Below are positions 1 through 64,000 of a stretch of 64,000 bases of DNA, one piece after another. This DNA is from an uncultured Chloroflexia bacterium (GTDB lineage: Bacteria > Chloroflexota > Limnocylindria > Limnocylindrales > CSP1-4). Numbering within the stretch: position 1 is the first letter of the stretch; the number at the start of each line of letters is the position of its first letter. The notes beneath the pieces are model-generated. The model was not told the DNA's origin and ran no database searches. It saw only the letters and a list, made by a program, of their open reading frames with translations. The stretch spans positions 544,001 through 608,000 of the forward strand of contig CAWFXA010000002.1 in the NCBI GenBank assembly GCA_963819655.1. The letters are read 5' to 3'. A program made the translations under genes and the position numbers.

Positions 1-1306
1 CCGGGAGCGACCGGAGCAGGGGCGCCCGGTCCGGTCCGACGCCACCGTTCGCGAGAGCCGAATCGATCCGTGCGGCGGCACGCTCCGCAGCCGGGAAGCC
101 GCCATCGGGATGGACGGCCGGCGGGAGGTGCGTGACGTTCCAGGCGACAAATGCCACAGTCAGCGCGGTCGCAGCGGCCCATCCGGCCGGGGCGCGGATC
201 TCCCGCACGAGCGCAGCCGCACCGAGCCCCACGAGCACGAACACCAGCGGGTCCGCGAACGCGTGGTAGTGGTCGTTCGGGAGGCCGCGCACGACCGCCG
301 CGAGGCTGGGCGCGGCGATCGTCAGGAACGCGACCGACCAGAGCAGGCCCAGCCCGAACCAGCGGACGACGAACCGCTCGGCGTCGCGATCGGTCCGCCA
401 GCGCCACAGCACGATCGCGATCACCGTGACCGTCGCCAGCGCCCCGGCGGCGAACCCATCGGTGATCAATCCGGTCAGAGGCCAGCTCAGGACCCGAAGG
501 GTGACGATCCCGAACCGGACCGGGATGGCCACCTCGGTCGGCTCGCGGCCCGTGGCGAGATAGTCGGTCGCGGCGCCGAGCTCTGAGAACCCAGTGGTGA
601 GCTCATTGACCAGCAGTGGGGCATAGGCGGCGACGAAGATCGCGAGGATGCCGACCGGCACCCAGCCGAGACTCCGTCGGCGCGCATCGGCGATCAGCGG
701 CGCCGCGATGATCGGGAGGAGCGCGATGCCCAGGACGTGGCACTGCATCGTCACCGCGGTCCCGACGGCGGCCACGAGCCACCAGCGGCGGTCGCCGCCA
801 GACCATGCCTTCCAGGCGCCGGCCAGGGCGACGGCGCTCGAGAGAGCGATCAGGTTTGGGTTCCAGATGAACGTCGACTCGTCGACAGCGGCGGTCGATG
901 TCGCCATGACCAGTCCCGCGACCAGCCCCGCGACCGGCCCGCCGATCGAGCGCGCCAGCCACCACACGACCCCGACCGCAGCGATGCCGGCGATGGCGAT
1001 GAGGAGCACGACCGCGAGGGGCGAGTCGCCACCGGTCAGCGCCGCGGCGGGGGACAGGATGTAGTAGTACCAGGCGCCGTGATGGACGTCGCCGATCGAC
1101 GTCGGCGGGCCCAGAAGCGGCACGACGCCATCGCGAACGAGCGTCCGCAGGACCAGCATGTCGTGACCCTGGTCGCCGTCCCATGTCCCGCGCGTGGCGA
1201 GATCCGGTAGGCGCAGGAGCGCTGCGAGGAGGAGCAGCCCGGGCAGGGCCAGGCGATCGACGACCGCCATGCCACCTGCGTCTGACGCGAGGCGCCGATC
1301 GGTCAC
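1..1306 (-). CDS. GT-C (ArnT/PMT-like) membrane glycosyltransferase, runs off the left edge
   Basis: Hand translation: MAVVDRLALPGLLLLAALLRLPDLATRGTWDGDQGHD...LGPPTSIGDVHHGAWYYY...FIWNPN; multi-TM with acidic first loop; GTG start overlaps the nfo stop (GTGA). Not in the ORF track because there is no stop in the window. Confidence 0.75.
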   Translation of the reverse strand, partial: MTDRRLASDAGGMAVVDRLALPGLLLLAALLRLPDLATRGTWDGDQGHDMLVLRTLVRDGVVPLLGPPTSIGDVHHGAWYYYILSPAAALTGGDSPLAVVLLIAIAGIAAVGVVWWLARSIGGPVAGLVAGLVMATSTAAVDESTFIWNPNLIALSSAVALAGAWKAWSGGDRRWWLVAAVGTAVTMQCHVLGIALLPIIAAPLIADARRRSLGWVPVGILAIFVAAYAPLLVNELTTGFSELGAATDYLATGREPTEVAIPVRFGIVTLRVLSWPLTGLITDGFAAGALATVTVIAIVLWRWRTDRDAERFVVRWFGLGLLWSVAFLTIAAPSLAAVVRGLPNDHYHAFADPLVFVLVGLGAAALVREIRAPAGWAAATALTVAFVAWNVTHLPPAVHPDGGFPAAERAAARIDSALANGGVGPDRAPLLRSLP

Positions 1307-2277
1307 GTCGCGGCCATCCGCCCGCGGGCGCTGCCCACCAGCTCGAATGCCCCCTTCGGCAGCGGGCGGAGCGGCTTGCCGGCCCACAATGCCCGCGCCC
1401 GTTCCATGTTGATCGCGTCGTATCCGGCGTCCATGCCGGGTGTCTCGAGGATGTAGGTCGCGTCGATCAGGCGCGGATGGCGCAGCACATGCGCGAGGCC
1501 CTCGGCGGGGATCCGGCCTGCCGCGAGATGCTCGTGCCGATCGGTCCGGGAGCCGAGGGCCGAGCGGGTGTCGTTGAAGTGGACGAGGACGAGGCGGTCG
1601 AGGCCGATGCGCGCGTCGAAGCCGGCCAGGAACGCGTCGACCACCCCTGGTTTCCCGACATCGATGCCCGCACCCCAGGCGTGGGCCAGGTCGAGGCAGA
1701 ACCCGACGTCGCCGCGCCGGACACCGCGCGTCCCCAGCAGGTCGGCGATCGCGGTGAGCTCGTCGAGCGAGGTCCCGAGGCCGGCCCCGCCGCCGACCGA
1801 GTTCTCCAGGACCAGCGTCGCCCGCTCGGCCGATCCCCCGTCGGCTCCGTCGCGGATGGCGTCCGCCAGGGCGAGAACCTCGACGATCCCGTCGACGAGT
1901 CGCCGTGTGCCGACCTCGACGCCCGTGCCCCGGTGCGACCCGATGTGGACGTTGACGTACCTCGCCCCGAACGCCGACGCGCCGGCCAGCTCACCGGCCA
2001 GCATCGCCACGGACCGCTCGAAGGTCGCCGGGTCGGGCCCGGGCAGGTTCACGAGATAAGAGGCGTGGATCGCGACCGGCCGGATGTCCAGCTCGGCCGA
2101 CTTCGTCCTGAAGGCCGCGAGCTGCGCCGACGGTTCGCGGCGGCGGCGCCAGGCCGTCGGGTTGTCGGTGAAGATCTGGATGGCGCTGGCCCCGATGGCG
2201 TGTGCGCGGTCGACCGCCTTCACCATCCCCGGCGCGAGAGGCAGATGCGCGCCAAGCCGTCGACCATCAGGCAGCAT
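1303..2277 (-). CDS. nfo: Endonuclease IV (AP endonuclease family 2)
   Basis: LGAH, QIF, HASYLVNL, NVHIGSH, VLEN, CLDLAHAW, HFND, DRHEHL and ILETP metal-binding motifs. Confidence 0.93.
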   Translation of the reverse strand: MLPDGRRLGAHLPLAPGMVKAVDRAHAIGASAIQIFTDNPTAWRRRREPSAQLAAFRTKSAELDIRPVAIHASYLVNLPGPDPATFERSVAMLAGELAGASAFGARYVNVHIGSHRGTGVEVGTRRLVDGIVEVLALADAIRDGADGGSAERATLVLENSVGGGAGLGTSLDELTAIADLLGTRGVRRGDVGFCLDLAHAWGAGIDVGKPGVVDAFLAGFDARIGLDRLVLVHFNDTRSALGSRTDRHEHLAAGRIPAEGLAHVLRHPRLIDATYILETPGMDAGYDAINMERARALWAGKPLRPLPKGAFELVGSARGRMAAT

Positions 2278-2284
2278 CCGGCGG

Positions 2285-2881
2285 TCAGCGTCGCCGGCCG
2301 TTGCTCTTGTCGTGCCCCGTGGTGTACTCGCCCCCGACGATCGGCTCGATCAAGCCGAGGTCGCCGTCGTTCCGCGTGTAGAGGATGGCCACATGCTCCG
2401 TCTCGGCGTTCACGAAGACGAAGAACTGATGGCCAAGCTCCTCCATCGCGGCGACCGCATCCTCCTCGAACATCGGCTCGATCGCGAACCGCTTCGTCTT
2501 GACGATCCGACGCTCGTGCCCGGGCTCGGACGTCCCATCGGCAAGGTCGCGCAGGATCCGCTTCTCCTGCTCCGGTCGCGCCCGGAGCCGAGGCTTCTCC
2601 TTGTAGTCGACAGCCTGGCGCTCGACCTTGTCGACCACGTCGTCGAGTGCTGCCTGGTAGCTGATGCCGACGGCGTGGCTGCGCAGCGTGCGGCCATCGA
2701 TCACGAGCGTGACCTCCGCGATGTGGGCATCGGACGCGCTGCGGTGCATCTCGTTCGAGAACTCGACGATCGCATCGGTCCGGTCGTCGAGCAGCCGTTC
2801 GAGTCGATGGAGCTTGCGCTCGGCATAGCTGCGGACGCGGTCTGGGACCTCGACGTTCTTGCCCTTCACGATGGTCCGCAT
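2285..2881 (-). CDS. hpf: Ribosome hibernation promoting factor (long HPF/RaiA)
   Basis: MRTIVKGKNVEV...AALDDVVDKVERQ...IVKTKRFAIEPMFEEDAVAAMEELGHQFFVF; GGAGGTG SD. Confidence 0.93.
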   Translation of the reverse strand: MRTIVKGKNVEVPDRVRSYAERKLHRLERLLDDRTDAIVEFSNEMHRSASDAHIAEVTLVIDGRTLRSHAVGISYQAALDDVVDKVERQAVDYKEKPRLRARPEQEKRILRDLADGTSEPGHERRIVKTKRFAIEPMFEEDAVAAMEELGHQFFVFVNAETEHVAILYTRNDGDLGLIEPIVGGEYTTGHDKSNGRRR

Positions 2882-2943
2882 GCATCACCTCCGGGCTCTC
2901 GGGTCGTCGTCCGAGTATAGCCCCGGGGGCCCACCCGCTCCGG

Positions 2944-3630
2944 TCAGCGCTCCCGTGCGACCGTGATCGCGGAGACCCCGAGTGCGCCCGCGGACTCCAG
3001 CGCCGAGGCGCATGCGGCGAGCGTCGCGCCGGTGGTCACGACGTCGTCGATCAGGAGGATCCAGCGTCCGTGGCACGCGGAAACGGCCCCGCCGTCGACG
3101 ACGAACGCGCCCGAGACGTTGTGCGCCCGGTCGCGCCGGTCGAGGTCGAACTGGGCGATGGTCGCCCGTGCGCGCGTGAGCAGCGGGACGAACGGGAGGC
3201 GGAGCTCGTTCGCCGCTCTTCGTGCGATCAGCTCGGCCTGGTCGTAGCCGCGCCGCCGGGCTCGGTCCTCGTGCACCGGTACGTGCGTGATGAGCTCGGC
3301 GCCCACCCCGACGGCCGCCCATCGGCGCGCGATCGCCCGCCCGAGCGGGTCCGCGAGGCGCTGCTCACCCCCGTACTTGATCGCGTGGAGCGCGTCACGC
3401 GCGACGCCATGGAACGGGGCGCACCACTCGAGCTGGAGGAGCGGCTCGGGGATGTCGCCGGGCAGCCCGATCGCCACGCCCGCCGGGCTTTTCAGGCGGG
3501 CGTCGAGGGTGGGCTCGCAACGCGCGCAGATCGGTGGTCCTTCCGCCCGGCAGCCGACGCAGTTCGCCGGCAAGGCGGCATCGAGCGCTCGAGCCGCGGC
3601 CGTCCGAACGAGTGAGGTGAACGTCGCCAC
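2944..3630 (-). CDS. comF: ComF family phosphoribosyltransferase-like protein with Zn ribbon
   Basis: CVGC..CARC, RRGYDQA, LLIDDVVTTGATL. Confidence 0.9.
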   Translation of the reverse strand: MATFTSLVRTAAARALDAALPANCVGCRAEGPPICARCEPTLDARLKSPAGVAIGLPGDIPEPLLQLEWCAPFHGVARDALHAIKYGGEQRLADPLGRAIARRWAAVGVGAELITHVPVHEDRARRRGYDQAELIARRAANELRLPFVPLLTRARATIAQFDLDRRDRAHNVSGAFVVDGGAVSACHGRWILLIDDVVTTGATLAACASALESAGALGVSAITVARER

Positions 3631-3715
3631 CCGGGCAGGATGGCCGGAGTCGCTCCACCGGCGATCACCCGGGACTTATCGCCCACGTCCTCGACCACAG
3701 CGGCAGGATCGGACG

Positions 3716-4078
3716 TCAGGCGATCTCGATGAGGTCGCCCACGTCAGTCTCCGACGCGTCGATGGTCCCGACGGGGAGCTCCACGACGCCGTGCGCGCCG
3801 CGCACGAACGGAACCAGCCCTGTCCATGCCTTGAGATCGCGGGAGACCGCGACCACCGGCCGGGCACCATCGGCGGTGGCGCGTCCGACGAACACCGCGT
3901 CGATCGGGAAGCGCATGAACATCATGTGGATCCCGTTGGAGTCAGGCAGCCACAGACCGGCACCCGGCGCGAGCGACGGCCGGCCCATCAGGCCCTTGAA
4001 CTTGGCCCACAGCGACCCCGCGACCTCGACGTCCGAGGCGAGCACGCTCGAGCGGGTGCGATTGCGCGCGGCGGTCAC
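3716..4078 (-). CDS. DUF192 family protein
   Basis: KGLMGR...GLWL...IHMMFMRFPIDAVF...VVELPVG. Confidence 0.85.
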   Translation of the reverse strand: MTAARNRTRSSVLASDVEVAGSLWAKFKGLMGRPSLAPGAGLWLPDSNGIHMMFMRFPIDAVFVGRATADGARPVVAVSRDLKAWTGLVPFVRGAHGVVELPVGTIDASETDVGDLIEIA

Positions 4079-4094
4079 CGGGCGCGAGGAACGG

Positions 4095-5033
4095 CTAGCT
4101 CGTGGCCAGGTTCTGGACGATCAGGATGATCGCCGGCCCGAGGATGACGATGAAGAGCGAGGGGAAGATGCACCCGACGAGCGGGAACAGCATCTTGATC
4201 GGCGCCTTCGCTGCCTGCTCCTCAGCGCGCTGGCGGCGCTCGATGCGGAGCTGCTCCGACTGGACCTGGAGAACCTTCGACACCGACACGCCGAGCTGCT
4301 CGGCCTGGATGATCGCGCCGACGAAGTTCGTCAGCGGCCCGACCTCGGTCCGCGGCACGATGTCGCGCAGCGCGTCACGGCGCGCCTTGCCGACCCGCAC
4401 CTCGGCCAGCGCCCGACGGAACTCGTCGGACAGCGGGCCCTTGAGCTTCTCGACCACCTTCGCGAGCGCGGCATCGAAGCCGAGGCCCGCGCGGACCGAG
4501 ATCGTCAGCAGGTCCAGCGTGTCGGGGATCATCAGGAGGATGGCCTTCTGGCGCTTCTTCACCCGTCCACCCAGCCAGAATTCCGGGAAGATGTACCCGA
4601 AGAGCGCACCCGCCACACCGAGCAGATAGCCGATCGGGAACGGGAAACCGAGCAGGCCGATGACGCCGAACAGGACGGCGAAGATGACGGCCCCCACGAT
4701 CGCGCCGACCGCCTTCACGCCGAGCCAGTCGGCCACACGGAGGTCCCCTGGGTTGCCGGCGAGGGCAAGACGCTTCTCGGTCCGCTCCGTGAACGACGAT
4801 GAGGCCGCACGGGACATCCGCCCCGACAGGCTCGCGACGAGCGGTCGCAGGGTTCGCTCGATGAACGGTTGCTGGAGCTCGAGTTCCTCGAGGTTCTTCG
4901 CCTGCATCGTGCCGAGCTGGGTCAGCCTGGCCTGCACCGGATCGACCGGCGAGCCGCCGGCCAGGCCGATGACGATGAGCAGGATCGCACCGGCGGCGAG
5001 CGCGGCGACGATGACGGGCATGAGGTCCGACAT
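4095..5033 (-). CDS. tadC: Tad pilus platform protein TadC (T2SS F domain)
   Basis: PDTLDLLTISVRAGLGFDAAL, QAEQLGVSV, AAKAPIKMLFPLV. Confidence 0.9.
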   Translation of the reverse strand: MSDLMPVIVAALAAGAILLIVIGLAGGSPVDPVQARLTQLGTMQAKNLEELELQQPFIERTLRPLVASLSGRMSRAASSSFTERTEKRLALAGNPGDLRVADWLGVKAVGAIVGAVIFAVLFGVIGLLGFPFPIGYLLGVAGALFGYIFPEFWLGGRVKKRQKAILLMIPDTLDLLTISVRAGLGFDAALAKVVEKLKGPLSDEFRRALAEVRVGKARRDALRDIVPRTEVGPLTNFVGAIIQAEQLGVSVSKVLQVQSEQLRIERRQRAEEQAAKAPIKMLFPLVGCIFPSLFIVILGPAIILIVQNLATS

Positions 5034-5036
5034 CGC

Positions 5037-6041
5037 CTAGACCTCGATGTCCACGATGCGGCGGATCATCATGAAACCGATGAACATCATGAAACCACCG
5101 AAGAACAGGATGATCACGCCGGCCGGCAGGCCCGCGATCGCCGGCGGATTGGCGAACATCGGATCCATGAACCCGGGCGCTGCGACGAACAGGAAGCCGG
5201 CCAGGGCGATCGGCAGGAAGCCGACCACATAGCCCGACAGGCGCTGTTGCGCGGTGAGGGTATTGATCTCACCCTTGATGCGGATGCGCTCCCGGATCGT
5301 GTAGGCGATCGAATCGAGGATCTCCGCCAGGTTGCCACCGACCTGGTGCTGGATGGAGATCGCGGTGGCCATCAGCTCGAGGTCGTCGGACCGGACGCGC
5401 CGGACCATGTTCTCGAGTGCCTGCTCGAATGGCAGGCCGAGGTTGACCTCGCGGATGACCCGGCTGAACTCGGTCGAGATCGGCGGGCGCGACTCGCGCA
5501 CGACGAGCTCGATCGCCTGGAGGAACGACGAACCGGCGCGCAGCGCATTGGCGATGAGCGTGATCGTGTCGGGGAGCTGCTTGTTGAAGGCGTTCAGGCG
5601 GCCGCCCTTGCGGCGGTTGAGCCAGAACCGCGGGAGCAGGAAGCCGACGAACCCGCCGATGAGCAGCGCGATCGGTGACCCAAGGGCCTCGAAGAAGAAG
5701 CTGAAGATGAAGAACAGGACCGGAACGCCGACGATCGACCCGATCCAGATGAACAGGAACTCGGACGGCTTCAGCCGCAGGTCGGCACGGGCCAGCTCGC
5801 GGGCGAGGTTCGCCCCGAAGTCGCGACCCTCGACGACCTTGTTCAGGTTCGCGAGTGCCTGGCTCTGGGCGATCAGGTCGCTGATCGGCCCCTGGCCGGT
5901 CGTGACCGCCTTCGTGCCCTCGCCGCGGCCGGAGGCATAGCGCTCCAGCCGGTCGGAGATGCCCGAGTTGCCGGAGCTGGCGATGCCGAACGCGATCAGG
6001 ATGACCGCCAGGGCAGCGACGCCGGCGACGGCGAGCGTCAA
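5037..6041 (-). CDS. tadB: Tad pilus platform protein TadB
   Basis: QLPDTITLIANALRAGSSF, GGNLAEILD, LTAQQRLSG; start is TTG at 6041, or GTG at 6049 with a 1-nt indel. Confidence 0.9.
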   Translation of the reverse strand: MTLAVAGVAALAVILIAFGIASSGNSGISDRLERYASGRGEGTKAVTTGQGPISDLIAQSQALANLNKVVEGRDFGANLARELARADLRLKPSEFLFIWIGSIVGVPVLFFIFSFFFEALGSPIALLIGGFVGFLLPRFWLNRRKGGRLNAFNKQLPDTITLIANALRAGSSFLQAIELVVRESRPPISTEFSRVIREVNLGLPFEQALENMVRRVRSDDLELMATAISIQHQVGGNLAEILDSIAYTIRERIRIKGEINTLTAQQRLSGYVVGFLPIALAGFLFVAAPGFMDPMFANPPAIAGLPAGVIILFFGGFMMFIGFMMIRRIVDIEV

Positions 6042-6066
6042 GGATCCACGATGTCCTCCCTCCGCC

Positions 6067-7476
6067 TCAGTACGCGAAGCCGAAGAGGCCCGGGGGCAGG
6101 TTGATGCCCATGATCTCGAACTTCTCGACGAACTTCGGCCGGATGCCCGTCGCCTTGAGGCGACCCTGGATCTTGCCCTCGACGACACCCGTCTGCTCGA
6201 AGACGAACACGTCCTGCATGACGATGACGTCGCCTTCCATGCCCTGGACCTCGGTGATGTGGGTGATCTTCCGGGTCCCGTCCTTGAGGCGGCTCTGGTG
6301 GACGATCAGGTCGACGGCGGATGCGACCTGCTCGCGGATGGCCCGCAGCGGCAGGTCGACGCCGGCCATGAGGACCATCGTCTCGAGTCGGGCGAGCATG
6401 TCGCGCGGGGAGTTGGCGTGGCCGGTCGACATCGAGCCGTCGTGGCCCGTGTTCATGGCCTGGAGCATGTCGAGCGCCTCGCCCGACCGGCACTCCCCGA
6501 CGATGATCCGATCGGGCCGCATGCGCAGGGCGTTGCGCACGAGCTCCCGGATCGGGATCGCACCCTTGCCCTCGATGTTCGGCGGGCGAGACTCGAGGGT
6601 GACGACGTGCTCCTGGCGGAGCTGCAGCTCGGCGGCGTCCTCGATCGTGACGATCCGCTCGTCATTCGGGATGAACGACGAGAGGACGTTGAGGGTCGTC
6701 GTCTTGCCGGAGCCGGTGCCGCCGGACACGAAGATGTTGAGCCGCGCCTCGACGCAGGCGCGCATGAAGTCGAACATGTCGGCAGTCGCCGTGCCGAACC
6801 GGATGAGATCGTCGACGGTGAAGGGGGACGCCGAGAACTTCCGGATCGTGATGACGGGTCCGACCAGCGAGAGCGGCGGGATGATGGCGTTGACGCGCGA
6901 GCCGTCGGTCAGCCGCGCGTCGACCATCGGCGAGGACTCGTCCACGCGCCGACCGATCGGGGCGATGATCCGGTCGATGATGCGCATGACGTGGTCGTCG
7001 TTCTGGAAGACGACGTTGGTCAGCTCGAGCTTGCCCGATCGCTCGATGTAGACCTGACGCGGGCCGTTGACCATCACCTCGGTGATGGACTCGTCGCGCA
7101 GGAGCGGCTCGAGCGGTCCCAGACCGATGATCTCGTCCGTGATCTGCTCGAGCATCCGGACGCGCTCGGCACGGGTCAGGGCGAGGCCTTCCTCGTCGAT
7201 GACCTTGCCGAAGATCTCCTCGATCTGACGGCGCACCTCGACCTGGTTGGACAGGTCGAGCTTCGGATCCAGGTCCTGGATGACCCGGTTCTGGATCCGG
7301 AACTTCACGTCCCGGAACGATTCCCGGACCGGCGCCTGCGTCTGGAGACGCGGCATCGTGGGCATCGTTGGCGGTCCACCGGCTGGCGCCGGTACGTTCG
7401 AGACCGGCGGCCCACCCGCCGGCGCCTCGCCGGAACTGCCCGGTCGAGCACTCTCGATCCGCTTCAACAGGGACAT
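6067..7476 (-). CDS. cpaF: Tad pilus assembly ATPase CpaF/TadA
   Basis: GGTGSGKTT, TIEDAAEL, LRMRPDRIIVGECR, AMNTGHDGS. Confidence 0.95.
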   Translation of the reverse strand: MSLLKRIESARPGSSGEAPAGGPPVSNVPAPAGGPPTMPTMPRLQTQAPVRESFRDVKFRIQNRVIQDLDPKLDLSNQVEVRRQIEEIFGKVIDEEGLALTRAERVRMLEQITDEIIGLGPLEPLLRDESITEVMVNGPRQVYIERSGKLELTNVVFQNDDHVMRIIDRIIAPIGRRVDESSPMVDARLTDGSRVNAIIPPLSLVGPVITIRKFSASPFTVDDLIRFGTATADMFDFMRACVEARLNIFVSGGTGSGKTTTLNVLSSFIPNDERIVTIEDAAELQLRQEHVVTLESRPPNIEGKGAIPIRELVRNALRMRPDRIIVGECRSGEALDMLQAMNTGHDGSMSTGHANSPRDMLARLETMVLMAGVDLPLRAIREQVASAVDLIVHQSRLKDGTRKITHITEVQGMEGDVIVMQDVFVFEQTGVVEGKIQGRLKATGIRPKFVEKFEIMGINLPPGLFGFAY

Positions 7477-7534
7477 GAGCTACACCCCTTCTCGCCCCGA
7501 GGGCCGGATTTGGCGGCCTGATCCGTCACGACGA

Positions 7535-8803
7535 TCAGCGCCATGCGAACAACGATTTCTTCTGTGTGGCCTTGCGGTTGTCTTCGGTGACGGGCGCGAC
7601 TTGCACCCGTTCGCCGACGACGGTCCGCGCGAGCCGAAGGATGTCCTGGGAGACCTGCGCCTCCCGATTGCTGAGGAAGAACGGGACGCCTCGATTGAGG
7701 GCGTAGACCACGCTCCGCCCATCGCTCACGATGGTCTCGTCGACCTTGCGTCCGATCGAATGCTCGACGTCCGTCACGCGGATGCCGAGCGCCGAGTCCG
7801 CGCGGTTGAGGATGAGGCGGACCTTCCCGCCATCGTATCCGAGCTGGTCGGCGACCTCCAGGAAGAGGCGCATGTTCTTGATGCTCGTGATCTCGAGGCT
7901 CAGCATCGTGAGGATCGTATCCGCCGAGTCGAGGATCGCCAGCGTCGTGTCGTTGAAGAACGCCGTGCAGTCGACCACCACGAGCTCATGGGTCATCCGC
8001 AGCGCTTCGATCACGCGCTTGATGCCGGCCGGTGTGATCAGCTCGGCCATCTCCGGGCTGGGCGGGGCGAGCAGGACGCGGATCCCGGCGGAGTGATTGA
8101 TGACGAACGTGTCGATCGACTCCACCTCGTGACCGGCCTGTTCGAGCTCCGGGACGAGGTCCGCGATCGACTTGTTCTTCGGGTTGAGGTTGAGCAGGAC
8201 CCCGACGTCGCCGAACTGGAACGAACCGTCGACCAGGACGACCTTCTTGCCGAGCTCGGTGGCCGCGGCCACGGCGAGATTGACGGCCACCGTCGTCCGG
8301 CCCACGCCGCCCTTCGGGCTGAACACGGCCACGACCTGGCCGGGCTCGCCGGAGGGCGTCTGGCTGGTCCCCGTGCGTGGTCCGCCGGCCTCGGCTGCGG
8401 CGACCGCCATGCGGGTCATCTTCTCCCGCTCGCGTGTGAACACCTGCCGGATCGACGCGGTCAGCTCGTCGCTGCTGAAAGGCTTGACGAGAAACTCGCG
8501 TGCGCCCGCGAGCATCGACCGGCGCAGGTAGTCCGACTCGCCCTGGACGGACATCATGATCACCGACGCCGTGGGGACCTCGCGCGCGAGCAGCTCCGTT
8601 GTGGCGATCCCGTCCATGTCCGGCATGTTGATGTCCATGAGGACGACATCCGGGTTCAGTGAGGTCGCCAGCTGCAGGGCCTCGGCCCCGGACGCGGCCG
8701 CCCCGATGACGTCGATGTCACCCTCGAAGCCCAGCAGCTTCGAGAGGTGGTCGCGCGTCTCCGGGATGTCGTCGACGATCAGGACACGGATCTGGTCGGC
8801 CAT
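7535..8803 (-). CDS. cpaE: CpaE/TadZ: receiver domain plus MinD/ParA-like ATPase
   Basis: N-terminal REC (LIVDD, LMDINMP, LVKP) and FSPKGGVGRTT. Confidence 0.9.
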   Translation of the reverse strand: MADQIRVLIVDDIPETRDHLSKLLGFEGDIDVIGAAASGAEALQLATSLNPDVVLMDINMPDMDGIATTELLAREVPTASVIMMSVQGESDYLRRSMLAGAREFLVKPFSSDELTASIRQVFTREREKMTRMAVAAAEAGGPRTGTSQTPSGEPGQVVAVFSPKGGVGRTTVAVNLAVAAATELGKKVVLVDGSFQFGDVGVLLNLNPKNKSIADLVPELEQAGHEVESIDTFVINHSAGIRVLLAPPSPEMAELITPAGIKRVIEALRMTHELVVVDCTAFFNDTTLAILDSADTILTMLSLEITSIKNMRLFLEVADQLGYDGGKVRLILNRADSALGIRVTDVEHSIGRKVDETIVSDGRSVVYALNRGVPFFLSNREAQVSQDILRLARTVVGERVQVAPVTEDNRKATQKKSLFAWR

Positions 8804-8923
8804 CTGAGGGTCTGGCTCTCGTCCTTACTGTTCGGTTGACGCCCGACGGGCGCGGGACCCGGCTGGTCCATCGCGCCCGTCGCGCTGGGTCATGGTACCG
8901 GCGGACTGCCGGTCGTGCGGTGA

Positions 8924-9826
8924 CTAGCGCCGGGCCTGCGCCGGCAGGACCGTCTCGATGAGCTCCGGCGGCAGGACGCCGTAGCGGTCGACAAGTGACT
9001 TGAGGATGATGCCGGTGGTCGGGTCCGGCAGCGGCGGCGGATCGATGGGCAGGCCGGTCAGGGGGTCGAGGAAGTCCTCGCCCGACCGGAGGATCAGGCT
9101 GATCTCGCCATCCATCTGGGCGAACTTGATGACCTCGGCCTGCTGCGCGTCGACCGACAGGGCGACGATCTCCTGCTGGCCGGTCAGGGCCGTTCCGCTC
9201 TGGTCCGGCGCGGGCTGGCCCTCCGCGCTCTGCGCCTGCTCGGGGGGCGGTGGGAGCAGCGTGCCGAGCACCTGCATGCCCTGGAGGAGCAGCTTGACGC
9301 TCGTGCCGTTGATGCCGGAGACGACGGTGAAGGTGTCGTCGACCGGGTTGGTCGTGATGACCGGGAACTTGTCGGCGCGGATACCGACGACCATGTCGAC
9401 GTAGTCACCGGTCTTGATGACGGTGCCGACGCCCGTCACCTGGTCGACCTGGACCGTGATCGCGCGCTGGCCCGGTGGGACCTGGATGTCGAGGATCTGG
9501 CCCGGCCTGACCGCCTGACAGCGTCCGGCTGGTGATCGCCGCGCCGGTCACGACGGGCTCGCGGACGGTCTTGCCGAGGACCTGGGAGACGTCCCCGAAG
9601 GCATCGACATCGCGCCCGTCGATGGGCTTGTCCTCGACGGTCACCTTGTCCGCGGTGATCCGCGCGCCGAGCGGGATGTCGGCCGTCGCGATGACGGTCG
9701 TGCCGTGGTCGGGAGCGGTGGTGTGCCGCCGCCGCCGCCGCCCGGTTGCAGGAATATGACGGCGATGAACGCGACGATCGCCAGGAAGACCCCGACGAGC
9801 AAAACCAAGCGATTAGAACGCTTCAA
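8924..9826 (-). CDS. cpaB: Flp pilus assembly protein CpaB/RcpC (frameshifted in this sequence)
   Basis: TTG start MKRSNRLVLLVGVFLAIVAF, SAF-like segment, then GVGTVIKTGDYVD...LLLQGMQVL...AQMDGEISLILR across frames. Confidence 0.8.
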
Positions 9827-9980
9827 GAGACCTCTCCCCGAGTCGGTGGTGTGACAGGTGGCACCACTGTAGCATCGCGAAAGAGGCGCGCGACTATACC
9901 AATGGGCTAGGACCCTGTGGTAGGAAACGGCAGGAATCCGCGCACCTTGCAAGGTCGATTGCAAGGTTCCGCGGAGGGCA

Positions 9981-10015
9981 TGAAAGGGCCCGCCGGACGG
10001 GTGTCCGGCGGGCCC
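9981..10015 (-). terminator. Hairpin after flp pilin 1
   Basis: GGGCCCGCCGGAC / GTCCGGCGGGCCC 13-bp stem followed by TTTCA on the minus strand. Confidence 0.7.
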
Positions 10016-10036
10016 ACAACGAGGACGAAAGAGCGA

Positions 10037-10210
10037 TCAGACTGCGTTACCGATGACGCTGAGCTTGTCGCTGATCTGGCTTCCGAGGTAGATGAGCGCG
10101 ACGATCGCGATGACCGCGATCAACGCGAGGATGAGTGCGTATTCGGCCAGGCCCTGTCCGTCCTCGTCCCCACGGAGTCGGTCCACGAAGGACACGACAC
10201 GAGTCGTCAT
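10037..10210 (-). CDS. flp: Flp family type IVb pilin 1
   Basis: MTTRVVSFVDRLRGDEDG^QGLAEYALILALIAV...; AAGGAGGTG SD. Confidence 0.92.
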   Translation of the reverse strand: MTTRVVSFVDRLRGDEDGQGLAEYALILALIAVIAIVALIYLGSQISDKLSVIGNAV

Positions 10211-10242
10211 AGTGTTCACCTCCTTTCCACGAAGGTGCCGTC

Positions 10243-10288
10243 AACGTACGTCCCGCCGCCTCGATGTCAATAGGCCCCTCGGGTCACT
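10243..10288 (-). promoter_or_regulatory. Sigma70-like promoter of pilin 1 with adjacent regulator motif
   Basis: TTGACA-N16-TACGTT on the minus strand; TAGGCCCCTCGG motif next to -35. Confidence 0.5.
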
Positions 10289-10310
10289 ACGGGCATGGAC
10301 GCACCAGAGA

Positions 10311-10349
10311 CGGAGAGACCGCCGTGCCACTCGGGACGCCGGCGGTCTC
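10311..10349 (-). terminator. Hairpin after flp pilin 2
   Basis: GAGACCGCCG...CGGCGGTCTC inverted repeat followed by pyrimidines. Confidence 0.55.
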
Positions 10350-10367
10350 GATCGGTTGGCGGCTCGG

Positions 10368-10535
10368 CTAGACCGAGTTGCCGACGGTGCTCAGGATCGA
10401 GCTGACCTGGTTGCCCAGGAAGATCAGCGCGATGATCGCGATGATCGCGATGAGTGCGAGGATCAGCGCGTACTCCGCGAGACCCTGGCCTTCGTCACGT
10501 CGGAACGAATCGATAAGAGCAAGAAACTGCGTCAT
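10368..10535 (-). CDS. flp: Flp family type IVb pilin 2 (not in ORF track)
   Basis: MTQFLALIDSFRRDEG^QGLAEYALILALIAIIAIIALIFLGNQVSSILSTVGNSV; AAGGAGGT SD. Confidence 0.92.
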   Translation of the reverse strand: MTQFLALIDSFRRDEGQGLAEYALILALIAIIAIIALIFLGNQVSSILSTVGNSV

Positions 10536-10587
10536 GTATGGATACCTCCTTTCCTTCGAAAGCTCCCCGCTGAACGGAGGCCACGCG

Positions 10588-10635
10588 ACCCTACGGTCGC
10601 ACCATCGGGTCTGTCAACTCGGCCGATGTACCTAG
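10588..10635 (-). promoter_or_regulatory. Sigma70-like promoter of pilin 2 with adjacent motif
   Basis: CTAGGTACATCGGCCGAG-TTGACA-N18-TAGGGT. Confidence 0.55.
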
Positions 10636-10647
10636 CGGTGCGTCGGC

Positions 10648-10682
10648 AAAACGAAGACCGCCGGTCGCTGTGACCGGCGGTC
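10648..10682 (-). terminator. Intrinsic terminator after flp pilin 3
   Basis: GACCGCCGGTC-ACAGC-GACCGGCGGTC then TTCGTTTT. Confidence 0.75.
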
Positions 10683-10704
10683 CGTCCGTTGTCGGAAGTC
10701 GGTG

Positions 10705-10875
10705 CTAGACCGAGTTGCCGACGGTGCTCAGGATCGAGCTGACCTGGTTGCCCAGGAAGATCAGCGCGATGATCGCGATGATCGCGATGAGTGCGAGGAT
10801 CAGCGCGTACTCCGCGAGACCCTGGCCCTCCTCGTCACGGCGAAGCGTGGCGAGGAACGAGGTGAAGAGCGCCAT
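10705..10875 (-). CDS. flp: Flp family type IVb pilin 3
   Basis: MALFTSFLATLRRDEEG^QGLAEYALIL...GNSV; AGGAGG SD. Confidence 0.92.
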   Translation of the reverse strand: MALFTSFLATLRRDEEGQGLAEYALILALIAIIAIIALIFLGNQVSSILSTVGNSV

Positions 10876-10998
10876 GCGTAGGTGCCTCCTGGATGAGTAC
10901 TCACCCCCAGATGAGGGCTGGGCCACTATATGGAGAGGTCGCGCGATCCCGAAACTGAGACGATGGTACCGGCGGTGCTCTCGCTCACCGGTACCCGG

Positions 10999-11157
10999 TC
11001 AGCCGCCGGTGGCGCGGTCGATCGCGATGCCGATGGCGGCGAGCGCGTCTGACACGGTCCCGCCGAAGACCACCAGCCAGACCGCCGTCAGGGCGCTCGA
11101 GATGGCCAGGATGAGGCCGTACTCGACGAGCCCCTGGCCGTGGTCACGCCGGCTCAT
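10999..11157 (-). CDS. Divergent Flp-like (minor) pilin 4 (not in ORF track)
   Basis: MSRRDHG^QGLVEYGLILAISSALTAVWLVVFGGTVSDALAAIGIAIDRATGG*; ATGA overlap with the upstream kinase stop. Confidence 0.8.
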   Translation of the reverse strand: MSRRDHGQGLVEYGLILAISSALTAVWLVVFGGTVSDALAAIGIAIDRATGG

Positions 11158-12345
11158 GCGCCGGTCGTCGGAGCCGTCGCCTCGAGCGCCGGCAGGTCGG
11201 TCGCCAGGTGGAGATGTCCGCCGTCGGCCCGCAGCTCGGCCTCGACGCCGACCGACGCGGCGCGGTCCTGTATCTCATGCCACGTCGCGGCCGGCAGGAC
11301 GACGATCGATGCCCGGACCGCGGCCGCCGCGGCTTCACGTTTCGCCGTCCGTCGATCCTCGACGAGCGCGGCGAGGGCCGGCGGCAGGTTCTTGCCGGCC
11401 TCCACGGTGGGGATGGCGATATCCGTCGGCATCGTCGACTCCGCCGCGACGGCACGCGTCGCAACGACGTCGGCGGTCAGCCGATCGCTCCAGTCGAGCT
11501 TCATCGAGATGAGGTCCGGCTCGGCGCCGAGGTAGCCCGCGAGGGCCTCATCGAGGATCCGGAACAGTCCGCTCTCGAGATCCATCGGCAGGCGCTGGTC
11601 CTGTCCCATCGATTCGAACTCCACCGGGATGTCGGCCCGCCGACTGCGCTCCCGTGTCGCGCGCCGGAGCGTCGGGACGAGGCCGAGGTCGTCGAGCACC
11701 ATCGGGCGGACGTCGAAGATGAACGTCTTCGTCGCGTCGAGAGTCTGCTGGACCATCGCCACCAGGTGCTGCACCTCGACGGCCGACGCCTCGGGGTCCT
11801 TGCCGACCAGACGCTCGACGATCTGTGCCTGCAGGACGATGTTCGTGAGGCTCTGGGCCGGGCCGTCGTGCATCGCCCGCGCGATCTCGCGTCGGAGGTC
11901 TTCCTGGGCACCCATCAGCAGCCGCGCCACCGCCGGCGGCATCGGTTCGTCTCCGGCGCCGTCCGCGCCGCCGGTCCCTTCGGCCCCGACGCCGCTCAGC
12001 GCGTCGATGTAGCTCACGATCGCATCGCGATAGCGCGCAAGCGCGCGGCGCTTGCCGTCGAGCACCTCGACCTGCGTCTCCATCAGCGCCGCCCGTTTGG
12101 TCAGCCCGACCAGGGCGGCCGTCTGTTCGAGGCGCTCGGTGATGTCCGCGCTGCCCGACAGGCCCTCGCAGCTTGTCCGTCGTGGACGTGCGGCGCGCCT
12201 CGTGACGGGCAGCCTCGGTCCTGGCCTGGGCGATGAGCAGGTCGACCTCGTCCAGTTCCTTGTCGAGGGTGAGGAGGTCGTCGGCGAGCCGCGTCGACAG
12301 CGCGTCGACGCCTGTGGTCGGCTGGGTCGCGGTGTCGTTCGCCAT
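11154..12345 (-). CDS. DegS-like protein: coiled coil plus HisKA_3, degenerate ATPase domain (frameshift near 12120-12170)
   Basis: EDLRREIARAMHDGPAQSLTN, FDVRPMVLDDLGLVPTL, LFRILDEAL; no N-box Asn and no DDGxG. Confidence 0.75.
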
Positions 12346-13091
12346 CAATCCTCGGGCATCCGGATCCAACCCTGGCGCATCGCGTACACAACGGCCTGGG
12401 TCCGGTCGTTGACCGACAGCTTGCGCAGGATCGAGCTCATGTGGTTCTTGACGGTCTGCTCGCTGATCGTCAGCGCGTAGGCGACCTGCTTGTTGGTCAT
12501 GCCCTGCGCGATGTTGTCGAGGATCTCGACTTCGCGCGGGGACAGTGGGGCGAAGATCGGTGCGGCCTCCTGGCCGTAGACCGCCAGCTCGCGGAACTCC
12601 TTGAGGACACGCGTCGCGACCGCCGGCTTCGAGAAGACCTTGTCGTTGATGAGGAACTCGCCATCGGCGACGCGCCGGATGATCGTGACGAGATCGTCCG
12701 GTCCGACGTCCTTCAGGATGAATGCCGCGGCACCCGCCTTGATGGCGTCGAACAATGAGTCCTCGTCCTCGTTGACCGCGAGGACGATGATCCCCGTTGC
12801 CGGCAGCTCGCGCTTGATGCGCTGGGTCGTCTCGATCCCGCCGGGCGCCGGCAACGACAGGTCCATGAGGATGATGTCGGGCGACGTCTCGAGGGCACGG
12901 TCGACCGCGCTCCGCGAGTCCTCGGCCTCACCGACGACCTCGAGGTCCGACTCCCGAGAGAGGATGTTGGCGATCCCGACCCGGAACAGGGCATGATCGT
13001 CGACGATCAGGATCCGGGTCATCTCGCCGGCGGCGCGGCGGTCGGGACCACCCCGACGCCGATCCGGCCCGCCGTATTCGGTTGCGCTCAT
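12345..13091 (-). CDS. NarL/DegU-family response regulator
   Basis: ILIVDDH, ILMDLSLP, FILKD; LuxR HTH LSPREVEIL...NKQVA...TVKNHMSSILRKL. Confidence 0.93.
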   Translation of the reverse strand: MSATEYGGPDRRRGGPDRRAAGEMTRILIVDDHALFRVGIANILSRESDLEVVGEAEDSRSAVDRALETSPDIILMDLSLPAPGGIETTQRIKRELPATGIIVLAVNEDEDSLFDAIKAGAAAFILKDVGPDDLVTIIRRVADGEFLINDKVFSKPAVATRVLKEFRELAVYGQEAAPIFAPLSPREVEILDNIAQGMTNKQVAYALTISEQTVKNHMSSILRKLSVNDRTQAVVYAMRQGWIRMPED

Positions 13092-13786
13092 CCGTTCTCC
13101 TTTGCTCCCGTCAGGTCCCCCGTCGGGATCGCGAGCCGGACCACGGTACCGCCGTCCGGTCGAGATCGTACGTCGAAGCGGGCGCCGATCAGCTCGGCGC
13201 GCTCGTTCATGACCTGCATGCCGAAATTGCGGTGGCCACGTTTGGCCACCGTGCCCATATCGAATCCGCGACCATCGTCGCGGATCTCAAGGGTCCATTC
13301 ATCGCCGGTCACGTCGGTGCTGACCATGACGGTCGAGGCGCCGGCGTGCTTGCGAACATTCTGAAGAGCCTCCTGCGCGACGCGCAGGACAACGGTCCGT
13401 TGTCGATCGTCGAGTCGATCGCTCGGGGCTCGAAGGTCGGTCGTGACGCCCATCCGCGTCGCCGATCGAAGACCATCGACGGCATCGACGAGGGCGACGT
13501 CGAGGCCGGCCGCATCGACCGTCGCCGGACGCAGCTCGGAGATGAACTCGCGGACGTTGGCCAGCTCGCGACGCAGCAACGCGCGGAGCTGACGGAGCCC
13601 GACCATCGCCGCGTTCGGGTCGCGCTCGATCAGACGTTCGATGTCGTCGACCTCGAAGATGGCGTTCGTGAGGGCCTGGGCCGGACCGTCGTGGATCTCG
13701 CGCCCGATCCTGGCTCGTTCGGCGTCAAGCGCCTCGAGGACCATCGCGGCGGCGTCCATCGGGTTCGGAGTATAGGGCTCGGTCAT
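13088..13786 (-). CDS. Sensorless cytoplasmic histidine kinase (HisKA_3 plus HATPase_c)
   Basis: ERARIGREIHDGPAQ, QEALQNVRKHA, DDGRGFD, FGMQVMNERA, GGTVV. Confidence 0.88.
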   Translation of the reverse strand: MTEPYTPNPMDAAAMVLEALDAERARIGREIHDGPAQALTNAIFEVDDIERLIERDPNAAMVGLRQLRALLRRELANVREFISELRPATVDAAGLDVALVDAVDGLRSATRMGVTTDLRAPSDRLDDRQRTVVLRVAQEALQNVRKHAGASTVMVSTDVTGDEWTLEIRDDGRGFDMGTVAKRGHRNFGMQVMNERAELIGARFDVRSRPDGGTVVRLAIPTGDLTGAKENG

Positions 13787-15435
13787 GGGGTATTCCCCGT
13801 GCAGCCGATCTCGTACACGGTCGTCGTCGCGAGCGGATCGACACCCGTCGCCCGTGTACGGACCGAGATCGATCGGGGTGAAGCACTCCGCGCCAGGAAG
13901 ACCCGCCCGCAGGTCGCCCGGCCAATGCTTGCCTTCCGGGCTGGTCAGGATCAGGTAGCGCGTGCCGGTGAACGTCGCGGCCGAGATCGAGCACATCCGT
14001 CGGCGGCTCGTCCGGCAGCGCCAGCGTCGAGACGCGTTGCGTCTCGGCCACCCAGATCGGAAAGTTGCTCATCAGGCGGAGGCCGGGCGTATCGACCGGA
14101 TGACCTGCTTCGGCCAATCGGGGTCCGAGCTCCCCGTACGTCGCCGCGGTCATCCGCGATCCCGTGCCGAACGACGGCAAGAGCACGACCGAGAACAGGA
14201 GCGACGTCGCGACACTGCCGACCATCCCGACCCACGTCGATCTCGCTTGGTCCATGCCATGCGACGCCCGAGACGCGTGATGGCTGCGTCGATCGCCAAG
14301 ATCGCCGAAAGGACGACAAGGACGTGCACAGGGCCGGCCGCGTGGAGGAACGTGCCCCATTGGGTCGCCGCCGGAAAGAGCAGGCTGGTGACGATGAACA
14401 TGATCAGACTGATCAGCGACGAGCGGCCGCAGTGCGAAGCCACGGCCCTGCCACGGCAGGGCAAGCAGGCCGAGGCACTGACATGGGCAGCCCGAGAAGC
14501 ACAAGCACGTTGAACAGGTTGTGCGCGAGGCCGGTCAGGCGGAGCTGAACGAGCCCGCCCGGGCCGAGCGCCAGATGGCGGGCGAGAGTCGGGGGATCGT
14601 TCCACGCGAAGATGTCGTACCCAGTCAGGTACAGGGCATTGGTGATGGCCTGGCCGGGCAGCGGGCTGCCGAACTCGCCCAGGTTCCGATAGGCCCACGG
14701 AGCGAATACGATGCAGCGCGACGACCGCCGACGATGGCGACGAGCCGGAGGCGCACAGATGCCGGGGCGTCGACGGATCGCCAGACGAGCCCCACCCAGA
14801 TCAGCGCCAACCAGATCGTTTCGTTGCGAGTCAGGGCACCCCAGCCCGAGCAGTACACCCACGGCGATGAGGCGCGGGTCGCGAGAACCGGGCGCCGCGT
14901 GGGTCTCGGAGCGATGCGGGTCATCAGCAGGCAGGCGCCGAGCACGATCGCGGCGAACAGCATGGTCGAGTCCGGGAGGGCCGAGTTGAGCACCATCGGC
15001 AGGTAGACGGCGCTCGTCAGCCCGGCCCCGAGCCCGACCCACCGCGAGCGTTCCACGTCGAACGCCCGTTCCGAGGCGACGTCGATCGCCAGGCGCCAGA
15101 TCAACACCGGGACGACCGCGCCGACGAGGACGCTCGAACTTTGCGCCGCCGCGAATGACGTCCCGAACAGGGCCATCGGGATGACCGCCAGGAATGTCGG
15201 CAGCGGGAGCCACACCTCGAATGCCGGGCGCGGGAAGATCGAGCGGCGGCGTCGCGTAGCTCCAGAGGGCGTCGGACACGAGGCCACGACCCTCGACGAT
15301 GTTGCGGGCCACCCCAACGTAGTACGCGGTGTCCTCGGGCTTCGGGAACACGATCTGTCCTGCGAAGTACGCCCGGACGACGAGGGCCACGAGAAAGACG
15401 AGCCCGGCCGACAGGACGGCTTCGCGACGGCTCAC
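13783..15435 (-). CDS. GT-C (ArnT-like) membrane glycosyltransferase, frameshifted
   Basis: MSRREAVL...FPKPEDTAYYVGVARNIVEGRG, WLPLP, LTRNE, PWAYRN spread over several frames. Confidence 0.7.
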
Positions 15436-17005
15436 GAGCCGGTCTCCACGGGGAAGATCGCGAACGTCGGCGGGCGTCCCTCGAGGAGGATCGGCTCGCC
15501 GAGCCAGGCAGGTCGGGATCCGTCGAGGACCGGCGCCATCGACTTGACACTGTCGTCACGGTCGAGCACGAGCCAGCTGATGTCGTACGCCTCGACGACC
15601 TTGTGGATGGCTTCTTGCGGGTCGTTGACGAGCACCACGCCGCCGCGTCCCGTCCAGTACTTGGTCCCCGCGGCGTCGATCGACATGACCCGGTCCGAGC
15701 TCGGTGCCGCGACCCGGTCGAGAGCATCCGCGATCCGCACGAACTTGTCCCGGCTGTCTGCCCACACACCGTGCACGAATGCCGACCCGACGGCGGCCGC
15801 GCCCGACCGCGAAGACCAGCGCGGCCCCGGTGAACGCAGTGGTCGCCGCCCCGACGTTCCATGTCGGGCGCCGAGTCGCGGCCCACGCCACCGTGAGCGC
15901 GATCCCTTCGAGGGCGAGCACGTACGAATGGGGCGCGAGGGCCACTGCCGAATGGATGAAGGTGCCGCCAGGGACATGCACGGCACTGACCAACGCGGAG
16001 AAGCCGAACAGCAGCGCTGCGTAGATGAAGAACGGTCCGAAGTCAAGCGAGCGACGGCGAGCCCAGCCGCCGATCGACCATGAACGGCGCGAGCACGAAC
16101 CCCGCCACCAAGGTCGTGTAGATCATCACGGCGGCGACGAGACCACCTAGCCGGCGAGGCGAGCAATGGTCCGATCCCGACGCCCAGCAGGTGCTCGAGG
16201 GTCGCTGGGGTCGTGATGCTGTTCCACTCGCCGATGTCGCGGATGAATAGCACCTTTCCCGAGGCCGTCGATGGCGAGATCGAGCCGAAGACCGCGAGCT
16301 GGCGGAGCCACCACGGCGCCATGACCAGGACGAATAGCGCTACACACGCGGCGGCCGCCGTCCAGGGGATCGCGCGACGCCGCCAGCGGTCCCAGAGGAA
16401 CGTGCAACCGAGGGCGGCGAGCACGAGCAGCCCGTCGTTGCGCGACAGCGTTGCGAGCCCGGCGAGGAGGCCTGCTACAGCGAATGCGCGCGGCGACCCC
16501 TTTAGCCCTCGGGCGCCCATCCAGAGGGCGCCGAGGACGAGCGGCTGGAAGAGCGAGAAGTTGTCTGGCTGGGCCATGTACACGACCGACATGACGGGGA
16601 TCGCCACCAGGAGGCCGGCCCCGACCGCGACCGAAGCCGATGCCCTGGCGTCCCGTGCCATCGCCCATGTCATCGGCGCCGCCAGGGAGCCGATCAGCGC
16701 GAACGGCAGTGCCGACGCCGATCGCCGTCGGACCGAGGACCGCCAGGAATGGGACCTGGACGAGCGAGGCGAGCGGCATCCAGTGTGCGTTCGACGGGAT
16801 CGGCAGGGTCGGATCCGACGGGGATACTGCCGCCGACCTCTGGGAAGATCCAGACCACATCGATGTTGAAGCCATGGCCAGCGACGAGGCTGCGCGCGAC
16901 TTCCACGTAGTAGAAGGAGTCAGGGTAGGCCGGGTCCGGGAAGTGCCATACGAGCACGAGGCGGACGACGAGGGCGAGCCCATATAGGACGATAGGGATA
17001 CGCAC
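15432..17005 (-). CDS. GT-C (ArnT-like) membrane glycosyltransferase, paralog of the preceding gene, frameshifted
   Basis: FPDPAYPDSFYYVEVARSLVAGHG, WMPLAS, LSRNDG, PWWLRQ. Confidence 0.7.
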
Positions 17006-17121
17006 GGCCGGTGCAGCGTAGCACCGGGTCCTGGTCCTTCCGACCAGTACGAACGGGCTACCCAGGACGGCCGAATCGCGACCTGTCGATCTCGTCGCGT
17101 CCGAGCGTCACGCGTGTTCGA

Positions 17122-18270
17122 TCACGTCGCGCGAACCCAGCTCAGCTCAGGATCAGTGATCGGCCGCGGTTCACGGCCGGCGGACCCGCGGACCGTTCGG
17201 TGGCGACGGAACGGTCGCTCGACGTATTGGTACAGGACGATAGCCAGGGCCCCCGAGAGGGCGAGCGCGACGCCCACTCGAAGGACCGGATGCGACCCCT
17301 CGAGGACCGCGTTCAGCATCATGAACACAGGCACGTGGACGAGGTACAGCGAATACGAGCGCTCGCCGAGCCATCCAAGAGCGGGAGAGGCCAGACCCGT
17401 CCAGCGTTGTTCGCGTCGCAGAGCGCTCACGACCACACCCAAGGACGCGACCACGGCGATCGTGTACCCGGAGCCAGACCATCCCGGATTGACCAGCGGT
17501 ACGGTCGCCACGACGAGCAGGGTGATCATCGCGACGGGCCCGATCCACGATCCAGGTTGCCAAGCCGGCCATCGCGCACGGGCCGCCGCCAACGCGCAGC
17601 CGACAAGCAAGGCGTCCGCTCGGGTATCCGTCCCGAAGTAGATCCGGTCGCCCGGCGCCCCGGAATCGATCAGGACGGCCCGGACGGCCGTCGAGCCGAC
17701 TGCGAGCCCCGCAAGAACGCCGACGACCGTCCAGCTCGCCGGCTGTCGGAAGCGAGTGAGCACTGCGAACCCAAGCGGCGCGACGAGGTAGAACTGCTCT
17801 TCGATGCTCAATGACCATGCGTGGTTCCACAAACCCATCTGGTCGCCCATGGCCCGCGCCCAGTTCGCCACGTACGCCAAGGTCAGGACGGAGTCCTCGA
17901 CGACCCACCGAGTTTCTCCGCTGAGGACAGCGATCGCGCCGACCACCACCATCACGGCGACGAGGGCCGGGAGGAGACGCCGAGCGCGTCGGGCCACGAA
18001 GGCACGCAGGTCCACGCCACCGTTGGCTTCCCGTTCTGCGATCAGGAGCGACGTGATCAGGTATCCGCTCAGGACGAAGAAGAGTGTGACCCCGACCACA
18101 CCGCCGGACAGGATCGGCACGCCAGCGTGAAAGGCCAGCACGAGGATGATCGCAAGACCGCGGACACCGGAGATGGCAGGTTGCCAGGGGAGGCGCGTCG
18201 CCGACCCCCCAGCGCGACGTGATTCAGGCAATCGAAGACCGGCCCGATAGCTCCAGGCCGGTCTCGCCAC
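17122..18270 (-). CDS. Acyltransferase family 3 (OafA/YrhL-like O-acyltransferase)
   Basis: GVRGLAIILVLAFH, GVTLFFVLSGYLIT, RRARRLLP, HAWSLSIEEQFY, GERSYSLYLVH. Confidence 0.9.
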   Translation of the reverse strand: MARPAWSYRAGLRLPESRRAGGSATRLPWQPAISGVRGLAIILVLAFHAGVPILSGGVVGVTLFFVLSGYLITSLLIAEREANGGVDLRAFVARRARRLLPALVAVMVVVGAIAVLSGETRWVVEDSVLTLAYVANWARAMGDQMGLWNHAWSLSIEEQFYLVAPLGFAVLTRFRQPASWTVVGVLAGLAVGSTAVRAVLIDSGAPGDRIYFGTDTRADALLVGCALAAARARWPAWQPGSWIGPVAMITLLVVATVPLVNPGWSGSGYTIAVVASLGVVVSALRREQRWTGLASPALGWLGERSYSLYLVHVPVFMMLNAVLEGSHPVLRVGVALALSGALAIVLYQYVERPFRRHRTVRGSAGREPRPITDPELSWVRAT

Positions 18271-18429
18271 TCGCTCGGCACGATGCTATCGGCGACCGGG
18301 CAAGTCACCGTGCCGTGAGCCTTGTCAGGCTCTCGCTACCCCAGAAGGCCGCATCGTCCCGTGTCGACGTACGGAATGCAAGCTGGTCGTTGCCGGGCCG
18401 CACCACCCTGAATGGGGTGCTGCGCCCTC

Positions 18430-19102
18430 TCAGGCGGGCGTTCTCGCGATGAACAGCACGTTGAAGTGCAGGAGCGAGTAACTGAGATGCTCGACGTGCC
18501 ACCCGGCCAGCATCTCGCGCACTTCGCCGGGAAGGTACTCGTTGTGGAAGGGCTCGCTGTGCGGGCAGGTGCTCGACAGGAAGCGGAGCTTCCAGATCAA
18601 AGCGCGTGCCGGCACGGATCCGACGAGGACACCCCCGGGCGTCAGGACCCGTTTGAATTCCGCCAGAGCGAGAGCGGGATCAGGGATGTGTTCGATGACC
18701 TCGGTGCAGAGGACCGTTCCGAAGCTTCCGTCGGCGAAGGGCAGGTGCTCGATGTCGCCTTCGACGACCTCGTGACCGGGGAGGCGCTCACGAAGCAGCG
18801 CGACGTTGCGCGGATTGATGTCGACCCCGACCGAGCCCGGGGGAAGGTGGCGCAGGTTCAGGCCGGTCCCGCACCCGGCATCCAGGATCGGTAACCCCCT
18901 GCGTGGCACTCTTCGCGATCAGCTTTCGGACGACGCGTGCCCTGTTGCGATGGAAGAAGGCCTCGAGTCCGCGGAGGTTGTCGGCAACGTCGACCCAGTC
19001 GTAGGTCTCGACGTCGCGGTAGTAATCCTTGACCCACTCAGACCAGGCCGCCGAGCCCGGCTCCAGGTCGATCCCGTGCGAGGCGTGGTCGTGCTGGTGC
19101 AT
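18430..19102 (-). CDS. Class I SAM-dependent methyltransferase (frameshift near 18905)
   Basis: ILDAGCGTG, LPFADGSF, EVIEHIPDP, RVLTPGG; N-terminus lies in a neighbouring frame. Confidence 0.8.
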
Positions 19103-19231
19103 CACTCCTCCAAGTCGTGGCGACCAGCGCAGCTTCAGGGTTCGGCCCTCCCTCAAACATCCACTCGATAGTCCTACGTCAAACGAGCATAGCCTTGGGG
19201 CGACGATGGGGCGGGCCGGATAGAACTTCTG

Positions 19232-19417
19232 GTGCATCGACCTGATGGACCTCTCCGGCCGAGACTCGCCGCCATGGCCGATGGCATGTGGGCAGTCCTG
19301 GGCGCGACCCTGACGTTGATCGCGGGCTACGCGACCGCGTGGCTCGTCCGGCATGAGCTCGCGGTGCGCCGGTTCCGCGGGCAGGCACAGCAGGCGGGGT
19401 CAGGCGACCGGCGCTGA
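19232..19417 (+). CDS. Small single-TM hypothetical protein
   Basis: MADGMWAVLGATLTLIAGYATAWLVRHEL hydrophobic segment; start uncertain. Confidence 0.4.
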   Translation: MHRPDGPLRPRLAAMADGMWAVLGATLTLIAGYATAWLVRHELAVRRFRGQAQQAGSGDRR

Positions 19418-19459
19418 CGAGGCTCGTTCCTCGACCTCCGACCGACCTACGATGACCGC

Positions 19460-21700
19460 GTGAGACCCCGCGAGACGCTCGGCTGGATCGTCGTCGCGCT
19501 CCTCTTCATCGACCTGACGTTCTTCAGCGGCGCCTCCAACTTCCTGGCGGCACCACAGTCGCGCATCCTCAACCAGGTCCTGGTCCTCGGCGCGGTCGTC
19601 GTGGCCGGGTTCGTCGCCGTTCGTCGTCGCTCCGACCTGCGGTCGCCGCTCCTGCTGCCCGGCGCGGCCTGGGTGGCGGCAGTCGCCATCGCGACCCTCA
19701 CGAGCCAACGGCCCGCGGCGAGCCTCGAGGCGCTCGCCCTTCTCCTGCTCTGCGCCCCGGCCTATCTAATCGTCAAAGCGGTGCTCGCGGACCCAGCGCT
19801 TCGGCCGCGGATCGACTGGCTGGTCATCGTCGCGACGACTGTGTTCGTCGTCGCGTATCTGCTCCAGGCGCTCACCCAGTGGGCATCGTGGTGGTCGATC
19901 GCGGGCCTATCGATCCCACCGCTCCGCCCCGGCGACGTCGGGCTGACCGTGGGCACCGTCAACGCCGTCGCCCTGTACCTCGAGCTGCTCGCGCCGATCG
20001 CCGTCTGGCTGTCGTGGGTGCGCTGGCGGTCCCGACCATTCAGCATCGGGCTTGCGGTCCTCGCCGCTTTCGCCCTGCTCGTGACCGGTTCACGCGGGGC
20101 CTGGCTCGGGACCATCGGGGGCGCCGTGGTCCTCGGTCTCCTGGCGTGGCGCAGCGGGCGTGTCTCGATCCCGCAACGGCTGCGCTCCCGGCAGGGGTCG
20201 CTCCTCGTGATCGCACTGGGACTGCTGGGCGTGCTGCTCCTACCAGGTTCTGGTCGGGCGGATGCTCAGCGGCGACGCCGGGCGGGTCGAGCTGTGGTCG
20301 GCGGCGTGGTCGATGTTCGCCGGCTCGCCGATCACGGGCGTCGGCCCAGGCGCGTGGCCAAGCCTTCGGGCGTTGACGCCGATCTCGGACGACAACCTCG
20401 CCGTCCTCGCGACCAGTCACAACAGCATCCTGCAGATCCTCGCCGACACGGGGCTGATCGGTGCCCTCGCGGCTGTCTGGCTGGTCGTCGCGATCTGTCG
20501 CCTGGCGTGGCGTGCGGTCGGGCAGGCCGCGGACGCGGATGGGCGAGTCGACGGCTCTCGTCGCTTCGGCGAGCCTGGCGGCCGCCGGGCTCCACTCCGT
20601 GGTCGACATGCAGTTCCACCTTCCGGCGGTCGTGCTGCTCGTGCTCCACCTGGTGGCCCGACTCGAGCTGCTTGCCGGTGTCGCTCTCTCCCGCCAAGGT
20701 CCTGCGCCGCCGACCCGCGTCGTGCTCGGTGTCGCCGGGGCGGCCGTCGCTCGTCGGTGCCCTGCTGCTCGTCCCGATCGACCTCGCGATGGTCCGCGCG
20801 GCGCTCGGAAACAGCGCACTCGACCGGGGCGATGCCCAGACCGCGCTCGCCCAGTTCGAGGCGGCCGTCGGGCTCCACGACCTGCCTCCATACCGTCTCG
20901 GCCAGGCCATCGCGCGGGGCGAGACCGGAGACCTGGCTGGAGCTGCCGACGCCCTGGCGGCCCTCGATCGAGCCGAGCCATTCACGTTCGTGCTCGCTCA
21001 GGAGGCATCGCTCGCCGCCGATCCACGACCCTTCTGGGCGCGCGCCGACGCGGCCGGACCGTACGACCCGACGGCGACGGTGAACCTCGCCGCCGGACGG
21101 TTCTCGACGGACCGTGCTGCAGCGATCCGCGACCTGGCCGCGGCCATGGCCCAGGTGCCGCCGCTCGTGTATTCGGGACGACCGGCGAGCCTGTTCGACG
21201 ACGACGCCTGGGCGGACGCTCAAGAGGCGGCCATCGGCAGCATCGGCACTGCCGACCCGGTGACTGCCGCCGCGGTCGCACTGCTCGCCGGTCGGGCCGA
21301 GGACGCCGCCGCCCAACGATCGGCGGTCCCCGACGGCCCGGAGCGCCGTGCCTTGGATCTCCTCGCCACCGCGACCGCCGGTGGCACAGTCGACCTCGAG
21401 ACCGCTCGTGGATTGCTCAGCGAGGCGCCGGATTCGGCCGGCGTCCACACCGTGCTCTGGATGCTCGCGTTCCGGCTGGAATCCCAGCCGCTGATCGATG
21501 CGGTCAAGGCAGTCGCGGTGCCGCTCTTCTTCAACGTGCCCATCCCGCCGATGGAGCTCGTGACGGACGGTCGGGTCGACGCCGACTACTCGATGCGCCT
21601 GCCGCGCTGGCCTCAGGCGTCGGCCGGCCGGAACGGGCCCAAGCGCCCCTACATCGAGGGGTTCATCACCATCGAGCCCGTCTACCGGCCGAAGCCGTAG
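19460..21700 (+). CDS. O-antigen ligase/O-oligosaccharyltransferase-like protein (Wzy_C) with long C-terminal extension; internal frameshifts
   Basis: LLVTGSRGAWLG, GRVELWSAAWSMFAGSPITGVGPG, SHNSILQILADTGLIG, LHSVVD. Confidence 0.8.
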   Translation: MRPRETLGWIVVALLFIDLTFFSGASNFLAAPQSRILNQVLVLGAVVVAGFVAVRRRSDLRSPLLLPGAAWVAAVAIATLTSQRPAASLEALALLLLCAPAYLIVKAVLADPALRPRIDWLVIVATTVFVVAYLLQALTQWASWWSIAGLSIPPLRPGDVGLTVGTVNAVALYLELLAPIAVWLSWVRWRSRPFSIGLAVLAAFALLVTGSRGAWLGTIGGAVVLGLLAWRSGRVSIPQRLRSRQGSLLVIALGLLGVLLLPGSGRADAQRRRRAGRAVVGGVVDVRRLADHGRRPRRVAKPSGVDADLGRQPRRPRDQSQQHPADPRRHGADRCPRGCLAGRRDLSPGVACGRAGRGRGWASRRLSSLRRAWRPPGSTPWSTCSSTFRRSCCSCSTWWPDSSCLPVSLSPAKVLRRRPASCSVSPGRPSLVGALLLVPIDLAMVRAALGNSALDRGDAQTALAQFEAAVGLHDLPPYRLGQAIARGETGDLAGAADALAALDRAEPFTFVLAQEASLAADPRPFWARADAAGPYDPTATVNLAAGRFSTDRAAAIRDLAAAMAQVPPLVYSGRPASLFDDDAWADAQEAAIGSIGTADPVTAAAVALLAGRAEDAAAQRSAVPDGPERRALDLLATATAGGTVDLETARGLLSEAPDSAGVHTVLWMLAFRLESQPLIDAVKAVAVPLFFNVPIPPMELVTDGRVDADYSMRLPRWPQASAGRNGPKRPYIEGFITIEPVYRPKP

Positions 21701-21703
21701 GGA

Positions 21704-22924
21704 TCAGACGGCGGTCGCCACCGCGTCGACGACGCGGTCGACCTGCGTGTCGGTCATGCCCGGCCAGATCGGCAGGCTGATCGCGCCGGCGTAGGCGGCC
21801 TCGGCGTTCGGGAACTGTCCCGGTCGATAGCCCATCCGCCGGTAGAGCGGGTGCAGATGCAGCGGGATGAAGTGCACGCTCACGCCGATGCCCGCGGTCG
21901 TGAGCGCATCGATGGCCCGCGCCCGTCGTGACGCGAGCGATCGCAGGGACTCCGGCAGACCCGCCACACCGGGCAGGTCGAGGTCCACCTCGTCGGGGGT
22001 CTGCGCCTCGGGACCGATGCGGACGACGAACAGGTGCCAGGCGTGGCCGGGATCGTCGATACCGGGCGGGAGCACGAGGCGTCCTTCGTCCGCGCACTGC
22101 GCCAGCCGTTCAAGGTATCGCCGCGCGATGGTCGCCCGCGCCGCGCGCAGCTCCGCAGCCCGCTCGAGCTGGACGAGCCCGATCGCCGCGGCGAGGTCGG
22201 TCAGGTTGTCCTTGAAGCCCGCCGCCTCGATCTCGTAGTACCACGAGCCCGCGGCCGTGTACCGCTTCCAAGCGTCGCGGCCGATGCCGTGCAGGCGCAT
22301 CGTCCTCGCCCGGTCGGCCAGCGCCGCATCCTCGGTCGCGAGCATCCCGCCCTCGCCGGTCGTGATGGTCTTGGTGGCGTAGAAGCTGAAGGCGCCGGCC
22401 CGCCCGATCGTGCCCGCGAAGCGCCCGTCGAACTCCCCGACCGGCGATGGGAAGGCGTGTGCGGCGTCCTCCACGACCGGCACGTCCCCGGCCGCGTCGA
22501 GCAACCCGCGGAGGTCCGCCGGCAGGCCCCCGATATGGACGACTTCGATCGCGCGGGTTCGGTCGCTGATCGCCGCGGCGACATCCTGTGGCGCGACATT
22601 CGTCGTGGTCGGATCGACGTCCACCAGGATCGGCGTCGCCTTGAGGTACAGCGCCACCTCCGCCGATGCCGCGAACGTGTAGGTCGGCACGATCACCTCG
22701 TCCGACTCGCCGACGCCGATGCCCTCGAGAGCGAGGTGGAGTGCGGCCGTGGCGCTGTTTACGGCGACGGCGTGGCCCACGCCCGCATAGGCCGCGAAGG
22801 CTTCCTCGAACGCGACCGACCGGGCACCGGTGGTCAGCCAGCCCGACTCGAGGACGGCGATCGCGGCGTCACGTTCAGCCTCGCCGAGGGCGGGCCGGTG
22901 GAACGGGATCCGCTCGTCGGTCAC
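21704..22924 (-). CDS. DegT/DnrJ/EryC1/StrS sugar aminotransferase
   Basis: SGWLTTG, NSATAALHL, EDAAHA, FSFYATKTITTGEGG. Confidence 0.92.
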   Translation of the reverse strand: MTDERIPFHRPALGEAERDAAIAVLESGWLTTGARSVAFEEAFAAYAGVGHAVAVNSATAALHLALEGIGVGESDEVIVPTYTFAASAEVALYLKATPILVDVDPTTTNVAPQDVAAAISDRTRAIEVVHIGGLPADLRGLLDAAGDVPVVEDAAHAFPSPVGEFDGRFAGTIGRAGAFSFYATKTITTGEGGMLATEDAALADRARTMRLHGIGRDAWKRYTAAGSWYYEIEAAGFKDNLTDLAAAIGLVQLERAAELRAARATIARRYLERLAQCADEGRLVLPPGIDDPGHAWHLFVVRIGPEAQTPDEVDLDLPGVAGLPESLRSLASRRARAIDALTTAGIGVSVHFIPLHLHPLYRRMGYRPGQFPNAEAAYAGAISLPIWPGMTDTQVDRVVDAVATAV

Positions 22925-24886
22925 GCGGGGATCCGCGCCGGCGCCGGGTCCAGCCGATCCAGCGCCGTTCGCAGCGCCACGCGGCTGGCGGCATGGTCGC
23001 CGCTCGCGCCGACCGCGACCAGCTCCTCGAGCGCGGTGAGCACGTCCTCCGGTTCGCGGTCCGAGGCGGTCGCAGCACGGACGCGCAGCACCTTCGGGTG
23101 GGCGGTCGGCTCGAAGGACTCGGCCTCGTAGAACAAGGATTCGTGCAACTTTTCGCCCGGCCGGAGCCCGATGTACCGGATCGGGACGGAGTCAGGGTCA
23201 CGGCCGGCGAGGCGCGCGAGGTCACGAGCCAGGTCGACGATCCGGACCGGGTCGCCCATGTCGAGCACGAAGAGGTCGCCCGGATCCCCGAACAGCGAGG
23301 CCTGCAGGATCAGCCGCGACGCCTCCGGGATGGTCATGAAGTAGCGCGTCATCTCGGGGTCCGTGATGGTCAGCGGGACGCCCTCGCGAAGCTGTCGCTG
23401 GAAGAGCGGCACGACACTCCCCGACGAGCCGAGGACGTTGCCGAACCGGACGGCGACGTAGCGGACGGCCAGACTGGCGGGCGGCCGCCGCGACGGCGAT
23501 CTCGGCCAGTCGCTTCGTGGCGCCCATGACGGAGGTCGGCTCGACGGCCTTGTCGGTCGAGACGAGGACGAATCGTTCGACGTCGCCCTCCAGGGAGGCG
23601 CGCAGCGCGGCGACCGTCCCGCCGATGTTCGTGTACACGGCGTCGGCCGGATGGTGCTCCATCATCGGCACGTGCTTGTATGCGGCGGCGTGCAGCACCA
23701 TGACCGGGCGGTCCTCGGCGATGACCCGGCGGATCGTGTCAGGGGACGCGACGTTCGCGAGCCGGGTCTCCAGGCGCGCCCGCGGCCTGCCGTCGCGGGT
23801 TGCCGAGCCGGAGTCCCGCTCGCCCATGAGGGCCAGCTCCCGTTCGATGTCGTAGAGGGGACCCTCGGCCCGGTCGAGCAGCACGAGAGCGGCGGGGTCG
23901 ATCTCGAAGACCTGGCGGGCCAGCTCCGACCCGATCGATCCGCCGGCGCCGGTCACGAGCACGGTCTGATCGCGCACGAGATCGCGCAGACCGGGCTCGT
24001 CGATGACGACGGGCTCGCGGCGGAGCAGGTCGTCGACCTGGACCTCCCGGATCGCCGCGGCACCGAGCCGGCCCGAGACCAGCTCGTCGAGCGCCGGCAC
24101 GGTGCGCGTTTCCATGCCGAGCGCCGTGGCGTCCTCGACCGCGCGCCGGACCACGTCGCCAGAGGCGGACGGGATCGCGATGAGGAGCCGTCGGGCCCCG
24201 GTCACACGCGCGATCTCGCCCAGCTGGTCGAGCGTCCCGAGGACCTTCTGGCCGCGCATGATCTGGTTGCGCTTGCGCGGATCGTCGTCGATGAGCCCGA
24301 CGACGCGCATCCCGAGGCCGTCCTTGGCCGACGCGATCGTACGGATGACGGTCGCCCCGATGTCGCCCGCGCCATAGACCAGCGTCGGCACCAGTCCGCC
24401 CCCGCTGGCATCGATCCTCGAGCGCCGCCGATCCGGGTCGCCCGGTCGCCAGCCCTGCCACTCCATCGAGGCGCGGATCAGGAACCGGGCGCCGCCCATG
24501 CCGGCCAGCGTCAACAGCCCTTCGAGCACGAAGAACGACCGCGGGAACTGGCCGGCCGTTGTGACGGTGCCCGGCACGCCGATGGGGACGAGGACGCCGT
24601 AGAAGACGACCACGCCAGCGAGCGAGCCGGCGGCCACGACGACGGCGATGCGTGCCAGCTCACCGACGCTCGCATACGCCCAGGCGCGCGCATACAGGCC
24701 ACCGAGCACGTTGATGGGCGGCCGGACGAGCAACGGGAAGAGGGCGGCCGGGAAGTAGATCAGCGCCTCGTCCACGAAGCGCAGCGATTCGAAGCGCAGC
24801 ACCATCGCGCCGACGATCGCGAGGGCGATGACGACGAGATCGACGACGAAGAGGTGACGGCCCCGAACGCCGCCCAGGGCGGGCAT
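22921..24886 (-). CDS. Membrane-bound UDP-GlcNAc 4,6-dehydratase (PglF/WbpM/CapD family), frameshift near 23460
   Basis: N-terminal TMs, LVYGAG, VTGAGGSIGSEL, HAAAYKHVP, STDKAVEPTSVMGATK, MTRYFMTIPEA, GLRPGEKLHE. Confidence 0.9.
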
Positions 24887-24896
24887 GGCCGCCAGT

Positions 24897-25535
24897 CTAG
24901 GGGCGCCCGGTGCGCCGGAGCACCTGCCCGATGGTCATGCCCAGGATCGGCGAGGTCGCCTCGGGTCGATCGCGTCGCAAGGTACTCGGCATCCATCGCC
25001 AGCTTCGCGGGCAGAACGACTTCGCGGTAGGCCCGATCGAGGTCCTCCGCGGTCGGTTCATCGCGACCGCCTGCCCGCGCTAGCTCCCGCGGCGGCCTCG
25101 GCAAGGATCGTCTCCTCATCGCGATATGCGAGTGCGGTCGGACCCGTGATCCCCGGCAGCGCGCCGAAAGACGCGCGCGTGCAGCGGATCGGACAGGTCG
25201 ACGTATCGGGGGTCCTCGGGTCGCGGGCCGACGAGCGCCATGTCGCCGCGGACCACATTCCACAGCTGCGGCAGCTCGTCGAGCTTGGTTCGCCGGAGCA
25301 GTCGACCTATGCGCGTCACGCGTGGATCACCCGCTGCCGTCACCCCGGGACCGGACGAGGCCGTGCCCTCGTACATCGTGCGGAGCTTGTAGAGCGTGAA
25401 GGTCCCACCGGGCCGCACCCGGACAGCACGGTGGAGGGCCGGGCCGCGAGAAGTGGCCCGGATCGCCAGGCCGAGCACCGCAAGGACTGGTGCGACGACC
25501 ACCAGACAGGCGGCCGCGACCACCCGTTGCGTCAT
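24897..25535 (-). CDS. Initiating polyprenyl-phosphate sugar phosphotransferase (Bac_transf/PglC-like), frameshifted
   Basis: YKLRTM, DPRVTRIGRLLRRTKLDELPQLWNVVRGDMALVGPRPE, PGITG. Confidence 0.88.
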
Positions 25536-26263
25536 GCCGGGCACGGCGGCTTGATGAGCACCGTGCCGAGGTGCGATCGCAGGGGTGGGAGGGCGCTGAG
25601 GACCCGGTAGCGTCGCGGTCCGGCGGCGAACACGCTGCGGGACAACGGCGGCAACAGGGTCAAGGACCGAGCCGCTTGCGGCCAGTCGGGGAAGAGCGCG
25701 CGCAGCGTTCGTGATGTCACGGGCGACACGTGCCGGTTGGAGGGACTCGGGTAGCGCAGGTCATAGACGACGAGCCGTCCGCACGGCATCAGGACGCGCT
25801 CGATCTCCTTCGCGACTCGCAGCCGGAACCAGTCATCCGTGAGGGAGCTGAACAGGGTCATCGCTACGACGGCAATAGCGGCCCCGTCGTCCAGCGGGAT
25901 CTCGTCGGCACTCGCACGAACGAAGGTCGCCCATGGCACCTCCTCGCGCGCGACCGCCAGCCGAGCGTCGAGGATGTCGAGGCCGAGGAGCTGCGCGGGG
26001 CGGGCTTCGGCGTCGTCGAGCAGCCTCCCCAAGGCCCCGTCGCCACTCCCCAGATCGACGACCGTCCCGTCGATCGCCGGCCGCAGGGCCGAGACCAGCC
26101 AGGCATCCCGCTCGCGTGTCGCCTCCTGCATGCCGGGTTCCGGACGGGCCCATCGCTGGGCGTACCCGGAGCGCGTGTAATCCGCGTAGGTCGCGACCGT
26201 ATCAGCGAGGATCGCCGAGCGTCGCGCTTCCTCGTCGTCGTCAGGATGGCCCGTCGAGCTCAC
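25532..26263 (-). CDS. Class I SAM-dependent methyltransferase
   Basis: VVDLGSGDG, GLDI, RVLMPCG. Confidence 0.8.
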   Translation of the reverse strand: MSSTGHPDDDEEARRSAILADTVATYADYTRSGYAQRWARPEPGMQEATRERDAWLVSALRPAIDGTVVDLGSGDGALGRLLDDAEARPAQLLGLDILDARLAVAREEVPWATFVRASADEIPLDDGAAIAVVAMTLFSSLTDDWFRLRVAKEIERVLMPCGRLVVYDLRYPSPSNRHVSPVTSRTLRALFPDWPQAARSLTLLPPLSRSVFAAGPRRYRVLSALPPLRSHLGTVLIKPPCPA

Positions 26264-27270
26264 GCGCCGTCCCGAAGGTGTTCGACGACTCCGCGCCGAT
26301 CACGGATCCACCGCGGGGCGAAGCGCATCAGGCCCTGCCAGAACCCGAGCCCGTAGGCCAGATGCAGGGTGACGAACCCGCGGAGCAGATCGAACCAGCA
26401 CGTCGAGGGTTCCCGGAGCCGCCAGGCCGCGACCGACATGACCGCAGCGTACGGGAGCGTCGCCCCGACTAGGAGGACGATGCCCACCGGTGTGACAGCC
26501 GTCGTCGCCAGGCCGCTCGCCAGCGCTCCGACCCAGATGGGCGGGATGAGCTGCCGGGGGCGGGCGGCGCTGGGATGCTTCTGGAAGACGCGAACCTTCC
26601 ACATCGCGTACTGCCGGTATTGGCTGAAGAGGCTTGCGTAGGTTGCGCGTGGCGTGTAGTCGATGACGATCTCGGGGTCGTACCAGATGCGGCCGCCCGC
26701 GGCCGTGATCCGGCCGCTGAGCTCATCATCCTGGTTGCGCACGAGCTCCGGATCGAACAAGCCGATGCGCTCGAAGACCCACCTCGGCCACAGGCCTGGG
26801 AACGCGGTCTCCACCCACCCCGGTGTCTCCTGATAGTTGTGGGTGGCGTTGCCGACACCGAACGGGCTCGAGGTGACCTTGGCGATCGCGCGCTGGACGC
26901 TCGTGGTCCCCGACCGTCGGATGCGGCCGCCGACGCTCCACGCCGCCGTCGCTGCAAGGGCATCGACGCCCCGTCGGACGTAGTCGGGCGCGGGGCTCCC
27001 ATGCGCGCTCATGACCCCCAGGATCTCGCCGCGCGCGGCGCGGATGCCACGATTGAAGGCGGCCGGCGTCACCCGCTCCGGGTTGGCCAGGATCCGGATG
27101 CGAGGATCGCGCTCGGCGAAACCTCGCGCGATCTCGACCGTCCGATCGCCCGACTGACCGTCGATCACCAGGATCTCGAGCTGCTCGACCGGGTAGTCCT
27201 GATCGGCAAGCGCCTGGAGACACGCCGCGATCGACTCCGCTTCATCACGGGTGGGGACCACGATCGACAC
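26260..27270 (-). CDS. GT2 glycosyltransferase (ExoA-like)
   Basis: SIVVPTRDE, VIDGQSGDRT, FDPELVRNQDDEL. Confidence 0.88.
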   Translation of the reverse strand: MSIVVPTRDEAESIAACLQALADQDYPVEQLEILVIDGQSGDRTVEIARGFAERDPRIRILANPERVTPAAFNRGIRAARGEILGVMSAHGSPAPDYVRRGVDALAATAAWSVGGRIRRSGTTSVQRAIAKVTSSPFGVGNATHNYQETPGWVETAFPGLWPRWVFERIGLFDPELVRNQDDELSGRITAAGGRIWYDPEIVIDYTPRATYASLFSQYRQYAMWKVRVFQKHPSAARPRQLIPPIWVGALASGLATTAVTPVGIVLLVGATLPYAAVMSVAAWRLREPSTCWFDLLRGFVTLHLAYGLGFWQGLMRFAPRWIRDRRGVVEHLRDGA

Positions 27271-27444
27271 CGACGGATGGGATGCGGCCGAGGGATCCTC
27301 GGCGTGGCGATTCAGGGCATGCCCCCGGTCACCCAGACCATCGGCCCATGGCGCAGGGTCGGTGTGACGGCGTATCCAAGCGAGGTATCATGCCGCCGCC
27401 TCGCGTCCGGTCGATCCCTGTACCCATGGAGGCGCTCTCCGATC

Positions 27445-28423
27445 GTGGATACCCCAGAGGGTAAGCGCGTCTTCATCACGGGCGGCGCTGGATTTCATCG
27501 GCAGCCGGCTGGCCAGCACCCTGGTCGACCGGAATGAGGTCGTCGTCTTCGACAATCTCATGCGCGACTCCCTTTCGACCTCACCCGTCCGTGACCATCC
27601 GAACCTGCGGCTCATCGTCGGCGACATCATGGATGTCGACGCGCTCCGGTCGGCCATGGTCGGATCCGACATCATCGTGCACTGTGCCGGGATCGCCGGG
27701 ATCGATACTGTCACCCGAAGCCCGACCCGCACGATGCAGGTCAACATGATCGGCTCGGCGAACGTCCTCGAGGCGGCGTCATTGCTGCCGGCGGTCAGCC
27801 GCGTCATCTGTTTTTCCACGAGCGAGGTCTTCGGTCAGCACGCCTTCGAGTCGAGCGAACGAGACCGGACCGTGATCGGCGCCGTGGGCGAAGCGCGCTG
27901 GACGTATGCGGTCAGCAAGCTCGCGGAGGAGCACCTGGCCATCGCGTACTTCCATGAGCGTGGCTTGCCGTCGACGGTCGTCCGGCCGTTCAACATCTAT
28001 GGCCCTGGTCAGGTCGGGGAAGGCGCCTTGAGCATCTTCGTCCAACGTGCCATCGAGGGGCGTACGATCGAGGTTCATGGGTCGGGATCCAGATCCGAGC
28101 TTGGTGCTTCGTTGACGACATGGTCGACGCCGTGCTCCTCGCGATGGAGCATCCGGCGGCGGTGGGTGAGTCGTTCAATATCGGCAACAGGCGAAGTGTC
28201 GAGACCATCTACCGGCTCGCGACGACGGTCGTCCGCGTGACGGGTTCGTCGTCCGAGATCGTCCTGGTGGATCGCGACGAGCCAGATGTCGAGCTCCGGA
28301 TCCACCTCAGTCGACAAGGCGCGCCAAATGATCGGCTTCGATGCCAAGGTCGATCTCGAGGACGGGATCGCACGCACGGCCGCTCACTACCGCCTCCTCC
28401 GACAGCAGGCTTCCCACGCGTAA
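27445..28423 (+). CDS. NAD-dependent epimerase/dehydratase, frameshifted
   Basis: FITGGAGF, STSEVFG, YAVSK, RPFNIYGP. Confidence 0.85.
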
Positions 28424-28453
28424 ACGACAGAACCGGGCAGCAGGAACGCCCGA

Positions 28454-29848
28454 GTGCTAGCGCAATTCGGGCGGCACGCCACGGCATACGGTCTCTCGAT
28501 CCTGCTCGCTCGTGGCACGACCTTCCTTCTCGTCCCCATCCTGACGCGGTTCCTCGCGCCGGAGGAGGTCGGTCTCGTCGAGCTTGGAGCCGTTGCGATC
28601 GTCTTTGCCAATGTGATCATCAGTCTCGAGATCGGGCAGGGCCTGGCTCGCTTCGTCCCGGACGAAGCTCATGCGTCTGAGACGCGGACGATCGCCTCGA
28701 CGGCCTTGTGGTTCTCGGTCGCCGCCTACGCAGTCGCGACCGTAGTCGTTGGCATCGGCCTGATCATCGCGAGATCGACGGAGAGCTACGTGCCTGCGGT
28801 GATGCTGGCTGCAGTGACCGGAGGGCTGTTTCTCCTGGTGCAGGGGCAGCTTCGCTGGGAGCTTCGCCCCGTTCCATACGCGATCACGAGCTTCGCCTTC
28901 GCTGCTGTCACATTGATCGCCACGACCGCTCTGCTTGGCTCTGGGGCAGGTGTGATCGGTGCCTTCGTGGGACAGGCAGTCGGCGCGACGACCGGGCTTG
29001 TCCTCGCGCTTGTCGCGTCACGAGGTTCATTTGGACGCGAGTTCGATCGAAAGTGGCTCAAGAGGCTCCTGGCGTTCTCGGGTCCGCTCGTCCCTGCCAG
29101 TGTGGGAGTGCTGATCGCCCTCTATGTCGATCGGGTCGTTATCGCGACGATGCTCACGCTCGACGACGTAGCACGCTTCTCGGTCGGCCACCGGGTCGCG
29201 TCCATCGTCAGCCTGGTCATGACCGCGGTCCAGCTGGCGCTAACACCGCTCATCTATGCGAGCTACCGCCGCGCAGAAGCGCCGGCCGAGATCGCCGAGA
29301 TGTTCCGGTTCATCGTCGGCTGGGCGCTTGGGCTCTGGGTCGCCATCTCCCTCGCGGCTCCGGAGGTGGTTTCCTTGGTCGCACCAGAGACGTATCGCCC
29401 GGCAGCGACCGTCGTCCCCGTCCTTGCTCCCGCCATCATCCTATCCGGCCTGGCCGTCTTCGCCCCGGGTCTCGCGATCGCGCGTCGAACCACTCCGATC
29501 GCGTTGATCAGCATCTTCGGAGCGATCCTGAACGTCGCGCTCTGCATCCTTCTCGTGGCGACGCTCGGGATCATCGGCGCCGCACTGGCGACGCTCACGA
29601 GTGGCGCGACAGCCTTCGCGCTCACGGTCTGGTATGGCCAGCGGTATTACCCGATCCCGTATGACCTCGGTCGCATTGGCGTCGGACTCAGCGCAGTCGT
29701 GATCGTCATCGTCCTGAGCGGGGTTCCATTCGGAGCTCCCATCGGGACCGCCTGGCGGATCGCTCTAGCTGCCGCGACTGCTGCCCTCCTCGTGAGCGTC
29801 GGATTCCTCCGTCTGCCATCGCGAGTCGTTGCGGGCGCCACCTCATGA
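28454..29848 (+). CDS. wzx: Wzx-type oligosaccharide flippase
   Basis: Many TM segments; LLVPILTRFLAPEEVG, YVDRVVI, GIIGAALAT. Confidence 0.8.
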   Translation: MLAQFGRHATAYGLSILLARGTTFLLVPILTRFLAPEEVGLVELGAVAIVFANVIISLEIGQGLARFVPDEAHASETRTIASTALWFSVAAYAVATVVVGIGLIIARSTESYVPAVMLAAVTGGLFLLVQGQLRWELRPVPYAITSFAFAAVTLIATTALLGSGAGVIGAFVGQAVGATTGLVLALVASRGSFGREFDRKWLKRLLAFSGPLVPASVGVLIALYVDRVVIATMLTLDDVARFSVGHRVASIVSLVMTAVQLALTPLIYASYRRAEAPAEIAEMFRFIVGWALGLWVAISLAAPEVVSLVAPETYRPAATVVPVLAPAIILSGLAVFAPGLAIARRTTPIALISIFGAILNVALCILLVATLGIIGAALATLTSGATAFALTVWYGQRYYPIPYDLGRIGVGLSAVVIVIVLSGVPFGAPIGTAWRIALAAATAALLVSVGFLRLPSRVVAGATS

Positions 29849-30462
29849 ACGTGACCATCGTGGACTACGGCGTGGGCAACCTCGGCTCGATTCCCAACAT
29901 GCTGGCCCGGATCGGGGTCGATGCGGTCATCTCTCGCGAGCCCGCGGTGATCGGGGCGTCCGATCGTCTGATCCTACCGGGCGTCGGGGCTTTCGATGCC
30001 GGCATGGCCAGCCTCGATCGCTACGGGCTTCGGGGAATCCTCCGCGAGCGCGTGGTCGATGCCGGTGTGCCGACACTTGGGCTGTGCCTCGGTATGCATC
30101 TGTTGTTCGACCAAAGTGACGAGGGATCGATGCCCGGTCTTGGATGGATCCCAGGGCGTGTGGTCCGGTTCTCGGCCTCGCGGATGACAAGTCCTTTGCC
30201 CATCCCCAACATGGGCTGGCACGACCTAAAGGCGATCCGCGACGACCCGATGCTCGACGGCTTGGGCGAGGAGCCGAGGTTCTATTTCGCCCATTCCTAC
30301 CATGCGTCTCCTCAGGATCCTGCCGAAGTCGTTGCAGTTGCCGAGTACGGCTATGAGTTTCCGATCTGCGTTCGCCGCGGCTCGATCTTCGCGGCGCAGT
30401 TCCACCCCGAGAAAAGCCATCGGTTCGGGATGCAGTTCCTCCGCAACTTCATCGGATCCTGA
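29845..30462 (+). CDS. HisH-like glutamine amidotransferase (WbuY-type)
   Basis: DYGVGNLGS, LPGVGAF, GLCLGM, FYFAHSY, QFHPEKS; in a glycan cluster. Confidence 0.88.
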   Translation: MNVTIVDYGVGNLGSIPNMLARIGVDAVISREPAVIGASDRLILPGVGAFDAGMASLDRYGLRGILRERVVDAGVPTLGLCLGMHLLFDQSDEGSMPGLGWIPGRVVRFSASRMTSPLPIPNMGWHDLKAIRDDPMLDGLGEEPRFYFAHSYHASPQDPAEVVAVAEYGYEFPICVRRGSIFAAQFHPEKSHRFGMQFLRNFIGS

Positions 30463-30465
30463 TCG

Positions 30466-31233
30466 GTGCGGATACCGCGCGTCATCCCGGCTCTTCTTCT
30501 GGAGAACGACGAATTCGTGAAGACGACGCGGTTCCGATCACCGCGCTACATCGGCGACCCGGTCAACACGATCGATCTCTTCAACCAGTTCGAGGTTGAT
30601 GAGATCGCCGTCCTCGACATTCGGGCAACAACCGCCGGTGTCGAGCCTCCCTATAAGCTCCTCGAAGCCCTCGCTGCCCAATGCTGGGTTCCACTGGCGT
30701 ACGGCGGCGGTATCAGGGATCTCGGGATTGCGCGTCGAGTGCTAGGCATTGGCGTCGAGAAGGTCATCCTCGGGACGATCCTTGCCGAAACGCCGGACGT
30801 GGCAGGTGAGATCGCAGCGGTGTTCGGTCGCCAGGCGGTCGTGGCCGCGGTCGATGTGCTCACGGACACTGAGCCTGTCGTGCTCGTTCGCCACGGCAGC
30901 ACGGCGGTCGGCCGAGACCCAGCGGAGTACGCGAGGCGCGTCGAGGCCGCGGGAGCAGGGGAGATCCTGCTCCAGGCTATCCATCGCGATGGCACACGGG
31001 AAGGATTCGATCTGCCGCTCATAAGGTCCGTGGCATCTGCAGTGGATATCCCCGTGATCGCTCTCGGGGGTGCGGGCAAGCGAGCCGACCTTCCTGACCC
31101 AGTCAACAACGCGGGCGCCGCCGCGGTCGCGGCCGGTAGTCTCTTTGTGTTCCAGGGACGGTCAGGCGGCGTACTCGTCAACTTCCCGTCAAGGGTCGAG
31201 CTCGAGGCGATGTTCGGCCGCAGGGACCTTTGA
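30466..31233 (+). CDS. HisF-like cyclase paralog (WbuZ/HisF2-type)
   Basis: RVIPALL, YIGDPVN, YGGGI, IHRDGT, AAGSLFVF. Confidence 0.88.
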   Translation: MRIPRVIPALLLENDEFVKTTRFRSPRYIGDPVNTIDLFNQFEVDEIAVLDIRATTAGVEPPYKLLEALAAQCWVPLAYGGGIRDLGIARRVLGIGVEKVILGTILAETPDVAGEIAAVFGRQAVVAAVDVLTDTEPVVLVRHGSTAVGRDPAEYARRVEAAGAGEILLQAIHRDGTREGFDLPLIRSVASAVDIPVIALGGAGKRADLPDPVNNAGAAAVAAGSLFVFQGRSGGVLVNFPSRVELEAMFGRRDL

Positions 31234-31309
31234 GCCATGTGCACGCAGGGCGTCCCGGCCCGACAATCGTTGCGGACCTTGTCCCTCAGCCAGTGGAGAC
31301 TCTCCGTAG

Positions 31310-32527
31310 ATGGCCCACATGACTACGGTGCGGTGCGCCCGATGCGTATACGACTCAGCCGTCCCCGGGATCACCTTCGGGCCCGACGGCGTATGCAACT
31401 ACTGCGCGACCCACGATGAGATGGATCGCCAGTACCCGACCGGCGAACGGGGCGACGCAATGCTCGCTGCCATGGCGAGCAAGATCCGAGCCGAGGGGCG
31501 TGGTAAGGAGTTCGACTGCGTCGTCGGCGTGAGTGGCGGCTGTGACTCTTCGTACCTGCTCTACCGGATGGTCGAGATGGGTCTCCGACCGCTCGCCGTC
31601 CATTTCGATAACACATGGAACTCGCCGATCGCGACGCAGAACATCTATAACGTCCTGGAGCACCTCGGGGTCGAGCTCGATACATATGTCGTCAACAATC
31701 GGGAGTACGACGACATCTATCGAGCCTTCATGTTGTCCGGCGTCAAAGACATCGAGTCCCCGACGGACATCGGCCTGACGACGGTCCTGTACCGGGCCGC
31801 GGAGAAACGCGGCATCCGGTACATCATCGAGGGCCATTCATTCCGGACCGAGGGGGTCGCCCCGCTCGGATGGATCTACATGGATGGTCGCTTCATCCAG
31901 AGCGTGCACGCCCGCCACGGGACGCTGCCGATGGATACCTTTCCGAACCTCTGGCTCAAGGACTTCTTGCGCTGGGCCACGGTGCGCAATATCAAGCGAC
32001 TTCGCCCCCTTTATTACATGGACTATCGAAAGGCCGAGGCCAAGCGGCTGCTCGAGACGTTTGGTTGGACGTGGTACGGGGGCCATCACTTGGAGAATCG
32101 GTTCACGGCGTTCTTCCACAGCTACTTCCTGCCCCGGCGATACGGGATCGACGCTCGGCAGCTCGGTCACGCGGCGCTCGTTCGGAGCGGGCAGTGGACC
32201 CGCGAGGAAGCGATCGCCGATCTGGCGACACCGATCGTGGCCGATCCGCAGATTGTGGCGCTCGTGAAGCGTCGTCTCGGCTTCACGGACGAGGAGCTGG
32301 ATGCAGCAATGGCCCTACCGCATCTCCACTACTCGGACTATCCGACATACAAGCCAACCTTCGAACGCCTGAAGCCACTCTTCTGGGCTCTCTACCGCGC
32401 GGATCGAGTGCCGAAGAGCTTCTACATGAAATTCACCAATGCGGATCCTGGTCGCCCGAATCGTCGAACCGCCCCGTTGCCGTCACCATTGCTGCATGGC
32501 TCGCCGAGTCTTCCTCGGGCTGACTGA
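31310..32527 (+). CDS. N-acetyl-sugar amidotransferase (WbuX/WbpG family)
   Basis: CARC..CNYC, DCVVGVSGGCDSS PP-loop, HFDNTWNS. Confidence 0.88.
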   Translation: MAHMTTVRCARCVYDSAVPGITFGPDGVCNYCATHDEMDRQYPTGERGDAMLAAMASKIRAEGRGKEFDCVVGVSGGCDSSYLLYRMVEMGLRPLAVHFDNTWNSPIATQNIYNVLEHLGVELDTYVVNNREYDDIYRAFMLSGVKDIESPTDIGLTTVLYRAAEKRGIRYIIEGHSFRTEGVAPLGWIYMDGRFIQSVHARHGTLPMDTFPNLWLKDFLRWATVRNIKRLRPLYYMDYRKAEAKRLLETFGWTWYGGHHLENRFTAFFHSYFLPRRYGIDARQLGHAALVRSGQWTREEAIADLATPIVADPQIVALVKRRLGFTDEELDAAMALPHLHYSDYPTYKPTFERLKPLFWALYRADRVPKSFYMKFTNADPGRPNRRTAPLPSPLLHGSPSLPRAD

Positions 32528-33780
32528 GGTCGCCGGGTACTTCGCTGGTCTCGAGCAAGGGTTTCGCACGATAGGGGTCGAGGTTCGGCTGTTCGACCTA
32601 TCGGCGCAATCCGCTCGGCGACGGCCACGGTGGCGCGAGCGAGCGTCGACCGCAGCGAGCGAAGCTTCTTCGGTTGGGAAAGGCCCGGGCCGGGACCTGG
32701 CGTCGTCGAACCTGGGACGCGCTTCTGCGTGTCAACCGCACAGCGCGCACAGTTCGCGCTTCGATGTTGCTGCCGGTCGCGCTCATTCGTTACGACACGT
32801 TCATCCTGGCGGGTGGTGGCCTCTTCGCAGATGGACGGGAGGCTCTCGCTGCTGCGTCGACTCGGCAAGGATGTGATCGTGGTCTTCCTCGGATCGGATC
32901 ACCGGCCCCCGTACCTGAACGGGATCTGGGTCCGCGACGCGATGGTCATCGGGTACGACCAGATCGCTCGGGACACCCTCACCATCCGCGACCGCGTCCG
33001 CCGTGTGGAGAGAGGATCACACCACCGTGGTCGCCCTGCCGGCTTCCGCGCAGTTTCATGACCGGCCCGTACGTCAATTTCCTGGCTATCGGCTTTCCGT
33101 TCGCGCCGCCCGATGAAGGTCATGCGCGAGCCCATAGCGCTGGAGACCGTGTGGTGGCGCTGCATTGCCCGACCAACCCAGCCTCGAAGGGAACAGCCGA
33201 GATCGGGACGCCATTGCCACGCTCCGCGCGCGCGGGCTGGACATCGACTACCGGGAGATCACGGGCGGCCTCATCAGGATGTCATCGAGGCGATCCAAGA
33301 CGCGGACTTCGTGATCGATGAGGTGTACCTGGACACCCCTATGGCAGGCTTCGCAACCGAGGCCGCGTTCTACGGACGGCCCGCAGTCGTCACCGGATAC
33401 TTCGCCCAGTCGCTCGAGCAGCTGGTTCCATCCCCGGTACCGCCGACCCTGCATGCTCGGCCCGAGGGATTGGTGCAGTCCATCGAGCTGCTGGCGTCGG
33501 ATCCCGCTTTCCGGGCCGACCTCGGTCAGCAGGCAAGGAAATTCGTGGAAACACGTGGGCTCCGTCTGACGTCGCGAAACGGCTCCTATCGCTCCTGGAT
33601 GGCTCGGCGCCAAAGCGGTGGTGGGTCGATCCCGATTCGGTGACGTACTGCCACGGTTGGGGAATGGACGAAACGCTTCTGATGTCCGGCCTCCGAGCCC
33701 TTATCGGCCAGCGGGGGTCAGGGTCCCTTGCCATGGATCATCGGCCTCTCACGAAGCGGCGACTGGAAGCGATGACGGAA
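32496..33780 (+). CDS. Glycosyltransferase-like protein, multiply frameshifted
   Basis: MARRVFLGLTEVAGY, FLGSDHRPPY, HCPTNPASKGT, DFVIDEVYLDTPMAGFATEAA. Confidence 0.6.
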
Positions 33781-33791
33781 GGGTCGCCGAC

Positions 33792-34890
33792 GTGACGCGC
33801 CGATCGATCCCGCTGGCCCGACCGTCGTTCGGTTCCGCGGAGCTCGAGGCCGTCCAGGCGACGCTTGACTCTGGGTGGGTCGTCCAGGGGCCACGCGTCG
33901 CCGCATTCGAGCAGTCCTTCGCCGCGATGGTCGGGACCGAGCACGCGATCGCCATGAGCTCGTGTACGACGGCGCTTCATGCCAGTGTCCTGGCCATGGG
34001 GGCCGGTCCCGGCGATGAGATCATCGTGCCGGCGTTCACGTGGGTCGCCACGGCGAATGCCGTGGAGCAGACGGGCGCGAAACCTGTGTTCGCTGATATC
34101 AGGCTCGATACCTTCAACGTCGACGAGGCCGCGTTGCGGAGACTGATCACCCCGCGGACAGTCGGCCTCCTGCCCGTCCATCTCTTCGGTCTCCCGGCCG
34201 ATCTCGATCCGATCCTTGACATCGCGACTCAGCATCGACTTTGGGTCATCGAGGATGCTGCCTGTGGGCTCGGCGCGGACCTTCGAGGACGGCACGTCGG
34301 GACTGCCGGGCAGATCGGCTGCTTCAGCTTCATCCTCGCAAGTCGATCACGACCGGCGAGGGCGGGATGGCCGTCACGGACGACGGCGGGCTCGCAGACA
34401 TCCTGCGCTCACTGCGCGATCACGGCGCAGAGGCCGCGGGTGTTTCGGATCTGCTTCCCTCGGCCATCATGCCGTCGTTTCCCCGCCTTGGTTTCAACTA
34501 CCGGATGACAGACATCCAGGGGGCCATCGGCTCGGTCCAACTCGGGCGTGCGAGTGGCTTCATCGAGGAGCGGATCCGCATCGCTCGTCGATACGACGAG
34601 GGTCTCGGCGATCTCGCTTGGCTTCGGACTCGATCGTTCCGCAGGGCTATAGGCACGCCTACCAGTCATATGTCCTCCTGGTGACCATCGGTGAGGACGA
34701 TCCCCCGATGGAACGAGCGGCCAAGGTCCGTGACGGATTCGATGTCGTGCCTCGAGCAGGCCGGCATCGGTTCACGGCCGGGGACCCACCACCACCACTG
34801 CACGATGCTCCAATCGCGAGCGTTACGGTATCGGCCGGAACACCACCCGCATGCTGGTGGTGGCCGAGCGATCGAGCGTGGCCGCTGAGA
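33792..34890 (+). CDS. DegT/DnrJ sugar aminotransferase, frameshifted
   Basis: SGWVVQGP, SSCTTALH, EDAACGLG, HPRKSITTGEGG, GFNYRMTD. Confidence 0.82.
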
Positions 34891-34899
34891 TCCGGGGCT

Positions 34900-35780
34900 C
34901 TCCGAGGAGGACATCATCATGATCGGGACGATCGCGGGATCGACCTGGTTGTGGCAGGTACTGACGTGATCTCGGCTGAGACCGTCTCGTCGTTGGGTCG
35001 AAGGCGATCGGCTTGCAGTCCAGGGACTGTTCCGCGCGCGGAAGCTGCTTGAGGATGATTACCTGGATGATCTACGGAACTGCGCAGCAGGCTGCCGCCC
35101 TGCGCGCCATCGGGGTACGGTCGTGACGGTACTGAAAGGAGGACAGATCGAGGTGGACGTCTCGCGTCAAGGCGGACGCCGTCGTGGTCGCCGGTCGGCA
35201 CTGGTTGATGGGGTCGAAGCAATTGCGCGCCGACCGCACATCGGGATCGATCACTGTAGCTGCTTCGCTGTATCGAGGCGGTCACCGCTGTCCGGCTCCT
35301 CATACGGGTGATACCGCGTCGTGGAGAAAGCTGTCGACGTTGACCGATGAGATCGACGCGGAGAAGATCTGGGCACAGGGCGAGATCGACGTCGGCGACG
35401 AGCTCTCGTACATCGACCACGTCTCGAGCGATGCGACGGCCCCGCCGGTGACCTTCTGCCAGGCCTCGATCCACTGACGAGGATCGCCCCAGGATCGAGT
35501 CCGTGGCAACTTGGTGCGCTCCGCGGCGTCCCAGAGGACGGGCAGATCGATTGGACGAGTCCGGCCGAGGAGATCGTTCGATCCGTGCGTGCGCAATCGC
35601 GACCGTACCCGGGAGCGTTCATGGACCACGAAACGGTACTTGATCATGTATCTGGCGAGCGCGCCGCTGACCCGCCAATACTTCGGTAGACCCGGAGGTC
35701 TTGTTCGACTTGACGGGGCAGGTCTTCGGCGTCCGGCGGCGATGATCATCTCGTTGTCGTCGAGGAGTCAAGCGAGCCGA
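34900..35780 (+). pseudogene. Formyltransferase-like remnant (degraded or poorly assembled)
   Basis: Fragments DAVVVAG, DEIDA..IWAQ and PAEEIVRSVRAQSRPYPGAF resemble the Fmt/ArnA formyltransferase C-domain; no continuous ORF. Confidence 0.5.
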
Positions 35781-35892
35781 TCCGCCCAGGTCTCGGTGTT
35801 TCTGATCACACGCCTGACGCGACATCCGAAGGTCGCGACAAGTACCTTCGGTGCATCCGAGCACCGCGCACGCACCGCGTAGACTGCCCCAG

Positions 35893-37057
35893 ATGTCCAG
35901 CCCGACGCTGACCGCAGCCGCGCCCGTCCCGTTCTCGCAGCGGTGGCGCTCGGGTCTCCGGGTGCTGGCCGATGATCTCCGGTTGGACGCGGGGCTGATC
36001 GCGATCTTCGCTGCGTCACGGTTCCTGATCGTCGTTGCCGCGGTCGTTGCGGAGACACTCATCCCGCGTAATCCGGGGCTCAACCCCGGTGCCGATGGGC
36101 CGATCATCCGCAGCCTGACGAGCTGGGACGGGTGGTATTACCTCGGGATCGTTTCCGGCGGCTACCAGGCCGATCCCGTGGCCGGCGCCTACTCGAATGT
36201 CGCCTTCCCGCCGCTCTACCCGGCGCTCGTGAAGGTCCTGTCCTTGCCGTTCCCGGCGTTCGCGGGCGTCGTCGCGGTCGTCGTGTCGAACGTCGCGTTC
36301 CTCCTGGCCCTGGCTCTCCTCGTTCGCCTCGGCACGCCTTACATCGGTCGCCGGCGCGCGACTGTGGCTGCGGGTCTCCTCGTGATCTACCCGTTCGCGT
36401 CGGCATTCGCGATGGCCTACACCGAGAGTCTGTTCCTCCTGCTGATGGTCGCGTCGTTCCTCGCGGTCGAGCGCGGCCATCGCGCGTGGGCCGGTGTGTT
36501 CTTCGCGCTGACCGTGCTGTGCCGTATCCAGGGGCTCGCCCTGATCCTGCCTCTGGCGATCCTGATGCTGCGCCGGGACGGCTGGCACCCGAAGGCGTCT
36601 CTGGGCTGGCTGCTGCTCGGGCCGCTCGCGGCCGCGGTCTTCCTGGCGTACATCGCGACCGTGACGGGCAGTTCGACCGCGTTCCTCGATGCCCAGCAGG
36701 CGTGGGGTCGCGAGGGGCTGGGCGGCGCCGCGCCCGACGAAGACCCTCGGTGCGGCGTTCAGTCCGTACCTCGGCGCCCTCCTCATCACGTTGCTCGCGA
36801 CGGTGTTCCTGCTGGTCTTCGTGCGTGCCGACCGGATCCCGGTCGAGTACGCCCTCGTGCCGGTCCTGTTCATCGCCGCGGAACTGTCGAGCGGGTCGCT
36901 CGAGGCCGTCGGCCGGATCACGATGGCCGGCTTCCCGCTTGTGTGGATCCTCGCGAACCGTCGCTCGATCCTGGCACGCCGGACGTGGCCGCTGATCTCC
37001 GTCGGACTGTTCGTGATCGTCGCAGTGCTCTCATTCGGCGGGTACTGGGTGCCGTGA
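35893..37057 (+). CDS. PIG-V-like (GT-C) mannosyltransferase, frameshift near 36730
   Basis: SWDGWYYLGI..GY, AFPPLYP, AYTESLFL, AQQAWGR. Confidence 0.82.
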
Positions 37058-37851
37058 CCAGCGGACTGACCCTCGTTCTGCCCGCGTTCAACGAGTCCGA
37101 GCGGATCGATCCGGCACTCGACGAGCTGTTCGGCTATCTCGGTCGGCGCGAGGGTCGGGGACGGGACGGCGCACTCGGCGCGTCGGCGCTCCCGGAATCG
37201 ATCGACGTCCTCGTCGTCGACGACGGGAGCTCCGACGACACCGCGGCGCGGGTCGAGGCGCGACCGGAGGCATCGGGCGCGGTGCCCGGTGTCACGCTGC
37301 ATCTGCTGCGCGTGCCGCACGGCGGGAAGGGCGCGGCGGTGCGGGCCGGCATGCTGGCCGCGGCCGGCGACCTGGTCATCTTCGCCGATGCGGACATGGC
37401 CACCCCGCCCGACCAGATCCCAGTCCTCGTCGGGGCGCTCGCGGACCACGACGTCGCGCTCGGGTCGCGGATCCAGGCGGACGGCTCCGACATGCGGGCG
37501 ACGCAGCCCGGCTATCGCCGCCTTCTCGGCAAGGCGTTCCACCTCCTGGCGTCGGTGTGGGTGGTCGGCCCGGTCCAGGACACCCAGTGCGGGTTCAAGG
37601 GGTTCACCCGGGCCGCCGCCCAGGACCTGTTCGAGCGTCAACGCATCACGAGCATCGTGTTCGATGTCGAGGTGATCTACCTCGCCCGCCGTCGCGGCTA
37701 CCGGCTTGCGATCGTCCCGATCCGCTGGTTCGACAAGCGCGGGTCGCGCATGCGTGCCCGTCCCGGGCTGGCGCTGCGAGTCGCCTGGGACCTGTTCCGC
37801 ATCCCGCTCATGCACCGAGGGAGCCGCCGCAGCGCCACCGAAAGGGCGTGA
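37054..37851 (+). CDS. GT2 polyprenyl-phosphate glycosyltransferase (DPM1/ALG5-like)
   Basis: LVLPAFNE, VDDGSSD, GKGAAVRAG, FADADMATPP, DTQCGFKGF, FDVE. Confidence 0.88.
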   Translation: MTSGLTLVLPAFNESERIDPALDELFGYLGRREGRGRDGALGASALPESIDVLVVDDGSSDDTAARVEARPEASGAVPGVTLHLLRVPHGGKGAAVRAGMLAAAGDLVIFADADMATPPDQIPVLVGALADHDVALGSRIQADGSDMRATQPGYRRLLGKAFHLLASVWVVGPVQDTQCGFKGFTRAAAQDLFERQRITSIVFDVEVIYLARRRGYRLAIVPIRWFDKRGSRMRARPGLALRVAWDLFRIPLMHRGSRRSATERA

Positions 37852-38951
37852 TGGACCGTCAGGCTGTCTCGGGATTCGCGCGCGCGGCGCTCCCGGTCGT
37901 CGCGATCCTGTCGTTCGTTACGGGCCTCGGCGCGACGCTGGCGTTCGCGGGCGACACGCTCGGGTTCGACTTCCTCGCGTATCACCAGGCTGCCGTCCGG
38001 CTCCTCGACGGCCAGCCGCTCTACGACATGTCGTTCACGCAGACCGGTGGGTTCGGTCTCTTCTACTACCCACCAACGTTCGCCCCGTTGCTCGTGCCGT
38101 TCGGCGCGCTCGCGGCTGGGACCGCGACGTGGCTCTGGATCGCGATCTCGGTCGCGTTCTTCCTGGTCGGCGTCGCGGTCCTGCCGGTGTCGCGGACCGT
38201 GCGCTGGTGGATCGTGTTCCTCGCGGGCTGGTCGTTCCCGTTCGTCTACGCCGTCAAGCTCGGACAGGTCGGCCCGATCCTCTTCGGGCTCCTCGCACTG
38301 GGCTGGCGCTGGTTCGACCGACCGGCCTGGCTCGGCATCACCGGTGCCCTTGGGGCGGCGATCAAGATCCAGCCGGGTCTCGTCCTGGTGTGGGCCGTGC
38401 TGACCGGTCGCTGGCGGGCGGCGGCGATCGGAGCCGTCACGCTCGTCGTGCTGGCAGTCTTCGCCACGCTCCTCGCGGGGGTCGGGGCATGGAGCGATTT
38501 CCTGACGCTCCTTCGGACCGTCAGCGATCCGATCACGACGGAGCACAACTTCACGCCGGGCGCCGTGGCGTTCCAGCTGGGCGTGCCGGCCGAGGCTGCG
38601 GCGCTGATCCAACTCGCAAGCACGGTCGCCGTCGTCGTGATCCTGATCGCAGCCGTGCGGTTCGCGACGGACGAGGCGTCCTACCTGATGACCGTCGTCG
38701 CGAGCCAGCTCGTCTCGCCGATCCTGTGGGATCACTACGCGATGCTCCTTCTCCTTCCGGTCGCGTTCCTCCTGTCGGCCGGCCGCTGGTGGGCGGCGCT
38801 CATCCCGCTCGCGACGGCGTGGCCACTGGTCGGGCTCACGCCACCGGTGATCTATCCGATCGCGTTCTGGGTGACGCTGATCGTGACGTTCCTCGTGGGG
38901 CATGCGGCCAAGGACCCGCACACCAGCGTTGGTGAGCGGTGGGCGGCATGA
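37851..38951 (+). CDS. GT87/DUF2029 membrane glycosyltransferase
   Basis: DFLAYHQAA, FYYPP, LGQV, IKIQP, SPILWDHY. Confidence 0.82.
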   Translation: MDRQAVSGFARAALPVVAILSFVTGLGATLAFAGDTLGFDFLAYHQAAVRLLDGQPLYDMSFTQTGGFGLFYYPPTFAPLLVPFGALAAGTATWLWIAISVAFFLVGVAVLPVSRTVRWWIVFLAGWSFPFVYAVKLGQVGPILFGLLALGWRWFDRPAWLGITGALGAAIKIQPGLVLVWAVLTGRWRAAAIGAVTLVVLAVFATLLAGVGAWSDFLTLLRTVSDPITTEHNFTPGAVAFQLGVPAEAAALIQLASTVAVVVILIAAVRFATDEASYLMTVVASQLVSPILWDHYAMLLLLPVAFLLSAGRWWAALIPLATAWPLVGLTPPVIYPIAFWVTLIVTFLVGHAAKDPHTSVGERWAA

Positions 38952-40183
38952 CTGCACGACTCGATCGGGCGACGTGGGTCGGGTTCGCGGTCGTCGCCTT
39001 CAGCGCCGTCGTGTACTGGCTCGCGAACCGGGCCTTCGATGCGCAGCGCGGCGACTTCTTCTACCTCGCCGACGCATTCCTGCATGGGCGGACCTGGCTG
39101 ACGGTGCAGCTGGGTCCGGCTGACGTGATCCCGGTCGACGGACGCTTCTACGTGCCCTTCGCCCCGTTCCCCGCGATCGTCTTCATGCCACTCGTGCTGT
39201 TCACTGGGCCGATCCGTGCCGACCAGCTCGAGTCGGGGATCAACGCGGTCCTCGCCGCCATGTCCGTCGGGATGTGCTGGTGGGCTCTGGGCCGGACCGG
39301 TGTCGCTCGGCTGTCGGACAGGGCATGGCTGACCGCCCTGTTCGGGTTCTCGACCCAGATCCTGTGGGTCACCACCCGCGGCGGGGTGTGGCATACGGGC
39401 CACCTCATCGCCACGATCCTGACGTTCGCCTGCCTGGTCGAGCTGTTCGGACGTCGCCGGGCGTGGCTCGTCGGCCTGTTCGCGGGGGCGGCGTTCCTGA
39501 CGCGCGCGCCGCTCGCCTTCGCGGTCCCCTTTTACGCGTTGCTGCTCCACCCGACGGTCGACGAGCAGTCGCTCACGGGGGTGCGCGGCGAGGCGGGCGC
39601 CTACATCGTGCGGGCCAGGGATGCGATCCCGTGGCGGCAGTGGTTCGAGCTTGGCCTCGGCGTGGCACCCGCGGTCCTCTTCTTCTTCGCGTACAACCAG
39701 CTTCGATTCGGCACGCCGCTCGAGTCGGGCTACGCGCTGGCCACGTTGCCCGGCTGGCTCGAGCGACAGCGCGAGATCGGCCTGTTCTCGCTCGCCCACG
39801 TGCCGATGAACATCGACTACTTCCTGCTCCATCTGCCGCGAGTCCTGCCGAGCTGGCCGTTCATCCAGCCCGACGGACTCGGGATGTCTGTCCTCCTCAC
39901 GAGCCCGGGGCTCCTTTTCGCGCTCCGCGCGGACTGGCGTCAGTCGCGGACCTGGTGGCTCGCCGGGGCGGCGATCGCCGTCCTGGTCCCGACGCTCCTC
40001 TACTACGGCGGCGGGTGGCTCCAGTACGGCTATCGCTATTTCCTCGACTCGGTGCCGTTCGTCATCGCGCTCTGCGGCCTGGCCGCCGCCGAGCGGGAGG
40101 GCATCGGTTGGGGCTGGAAGGCGCTGATCGTGTTCGGTGTCGCCGTGATGGGGATCGGCGTGTACTGGGCGTACAACCTGTGA
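38948..40183 (+). CDS. Multi-TM GT-C-like protein
   Basis: YLADAFLHG, YVPFAPFP, YNQLRFGTPLESGY, GYRYFLD. Confidence 0.7.
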   Translation: MTARLDRATWVGFAVVAFSAVVYWLANRAFDAQRGDFFYLADAFLHGRTWLTVQLGPADVIPVDGRFYVPFAPFPAIVFMPLVLFTGPIRADQLESGINAVLAAMSVGMCWWALGRTGVARLSDRAWLTALFGFSTQILWVTTRGGVWHTGHLIATILTFACLVELFGRRRAWLVGLFAGAAFLTRAPLAFAVPFYALLLHPTVDEQSLTGVRGEAGAYIVRARDAIPWRQWFELGLGVAPAVLFFFAYNQLRFGTPLESGYALATLPGWLERQREIGLFSLAHVPMNIDYFLLHLPRVLPSWPFIQPDGLGMSVLLTSPGLLFALRADWRQSRTWWLAGAAIAVLVPTLLYYGGGWLQYGYRYFLDSVPFVIALCGLAAAEREGIGWGWKALIVFGVAVMGIGVYWAYNL

Positions 40184-40954
40184 TCGGTCCGCGCGCTCGT
40201 CGGCTGGTGCTGGTCGCGCTCGTCGCGGTCCTGTGCGCGGTCCTGGCGATCGAGACGATCCAGCTGTATTTCATCATCGACGGCCAGTCGGCGATCGGGA
40301 CCGATCTCGACTACTACCGGTTCGTGGCCGAGCGGTTCGTGACCACGGGCGTCTACTACACGGATGAGCAGCTGGCTGGTCCGTATGTCGTCCAGACCCA
40401 GGTCCACAACCTGTATCCGCCGCACGCGCTCTACCTCTTCGTGCCGTTCCTCTACTTGCCGGACATCCTCTGGTGGGTCGTGCCGCTGGCGTTCCTGGCC
40501 TATGTGATCTGGTGGTGCCGGCCGATCCCTTGGGCCTGGCCGGTCCTCCTGTTCCTCCTCGCGCTGCCGAAGGGTCCGGCCCAGGTCCTGTTCGGCAACA
40601 CCGACATGTGGATCGCCGCGTTCGTGGCAGGGGCGGTGCGCTGGGCATGGCCGGGCGTGCTGGTGTCGATCAAGCCATCGCTCTCGCTCTTCGGCTTCCC
40701 GGGCGTGCTGTCGCGTGCCTGGTGGCTCGGGGCGGCGGCGTTGGTCCTCGTCAGCCTCCCGCTGTGGACGTACTGGCTGCCAGTACCCCGTGATCACCCA
40801 GAATTCGAGCGCGCAACTGTCGTACTCGTTCGGAAATTTCCCGTTCTTCGTCGTGCCGATCGCCGCGTGGATGGGCTCGTCGCGTCGCGGCGACATGCCC
40901 GTCAGCCGGTGGTTCCTGGCGCTGCTCGGGCGCGGGAAGCCCGATCAGAGCTGA
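40180..40954 (+). CDS. Short GT87-like membrane protein, frameshift near 40780
   Basis: IGTDLDYY, LYPP, FGNTDMW, SIKP. Confidence 0.6.
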
Positions 40955-42444
40955 CAGTCGGACAGGTCGCTCCGGACGTGGATCGACGCCTGTCCGTCGC
41001 GATACGCGAGACGCCAGTCTTCCGCCTCGGTCAGCCAATGGGATAGCGGCCCGGTGACCGGCATGAGCGCGATCTCGACGGCGTGGCCGTCGAGCCACGG
41101 TCGCGGATCGCCGGTCACCGCCTCGACGGCAGCCTGCTCCGCGAGCGGGCCCTCGGCGGAGTTCCCGTACGCCCCGACGTCGCGACCCGTCATCTCGATC
41201 ACGTAGCCGGCCCAGCCATACGCCGGCAGGATCCGGCCCGCGCAGGGTTGCGCCTCCAGGACGTCGAGGGCCACGACCGGCTGCCGGTGCGCGATCGCGG
41301 CCGCCTGGGCAGACGGCATGATGAACGACCAGCCCACCGCCAGGATGGCCAACGACGCCACCGCCGCGGTCGCGATGAAGAGCGCCGGGCGGGGAGCAGA
41401 CGGTGGCGCATCGCCCACCCTGACCGGCCCGATCCCCAACCATCGCGCGACAGACGGCCCGATCGCCGGGGCGGCGGCGGCCACGACGACCAGCGCGGCG
41501 ATCGGTAGGAACCGCACGGCCCCGAGTGCTGCGAAAGTCCAGCCCGCGGCCGTCAGCAGCAGGAACGGGTCACGCCCGCGCCGCGGCCAGGCGGCGGCGA
41601 GCAGGAGAAGGCTCGCGACCAGCACCCGGGCAACCAGCAGCTCCGGGGCACGGAAGTCCGGTGAGCGCCATTCGATGATGTCGAACGAGAACGCGCTGGC
41701 CACCGCGCGATCGAATGGATAGAGGAGCAACGCGGGGCCGTACGGATTGAGCATCGCCGCCACGAGCGAGGCCGCGGCCGCGACCGCGAGCGGTGCGACG
41801 CGCCGTCCCGGCCAGACGCCCCAGCGTGCCCCGATCGGCAGCGCGAGCAGGCCGATGGCGAGCATCGCCACCAGGCCGAGGAGCGCGCTGCCATGGAGGT
41901 TCGCCCACAGCACCCCGATGAACGGCAGCGCGAGCAATGCCGTCCGCGTCCCGAGCCGGAGGTAGCTCGCGATCGCGAACGCCGTCGCCAGGACGAACAG
42001 CACGTCGAGCGTCTGACCGCGCGGCGCCCACAACGGCAGCGACGCGACGACGCCGAGGACGACCAGCGCACTGCGCGCGATGGGCGGGATCCCCGGGGCC
42101 GCGATCCCGATCAGCGCCCATGCTGCTGCGAGGATCCCTGCGGTGACCGGCACGACGAGGAGGCTCGTGCCGGTCGCACCGCCGGCGCCGTAGGCCATCG
42201 CCATCAGGACATCCCAGAGCCAGCTGTGCGCGACGAATTGATCACCCGCCGTCAGCCAGCTGAACGGGTCGGTCGCCGGGATCCCGCCAGCCAGAACGGC
42301 TTTCCCGATAGCGATGTGCCACCACGCGTCCGGGTCGACCTGGGGGCGCCAGGTCGCGACCCACGCCGCCGCGAGGAGGATGACGGCGATCGACCGGCCC
42401 ATCGGCCCGTCGTCGACCAGAACTCGCCCGAGCCGCGCCCTCAT
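40945..42444 (-). CDS. Multi-TM GT-C-like protein
   Basis: DPDAWWHIAIG, HSWL, WANLHGS, NPYG, IIEWRSPDF. Confidence 0.7.
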   Translation of the reverse strand: MRARLGRVLVDDGPMGRSIAVILLAAAWVATWRPQVDPDAWWHIAIGKAVLAGGIPATDPFSWLTAGDQFVAHSWLWDVLMAMAYGAGGATGTSLLVVPVTAGILAAAWALIGIAAPGIPPIARSALVVLGVVASLPLWAPRGQTLDVLFVLATAFAIASYLRLGTRTALLALPFIGVLWANLHGSALLGLVAMLAIGLLALPIGARWGVWPGRRVAPLAVAAAASLVAAMLNPYGPALLLYPFDRAVASAFSFDIIEWRSPDFRAPELLVARVLVASLLLLAAAWPRRGRDPFLLLTAAGWTFAALGAVRFLPIAALVVVAAAAPAIGPSVARWLGIGPVRVGDAPPSAPRPALFIATAAVASLAILAVGWSFIMPSAQAAAIAHRQPVVALDVLEAQPCAGRILPAYGWAGYVIEMTGRDVGAYGNSAEGPLAEQAAVEAVTGDPRPWLDGHAVEIALMPVTGPLSHWLTEAEDWRLAYRDGQASIHVRSDLSDCQL

Positions 42445-42499
42445 GCGGCCCGATGGTAGGCGAACCACGCGCCCCCGACAGGCATGACAGACTCCGCCG

Positions 42500-44736
42500 A
42501 TGCGTCGTTCCCATGCCATCCTGGGCATCTTCATCCTGTCCGGCGCCGCCGGGCTCGTCTACGAGATCGTGTGGTCGCGCCAGCTCGTCCTGGTGTTCGG
42601 CAACACGACCCAGGCCGTGTCCGCGATCCTCACGGGCTTCTTCGGCGGGATGGCGATCGGTGCAGCGATCGGGGGCCGGATCGCCGACCGCGTCCGTTCG
42701 CCGTTGCGCATGTACGGCTATCTCGAGCTGGCGCTGGTGGTCATCGTTCTCGTCACGCCGCTCACGTTCCAGCTCATCCACGAGGCGTACCGCGGGATCT
42801 ACCCGGCGCTCGAATCGACGCCGTTCCTGGCGCTTGCGCGCCTCGCCTTGGCCGTGCTCGCCCTGGCTCCGGCGACCGTGATGATGGGCGCGACGTTCCC
42901 GGCCCTCGTCAAACATGTCGCCCGGACCGCCGCTCTGAGCGATGCCTTCGGCCGGCTGTACTCGGCGAACACGATCGGTGCAGTGGTCGGCACGCTGCTG
43001 GCCGGCCTGGTCCTCGTCGAGCTGCTCGGCCTGTCTGGAGCGCTGCTGGTCGGCGCAGCCTGCTCCGGGATCGCCGGGCTGATCGCCCTGTGGCTGGCCC
43101 GCGGCGACACCGAGGAGGTCGTCCGCCGAGAGACACCGGCCCGTCCCGCAGCGGCCGGCCCCCGGCCGACGATCGTGCTGGCGCTCGTCATCGCGTTCCT
43201 GTCGGGGCTGACGTCGCTCGGCTACCAGGTCACCTGGACCCGCCTCCTGACCTCCGGTACCGGCGGCTATACCTACGTCTTCACAGCTGTCCTTGCGCTC
43301 TTCCTGACCGGGATCGCGCTCGGGGCGGTGCTGTTCACCCGACTGCGCCCGCGCATCACCAGCCCGATCCGGGTGCTGGCGATCGCGCAGCTCGCGGTCG
43401 CGGCCCTCGCGGTCCTCGGTCTGCTGCTCGTGATCGAGTCACCGCGCCCGCTCGATCCGGGCGACCCGTTGGCCTCGGTCCGCGCGCTGATCGTCGCGGC
43501 GGTCGTCGTGGTCCTGCCGGTCTCGACGATCCTCGGCATCGCCTTTCCGACGGCCTCCGCGCTCCTCCGCGACGAGCTCGGCGAGGCCGGTTCGGAGTCG
43601 GGCGCGCTCCTGGCGTCGAACACGACCGGGGCGATCCTCGGCAGCCTCGTCATCCCGTTCGTCCTGATGCCGACGATCGGCTCGCCGGCGATCGTGATCG
43701 TGCTCGCGGTCGTCAATGCCACGCTCGGCGTCGTGCTGGCCTGGCTGGCGTCGCCGCGTTCGCGTTGGCTGTCGGCGGTCGGGATCGGCCTCATCGCCGT
43801 CATGGTGTTCCTCGCCGCACGGCCAGGAGCCATCACGCAGCCGAACGTCACGCTCATCGAGTCGCTCGGCGGTCGGATCTTCGCGTCCGACGAGGACGAG
43901 ATCGCATCGGTCCAGGCAGGCCAGAAGTCGTCGACGCCCGAGCTGTGGGTGGCCGGCACGTCGATGACGCTGCTGACCGTCGACGCGAAGCTGATGCCGA
44001 TCCTGCCACTCATCGCCCGGCCCGACTCGGAGCGCGCGCTGGTCGTCGCCTTCGGCATGGGGACGGCGTTCCGGTCGGCCCTGATCGCCGGTCTGCGGAC
44101 CGATGTCGTGGAGCTCGTGCCGTCGGTGCCGGAGATGTTCGGCTGGTACTACGCCGATGCCGCCGCGGTCCTTGCCGATCCCGACGGACGCCTCGTCGTC
44201 GCCGATGGCCGCAATCACCTGGAGCTCGCGACTGAGCGCTTCGACATCATCGTGACCGACCCGCCGCCGCCGATCGAGAGCTCCGGCGCGTCGGTCATCT
44301 CGTCGCACGAGTACTACGAGGCCGGGCACGACCACCTGACGGCGGGCGGCGTGATGATGCAGTGGGTGCCGTTCGGCGCCCCGGAGCCCGAGCTCAAGGA
44401 GCATATCCGGACGTTCGCCGCGGTCTTCCCCGAGGTCCTGATCGTCCGCGGCGCGGGAGGCTACGGGTTCTACATGCTCGGCTCGGACGAACCCCTCGAC
44501 CTGGACCCCGGATCGCGCGGAGGTCCTCGCGCGACCGGGCGTCCTCGAGGACATCTCGTCCGCCTACGACTCGCCCGCCGACGGCGATCGCCGAGTGGCT
44601 CGACGTCATCGATCGCCAGATCTGGCTCACGGACGACGAGGCGCGCGCCTACGTCGGCGATGGTCCGCTGATCACCGACGATCGGCCGCGCCCGGAGTAT
44701 TTCCTGCTCCGTCGCTGGCTCGGGCTGGCGGACTAG
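42500..44736 (+). CDS. Fused multi-TM (MFS-like)/spermidine synthase-like protein, frameshift near 44510
   Basis: LSGAAGLVYEIVW, MGATFP, YSANTIGA; C-terminal AFGMGT, VELVPSV, DGRNHL, FDIIVTDPPPP. Confidence 0.85.
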
Positions 44737-44783
44737 CGCCGGCGCCGGTTGCGCCCGCAACCACTTCCCGCGACCGATGCTAT

Positions 44784-45994
44784 CCTCGCGACGATGACCG
44801 CCCCCACGCTCGACGCGGAGCCCGCCTGTCCCGGGTCCGTCGAGCCCTCGACCAGCGACCCGTTTCCGAACCGGCGCCTGCTTCGCGCCGAGCAGCGACC
44901 GATCGACGCCATCCCGCAGGCGACGTGGGATCGACTCGCCGCGCGCGAACCCCTGGGCCACGCCGTTCTCGCGTGGGCCTTCCAGCGCGCGTGGTGGGAT
45001 GCGTACGCGGCCAACGCCCACGAGGAGACGCTCGTGGTCTGCCGGGACGACGGCTCGGGCCGGAGAGCCGATCGCGATCGTCCCGCTGATGCATCGCCAC
45101 GAGGTCGAGCCGACCGACGCCCTCACCCACACGACGATGCGCCACGGGGCCGACCTGCGGCTGACCCCGGTCCCGCCGACCGCGAAGGCCGTCTTCTTCG
45201 GCGCCTCGTACCACGCCGACTACGCGACGATCCTGGCCGACCCCGCCGACCTGCCGGCCGTCGCCGACGCGCCGTCGCGGCCTACTTCGCCGAGCCCCGA
45301 CCGCGGCGACTGGGACGTCGTCGACCTGCGCCGGCTGCGCTGTGCCGACCCGACCGGCGACGGCGCTGGCCGCCGCGTTCGGCGCCTCGAGATGCCGAAC
45401 GGCTGGACGCTCAACGTCGAGCGCGAGGACGTCTGCCCGGTCGTGACGTTTCCCGAGGGCGTCGGACATGGACGGCTACCTCGCCACGCTCGGCAAGAAG
45501 GAGCGCCACGAGATCCGTCGCAAGGTCCGCCGGGCCGAGGCGGTCGGCGAGGTCCGCCTGGTCGACTCGCACCGATCCCGCTGGCCGACCTCGAGGCGTT
45601 CATCGACCTCCACCAGACGCGCTGGGGCGCCGACGGGCTGTTCCCGCCGACACGCCGGTGGCGACGCAGAGCCGCGTGCTGTTCGCCCGGCTGTTCGAGC
45701 TGTTCGGCGCCGACGGTCCGCTGCGCTCTGACGTTCCTGTGGGTCGGCGACCGGCGGATCGCCGCCGGCATCCACTTCGAGACCGCCGACGGCCTCCTGT
45801 ACTACAACGCCGGCGTCGATCCCGACGCGCGCGACCTGTCGCCGGGCGTGCTGATGGTCCACGCGTACGTCGCCCGTGCCCTCGACCGCGGGATCCGGCG
45901 GATGGACTTCCTGCGCGGCGACGAGTCCTACAAGTACGAGTGGGGCGCCGTGGACGAGCCCATCCAGCGACTGCTCGTCCGACGAGGCGCCTGA
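44784..45994 (+). CDS. GNAT acetyltransferase (CelD/BcsL-like), frameshifted
   Basis: YNAG, LSPGVLM, MDFLRGDESYKYEWG, KERHEIRRKVRR. Confidence 0.78.
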
Positions 45995-47260
45995 TGAGCG
46001 CCGGCCCCGGAGCCGCCCGATCCCTGCCTCGAGACCGTCCCGGACGGCGCCGACGGCCGGCAGGTCGGATCCGCGTCGTCGAGGTCCTCGCGACCGGCAC
46101 GAACGGCGGCGCCCAGGAGCACCTGTACGGGCTCGTCACCCGGATGGACCCGGACCGCTACGACGTCTCGATCGTGTCGCTGTCGACCGGGCAGCGCCGT
46201 CCGCAAGCTGCAGCGGGCCGGCTTCGACGTCCTCGTCATCGACGAGCCGGACGACGCGATCGCGGTCGGCGCGCTGGCCGCGCACCTGGCCGAGGTCCGC
46301 GCCGACGTCATCCACAACCACATGTACCGGGCCGAGACCGTCGGGACGCGCGCGGCGATCGCCCTCGGCGAGATCGGCCATCGCCGGCCGTACGTCGTGT
46401 CTCGACCGTCCACTCCAGCCGCATCCGGTCCGAGGAGGATCGCGACATGCTGCGCGACCTGACGCCGCACATGGACCAGCTGATCGCGGTGTCGACGATG
46501 ATCGAGCACAAGCTCGAGCGACGAGGGCCGGACGACCGCCCCGATCCGGCTCATCTACAACGGCGTCGACCTGTCCCGCTACGACCACACGGAGCCGTGC
46601 TGCACGCTGCCCGAGGAGTACGGGATGGAGCCGGGCTCGCAGATCGTCGGCGTCGTCGCGCGGCTCGAGCCGGAGAAGGGCCACCCGACGCTGCTCGAGG
46701 CGTGGCCCGCCGGTCCTGCGAGCGGTGCCGGACGCCTACCTGCTGATCGTCGGCGAAGGGTCGCGGCGCGAGGCGCTCGAGGCCCAGGCGCGTGAGCTGC
46801 GCATCGCCCATCGCGTGGTGTTCACCGGCCGACGCGACGACGTGCCGGCGGTGACGGCCGCGCTCGACGTGGCCGTGCTGCCCGTCGTATCGCGAGGCGC
46901 AGGGCCTGTCGATCCTCGAGGCGCATGGCGCTGTCGCGCCCGGTCGTCGCGTCGAACGTCGGCGGGATCCCGGAGATGATCACGGACGGCGTCAACGGGC
47001 TGCTCGTGCCGCCGCACGATGCCGACGCGCTGGCCGCGGCCATCGTCCGGCTGCTGCGCGACCACCCGTTCGCCGACACGATCGGTCGAGCCGGCCACGA
47101 CCTGGTCCACGACCGCTTCTGCATCGAGCTGATGGTCGACGCGGTCCAGACGATCTACGACGAGGGCGCGCGCGCCGTCCGCCCGATCCGAGGTCGCCGC
47201 GGTCTAGACCGGCCGACTAGGACCATCGGGCCGGTGCCGACGACGCACCGGGGCGCGTAG
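45994..47260 (+). CDS. GT4 glycosyltransferase, frameshifted
   Basis: GGAQEH, IYNGVD, ARLEPEKGH, GRRDDVP, PVVASNVGGIPE. Confidence 0.82.
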
Positions 47261-47269
47261 CATTCCGGC

Positions 47270-48713
47270 GTGTCGCTCGCGCGCCTCTGGGTGTTCCTCG
47301 CCGTCGCGCCTGCCCGTGCTCGCGGCGCTCCTCGCGCCGATGTCGACGGTCGACCTCACCTACCACCTGCGCGCCGGCGCCGAGATCGCTCGCGACGCGG
47401 GCGATCCCGACGGTCGACACGTGGACGTTCACCGCGGCCGGGCAGCCGTGGGTCGACCAGCAGTGGGGCGCCCAGGTCGATCCTGCGCGCGGCCGAGCCG
47501 CTCGGCGGCTGGACCGGCCTCGCCCTGCTGCGGGCCGCCCTGAGCCGGGGTCGATCTTCGGCGTGCCTGTTCGTCATCGCCCGGCGTCGCGGCCTGGACG
47601 CCCGGACCGCGCGCGCTGCTGTCGCTCGTCGCCTTCGTCGTCGCCGCGCCGGCGATGGCGCTCCGGCCGCAGCTGCTCGGGATGGCCTGCTTCGCGCTCG
47701 TGCTCCTCGCTCGTCGACCGATCGCCGCGACGCACCCGCGCCGGCTGTGGCTCGTGCCGCTGGTCGTCGCGATCTGGGCGAACCTCCACGGCAGCTTCTT
47801 CCTCGGGCCGCTCGTGCTCGGGCTGGCCTGGCTGGAGGACCTCCACGATCGCGTCCGCGCCGCCGCATCGGACGCTCGTCGTCGCGCGTCGTCAGCGCGC
47901 CGCCGCCTGCCTCACGCCGTTCGGACCGGCGGTCTGGGCCTACGCGGTCGGGCTGTCGACGAACCCGGAGGTCACCGCCCGGATCACCGAGTGGCAGCCG
48001 ACGTCGCTCCGGACGGTGCCGGGCTCCTGTTCTTCGCCTCGGCGCTCGCGGTCGTCGCCCTGATCGCCCGACGCGGCCGCGCGATCGTCGTGGCCGACGC
48101 TCGCCTGGCTCGGCGTCTTCTTCGTGATCGGCGCGTACGCCGAGCGCGGGCGTGGCGTGGTGGCCGCTCGCGCGCGGTCGTCGCCGGTCGCCGGGCTCTG
48201 CTCGATCCCGTCGGCGGCCGGCGCGGTCGCGAGACCCGCCGATGATCCGGCGCCTCAACGTCGCTGGTCGCCGGCGTGATCGTCCTCGCCGGCGTCGCGC
48301 TCCTGCCGGTCTGGCGGCCGATCGACCCGGGGACCGGCGCGCCCGCGATCGGCGTCGCTCGCGGACGCCCCGCCGGGCGTCACCGCCGCGCTCCGCGACC
48401 TCGCCGCAGCCCGGCGACCGGGTCTTCAACCCGCAGACGTGGGGCTCGTGGTTCGAGTACGCGCTGCCCGACGCTCCTCGTCGCAATCGATTCGCGCATC
48501 GAGCTCTTCCCGCCCGAGGTCTGGGGCGACTACGAGGCGTCGTGCCGGGGGCGACGGCTGGCAGGACGCGGCTCGAGCGCCTGGGACGTGCGCGTTCGTC
48601 GTCACGACAGCCCGCGACGCAGCGCGTTCGCGACCGGCTTGCTGGCCGCCGGCTGGACGGAGCTCTATCGCGATGCCGGACGGTGCCCGTTCGCTCGGCC
48701 GACGGCGGACTAG
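47270..48713 (+). CDS. Multi-TM GT-C-like protein (paralog of 40945-42444), heavily frameshifted
   Basis: DLTYHLRAG, LRPQ, WANLHGSF, ITEWQP, IDSRIELF. Confidence 0.62.
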
Positions 48714-48760
48714 GACCATCGGTGCGGTGACGTCGCGCACCGGACGACTAGACTCCCGCC

Positions 48761-49970
48761 ATGACCGACGCACGCACCCGACCTCGATGTCGTCGTCCTT
48801 GGCGGCGGCGGCCATGTCGGCCTGCCGCTGAGCCTGGCCTTCGCCGACGCCGGGCTCCGCGTCGGGATCTACGACACCAACCAGGCGACGCTCGATCGGA
48901 TCGCGGCCGGCGAGATGCCGTTCCTCGAGAACGGCGCCGACGAGCTTCTTCGCGAGCGTGCTCACGACGGGCCGCCTGGAGCTCGGCACGAGCGGCGACG
49001 ATGATCGAGCGGACCGAGGCGCTCGTCGTCGTCATCGGCACGCCGGTCGACGAGTTCCTCGGACCGTCGATGACGGTCTTCGAGCAGGCCGTCGACCAGA
49101 TCTCGCCGCACCTCCGCGATGGCGCGCTCGTGGTCCTGCGGAGCACGGTCTATCCGGGCACGACCGCGTACGTGACCCAACACCTGCGCGCGGCCGGCTG
49201 CTCGGTCGACGTCGCCTTCTGCCCGGAGCGCATCGCCGAGGGTCATGCCCTCGAGGAGCTGCATACGCTGCCCCAGATCATCGGCGCGGACGACGACCAG
49301 GCCGCCGAGCGGGCGACCGACCTGTTCCACCACCTCGTGTCGAAGACCGTCCGGACGACCACCAAGGAAGCCGAGCTCGCGAAGCTCTTCACCAACACGT
49401 GGCGGTACATGAAGTTCGCCGTCGCGAACCAGTTCTTCATGATCGCGGACCAGGCGGGCGTGGACTACACCAACGTCCTGCGGGCGATCCGCGAGGACTA
49501 CCCGCGCGCGGCCGACCTGCCGGGCCCGGGCTTCGCCGCCGGCCCGTGCCTGTTCAAGGACACGATGCAGCTCGCGGCGTTCACGACCGACCACTTCCCG
49601 ATGGGCCAGGCGGCGATGCAGGTCAACGAAGGGCTGCCCGCCTACATCGTGGCGGCGCTCGAGCGGCGGTACGACGGCCTCCAGGGCAAGACCGTCGGCA
49701 TCCTCGGCATGGCGTTCAAGGCCGAATCGGACGACACCCGGGCGTCGCTCTCGCTACAAGCTCCGCAAGCTCCTGTCGTGGTCCGGCGCTCGTGTCCTGG
49801 CGACCGACCCGTACGTCCAGGACGATCGCCTCGTGACGCTCGACTGCGTCCTCCGCGAGAGCGACATCCTCGTCCTCGGGGCGCCGCATCGCGCCTATCG
49901 CAACCTGGAGATCGGCGGCAAGGACGTCGTCGACGTGTGGGGCGTGCTCGGTCAGGGCATCCGGCTCTGA
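48761..49970 (+). CDS. Nucleotide-sugar dehydrogenase (UDP-Glc/GDP-Man/WecC family), frameshifted
   Basis: GGGGHVGLP, LRSTVYPGTT, FCPERI, AELAKLFTN, GPCLFKD, GMAFK. Confidence 0.88.
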
Positions 49971-50994
49971 TGCGAATCCTCGTCACGGGCGCGGCCGGCT
50001 TCATCAACGGCTACCTCGTCCCCGAGCTGCTCGAGGCCGGCCACGAGGTGATCGGCCTCGACGATTTCTCGAAGTACGGTCGGCTGACGAAGTCGTACGA
50101 CGACCACCCGTGCTACCGCTTCGTGGAGGGCGACGCCAAGGACACCGCTCTCCTGACGCGAGCTCGCCGCCGACGTCGACCAGGTCGTCGCCTCGGCCGC
50201 GATGATCGGCGGGATCAGCTACTTCCACGAGTTCGCGTACGACCTGCATGGCCGAGAACGAGCGGATCCTCGCGTCGACATTCGATGCCGCGATCGCCGC
50301 CCACCGGTCGGGCCACCTGGGACGGATCATCGTCGTCTCGTCGTCGATGGTGTACGAGTCGGCGACCATCTTCCCGACGCCGGAAGGCGCCCAGCTCACC
50401 TCGCCTCCGCCGATCTCGACGTACGGCTTCCAGAAGCTCGCATCGGAGTACTTCGCCAAGGGCGCATGGGAGCAGTACCAGCTGCCGTACACGATCGTCC
50501 GGCCGTTCAACTGCGTCGGCATCGGCGAGCGCCGCGCGCTGCGCGACACCGACATCATGTCGGGCAATGTGAAGCTCGCGTTGTCGCACGTCGTCCCGGA
50601 CCTCGTGCTCAAGGTGCTCAAGGGTCAGGATCCGCTGCACATCCTCGGCGACGGCTCGCAGGTGCGGCACTACACGTACGGCGGCGACCTCGCCCACGGC
50701 ATCCGGCTCGCGATGGAATCCGATGCCGCGGTGAACGAAGACGTGAACCTGTCGACCGCTGCGTCGACCACGGTCCTCGAGCTCGCGACCGCGATCTGGC
50801 ACAAGGTCCATGGCCCGGAGCGCGAGTTCCAGTTCGTGTCCGACCCGCCGTTCGAGCACGACGTCCAGATGCGGGTCCCGGACGTCCGCAAGGCGCGCGA
50901 GCTGCTCGGCTTCGAGGCGACCACCCCGCTCGACACGATGCTCGACGAAGTCATCCCCTGGATCCGCGGAGAGGTGGAGGCCGGCCGGCTGTGA
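49970..50994 (+). CDS. NAD-dependent epimerase/dehydratase, frameshifted
   Basis: LVTGAAGFI, SSSMVYE, YGFQK, RPFNCVG. Confidence 0.87.
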
Positions 50995-51650
50995 GCCGGC
51001 TCCTGCCCGAGCTGTACGACGCGCGGTTCGACGAGCGCGAGGTCAGCGCGAAGGACGCCGTGTGGCGCGAGATCGTCGCGTACCTGCAGCGCTTCGTCGA
51101 CCCAGAGGCGCCGATCCTGGATCTCGCGTGCGACCGCGGCCACTTCATCCGCTGGGTCCGCGGCACCGAGCGATGGGCCACGGATATCCGTGACATGCGA
51201 GCCGCCCTGCCGGAGGACATCCGGTTCGTGCAGGCGTCGGGGCTGGACCTGACGACGGTGATCCCCAACGGCTACTTCGGCACGGTCTTCATGAGCAACT
51301 ACCTCGAACACCTCGAGACGAGCGACGCCGTCGTCGACCAGCTGCGGGTCGTGCGCCAGCTGCTCCGGCCCGGCGGACGCGCGATCGTCCTGCAGCCGAA
51401 TATCCGCCTCGTCGGGCCGCGCTACTGGGACTTCATCGACCACAAGGTCGCCCTCACGGAGCGCAGCCTCCTCGAGGCGGCCGAGCTGGCTCAGCTCCAC
51501 ACGGTCGAGCTGGTCACCCGATTCCTGCCGTACTCGACCAAGGGCCGGCTGCCGACCGACGCACGGCTGGTCCGCGCCTATCTGCGCTTCCGACCGGCCT
51601 GGTGGCTCCTCGGACGACAGACCCTGCTCGTCGCAGAGGCTCGCGCGTGA
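50991..51650 (+). CDS. Class I SAM-dependent methyltransferase
   Basis: ILDLACDRG, SNYLEHL, LRPGG. Confidence 0.8.
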   Translation: MSRLLPELYDARFDEREVSAKDAVWREIVAYLQRFVDPEAPILDLACDRGHFIRWVRGTERWATDIRDMRAALPEDIRFVQASGLDLTTVIPNGYFGTVFMSNYLEHLETSDAVVDQLRVVRQLLRPGGRAIVLQPNIRLVGPRYWDFIDHKVALTERSLLEAAELAQLHTVELVTRFLPYSTKGRLPTDARLVRAYLRFRPAWWLLGRQTLLVAEARA

Positions 51651-52378
51651 CCGCCCCGGAGCTGTCGATCGTCATGCCCGTCTTCAAGGAAGGTGAGGCC
51701 GTCGAGCCCGCGCTCCGTGCCCTGACGCGCGACGTCCGCACGCCGCACGAGATCCTGGTCGTGTACGACTTCGACGAGGACCCGACCGTCCGGGTGATCG
51801 AGCGTCTAGCCGCACAGCTACCCGCAGTCCGCGGCTATCGGAATGACCTCGGGCGCGGCGTCCTGAACGCGATGAAGGCGGGGATCGCCGGCTCGACCGG
51901 ACCCTACGTCCTGATCACCATGGCCGACGGCTCCGATGAGCCACACATCGTCGACTCGATGGTGGCGCTGGCGCGCGACGGCGCCGATGTGGTGGCGGCC
52001 TCGCGCTACATGTCCGGCGGGCAGCAGATAGGCGGGCCGCCGTTGAAGCGGCTGATGAGCCGGACCGCCGGGCTGACGCTGCACTGGTTCGCCGGTGTCC
52101 CGACCCACGACCCGACGAACAACTTCAAGCTCTACTCCCGGCGGTTCCTCGACGCCGTCACGATCGAGAGCTCCGCCGGGTTCGAGCTCGCCCTCGAGCT
52201 CACCGTGAAGGCCACACTCGACGGCCGGACCGTCGCGGAGGTCCCGACGACGTGGCGCGACAGGACCGCCGGCCAGAGCAACTTCAAGCTCCGCAAATGG
52301 CTGCCGCAGTACCTGCACTGGTACCGGCAGGCGTTCGTCGGTCGCTGGCTCGGGGGCGTCCGCCGGGCAGCCCCATGA
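51647..52378 (+). CDS. GT2 polyprenyl-phosphate glycosyltransferase (DPM1/ArnC-like)
   Basis: SIVMPVFKE, MADGSD, DVVAASRY, HDPTNNFK. Confidence 0.85.
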   Translation: MTAPELSIVMPVFKEGEAVEPALRALTRDVRTPHEILVVYDFDEDPTVRVIERLAAQLPAVRGYRNDLGRGVLNAMKAGIAGSTGPYVLITMADGSDEPHIVDSMVALARDGADVVAASRYMSGGQQIGGPPLKRLMSRTAGLTLHWFAGVPTHDPTNNFKLYSRRFLDAVTIESSAGFELALELTVKATLDGRTVAEVPTTWRDRTAGQSNFKLRKWLPQYLHWYRQAFVGRWLGGVRRAAP

Positions 52379-53299
52379 TCGAGCGCTACCGACTGGCCCT
52401 CGAACGGGTCGGCCTGCCAGCCTGGTTCCTGGCGATCGACGCTGCTCTGGATCGTCAAACCGGACACGCTCGGCATCGACGCCCGGCATTACCAGAACGC
52501 GGCCGCGGCCTGGCTCGCCGGCGGCGACCCATGGGCCGTCACGGAGTCCGGCATCCCGTATGCCTCGGCGCCGCACACCCTGCTCTTCTACGCGCCGACG
52601 AACGTGCTGCCGCTGACGGTCGCGACATGGGCCTGGCTGCTGGTCGGCGTCGTCGCGGCGGTCTGGCTCGTCCGTCGACTGGAGCTGCCGCTGTGGTGGC
52701 TGGCCTTCCCGCCGCTGCTCCACGGCGTGTGGAACGGCAACCCGCAGACGATCGCGCTGGCACTCCTCGTGCAGGGCAGCCTGGTCGGCGCCGTCGCCGC
52801 GGTCGGGCTCAAGCTCTACGCCGCCATCCCGTTGCTGACTCGCTGGCGCCATCTCGTGATCGCGGGTGCCGTCATCGCCGCGGTGACGCTCATCCTGCCG
52901 TGGCAGCTGTACCTCGACCGGGGGCTGGGCGTCGGCAGCCATCTGCAGACCGCCTGGAACGGCAGCGCGTGGCGGATCCCGGTCCTCGTCCTCCCGACGC
53001 TCGTCGGCCTGTGGATCCTCCGCCGCCAGGGTGCCGAGTGGTTCGCGGTCCCGGCCGTCTTCCCGGCCACGCAGTTCTACTACGTCGCGATGGCCCTGCC
53101 CGCCCTGGTCGGGCGGCCGGTCATCGCGGCGCTCCTCGCGGTACCGATGGTGCTCATGGTCCCGCTCGTGGTGATCGGGCTGGCGGTCCGGGAGGTGGCT
53201 TCGTCGCAGGGCTGGCTGCCGCGATCACGGGACCGGCGCCCCCTCGACGAGGCGGCGCCACGCCTCGGCGAGGACCTCGGGAGGGATGGGGCGCACTGA
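52375..53299 (+). CDS. Short GT87-like membrane protein, frameshift near 52440
   Basis: GIDARHY, GGDPW, WNGNPQ, LKLYA. Confidence 0.6.
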
Positions 53300-53555
53300 G
53301 CCCGGCACCAGCCGATCGGTCCGCGGATCGCCGTACTGCGCCACGATCCGACGCAGGGACTCGGGCGAGGGCACGAGGACGAAGGATCGCGTAGGATCGA
53401 CCCCGGGCGGCCCACTCGTCGGCGAAGAACGTCATGCCGAAGCCGAGCCCGAGCAGCGCGAGCGCTGCGGCCAGCGCGATGGCGCCGAACGCCACGACCC
53501 AGCGGTCCGGGAACGGCGCCCGACGGCTGATCTGCTCGGGCGCAGGTTCCGTCAC
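53225..53555 (-). pseudogene. Internally deleted GT-C-like gene
   Basis: N-terminus with TM and MTFFADEW joined out of frame to a C-terminus-like segment (PGVDPTRSFVLVPSP...GAPVP*). Confidence 0.5.
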
Positions 53556-54793
53556 GCCGTCCTCGAGGGACCGCCGGACGATCTGCGCAGTGCCAGCCAC
53601 AAGGCAACGATGGTGCAGGCGGTCAGGACGATCGAGCCGACGATCGACACCGGCCCGCTGTGGGGCAACGTCCGTTGGATCAACGCCGTCGCCGGGGCGG
53701 CGCTGGCCAGGTTCAGCGTCAGCACTACGCCAAGGACCAGCCACAGGACGTATGCCCGCCGGTCGTACAGCACCAGCACCAGGAGGATGACCGCGGCGTA
53801 CGCGTAACGCTCGTGCATCTGCGTCATGAACGTGAAGAACGTCAGCACCGACGCGGCGAGCCCCAGGATGAGCCGCTCCGGGCGTGGGTCGCGGATGATC
53901 GCGAGGCCGATGGCCAGCGAGAAGAACGCGGTCACGGCGTAGCCGATGTGGCGCAGCGTGAATGGCCCCAGGAACGCCACGTCGTCACGGATGAAGTCAC
54001 CGCCGGCCGCCGCCTCCTGGAGCAGCCACCACGGGTTCCACGCCCGCAATGACAGGATCCCGAAGGCGCCGCTCGAGTAGTACTGGACGTTGTCCAGGTA
54101 CGCGATGGGGCCCCCGTCCGCGAGGAACGGGATCCACAGCACGGCGATCACGCCGAGGCCGATGACCGCCGCCCGGGCGACCTCGCGGATCCCGCCGGTC
54201 GCCCAGAACCACGCCGCGAACGGGACGAGGAACGGGATCGCCTGGGGCTTGGTCATGAGCGACACGGCCAGCAGAGCCGCCGCCAGCCCGTTCCGACCGT
54301 TGAGCGCCGCCACCAGCGCCCCGAGCCCGCTCAGCACGAAGATCGAGTCGTACTGGCCCCACCACGCGCTGACGTAGAACACGACCGGATGGAGCATGAC
54401 CGCCGCGAAACCGATGGCCGCCCAGCGCGGTCGGTCCCGGAGTGCGTAGGCAACCAGGGCCGCGATCCCAAAGTCGGCAAGGGTCGCGGGAAGCTTCATG
54501 AGCACACGGATGGCGGGGTCGGAGGAGTCCGTGACCGTGGCGAACGCCGACTGGATGGCCGCGAGCGCGGCCCATACATAGGCCATGACCGGTCCGAAGC
54601 TCACCCGCCCGGCGGCGATGTCCCCGTACAGCGAGCCGAGGCCGTGCGTTGCGATGTGGTGGACCCATCCGACGAACTGGTCGAGGTCGCCCTCGAGCCC
54701 CGGCATCGGCAGCAGCCACAGACGGATGAGGATCCCGGCGGCGAGCGCCACCAGGACGATCAGGCGGTCGGCGCGGCGCCAGCCGGCCGCCAT
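53552..54793 (-). CDS. GT-C membrane glycosyltransferase
   Basis: GDLDQFVGW, MKLPATLAD, SAWWGQYDS, TKPQA, QMHERY. Confidence 0.78.
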   Translation of the reverse strand: MAAGWRRADRLIVLVALAAGILIRLWLLPMPGLEGDLDQFVGWVHHIATHGLGSLYGDIAAGRVSFGPVMAYVWAALAAIQSAFATVTDSSDPAIRVLMKLPATLADFGIAALVAYALRDRPRWAAIGFAAVMLHPVVFYVSAWWGQYDSIFVLSGLGALVAALNGRNGLAAALLAVSLMTKPQAIPFLVPFAAWFWATGGIREVARAAVIGLGVIAVLWIPFLADGGPIAYLDNVQYYSSGAFGILSLRAWNPWWLLQEAAAGGDFIRDDVAFLGPFTLRHIGYAVTAFFSLAIGLAIIRDPRPERLILGLAASVLTFFTFMTQMHERYAYAAVILLVLVLYDRRAYVLWLVLGVVLTLNLASAAPATALIQRTLPHSGPVSIVGSIVLTACTIVALWLALRRSSGGPSRTA

Positions 54794-54797
54794 CGAC

Positions 54798-55862
54798 TCA
54801 GACGCGGCTCGTCCGCCAGTAGCGCTCGGCCGGTCCGGCAACGTCGCCGACGACCCCGAGTGCCGCACCATACGAACGGACCGCGTCGGCCATCGCGCGG
54901 GTGCCGTCGAACAGCCGCTCGATCTGGCTCTCGTAGATGTTGATGCCGGTGATCTTGCGCTCGATCTGGTCGCCGATGTCCGCGAAGGCCGGGAACAGGC
55001 TCACACCGGCCGGCATGGCCGTGAGCGCATCAGTTCCGAGCTGGTCGAGCCCCCGGAAGTCGTCCCACATCGCGTAGGGGAAGTCCTCGTAGAACACGAC
55101 CGTGCCGGCGTACTCCGGCCCCGGCATCACCCAGCGGTCCGAGGAGCGCAGCAGGGCAACGCCCGCCTCGCGGCACAGTCGATGGTCGACGTGGCCACCG
55201 ACCCCGAGCGGCAGGTAGACCTGCTGCGGCTCGAGCCGGTCGATCTCGCGCTGCAGGACATCGAACGGGTGCGTGTCGTCGTCGCGCGGCGCCCCGAGAA
55301 GCTGCTCGTCGCCCGCGTACCCTCGGAAGACCGCCTCGGGCAGGTCGAGGAAGACGATCGACGCCTCGGCGAAATAGGCGTACCGCTCGTCCTCCAAACG
55401 TCGTCTCGCCATGAGGTCGCCGGCCGCCGCGGCCTCGACGACCTCGTCGGTCAGGACGGCGCCCTGGGTGGGCATGTCATCGATGACCGGCTGGCCGGCG
55501 AGCGACTCGTTGCGGATGCTTGCCCGTCGATACCAGGACGACCGCTGCCAGAACCGCTTGGCGGCCTGGTCTGCGTCGACCTGGGTCGCTTCGAGCGCCC
55601 CGTCGTCTGCCACCCATGCCGGCGCGATCGGATAGTCGGGCAGGATCGCGCTGCGGTTGAATGCTTCGGTCGAGGGCCACATCGTCTTCGACCCAAAGCC
55701 GAGTGCCTCGCGTTGGTAGGGCGCGAGCCCGTCGTTCGCTCCATCGCCCGAGAAGACCGTGATGATCGTCACGGTCTGACCCACCTCCCGGAGGCTGGCG
55801 ATCAGGCCGCCGCACGAGAGCGCAACGTCGTCCGAATGGGGCGCGACGAACACATGGGTCAT
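54798..55862 (-). CDS. PIG-L/LmbE family de-N-acetylase
   Basis: VAPHSDDVALSCGG, RRLEDE, GGHVDH, YEDFPY, YESQ. Confidence 0.85.
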   Translation of the reverse strand: MTHVFVAPHSDDVALSCGGLIASLREVGQTVTIITVFSGDGANDGLAPYQREALGFGSKTMWPSTEAFNRSAILPDYPIAPAWVADDGALEATQVDADQAAKRFWQRSSWYRRASIRNESLAGQPVIDDMPTQGAVLTDEVVEAAAAGDLMARRRLEDERYAYFAEASIVFLDLPEAVFRGYAGDEQLLGAPRDDDTHPFDVLQREIDRLEPQQVYLPLGVGGHVDHRLCREAGVALLRSSDRWVMPGPEYAGTVVFYEDFPYAMWDDFRGLDQLGTDALTAMPAGVSLFPAFADIGDQIERKITGINIYESQIERLFDGTRAMADAVRSYGAALGVVGDVAGPAERYWRTSRV

Positions 55863-55898
55863 GGCCGGCCGAGTATACCGAGGGGGAACGGCCCCGGA

Positions 55899-56585
55899 TC
55901 AGAACCAGCGGCGCCTGTTGTCGGACGGGGAGCGACGCTCGTCGTTCGGGAAGCCGCCCGGTCCGATGAGCGGCACGAAGACCACGGCGCCATGGGGCGT
56001 GTCGCGCCAGTCGTCGCCGTGGCGGACGACCAGCGTCAGGATCTGGTGATCGCGTGGCCCGACCGGGATCACCAGCCGCCCGCCGTCGGCGAGCTGGTCG
56101 CGGAGCTCGGTCGGGATCGACGGTGCCGCCGCCGTCACGATGATCCCGTCCCACGGCGCGCCGCCGGGGTCTCCGAGGCTGCCGTCGGTCGTCCGGATCA
56201 TGACCGTGCCCGGCAGATCGAGCGCCGCGATCCGCTCGCGGGCCTTGTCGGCGAGCACGGCGTGCCGCTCGAGGCTCGTTACGTCCGCACCCAGCGCTGC
56301 GAGGATCGCGGCCTGGTACCCGGACCCCGTGCCGAGCTCCAGGATCCGCTCGCCCGGTTGCGGCGCGAGCAGCTCCGTCATCCGTGCCACGACCCACGGC
56401 TGGCTGATGGTCTGGCCGGCGTCGATGGGGACGGCTTCGTCAGCGTAGGCGCGATTCTGCCGGTCGCTGCCGAGGAAGTGGTCCCGCGGAACATCGGTCA
56501 TCGCGCTCAGCACGCGCTCATCGCGGATGCCCCGGGCGCGTAGCTGGTCCTGGACCATGCGCCGCCGATCATCGTCAGCGCCCAT
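55899..56585 (-). CDS. pcm: Protein-L-isoaspartate O-methyltransferase
   Basis: GQTISQP, LELGTGSGYQAA, APWDGIIVTAAA, GGRLVIPVG, VFVPL. Confidence 0.93.
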   Translation of the reverse strand: MGADDDRRRMVQDQLRARGIRDERVLSAMTDVPRDHFLGSDRQNRAYADEAVPIDAGQTISQPWVVARMTELLAPQPGERILELGTGSGYQAAILAALGADVTSLERHAVLADKARERIAALDLPGTVMIRTTDGSLGDPGGAPWDGIIVTAAAPSIPTELRDQLADGGRLVIPVGPRDHQILTLVVRHGDDWRDTPHGAVVFVPLIGPGGFPNDERRSPSDNRRRWF

Positions 56586-56624
56586 CCACAGAGAGTAGAC
56601 CCCGACAGGGGACAGGGGATGCGG

Positions 56625-57257
56625 TTAGGACGCGCTCGGTGAGGCGCTAGCCGCCGGCGTGGCGCTCGGGGCGACCGATGGAGCCGCGCTCGGGCTTGCC
56701 GAACCGCTTGGGCTCGCCGATCCGCTTGGGCTCGCCGATCCGCTTGGGCTCGCCGAACCGCTCGGGCTCGCGCTCGCACTCTCGCTGGGGCTCGCCGACG
56801 GGGTCGGGGTCGGCAGCGGACGCAGGAGGCCGCCACTCCCCAGCAGGATGCCGTTCAGCAGGATGAGGACGAAGACTGCGACCGTCCCGATGACGAACCA
56901 CTTCGAAACGTCGTCCTTGACATGGACCGCGATCTCGGATGGCGAAGGCGCCCGAGTCGCCGGGGTGGTGGTGCCGCTTCGGCGCTTGGCCGCCGACGTC
57001 CGCCGCTCGGCCGCGGCAGGGACGGCCGCGTCACCGCCGATCTCGCGGACCGCGGCATCGTAGTCGTCGATGTCCGCCTCATCGGCCTCGATCGCTTCGG
57101 TCTCCGCCTCGTCGAGGAGCTCTGCCTCGATCGCGTCGGCGTCGACGTCGTCCGGCCGCTCGCCACCGTCGTCATCGAGCTCGTCATCGATGTCTTCAGG
57201 GTCGTCGTCGATCGGCTCGAGCGGTTCCTCGGGCGCGCCGTCACGGGGTTCGGTCAC
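56625..57257 (-). CDS. Bitopic membrane protein: D/E-rich N-terminus, one TM, S/P/A-rich repeat tail
   Basis: Composition of the ORF translation. Confidence 0.75.
   Translation of the reverse strand: MTEPRDGAPEEPLEPIDDDPEDIDDELDDDGGERPDDVDADAIEAELLDEAETEAIEADEADIDDYDAAVREIGGDAAVPAAAERRTSAAKRRSGTTTPATRAPSPSEIAVHVKDDVSKWFVIGTVAVFVLILLNGILLGSGGLLRPLPTPTPSASPSESASASPSGSASPSGSASPSGSASPSGSASPSAAPSVAPSATPAASASPSAS
56688..56771. repeat. 18-bp tandem repeat, about 4.7 copies, encoding GSASPS
   Basis: GCTYGGGCTYGCCGAWCC units. Confidence 0.85.
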
Positions 57258-57338
57258 GGGTGTGTCACAGCTCCTGGCGCTCGACGCGGGCCGTCAGATC
57301 TGGCGCCGCGGACGGGCAGCAGGATACCCGATAGCCGA

Positions 57339-59381
57339 TCAGGCCTCGCGGACCGCCGGCACGAACCAGCCCGCCAGCCCCGCCACCGCGGTGACGATGC
57401 CGAACGCCGCGATGACCGTCGTGACACCGATGACCTCGGCGAGCACGCCACCCAGCCCGATCGCCAGCGTCATCGCCCCGAAGACCAGGGAGAAGCGGAA
57501 GCCGATCACGCGACCGATGAGGTTGGGCGGCGTCCGCTCCTGGAACAGGGTCTGGCTCGGGATGATGAAGACCATGTTCGCGATGCCGATGCCGAAGGCG
57601 ATCGCCAGGACGACGCCGAGGTTGTCGGACAACGCCATGAGTGTCGTGAGCAGCCCGAGCACGGTGTAGCCGGCGATGATCATCCGGCCCTTCGCCAGCC
57701 GCGCGCCGATCAGACCGATCACGAACCCGCCGATCAGGTTGCCGGCACCCTGACTGCCCTCGATGAAGCCGTAGACAGCCTGCCACTCGAACCCCTGGCT
57801 GCCGAAGACGCGCTCAGCGAAGACCGCCGTCTGGCCGATGAGCACCCCGATCGTCAGCTGCGCGACGACCGCCTGTAGCGTGTTCGCCAGCAGGACCGGT
57901 TCGTTGCGCAGGAAACGCCAGCCCGCCACGAGCTCGCTGCGGAACCCGGTCGATGCCGGTTCGCCGTTCGCATCCTCGGTCGCCGGGCGCGGCATCGGCC
58001 GCGGGATCAGCGTGCTCAGCAACAGCGCCGAGGCGAGGTAGGTCGCCCCATCGAACCAGAACGCGACCGACACGGCGTTGGCGACCAGTGCGACGAACAG
58101 GCCGGCCAGCGGGAACCCGATGACGTCGGCGATGGTCTCGCCGACCCACAGCGCGGAGTTCGCCGTCAGGAGCTCATCCTCGCGGACGAGTCGCGTCAGG
58201 ATCGCGACCCGCGCCGGCCGGAAGAAGATCGAGATCGTGGTCAGCAGGAACACCAGCGGGTAGACGAGGAAGATGTTGGTCGACGCCGCGATCGGCATGA
58301 TCAGGACGACCGCCGCACGGAGGATGTCGCTGACGACCAGCACTTCACGGTGGTCCCAGCGATCGACCAGCGTGCCGGCGAGCGGGCCGAAGAAGAGGTT
58401 CGGCAGGGTCGCGGCGACGAACACGAGCGCGACCGCGATCGGCGAGTCTGTGACAACGAAGACGATCGCCGCGATGGCGACCTGGTGGACACGATCGCCG
58501 AACAGGGAGATGAGCTGGCCCGACCACAACGCGGTGAACGATCCATTCAGCGCGAGGCGGACGTACGGATGCCGTCGGAGCCGTGCCACGACCTCCGGGG
58601 AGAGGCGTGGGATCGGCAGCGTCGGCGCCGTGGATAACCCGGGCGCGCCACCCGTGCCCGGTCCACCGCCACCGACGGTCGAGGTCCCCGGCGCGGCCAG
58701 TTGTTGTCGCCCGGTGCCGAGGACGGTCGGTCGATCGAGCGCCGCGGATCGCTCGAGACCGGGCGTCAGGCCCGTGATGCCTCGCTCGCCCGCCAGTCGC
58801 CGCCGGAGCTCGGCGTCCTCCGACTCCTCGGTCGGTGTCGGGACGCGCACGACACCGGCAAACAGGAAGAACGCGAGCCCGAGCGTCAGGAACACGTCGC
58901 CGAGCGAGTACACGTTGCGGATGACAGCGACCGGCACGGGTATGACGTCGCCGAGGATCAGCAGACGTCCGAGGAAGTCGGGCGAGGCGGCATCGACGAC
59001 CGTGTGGAATGCCCGGTCGACGTCGGCCTCGGTCAGACCGGCCGCGACAAGGGCCGGCTGCCAGATCGGCATGAAGCCGTTGTTCGCGACGATGACCAGC
59101 GTGTTCGTCAGGACGCCGAGGAATGCCAGGCTGAGGCCCGGGTACGAGCGATTGACCCAGAGCGCCACGAGGAGCACGACGAACGCCGCGGTGAGCAGCG
59201 GCAGCCGGAATGCCTCGACGATGCCGATGTGCGCGCCGAGCGCCCACTCGGTGGCGTAGCGCACGACGACGGCGGCGACGAGCAGCCACGTCCAGCGCAG
59301 CTGGATCTCGGCGAGGTTCCGGAGCCGCCCTCCGGCGAGGAGACCGAGGACTAGCCCGAGCAGGATCCCGCCGATCAGCAT
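57339..59381 (-). CDS. DUF5317 domain fused to a DHA3/MFS_3-type transporter
   Basis: N-terminal GGRLRNL...N.LVIVANNGFMP...LGDVIP...YSLGD (DUF5317 pattern); G/P-rich linker; LWSGQLISLFGD, GPLAGTLVDRWDHR, QERTPPNLIGRV. Confidence 0.82.
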   Translation of the reverse strand: MLIGGILLGLVLGLLAGGRLRNLAEIQLRWTWLLVAAVVVRYATEWALGAHIGIVEAFRLPLLTAAFVVLLVALWVNRSYPGLSLAFLGVLTNTLVIVANNGFMPIWQPALVAAGLTEADVDRAFHTVVDAASPDFLGRLLILGDVIPVPVAVIRNVYSLGDVFLTLGLAFFLFAGVVRVPTPTEESEDAELRRRLAGERGITGLTPGLERSAALDRPTVLGTGRQQLAAPGTSTVGGGGPGTGGAPGLSTAPTLPIPRLSPEVVARLRRHPYVRLALNGSFTALWSGQLISLFGDRVHQVAIAAIVFVVTDSPIAVALVFVAATLPNLFFGPLAGTLVDRWDHREVLVVSDILRAAVVLIMPIAASTNIFLVYPLVFLLTTISIFFRPARVAILTRLVREDELLTANSALWVGETIADVIGFPLAGLFVALVANAVSVAFWFDGATYLASALLLSTLIPRPMPRPATEDANGEPASTGFRSELVAGWRFLRNEPVLLANTLQAVVAQLTIGVLIGQTAVFAERVFGSQGFEWQAVYGFIEGSQGAGNLIGGFVIGLIGARLAKGRMIIAGYTVLGLLTTLMALSDNLGVVLAIAFGIGIANMVFIIPSQTLFQERTPPNLIGRVIGFRFSLVFGAMTLAIGLGGVLAEVIGVTTVIAAFGIVTAVAGLAGWFVPAVREA

Positions 59382-59414
59382 CGCGTCATGATGCTGGAGC
59401 GGGCTTCGGCTTCG

Positions 59415-60816
59415 TCAGGCCTGCTCGGGTGCCTGGGAGGGGACCGGCAGCGAGCCGGTGGCGGGCGGCTCGGCGAGCCGCGTGGCGGCCGCCTGACCGA
59501 GAAGGGGGATCGGTCGCGGCTGGACGGTGCGCCCCGGATCCGCCACGCCTTCGACGTGGTGGGTCTTGACGAACGCATCGACCACGACCGGATCGAACTG
59601 GATGCCCGCGAACTTGCGCAGCTCGGCGAGTGCCTGCTCGGCGCTCAGCGGCGTCATGCGATACGGCCGGGCGGCGGTCATCGCCTCGAATGCGTCGGCG
59701 ACGTGCAGGACGCGGGCGAGCTTCGGGATCTCGTCGCCCATGAGGCGGTCGGGGTAGCCGGAGCCGTTGTACCACTCGTGGTGGTGGCGGATGATCGGCA
59801 GCTCGGGAGCGAGCTTGGTGACCGGCGCGATGATCTGCGCGCCCAGCACCGGGTGCGCATTCATGATCATCCGCTCGTCCTTGTTCAGCCGCTCCTGCTT
59901 CAGCAGCACCCGGTCGGGGACGCCGATCTTGCCAACGTCGTGGAGCAGGCCGCCCCACTCGAGCGCTTCCAGCTCGCCATCGTTGACATGCATCACGCGC
60001 CCGATGTCGACCGCGATCTCCTTGACCCGGTGGCTGTGCTTCGCCGTGAACGGGTCGCGTTTGTCCACTGCCTCGGCCAACGCGCCGATCGTCTGGGTGA
60101 ACATCTCGCGCATCTCGATGAAGCGCGCATACGCAAGCCGGGTTGAGTACAGGGGAACCGCGAATAGAGCGGTCGCCCACCATTGGACTGCGTAGACCAC
60201 AGTCATTAGCCAGGACAGTGGCGCCAGGGCGACAACGCCCCCGAGAATCCCGCGAATGTCACCAAGGAGCACGTCTCGAGGCGACTGTCCCGTTCGGAGA
60301 CCAAGTGCGATCGAGACGAGCACCAGATTGAGCGCGATAAAGAGCAGCGCGGCGGCCATGCCAGACGCGAAGTCCCAGGCAAGCCGCCCCCAAGGGTCAG
60401 CAGGACCTCACGCAGGGTCCCGGCGAGGATCGCAGGTACGACCAAAGCTGCGTGATTGGCAAGCGTCCCGTACCAAGGAATGCGACCTCGGATCTCGCGA
60501 AGTTCGGTTGTACCAATGGCGGCAACCCACCCAGCGACGGCGGGCCCGCCAAGGAATAGCGAACCCATGATTGGAGCAATCGCAACGGCCTGTTGCGTTC
60601 CACGAGGCAGCTGTACGGGGAAGGCAGACCCAATAGGGTAACGACAATCCAGTGACAAGACGCCAAGCGCGAATTCGGGAGCGGTTGGAGCGCCACTTGA
60701 GCCCGGAGCGCAATCGCGATCGCGGGCTTGGCGGGAAACAGAAATGTCGCGGCCACCAGCGCGAACGCACCGATGACCACGACGGTCGCGACGTAGAGCT
60801 TGAGGGACTTCGGCAT
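59415..60816 (-). CDS. HD-GYP c-di-GMP phosphodiesterase with N-terminal multi-TM sensor (MASE-like); frameshifts near 60380 and 60660
   Basis: DPFTAKHSHRV, LLHDVGKIG, HHHEWYNGSGYP, VADAFEAMT..RPYR, QFDP; hydrophobic N-terminal frames starting MPKSLKLYV. Confidence 0.88.
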
Positions 60817-60884
60817 CGTTCCTGGATCGGCCACCGACCTCACTCTACGGCCAACGCCGCGAGCAGGGTAATGGGCCATCCGTA

Positions 60885-60974
60885 CTAGAAGCCCCTAAGA
60901 GAAGCCCCTCCGGCAAGCGCAATCATCGCCACGCTCGTGAGCGTGACGATGATCCGCATCAAACGGACCTTCAC
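60885..60974 (-). CDS. 29-aa signal-peptide-like small ORF, putative signalling-peptide precursor
   Basis: GTG start with AAGGA SD: MKVRLMRIIVTLTSVAMIALAGGASLRGF*; basic N-region, hydrophobic core, LAGG, short polar/aromatic tail. Confidence 0.7.
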   Translation of the reverse strand: MKVRLMRIIVTLTSVAMIALAGGASLRGF

Positions 60975-61050
60975 TGGAGGGTCCTTACCAGGCCTTCGCG
61001 GACTCGGGAGCCACGGACGTTCCTCCTTCGCGGCCTCCGTGCTCTGAGGA

Positions 61051-61085
61051 ACACGAAAACCGACCTGACTACCAGTCGGTCGGTT
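61051..61085 (-). terminator. Riboswitch expression-platform terminator
   Basis: AACCGACC-GACT-GGT-AGTC-A-GGTCGGTT then TTCGTGTT; the 5' arm overlaps the aptamer 3' end. Confidence 0.75.
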
Positions 61086-61146
61086 GCACTAGTCGCTCCG
61101 CCGCACCCTAAGTGCCCATTTCAGGTGCGGCATCGCTGCGTCCGGT
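61077..61146 (-). promoter_or_regulatory. c-di-GMP-II riboswitch aptamer
   Basis: CCGG-ACGC-AGCGATG-CCGCACCT-GAAA-TGGGCACTT-AGGGTGCGG-CGGAGCG-ACTAGTGCAACCGA-CCG matches class II hallmarks (kink-turn GA pairs, GGGCAC/GTGC pseudoknot, AGTGCAACC). Confidence 0.85.
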
Positions 61147-61161
61147 ATTGACGATTACTTC

Positions 61162-61221
61162 CTAGTACTGGGGTACTAGTAAGTTGGCCGGACTTTAGGT
61201 ATCCGCAAGTAGACCGGTCAA
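61162..61221 (-). promoter_or_regulatory. Promoter plus perfect palindromic operator candidate
   Basis: TTGACC-N18-TAAAGT, followed by CTAGTAC-CCCA-GTACTAG (61162-61179). Confidence 0.55.
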
Positions 61222-61242
61222 TACGGCACCTTACCTATCTGT

Positions 61243-64000
61243 CTAGAGCGATTCGAGGGGCGGTGGCTCCACGCCCATCTCGTCCCGCATCACAGCGGCG
61301 TAGTGCGCGTACTGCTCCGCGGCCGCGGAATGAGCGCCCGTCACGCGATACAGCCGCAACAGGCATACCTCGATCTGCTCGGCAGTCGGATCAACTTCCA
61401 ACGCTCGACGCGCGATCGTGATGCCGCGGTCGTAATGGCCCGAGGTGAAATCGTCGAGGACGGAACGCTCAACAATCTCTAGGTACGTCGCATGGAGGGT
61501 GTCGCGATACGCGGCCGCCCATTCCTCATACTCAAAGTCGAGCGCGAAACGGCCACGATAGAGCTGCGTTAGGCGATCTACTTCGTCGGGGCTCGGTCGA
61601 CTCGGCAGGTCTCGAAGTAGGTGCCGGCACTCGACACTGCGGCTTGAAACCAGCTCCGAATCAAGCCAGACCACGTCCGAGTCGTGGTGCACATAGCCAG
61701 GAGAAAGGTCGTCGGAGTAGTTCTCTTCAAAGACTCGTCGTAGGAAGTAGACGTCTGGTTCAGGGAGTTGACCGCTACCTCAGGGTCAAGTTCGGGCCAC
61801 AGCGCATCAAGGACTTGGTCACGCGTGGCGATCAGATCGGGGCGCGTGATCAGATAGCTGAGCATGGCCAATACTTTTCGCCGGATTGCTGGAACCAAGG
61901 ACAATTCGGACTCCCGATTTCCAGCGAGATCCGACCTTGATCCTCTACTTTCACAGTATCCGCGAGCCGTCGCGCTAGCGAGCGACCCAAGATTGCCGCG
62001 TCCGGACGTCGGTCGGGCGGAACGGCGAGACGACGAAGACGTGACGATGTCGCTGCGATCGCCGATGGACTCGAGTAGCCGTGCCGCTGGCAGATTGAGA
62101 TCGCGAGTGTCCTGATCCAGCCCCTGACGAAGGGCAGTGCGCCAGCGGTCAGGGTGTAGGGCAGTCGTTTGAGGAGACGAGACTAAACGTTGCCGCCTTC
62201 AGGTTCGGCAGGTGTGGAATCAAATCCTCCGCCAGGAAGCTCAGGTGCCAAGGCGACGATTGGCCGATCACGTCGATGGTTCGATGAGCTCGTCGGGACC
62301 AAGAACGGTCGAAAGGAGGAGTTCGCCCGTTCGTCGGACGCCGGTCGCACCCTGTGCAGCGGCAAAGTCTGTCGAATCGCGCAGCAGTTGGTCGATCGCC
62401 GAGCGATCACCTCGGAGAAGCGCTAGGTGGGCCTTTGTCATTCGAATGCGGACGTGACACCAACGACGGTCGGGAGTCCTGTGGGAAGGCAGTCGACTCC
62501 CGCTCGCACCAGGTGTCGCGATCGCCGTATTGCCATTCTCGCTCAGCTAGGGCCAAGCTGCCGGCGGTCTGCGACTGTGTGGGTTGAATGAGTCACCAAC
62601 TCGATCGAGAACGTCATCGCGACGAGTCGGGACGCAGAGCGAGTCGAAGGCTTCGGCCGCGTCCGCGAAGGCCTCGGTGGGGATGTACCGCGAGGCATCA
62701 GAGGTCATTCCAGAGACAAGGTCAGTGCCTCTGGTTGCTGCCTTAGTCGCAGAAGGATCGACGCCTGCAAGGACACTAGCCGCCGAGTGCTCGATCGCCC
62801 CCGTCGTCCCTTCAAGGGCCTCGAGCGCCGCTTCTGCGGCCTCTTCGAGTGCGTCATCGGTTCGATCCTGAACGAGCGAGTTCAACGCGAGGTTGAGCAT
62901 GGTGACGCCGTAGTGGTGACAGCTGTCACACGTTGTACCTGTGCCATGGCGCGGAGTCGACGATTGATCGCGTCCAGGTCTTCTCGTCTTTGGACGATCA
63001 AGGACGATATCGGCGACCTCCGCTATAGCACGCAAGTTTGGGTCAGCTGTTAACGCGGCCAAGCTTCGTCGACCAAGTCCAGGGCAGTTCTCCGTTTCCG
63101 AAGTTGAAGTTGACGAGCGTGATTAGGTTGAGCAGCGCGTGGTCTCGCTGCATGGGGTCGGTGACGCCCGAGTCGAGGACGGCTTGGCTCGCGGTTATCG
63201 CCGCTTCGTAGTCGCCGTGCTGCATATCGACCCGGCTGATGATCAGGTCGAAGCCGGGCGGTCGCTCGTGCGCCGAGATCGGGCCGATGAACGCCTCGGC
63301 CAAGGCGTATTGGCCATTCCCCATGATCGTCGGGATTGCGCCGGCGACCACGCCGAGCATCGCCTCGATATCGCCCGCCTCGCGATAGTGATGTGCCGCG
63401 ACCTTCCAGTCGGTGGCAGCCGCGGCCGCCGCCGTCCTGCGGTGGAGTGCCGCGACGGCGTCGGGCCCGTCCATCGACCGAAAGCGCGCCTCGAGGAACC
63501 CGCGAACCAGCGGGTGGTAGCGCTGGTGGGTCCGCGGACCGCCGGACAGGCGGCTGAGTAGCGTCAGACGTTCTGCGGCTGCCGTCAGTCGAGCGACATC
63601 GGCCGAGTCACGGCCCGACGCGACTTCGGCGAGCTCCGGTGTCACCACCTGCAGGATCGAGGTCTGCATCAGGAAGCGCTGCAGATCCTCCTCGAGGTCT
63701 CCGACGACCTCCTCGGCGAGATAGTCATACAGCTCGTGGTCCGCTCCGGTGAGAGTCCGGACGAAATGGCGGATCTCGGCCGGCGACCGATCGCGCAGCG
63801 CCGCCTGGACGAGTTGGAGCGATGCGATCCATCCCTCGGTGCGCACGGCGAGGTCGGCGAGGACATCGGGATCGATGCGCCGGCCATACGTCTCGGTGAA
63901 CAGCTGGGCGGTTTCCGCAACATCGAAGCGCAGCTGGTCGGTGCCGAGTTCGGCGACATCGCCCACGGCGCGCAGCTTCGAGAGCGGGATCGCGGGCGCA
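61243..64000 (-). CDS. Large MalT-like STAND regulator with TPRs and C-terminal SARP/BTAD domain; frameshifted, 5' end outside the window
   Basis: LRFDVAE, TEGWIASLQL, LYDYLAEEV, RYHPLVRGFL; TRDQVLDALWPE, LYRGRF, ALEVDPTAE, EMGVEP. Confidence 0.8.

What the first reader, a model, noticed from the sequence alone, without database searches (positions are those of the whole stretch)
58850..59381. DUF5317 may be an LspA-like intramembrane aspartyl peptidase, here fused to an exporter
The domain has a G-x3-N motif at the end of a TM helix and two Asp residues 17 apart (ILGDVIP...VYSLGD), reminiscent of the GN..D..FNxAD arrangement of signal peptidase II. Its in-frame fusion to a DHA3-like MFS (680-aa ORF with no frameshift) parallels peptidase-containing exporters, which are normally ABC-type. 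The function is inferred from motifs only.
Basis: inference. Interest (0 to 1): 0.75.

Follow-up and report, generated by a model that had tools for sequence, protein, structure and literature searches.

The report
LspA-like membrane domain fused to exporter
An uncharacterised five-helix membrane domain with two conserved aspartates is fused to an efflux-type transporter in an operon switched by the bacterial messenger c-di-GMP, next to a tiny signal-peptide-like gene it may cut, which makes it a testable candidate for a new membrane peptidase.

Summary
Window 57339-59381 (-) is one 680-aa ORF with DUF5317 (res 25-173) and a DHA3-type MFS (res 280-673). G89-x3-N93, D145 and D162 (17 apart) are near-invariant. 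The fusion is conserved across the class. The LspA idea is partly supported. It fails as membership: no A8 HMM hit for this domain, 5 rather than 4 helices, Foldseek negative, and the VIA match (Z 5.1) did not recur with a second model. A weak signal does recur in one register: PF01252 is the top non-self Pfam family (22 of 139 members, best E 0.0022), and hhalign (P 0.0022) puts both Asp on LspA's dyad. The gene lies in a c-di-GMP-II riboswitch operon: two micro-ORFs, a membrane HD-GYP, then DUF5317-MFS. One micro-ORF is a signal peptide ending in a Cys-less lipobox (L-A-G-G-A-S). Similar peptides lie just upstream of standalone DUF5317 genes, and another lineage has separate adjacent MFS and DUF5317 genes. 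Best reading (0.42): an LspA-like peptidase or receptor for that micropeptide, coupled to export and c-di-GMP turnover. Earlier notes of this scan described the same module on other DNA; I found no paper.

The parts
61192..61221 (-). sigma-70-like promoter candidate upstream of the riboswitch
   Evidence: TTGACC-18-TAAAGT, 9 of 12; 1 site found against 0.4 expected. A consensus match only.
61071..61152 (-). c-di-GMP-II riboswitch aptamer (RF01786)
   Evidence: 62.2 bits (gathering score 53.5), E 2.8e-12, full model 1-84. The same family lies upstream of the operon in 6 of 10 class relatives at the gathering score.
61058..61081 (-). terminator-like hairpin overlapping the 3' end of the aptamer (candidate expression platform)
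   Evidence: 8-pair stem followed by a T-rich tail. That it acts as an ON switch is inference.
60985..61014 (-). micro-ORF A, 9 codons (MAPESAKAW with a GTG start), preceded by GAAGGAGGA
   Evidence: Relatives encode 8-10-aa peptides ending K-G-W or K-G-F in 5 of the 6 riboswitch-bearing upstream regions; L147 has none recognisable.
60885..60974 (-). micro-ORF B, 29 codons from GTG (24 from the internal ATG): signal-peptide-like, ends IALAGGASLRGF (Cys-less lipobox-like)
   Evidence: 8 orthologs aligned with A24, G26 and A27 invariant. Substitutions peak at codon position 3 (437 against 327 and 205), with 210 synonymous codon differences.
59415..60816 (-). membrane-anchored HD-GYP (HD_5) phosphodiesterase gene, split over three frames in this assembly
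   Evidence: HD_5 E 3.6e-38; an intact 470-aa ortholog aligns to 60810-60631, 60634-60413 and 60374-59418 in three different frames; related strains carry one extra base at 60382 and at 60633.
58850..59381 (-). DUF5317 domain (residues 1-177): 5 TM helices, a small beta-sheet in the TM4-TM5 loop, and conserved N93, N100, D145, S159, G161, D162
   Evidence: (AlphaFold2 mean pLDDT 94.7, pTM 0.87).
58545..58849 (-). Gly/Pro/Thr/Arg-rich linker of about 100 residues between the domains, presumably cytoplasmic
   Evidence: No Pfam match. Fused frames of relatives vary from 660 to 753 aa; that the linker accounts for this variation is inferred, not measured.
57339..58544 (-). DHA3-type MFS transporter domain (residues 280-680)
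   Evidence: 30% identical (E 7e-46) to a separate MFS gene that abuts a standalone DUF5317 in locus L054.
61243..61904 (-). SARP-type regulator (Trans_reg_C + BTAD) just upstream, apparently split over two frames; whether it belongs to the module is uncertain
   Evidence: BTAD E 3e-14; Trans_reg_C E 0.0028 (below cut-off).

Best explanation
The DUF5317 domain is a five-helix inner-membrane module. Its last two helices and the loop between them carry an LspA-like pair of aspartates near the outer face of the membrane. It most likely binds, and probably cleaves, the tiny signal-peptide-like protein (micro-ORF B) encoded at the head of the same operon, at or next to its Cys-less lipobox L-A-G|G-A-S. 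That would release a peptide of about 7 residues outside the cell. In this class the domain is fused to a DHA3-type MFS exporter, which may export the leaderless twin peptide (micro-ORF A) that ends with a similar tail. The operon is switched by a c-di-GMP-II riboswitch and also encodes a membrane-anchored HD-GYP enzyme, so peptide handling is coupled to c-di-GMP turnover. Shown: the domain architecture, the conserved residues, the conserved fusion, the riboswitch, the conserved micro-ORFs, and the gene pairing with HD-GYP or GGDEF-EAL enzymes and with MFS. Inferred: catalysis, the cleavage site, who exports what, and the direction of the riboswitch.
For: Asp pair: near-invariant. In the confident model D145 starts strand 145-149 and D162 starts helix 160-178, which follows the partner strand 156-159, so the two should lie close together; this is inferred from secondary structure, not measured. 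LspA likeness, always in the same register: (a) PF01252 is the top non-self Pfam family, matched by 22 of 139 members at E<=1 (best 0.0022), while the next family matches 4; the own-genome paralog aligns residues 77-167 to model positions 82-139 (E 0.0098); (b) hhalign of 139 DUF5317 sequences against 24 LspA sequences gives 157 collinear columns, score 28.2, P 0.0022, with LTDIF on VVDFI and FSIGD on FNiAD, while one-side-reversed controls score 17.0 and 19.2; (c) VIA wide search: 5dir_A ranks 19 (Z 5.1, rmsd 2.8, 92 aligned, 17% id) and 6ryp_A ranks 30 (Z 5.0, rmsd 3.1, 93 aligned, 19% id) of 48,161 chains, and the range ends fit D162 on D143. Candidate substrate: micro-ORF B is conserved in 7 of 10 class relatives' upstream regions and in 0 of 122 reversed-sequence controls and is under coding selection. 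Similar peptides ending L-[AG]-[AGS]-G-A-P plus 4-9 residues lie 6-122 nt upstream of standalone DUF5317 in 11 of 26 loci. The pattern matches LspA's lipobox L-A-G-C apart from the Cys (passages of PMC6952399). Complex prediction of a cognate pair: weak support, ipSAE 0.47 (0.55, 0.44, 0.47) against a best control of 0.00, runs agreeing in at least 95% of contacts, partner pLDDT at least 71; that mark was reached by 58 of 80 solved complexes and 2 of 110 mismatched pairs, but at 0.60 or under by only 7 of those 80 and by both mismatches. MFS link independent of the fusion: a separate MFS_3 gene ends 3 nt before a standalone DUF5317 in L054 and L060. c-di-GMP link: riboswitch; HD-GYP adjacent in 17 of 32 loci; GGDEF-EAL adjacent in 52 of 80 loci.
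Against: No statistically solid homology to LspA. The window's own domain has no PF01252 or TIGR00077 hit at E<=10. The best member scores 16.5 bits against a 25-bit cut-off. hhalign probability is only 12.8% and was 8.5% in a different register with the smaller alignment. Profile searches against PDB sequences find no LspA. My local LspA HMM gives at most 9.5 bits forward against 4.7 reversed. Foldseek's best E is 1.4. VIA Z of about 5 is inside the stated helical-bundle background, and LspA is absent from the top 50 for the second model. Of LspA's 14 conserved residues, the D-x3-K of H1 and the N/G of the beta-cradle have no counterpart among the conserved columns. The 22 members that hit PF01252 are related, so they are not independent. 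The GGDEF-EAL-linked subfamily keeps both Asp but has no such micropeptide within 4 kb (0 of 80). The complex score is in the weak band. No cleavage, expression or transport data exist. A conserved small-residue motif after a helix could equally mark a stable single-pass subunit.
Confidence: 0.42

Rival explanations
1. DUF5317 is not an enzyme. It is a membrane receptor or accessory subunit that binds the micropeptide (or another periplasmic or lipid cue) through its polar Asp/Asn cluster and passes the signal to the multi-helix membrane domain of the neighbouring c-di-GMP enzyme. The MFS fusion is an added output or input.
For: The strongest and broadest association is with membrane c-di-GMP enzymes: HD-GYP adjacent in 17 of 32 loci and GGDEF-EAL adjacent in 52 of 80. 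Both partner types have 6-8 TM N-terminal domains with weak mutual similarity (26% over 148 aa, E 2e-4). The genes abut, which suggests co-translation. The GGDEF-EAL subfamily keeps both Asp without a cis-encoded micropeptide. The complex prediction is compatible with stable binding. All evidence for LspA homology is sub-threshold.
Against: Two near-invariant acidic residues at the membrane's outer boundary, in an LspA-like local context, are more typical of catalysis. The micropeptide looks like a signal peptide with a cleavage-type small-residue motif and a very short tail. No binding to the c-di-GMP enzymes was tested.
Confidence: 0.3
2. The Asp/Asn cluster binds a cation or proton, and DUF5317 is a small ion- or lipid-handling module that modulates the attached or adjacent MFS transporter. 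The micropeptide is a regulatory small protein of the kind known for other pumps and sensors.
For: The MFS link appears in two gene arrangements: fused and adjacent. An AI-2E-family transporter follows in L054 and L060. The conserved polar residues sit at one membrane face.
Against: Most family members have no MFS partner: outside the window's class the phylum's forms are standalone. The recurrent Pfam signal is to a peptidase, not to a transporter. No fold match to ion-binding membrane modules was found.
Confidence: 0.12
3. It is a true, divergent lipoprotein signal peptidase II that processes ordinary lipoproteins.
For: One source names a family member 'lipoprotein signal peptidase' (JGI name on P0277). 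Weak PF01252 hits.
Against: The genome already has a canonical LspA (125.1 bits), as do 40 of 41 phylum genomes searched. DUF5317 is patchy: 48 of 151 phylum genomes. It fails the A8 models and architecture. The associated peptide lacks the lipobox Cys.
Confidence: 0.03
4. The fusion is an assembly or gene-calling artefact that joins two separate genes.
For: This assembly does contain frame breaks nearby, in the HD-GYP gene and the SARP gene.
Against: There are hundreds of full-length fused homologs from independent sources, and the fused frame is present in 12 of 14 class genomes. Related strains' contigs report no indel within the ORF.
Confidence: 0.01

Closest known systems
LspA, lipoprotein signal peptidase II (MEROPS A8, Pfam PF01252; structures 5DIR, 6FMS, 9EMZ, 6RYO, 6RYP)
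   Same: A small polytopic membrane protein with two conserved Asp 17-19 residues apart near the outer membrane surface. The first Asp lies in a hydrophobic strand-like x-x-D-[IVF] context and the second at the start of the last helix, followed by x-x-[IL]-x-x-G. A collinear profile alignment maps TM2-TM5 onto H1-H4. PF01252 is the top non-self Pfam family. The candidate substrate has a signal peptide plus L-A-G at positions -3 to -1.
   Different: Five helices rather than four, no beta-cradle after the first core helix, and an extra stretch of about 40 residues between TM4 and the first Asp. The D-x3-K and beta-cradle N/G residues are missing. It is below every curated threshold and the fold match is not robust. 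The associated peptide has Gly where LspA needs a lipid-modified Cys, and almost nothing follows it. The gene context is c-di-GMP signalling, not lipoprotein maturation.
Peptidase-containing ABC exporters (PCATs: C39 cysteine peptidase domain fused N-terminally to an ABC transporter); description recalled, not from a call
   Same: A putative leader-cutting domain fused to the N-terminus of an exporter and encoded beside small peptide genes.
   Different: A different peptidase class and fold, a different transporter superfamily (MFS rather than ABC), and a putative active site on the outer rather than the cytoplasmic side. None of it has been shown experimentally.
DHA3-type MFS exporters (TIGR00900; Mef, Tet(V), Tap, EntS, ryptide exporter, LplT are the NCBIfam neighbours)
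   Same: The C-terminal 400 residues match MFS_3/MFS_1 above Pfam's cut-offs and match these NCBIfam models at E 1e-54 to 3e-6.
   Different: Below every NCBIfam family cut-off, so no substrate can be assigned. It carries an N-terminal DUF5317 domain that none of these models includes.
c-di-GMP-II riboswitch operons (Rfam RF01786)
   Same: A full-length aptamer above the gathering score with an overlapping terminator-like hairpin at the head of the operon.
   Different: The regulated genes (two micro-ORFs, a membrane HD-GYP and DUF5317-MFS) are not described in any of the 4 papers listed for 'c-di-GMP-II riboswitch' + 'HD-GYP' (listing and abstract starts seen only).

Membership tests
Pfam PF17248 DUF5317 | HMM match above the gathering score | tested here: met
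   88.3 bits against cut-off 25, residues 25-173, profile positions 1-150 of 151.
Peptidase A8 / LspA (PF01252, TIGR00077) | Match to the curated family models above their cut-offs | tested here: not met
   The window's domain has no hit at E<=10 in Pfam or NCBIfam. The best family member scores 16.5 bits against cut-off 25. The TIGR00077 hit on P0149 is 7.9 bits against 73.95.
Peptidase A8 / LspA | Two catalytic Asp about 18 apart towards the outer membrane surface (Asp118/Asp136 in S. aureus; PMC6952399 passages) | tested here: met
   D145 and D162 are 17 apart and near-invariant, and both are aligned to the dyad by hhalign. This holds at motif level only; catalysis was not tested.
Peptidase A8 / LspA | Four TM helices with a beta-cradle between H1 and H2 | tested here: not met
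   five helices (2-15, 31-49, 59-76, 83-99, 160-178). The loop after the first core helix (residues 50-58) holds only a short helix (53-57). Four short strands lie in the TM4-TM5 loop instead.
Peptidase A8 / LspA | Overall fold similarity to solved LspA | tested here: inconclusive
   VIA: Z 5.1, rmsd 2.8, 92 aligned (5dir_A) and Z 5.0, rmsd 3.1, 93 aligned (6ryp_A), ranks 19 and 30 of 48,161. That is within the stated helical background. LspA is not listed in the rows shown by Foldseek or in the top 50 for the second model.
Peptidase A8 / LspA | The other conserved residues (Asp21, Lys25, Asn52, Gly54, Gly102, Asn106, Asp109, Arg110, Val116, Phe132, Asn133, Ala135 in S. aureus) | tested here: not met
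   The conserved DUF5317 columns include no D-x3-K in the first core helix and no GN-x2-DR. N156 (Asn in 201 of 224 aligned) may correspond to Asn133. hhalign does not put G89-x3-N93 on Gly102/Asn106.
Peptidase A8 / LspA | Substrate with a lipobox ending in a diacylglyceryl-Cys | tested here: not met
   The operon peptide has L-A-G-G-A-S and the standalone loci have L-[AG]-[AGS]-G-A-P, with no Cys. Whether it is a substrate at all is untested.
Major facilitator superfamily, MFS_3 / DHA3-like | Pfam MFS_3/MFS_1 above cut-off; TIGR00900 subfamily cut-off | tested here: met
   MFS_3 88.1 bits (cut-off 27) and MFS_1 86.6 bits (cut-off 33.4). The TIGR00900 score of 185.8 is below its 319.6 cut-off, so superfamily and Pfam membership are met but the NCBIfam subfamily is not.
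Peptidase-containing exporters (PCAT) | C39 peptidase domain plus ABC transporter domains | tested here: not met
   One search lists only DUF5317 and MFS families at E<=0.1.
c-di-GMP-II riboswitch RF01786 | Covariance-model score above the gathering score | tested here: met
   62.2 bits against 53.5, full-length model match.

The most novel reading that the evidence does not exclude
DUF5317 founds a new family of LspA-related intramembrane aspartyl peptidases. Its members mature Cys-less-lipobox micropeptides into 7-9-residue extracellular signals. Those signals are sensed by the multi-helix membrane domains of the partner HD-GYP or GGDEF-EAL enzymes, so that a peptide signal sets c-di-GMP levels. 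A c-di-GMP riboswitch closes the loop, and in Limnocylindria-type Chloroflexota a fused MFS exports the leaderless twin peptide.
Probability: 0.2. Interest if true: 0.85.

Novelty: new variant of a known kind. Interest (0 to 1): 0.7.

Why it matters
DUF5317 is widespread: 2738 cluster representatives at E<=0.001. Source names place members in Chloroflexota and Clostridia/Bacillota, and the tool's control genomes with a match include Thermus and Thermotoga. No paper in the searched library names it. If it is an LspA-like peptidase for Cys-less lipobox micropeptides, it would add a second branch to a very small enzyme family that is an antibiotic target. It would also reveal a peptide layer on c-di-GMP signalling and give a first example of an MFS exporter with a built-in processing domain. 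The hypothesis is directly testable with one small peptide, one membrane protein and two point mutants.

Tried and rejected
1. HMM of the family against PDB sequences at E<=10: only a chance carbamate kinase hit (E 0.37 and 0.97), no LspA.
2. Foldseek against the PDB: best E 1.4 (rhodopsins); LspA is not in the rows shown.
3. ESM Atlas: no usable hit; no structure search was possible.
4. Local LspA HMM built from 24 phylum sequences against 367 DUF5317 domains: maximum 9.5 bits forward against 4.7 reversed, not significant.
5. First hhalign with 59 DUF5317 sequences: only 22 columns at 8.5% probability, pairing TM1 (GLLAGGRLxNL) with LspA's GLLLGGAxGN. I judged this a low-complexity coincidence.
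6. Second model (P0131, pLDDT 89.9) in the VIA wide search: the top 50 rows are helical-hairpin matches to residues 19-80 and LspA is not listed, so the fold match is not robust.
7. Weak PF01252 hits in genomes G028, G016 and G040: those fetched and read (G028, G040) are short divergent LspA-like paralogs, not DUF5317.
8. The search for related loci with the diverse alignment A1 failed. The narrower A2 returned mostly Chloroflexota, so the neighbourhood was not tested outside this phylum.
9. Strict micropeptide motif in the GGDEF-EAL-linked loci: 0 of 80.
10. MASE9 as the identity of the HD-GYP membrane domain: only a sub-threshold hit on the window's fragment (E 0.0032) and none on three intact orthologs at E<=0.01. 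Rejected as a name.
11. Public runs: none holds the exact stretch (best word share 0.27). No RNA run was found, so expression is untested.
12. GxGD-type proteases (presenilin/SPP, prepilin peptidase) were considered because of the S-x-G-D motif. No such structure appears in the top 50 of either VIA search, and no profile test was run.
Full report
OBSERVATION. Window 57339..59381 on the minus strand is one 680-aa ORF. Pfam places DUF5317 (PF17248) at residues 25-173 (E 6.7e-25) and MFS_3/MFS_1 at 280-673. The best NCBIfam model is the DHA3-type TIGR00900, below its own cut-off. They are family features, not chance. D145, N93 and N100 are invariant, and G89, S159, G161 and D162 are at least 90% conserved, in 25 diverse sequences. 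D145 is Asp in 233 of 235 aligned family proteins and D162 in 222 of 223, in a set dominated by close relatives.

THE FUSION IS REAL AND OLD. phmmer against 1.84 billion representatives found 2738 relatives at E<=0.001, many of 600-726 aa with the domain at the N-terminus. All 10 of 10 long ones scanned are DUF5317+MFS (one also carries a Metalloenzyme domain and may be chimeric). A word-index search of longer proteins returned 619 hits. Of the best 120, 119 carry PF17248 plus MFS families; where named, they come from Candidatus Limnocylindrales or Chloroflexota. Of 151 genomes of the phylum, 48 have the family. In the window's class, 12 of 14 genomes have an open fused frame of 660-753 aa, one is cut by a contig end and one is standalone. 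Elsewhere in the phylum the protein is standalone, with open frames of about 190-260 aa. The window's genome has two further standalone copies. Contigs of related strains in four public runs tile the junction, and no indel is reported inside the ORF.

IS IT LspA-LIKE? The genome has a canonical LspA, as do 40 of 41 phylum genomes searched, so DUF5317 is not the housekeeping enzyme. AlphaFold2 gives a confident model (pLDDT 94.7, pTM 0.87) with helices 2-15, 31-49, 59-76, 83-99 and 160-178 and four short strands in the 100-160 loop. That is five TM helices, against LspA's four plus a beta-cradle (passages of PMC6952399).

Evidence against homology:
- Foldseek is negative (best E 1.4).
- Profile searches against PDB sequences find no LspA.
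- The window's domain has no A8 hit even at E 10.
- A local LspA HMM reaches at most 9.5 bits.
- A second model (P0131, 31% identical, pLDDT 89.9) does not list LspA in its top 50 VIA rows.

Evidence for a relationship, always in the same register:
- In the first VIA wide search both LspA representatives appear among 48,161 chains: 5dir_A at rank 19 (Z 5.1, rmsd 2.8, 92 aligned, 17% id) and 6ryp_A at rank 30 (Z 5.0, rmsd 3.1, 93 aligned, 19% id). These are the highest identities in the list. One search confirms both entries are lipoprotein signal peptidase and gives the numbering that makes the range ends fit D162 on Asp143. Z of about 5 is still within the tool's stated helical background.
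- When 139 family members were scanned one by one against all 24,736 Pfam models at E<=1, Peptidase_A8 was the top non-self family: 22 members, best E 0.0022, against 4 members for the next family. The own-genome paralog aligns residues 77-167 to model positions 82-139, the catalytic half. The 22 are relatives, so they are not independent events.
- hhalign of those 139 sequences against 24 LspA sequences gives a collinear 157-column alignment (score 28.2, P 0.0022, probability 12.8%). TM2-TM5 fall on H1-H4, LTDIF on VVDFI and FSIGD on FNiAD. One-side-reversed controls score 17.0 and 19.2. The same register was already the second alignment with the smaller set.
- One source names a family member 'lipoprotein signal peptidase'. 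That is an automatic name, not a test.

My reading is that DUF5317 has an LspA-like two-aspartate module, possibly through very remote homology, in an otherwise different architecture. It is not a member of A8.

The gene immediately upstream (59415-60816, -) is a membrane-anchored HD-GYP (HD_5, E 3.6e-38). This pairing recurs: an HD-GYP homolog abuts DUF5317 in 17 of 32 loci of the phylum, in both fused and standalone forms. A second subfamily, which includes the own-genome paralog in L002, follows a membrane GAF-GGDEF-EAL protein in 52 of 80 loci, sometimes with DUF5317 copies on both sides. Both partner types start with an unannotated 6-8-helix membrane domain, and the two show weak mutual similarity.

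Following leads from earlier notes of this scan, I tested and confirmed the following here:
- A c-di-GMP-II riboswitch lies at 61071-61152 (-), at 62.2 bits against a gathering score of 53.5. It has a promoter-like site upstream and a terminator-like hairpin overlapping its 3' end. The riboswitch is found in 6 of 10 class relatives' upstream regions at the gathering score.
- Two conserved micro-ORFs lie between the riboswitch and the HD-GYP gene.

Peptide A (60985-61014) has 9 codons; relatives end in K-G-W or K-G-F. Peptide B (60885-60974) has a basic start, a hydrophobic core and the tail IALAGGASLRGF. Eight orthologs keep A-x-G-A invariant. Substitutions peak at codon position 3, and the invariant motif is encoded by different codons. 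The strict motif occurs in 7 of 10 class relatives' upstream regions and in 0 of 122 reversed controls. In 11 of 26 standalone loci a similar signal-peptide-like micro-ORF ends 6-122 nt before DUF5317, with the tail L-[AG]-[AGS]-G-A-P plus 4-9 residues. A stricter filter finds 6 of 26, 0 of 80 in the GGDEF-EAL set and 0 of 30 at LspA loci. The pattern L-A-G-G is LspA's lipobox [L(VI)][A(STVI)][G(AS)]C with Gly in place of the lipidated Cys (lipobox as quoted in PMC6952399).

A complex prediction for a cognate pair from one genome gave weak support: ipSAE 0.47 against a best control of 0.00, with runs agreeing in at least 95% of contacts and partner pLDDT at least 71. That mark was reached by 58 of 80 solved complexes and 2 of 110 mismatches, but scores of 0.60 or less are weak.

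THE MFS LINK. In another family of the phylum a separate MFS_3 gene (461-465 aa, 30% identical to the window's MFS domain, E 7e-46) ends 3 nt before a standalone DUF5317, and an AI-2E-family transporter follows. Two different arrangements of the same two parts argue for a functional link rather than an accidental fusion.

MECHANISM (inferred). Topology follows from the MFS N-terminus being cytoplasmic (established knowledge of MFS topology). The C-terminus of TM5 is then inside, so D145, D162, N93 and N100 lie at the outer leaflet, as in LspA. The micropeptide would insert as a signal peptide, with its L-A-G-G-A-S at the same level. Cleavage there would release a 7-residue tail outside. The fused MFS could export the leaderless peptide A, which has a similar tail. 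The HD-GYP membrane domain is a candidate sensor. If c-di-GMP binding prevents the terminator from forming, the operon comes on at high c-di-GMP and the phosphodiesterase lowers it. The main rival is that DUF5317 binds the peptide without cutting it and regulates the c-di-GMP enzyme. My confidences are 0.42 for the peptidase-type reading and 0.30 for the non-catalytic receptor.

CAVEATS. The window's HD-GYP gene is split over three frames relative to an intact 470-aa ortholog. Related strains have one extra base at exactly those two places, so this is an assembly error or a strain-specific break. The SARP-type regulator upstream also looks split. One of the 24 LspA rows in my local alignment comes from a genome flagged unpublished (G038); the hhalign and local-HMM results rest on it only to that extent. 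Supplementary files of PMC6952399 were not seen; they hold the conservation figure that bears on the residue-by-residue comparison. The P. aeruginosa numbering Asp124/Asp143 was derived from the alignment. No paper in the library mentions DUF5317 or PF17248. The same module was described before by this scan on other genomes, and those notes are not independent evidence.

Noticed in passing
window 59415-60816 (-): The HD-GYP gene is broken into three reading frames (frame changes near 60632 and around 60375-60412) relative to an intact 470-aa ortholog. Contigs of related strains carry one extra base at 60382 and at 60633. This is either an assembly indel error or a strain-specific pseudogene.
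   Followed up: partly
window 61243-61904 (-): A SARP-type regulator (Trans_reg_C + BTAD) directly upstream of the riboswitch promoter appears split over two overlapping frames. GC content drops to 0.58-0.64 across 60000-63000.
   Followed up: partly
L002:2085-2162 (+) and L064:1278-1355 (-): A c-di-GMP-I-GGC riboswitch (RF03167, 65.8 and 64.5 bits) lies just downstream of standalone DUF5317 genes. In L002 it precedes an OmpR-type response regulator.
   Followed up: partly
L054:316-3417 (-) and L060:316-3432 (-): The gene order is MFS_3 transporter, standalone DUF5317, AI-2E-family transporter (PF01594), with 3 nt between the MFS gene and DUF5317.
   Followed up: partly
L094, L114, L127, L128, L137 (also L104, L117, L118, L121, L122, L100): Some loci carry two DUF5317 genes, either flanking the GAF-GGDEF-EAL gene or in tandem.
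   Followed up: no
L034:451-981 (+) and L036:582-968 (+): Short divergent LspA-like paralogs (CGN...GYATDW...LTNVAD), below the PF01252 cut-off, occur in genomes that also have a normal LspA.
   Followed up: partly
window 56625-57257 (-): A 210-aa protein downstream of the fusion has a very acidic N-terminus, one hydrophobic helix and a tail with repeated SPSGSA units. It has no Pfam match. A PCMT methyltransferase gene follows at 55899-56585.
   Followed up: no
protein P0277: JGI names this DUF5317 protein, from a Clostridia-type lineage, 'lipoprotein signal peptidase', although no curated LspA model hits it at E<=10.
   Followed up: yes
protein P0289: A 198-aa DUF5317 protein carries a precomputed hit to PF26083, which the local Pfam copy does not report. 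The family's identity is unknown to me.
   Followed up: no
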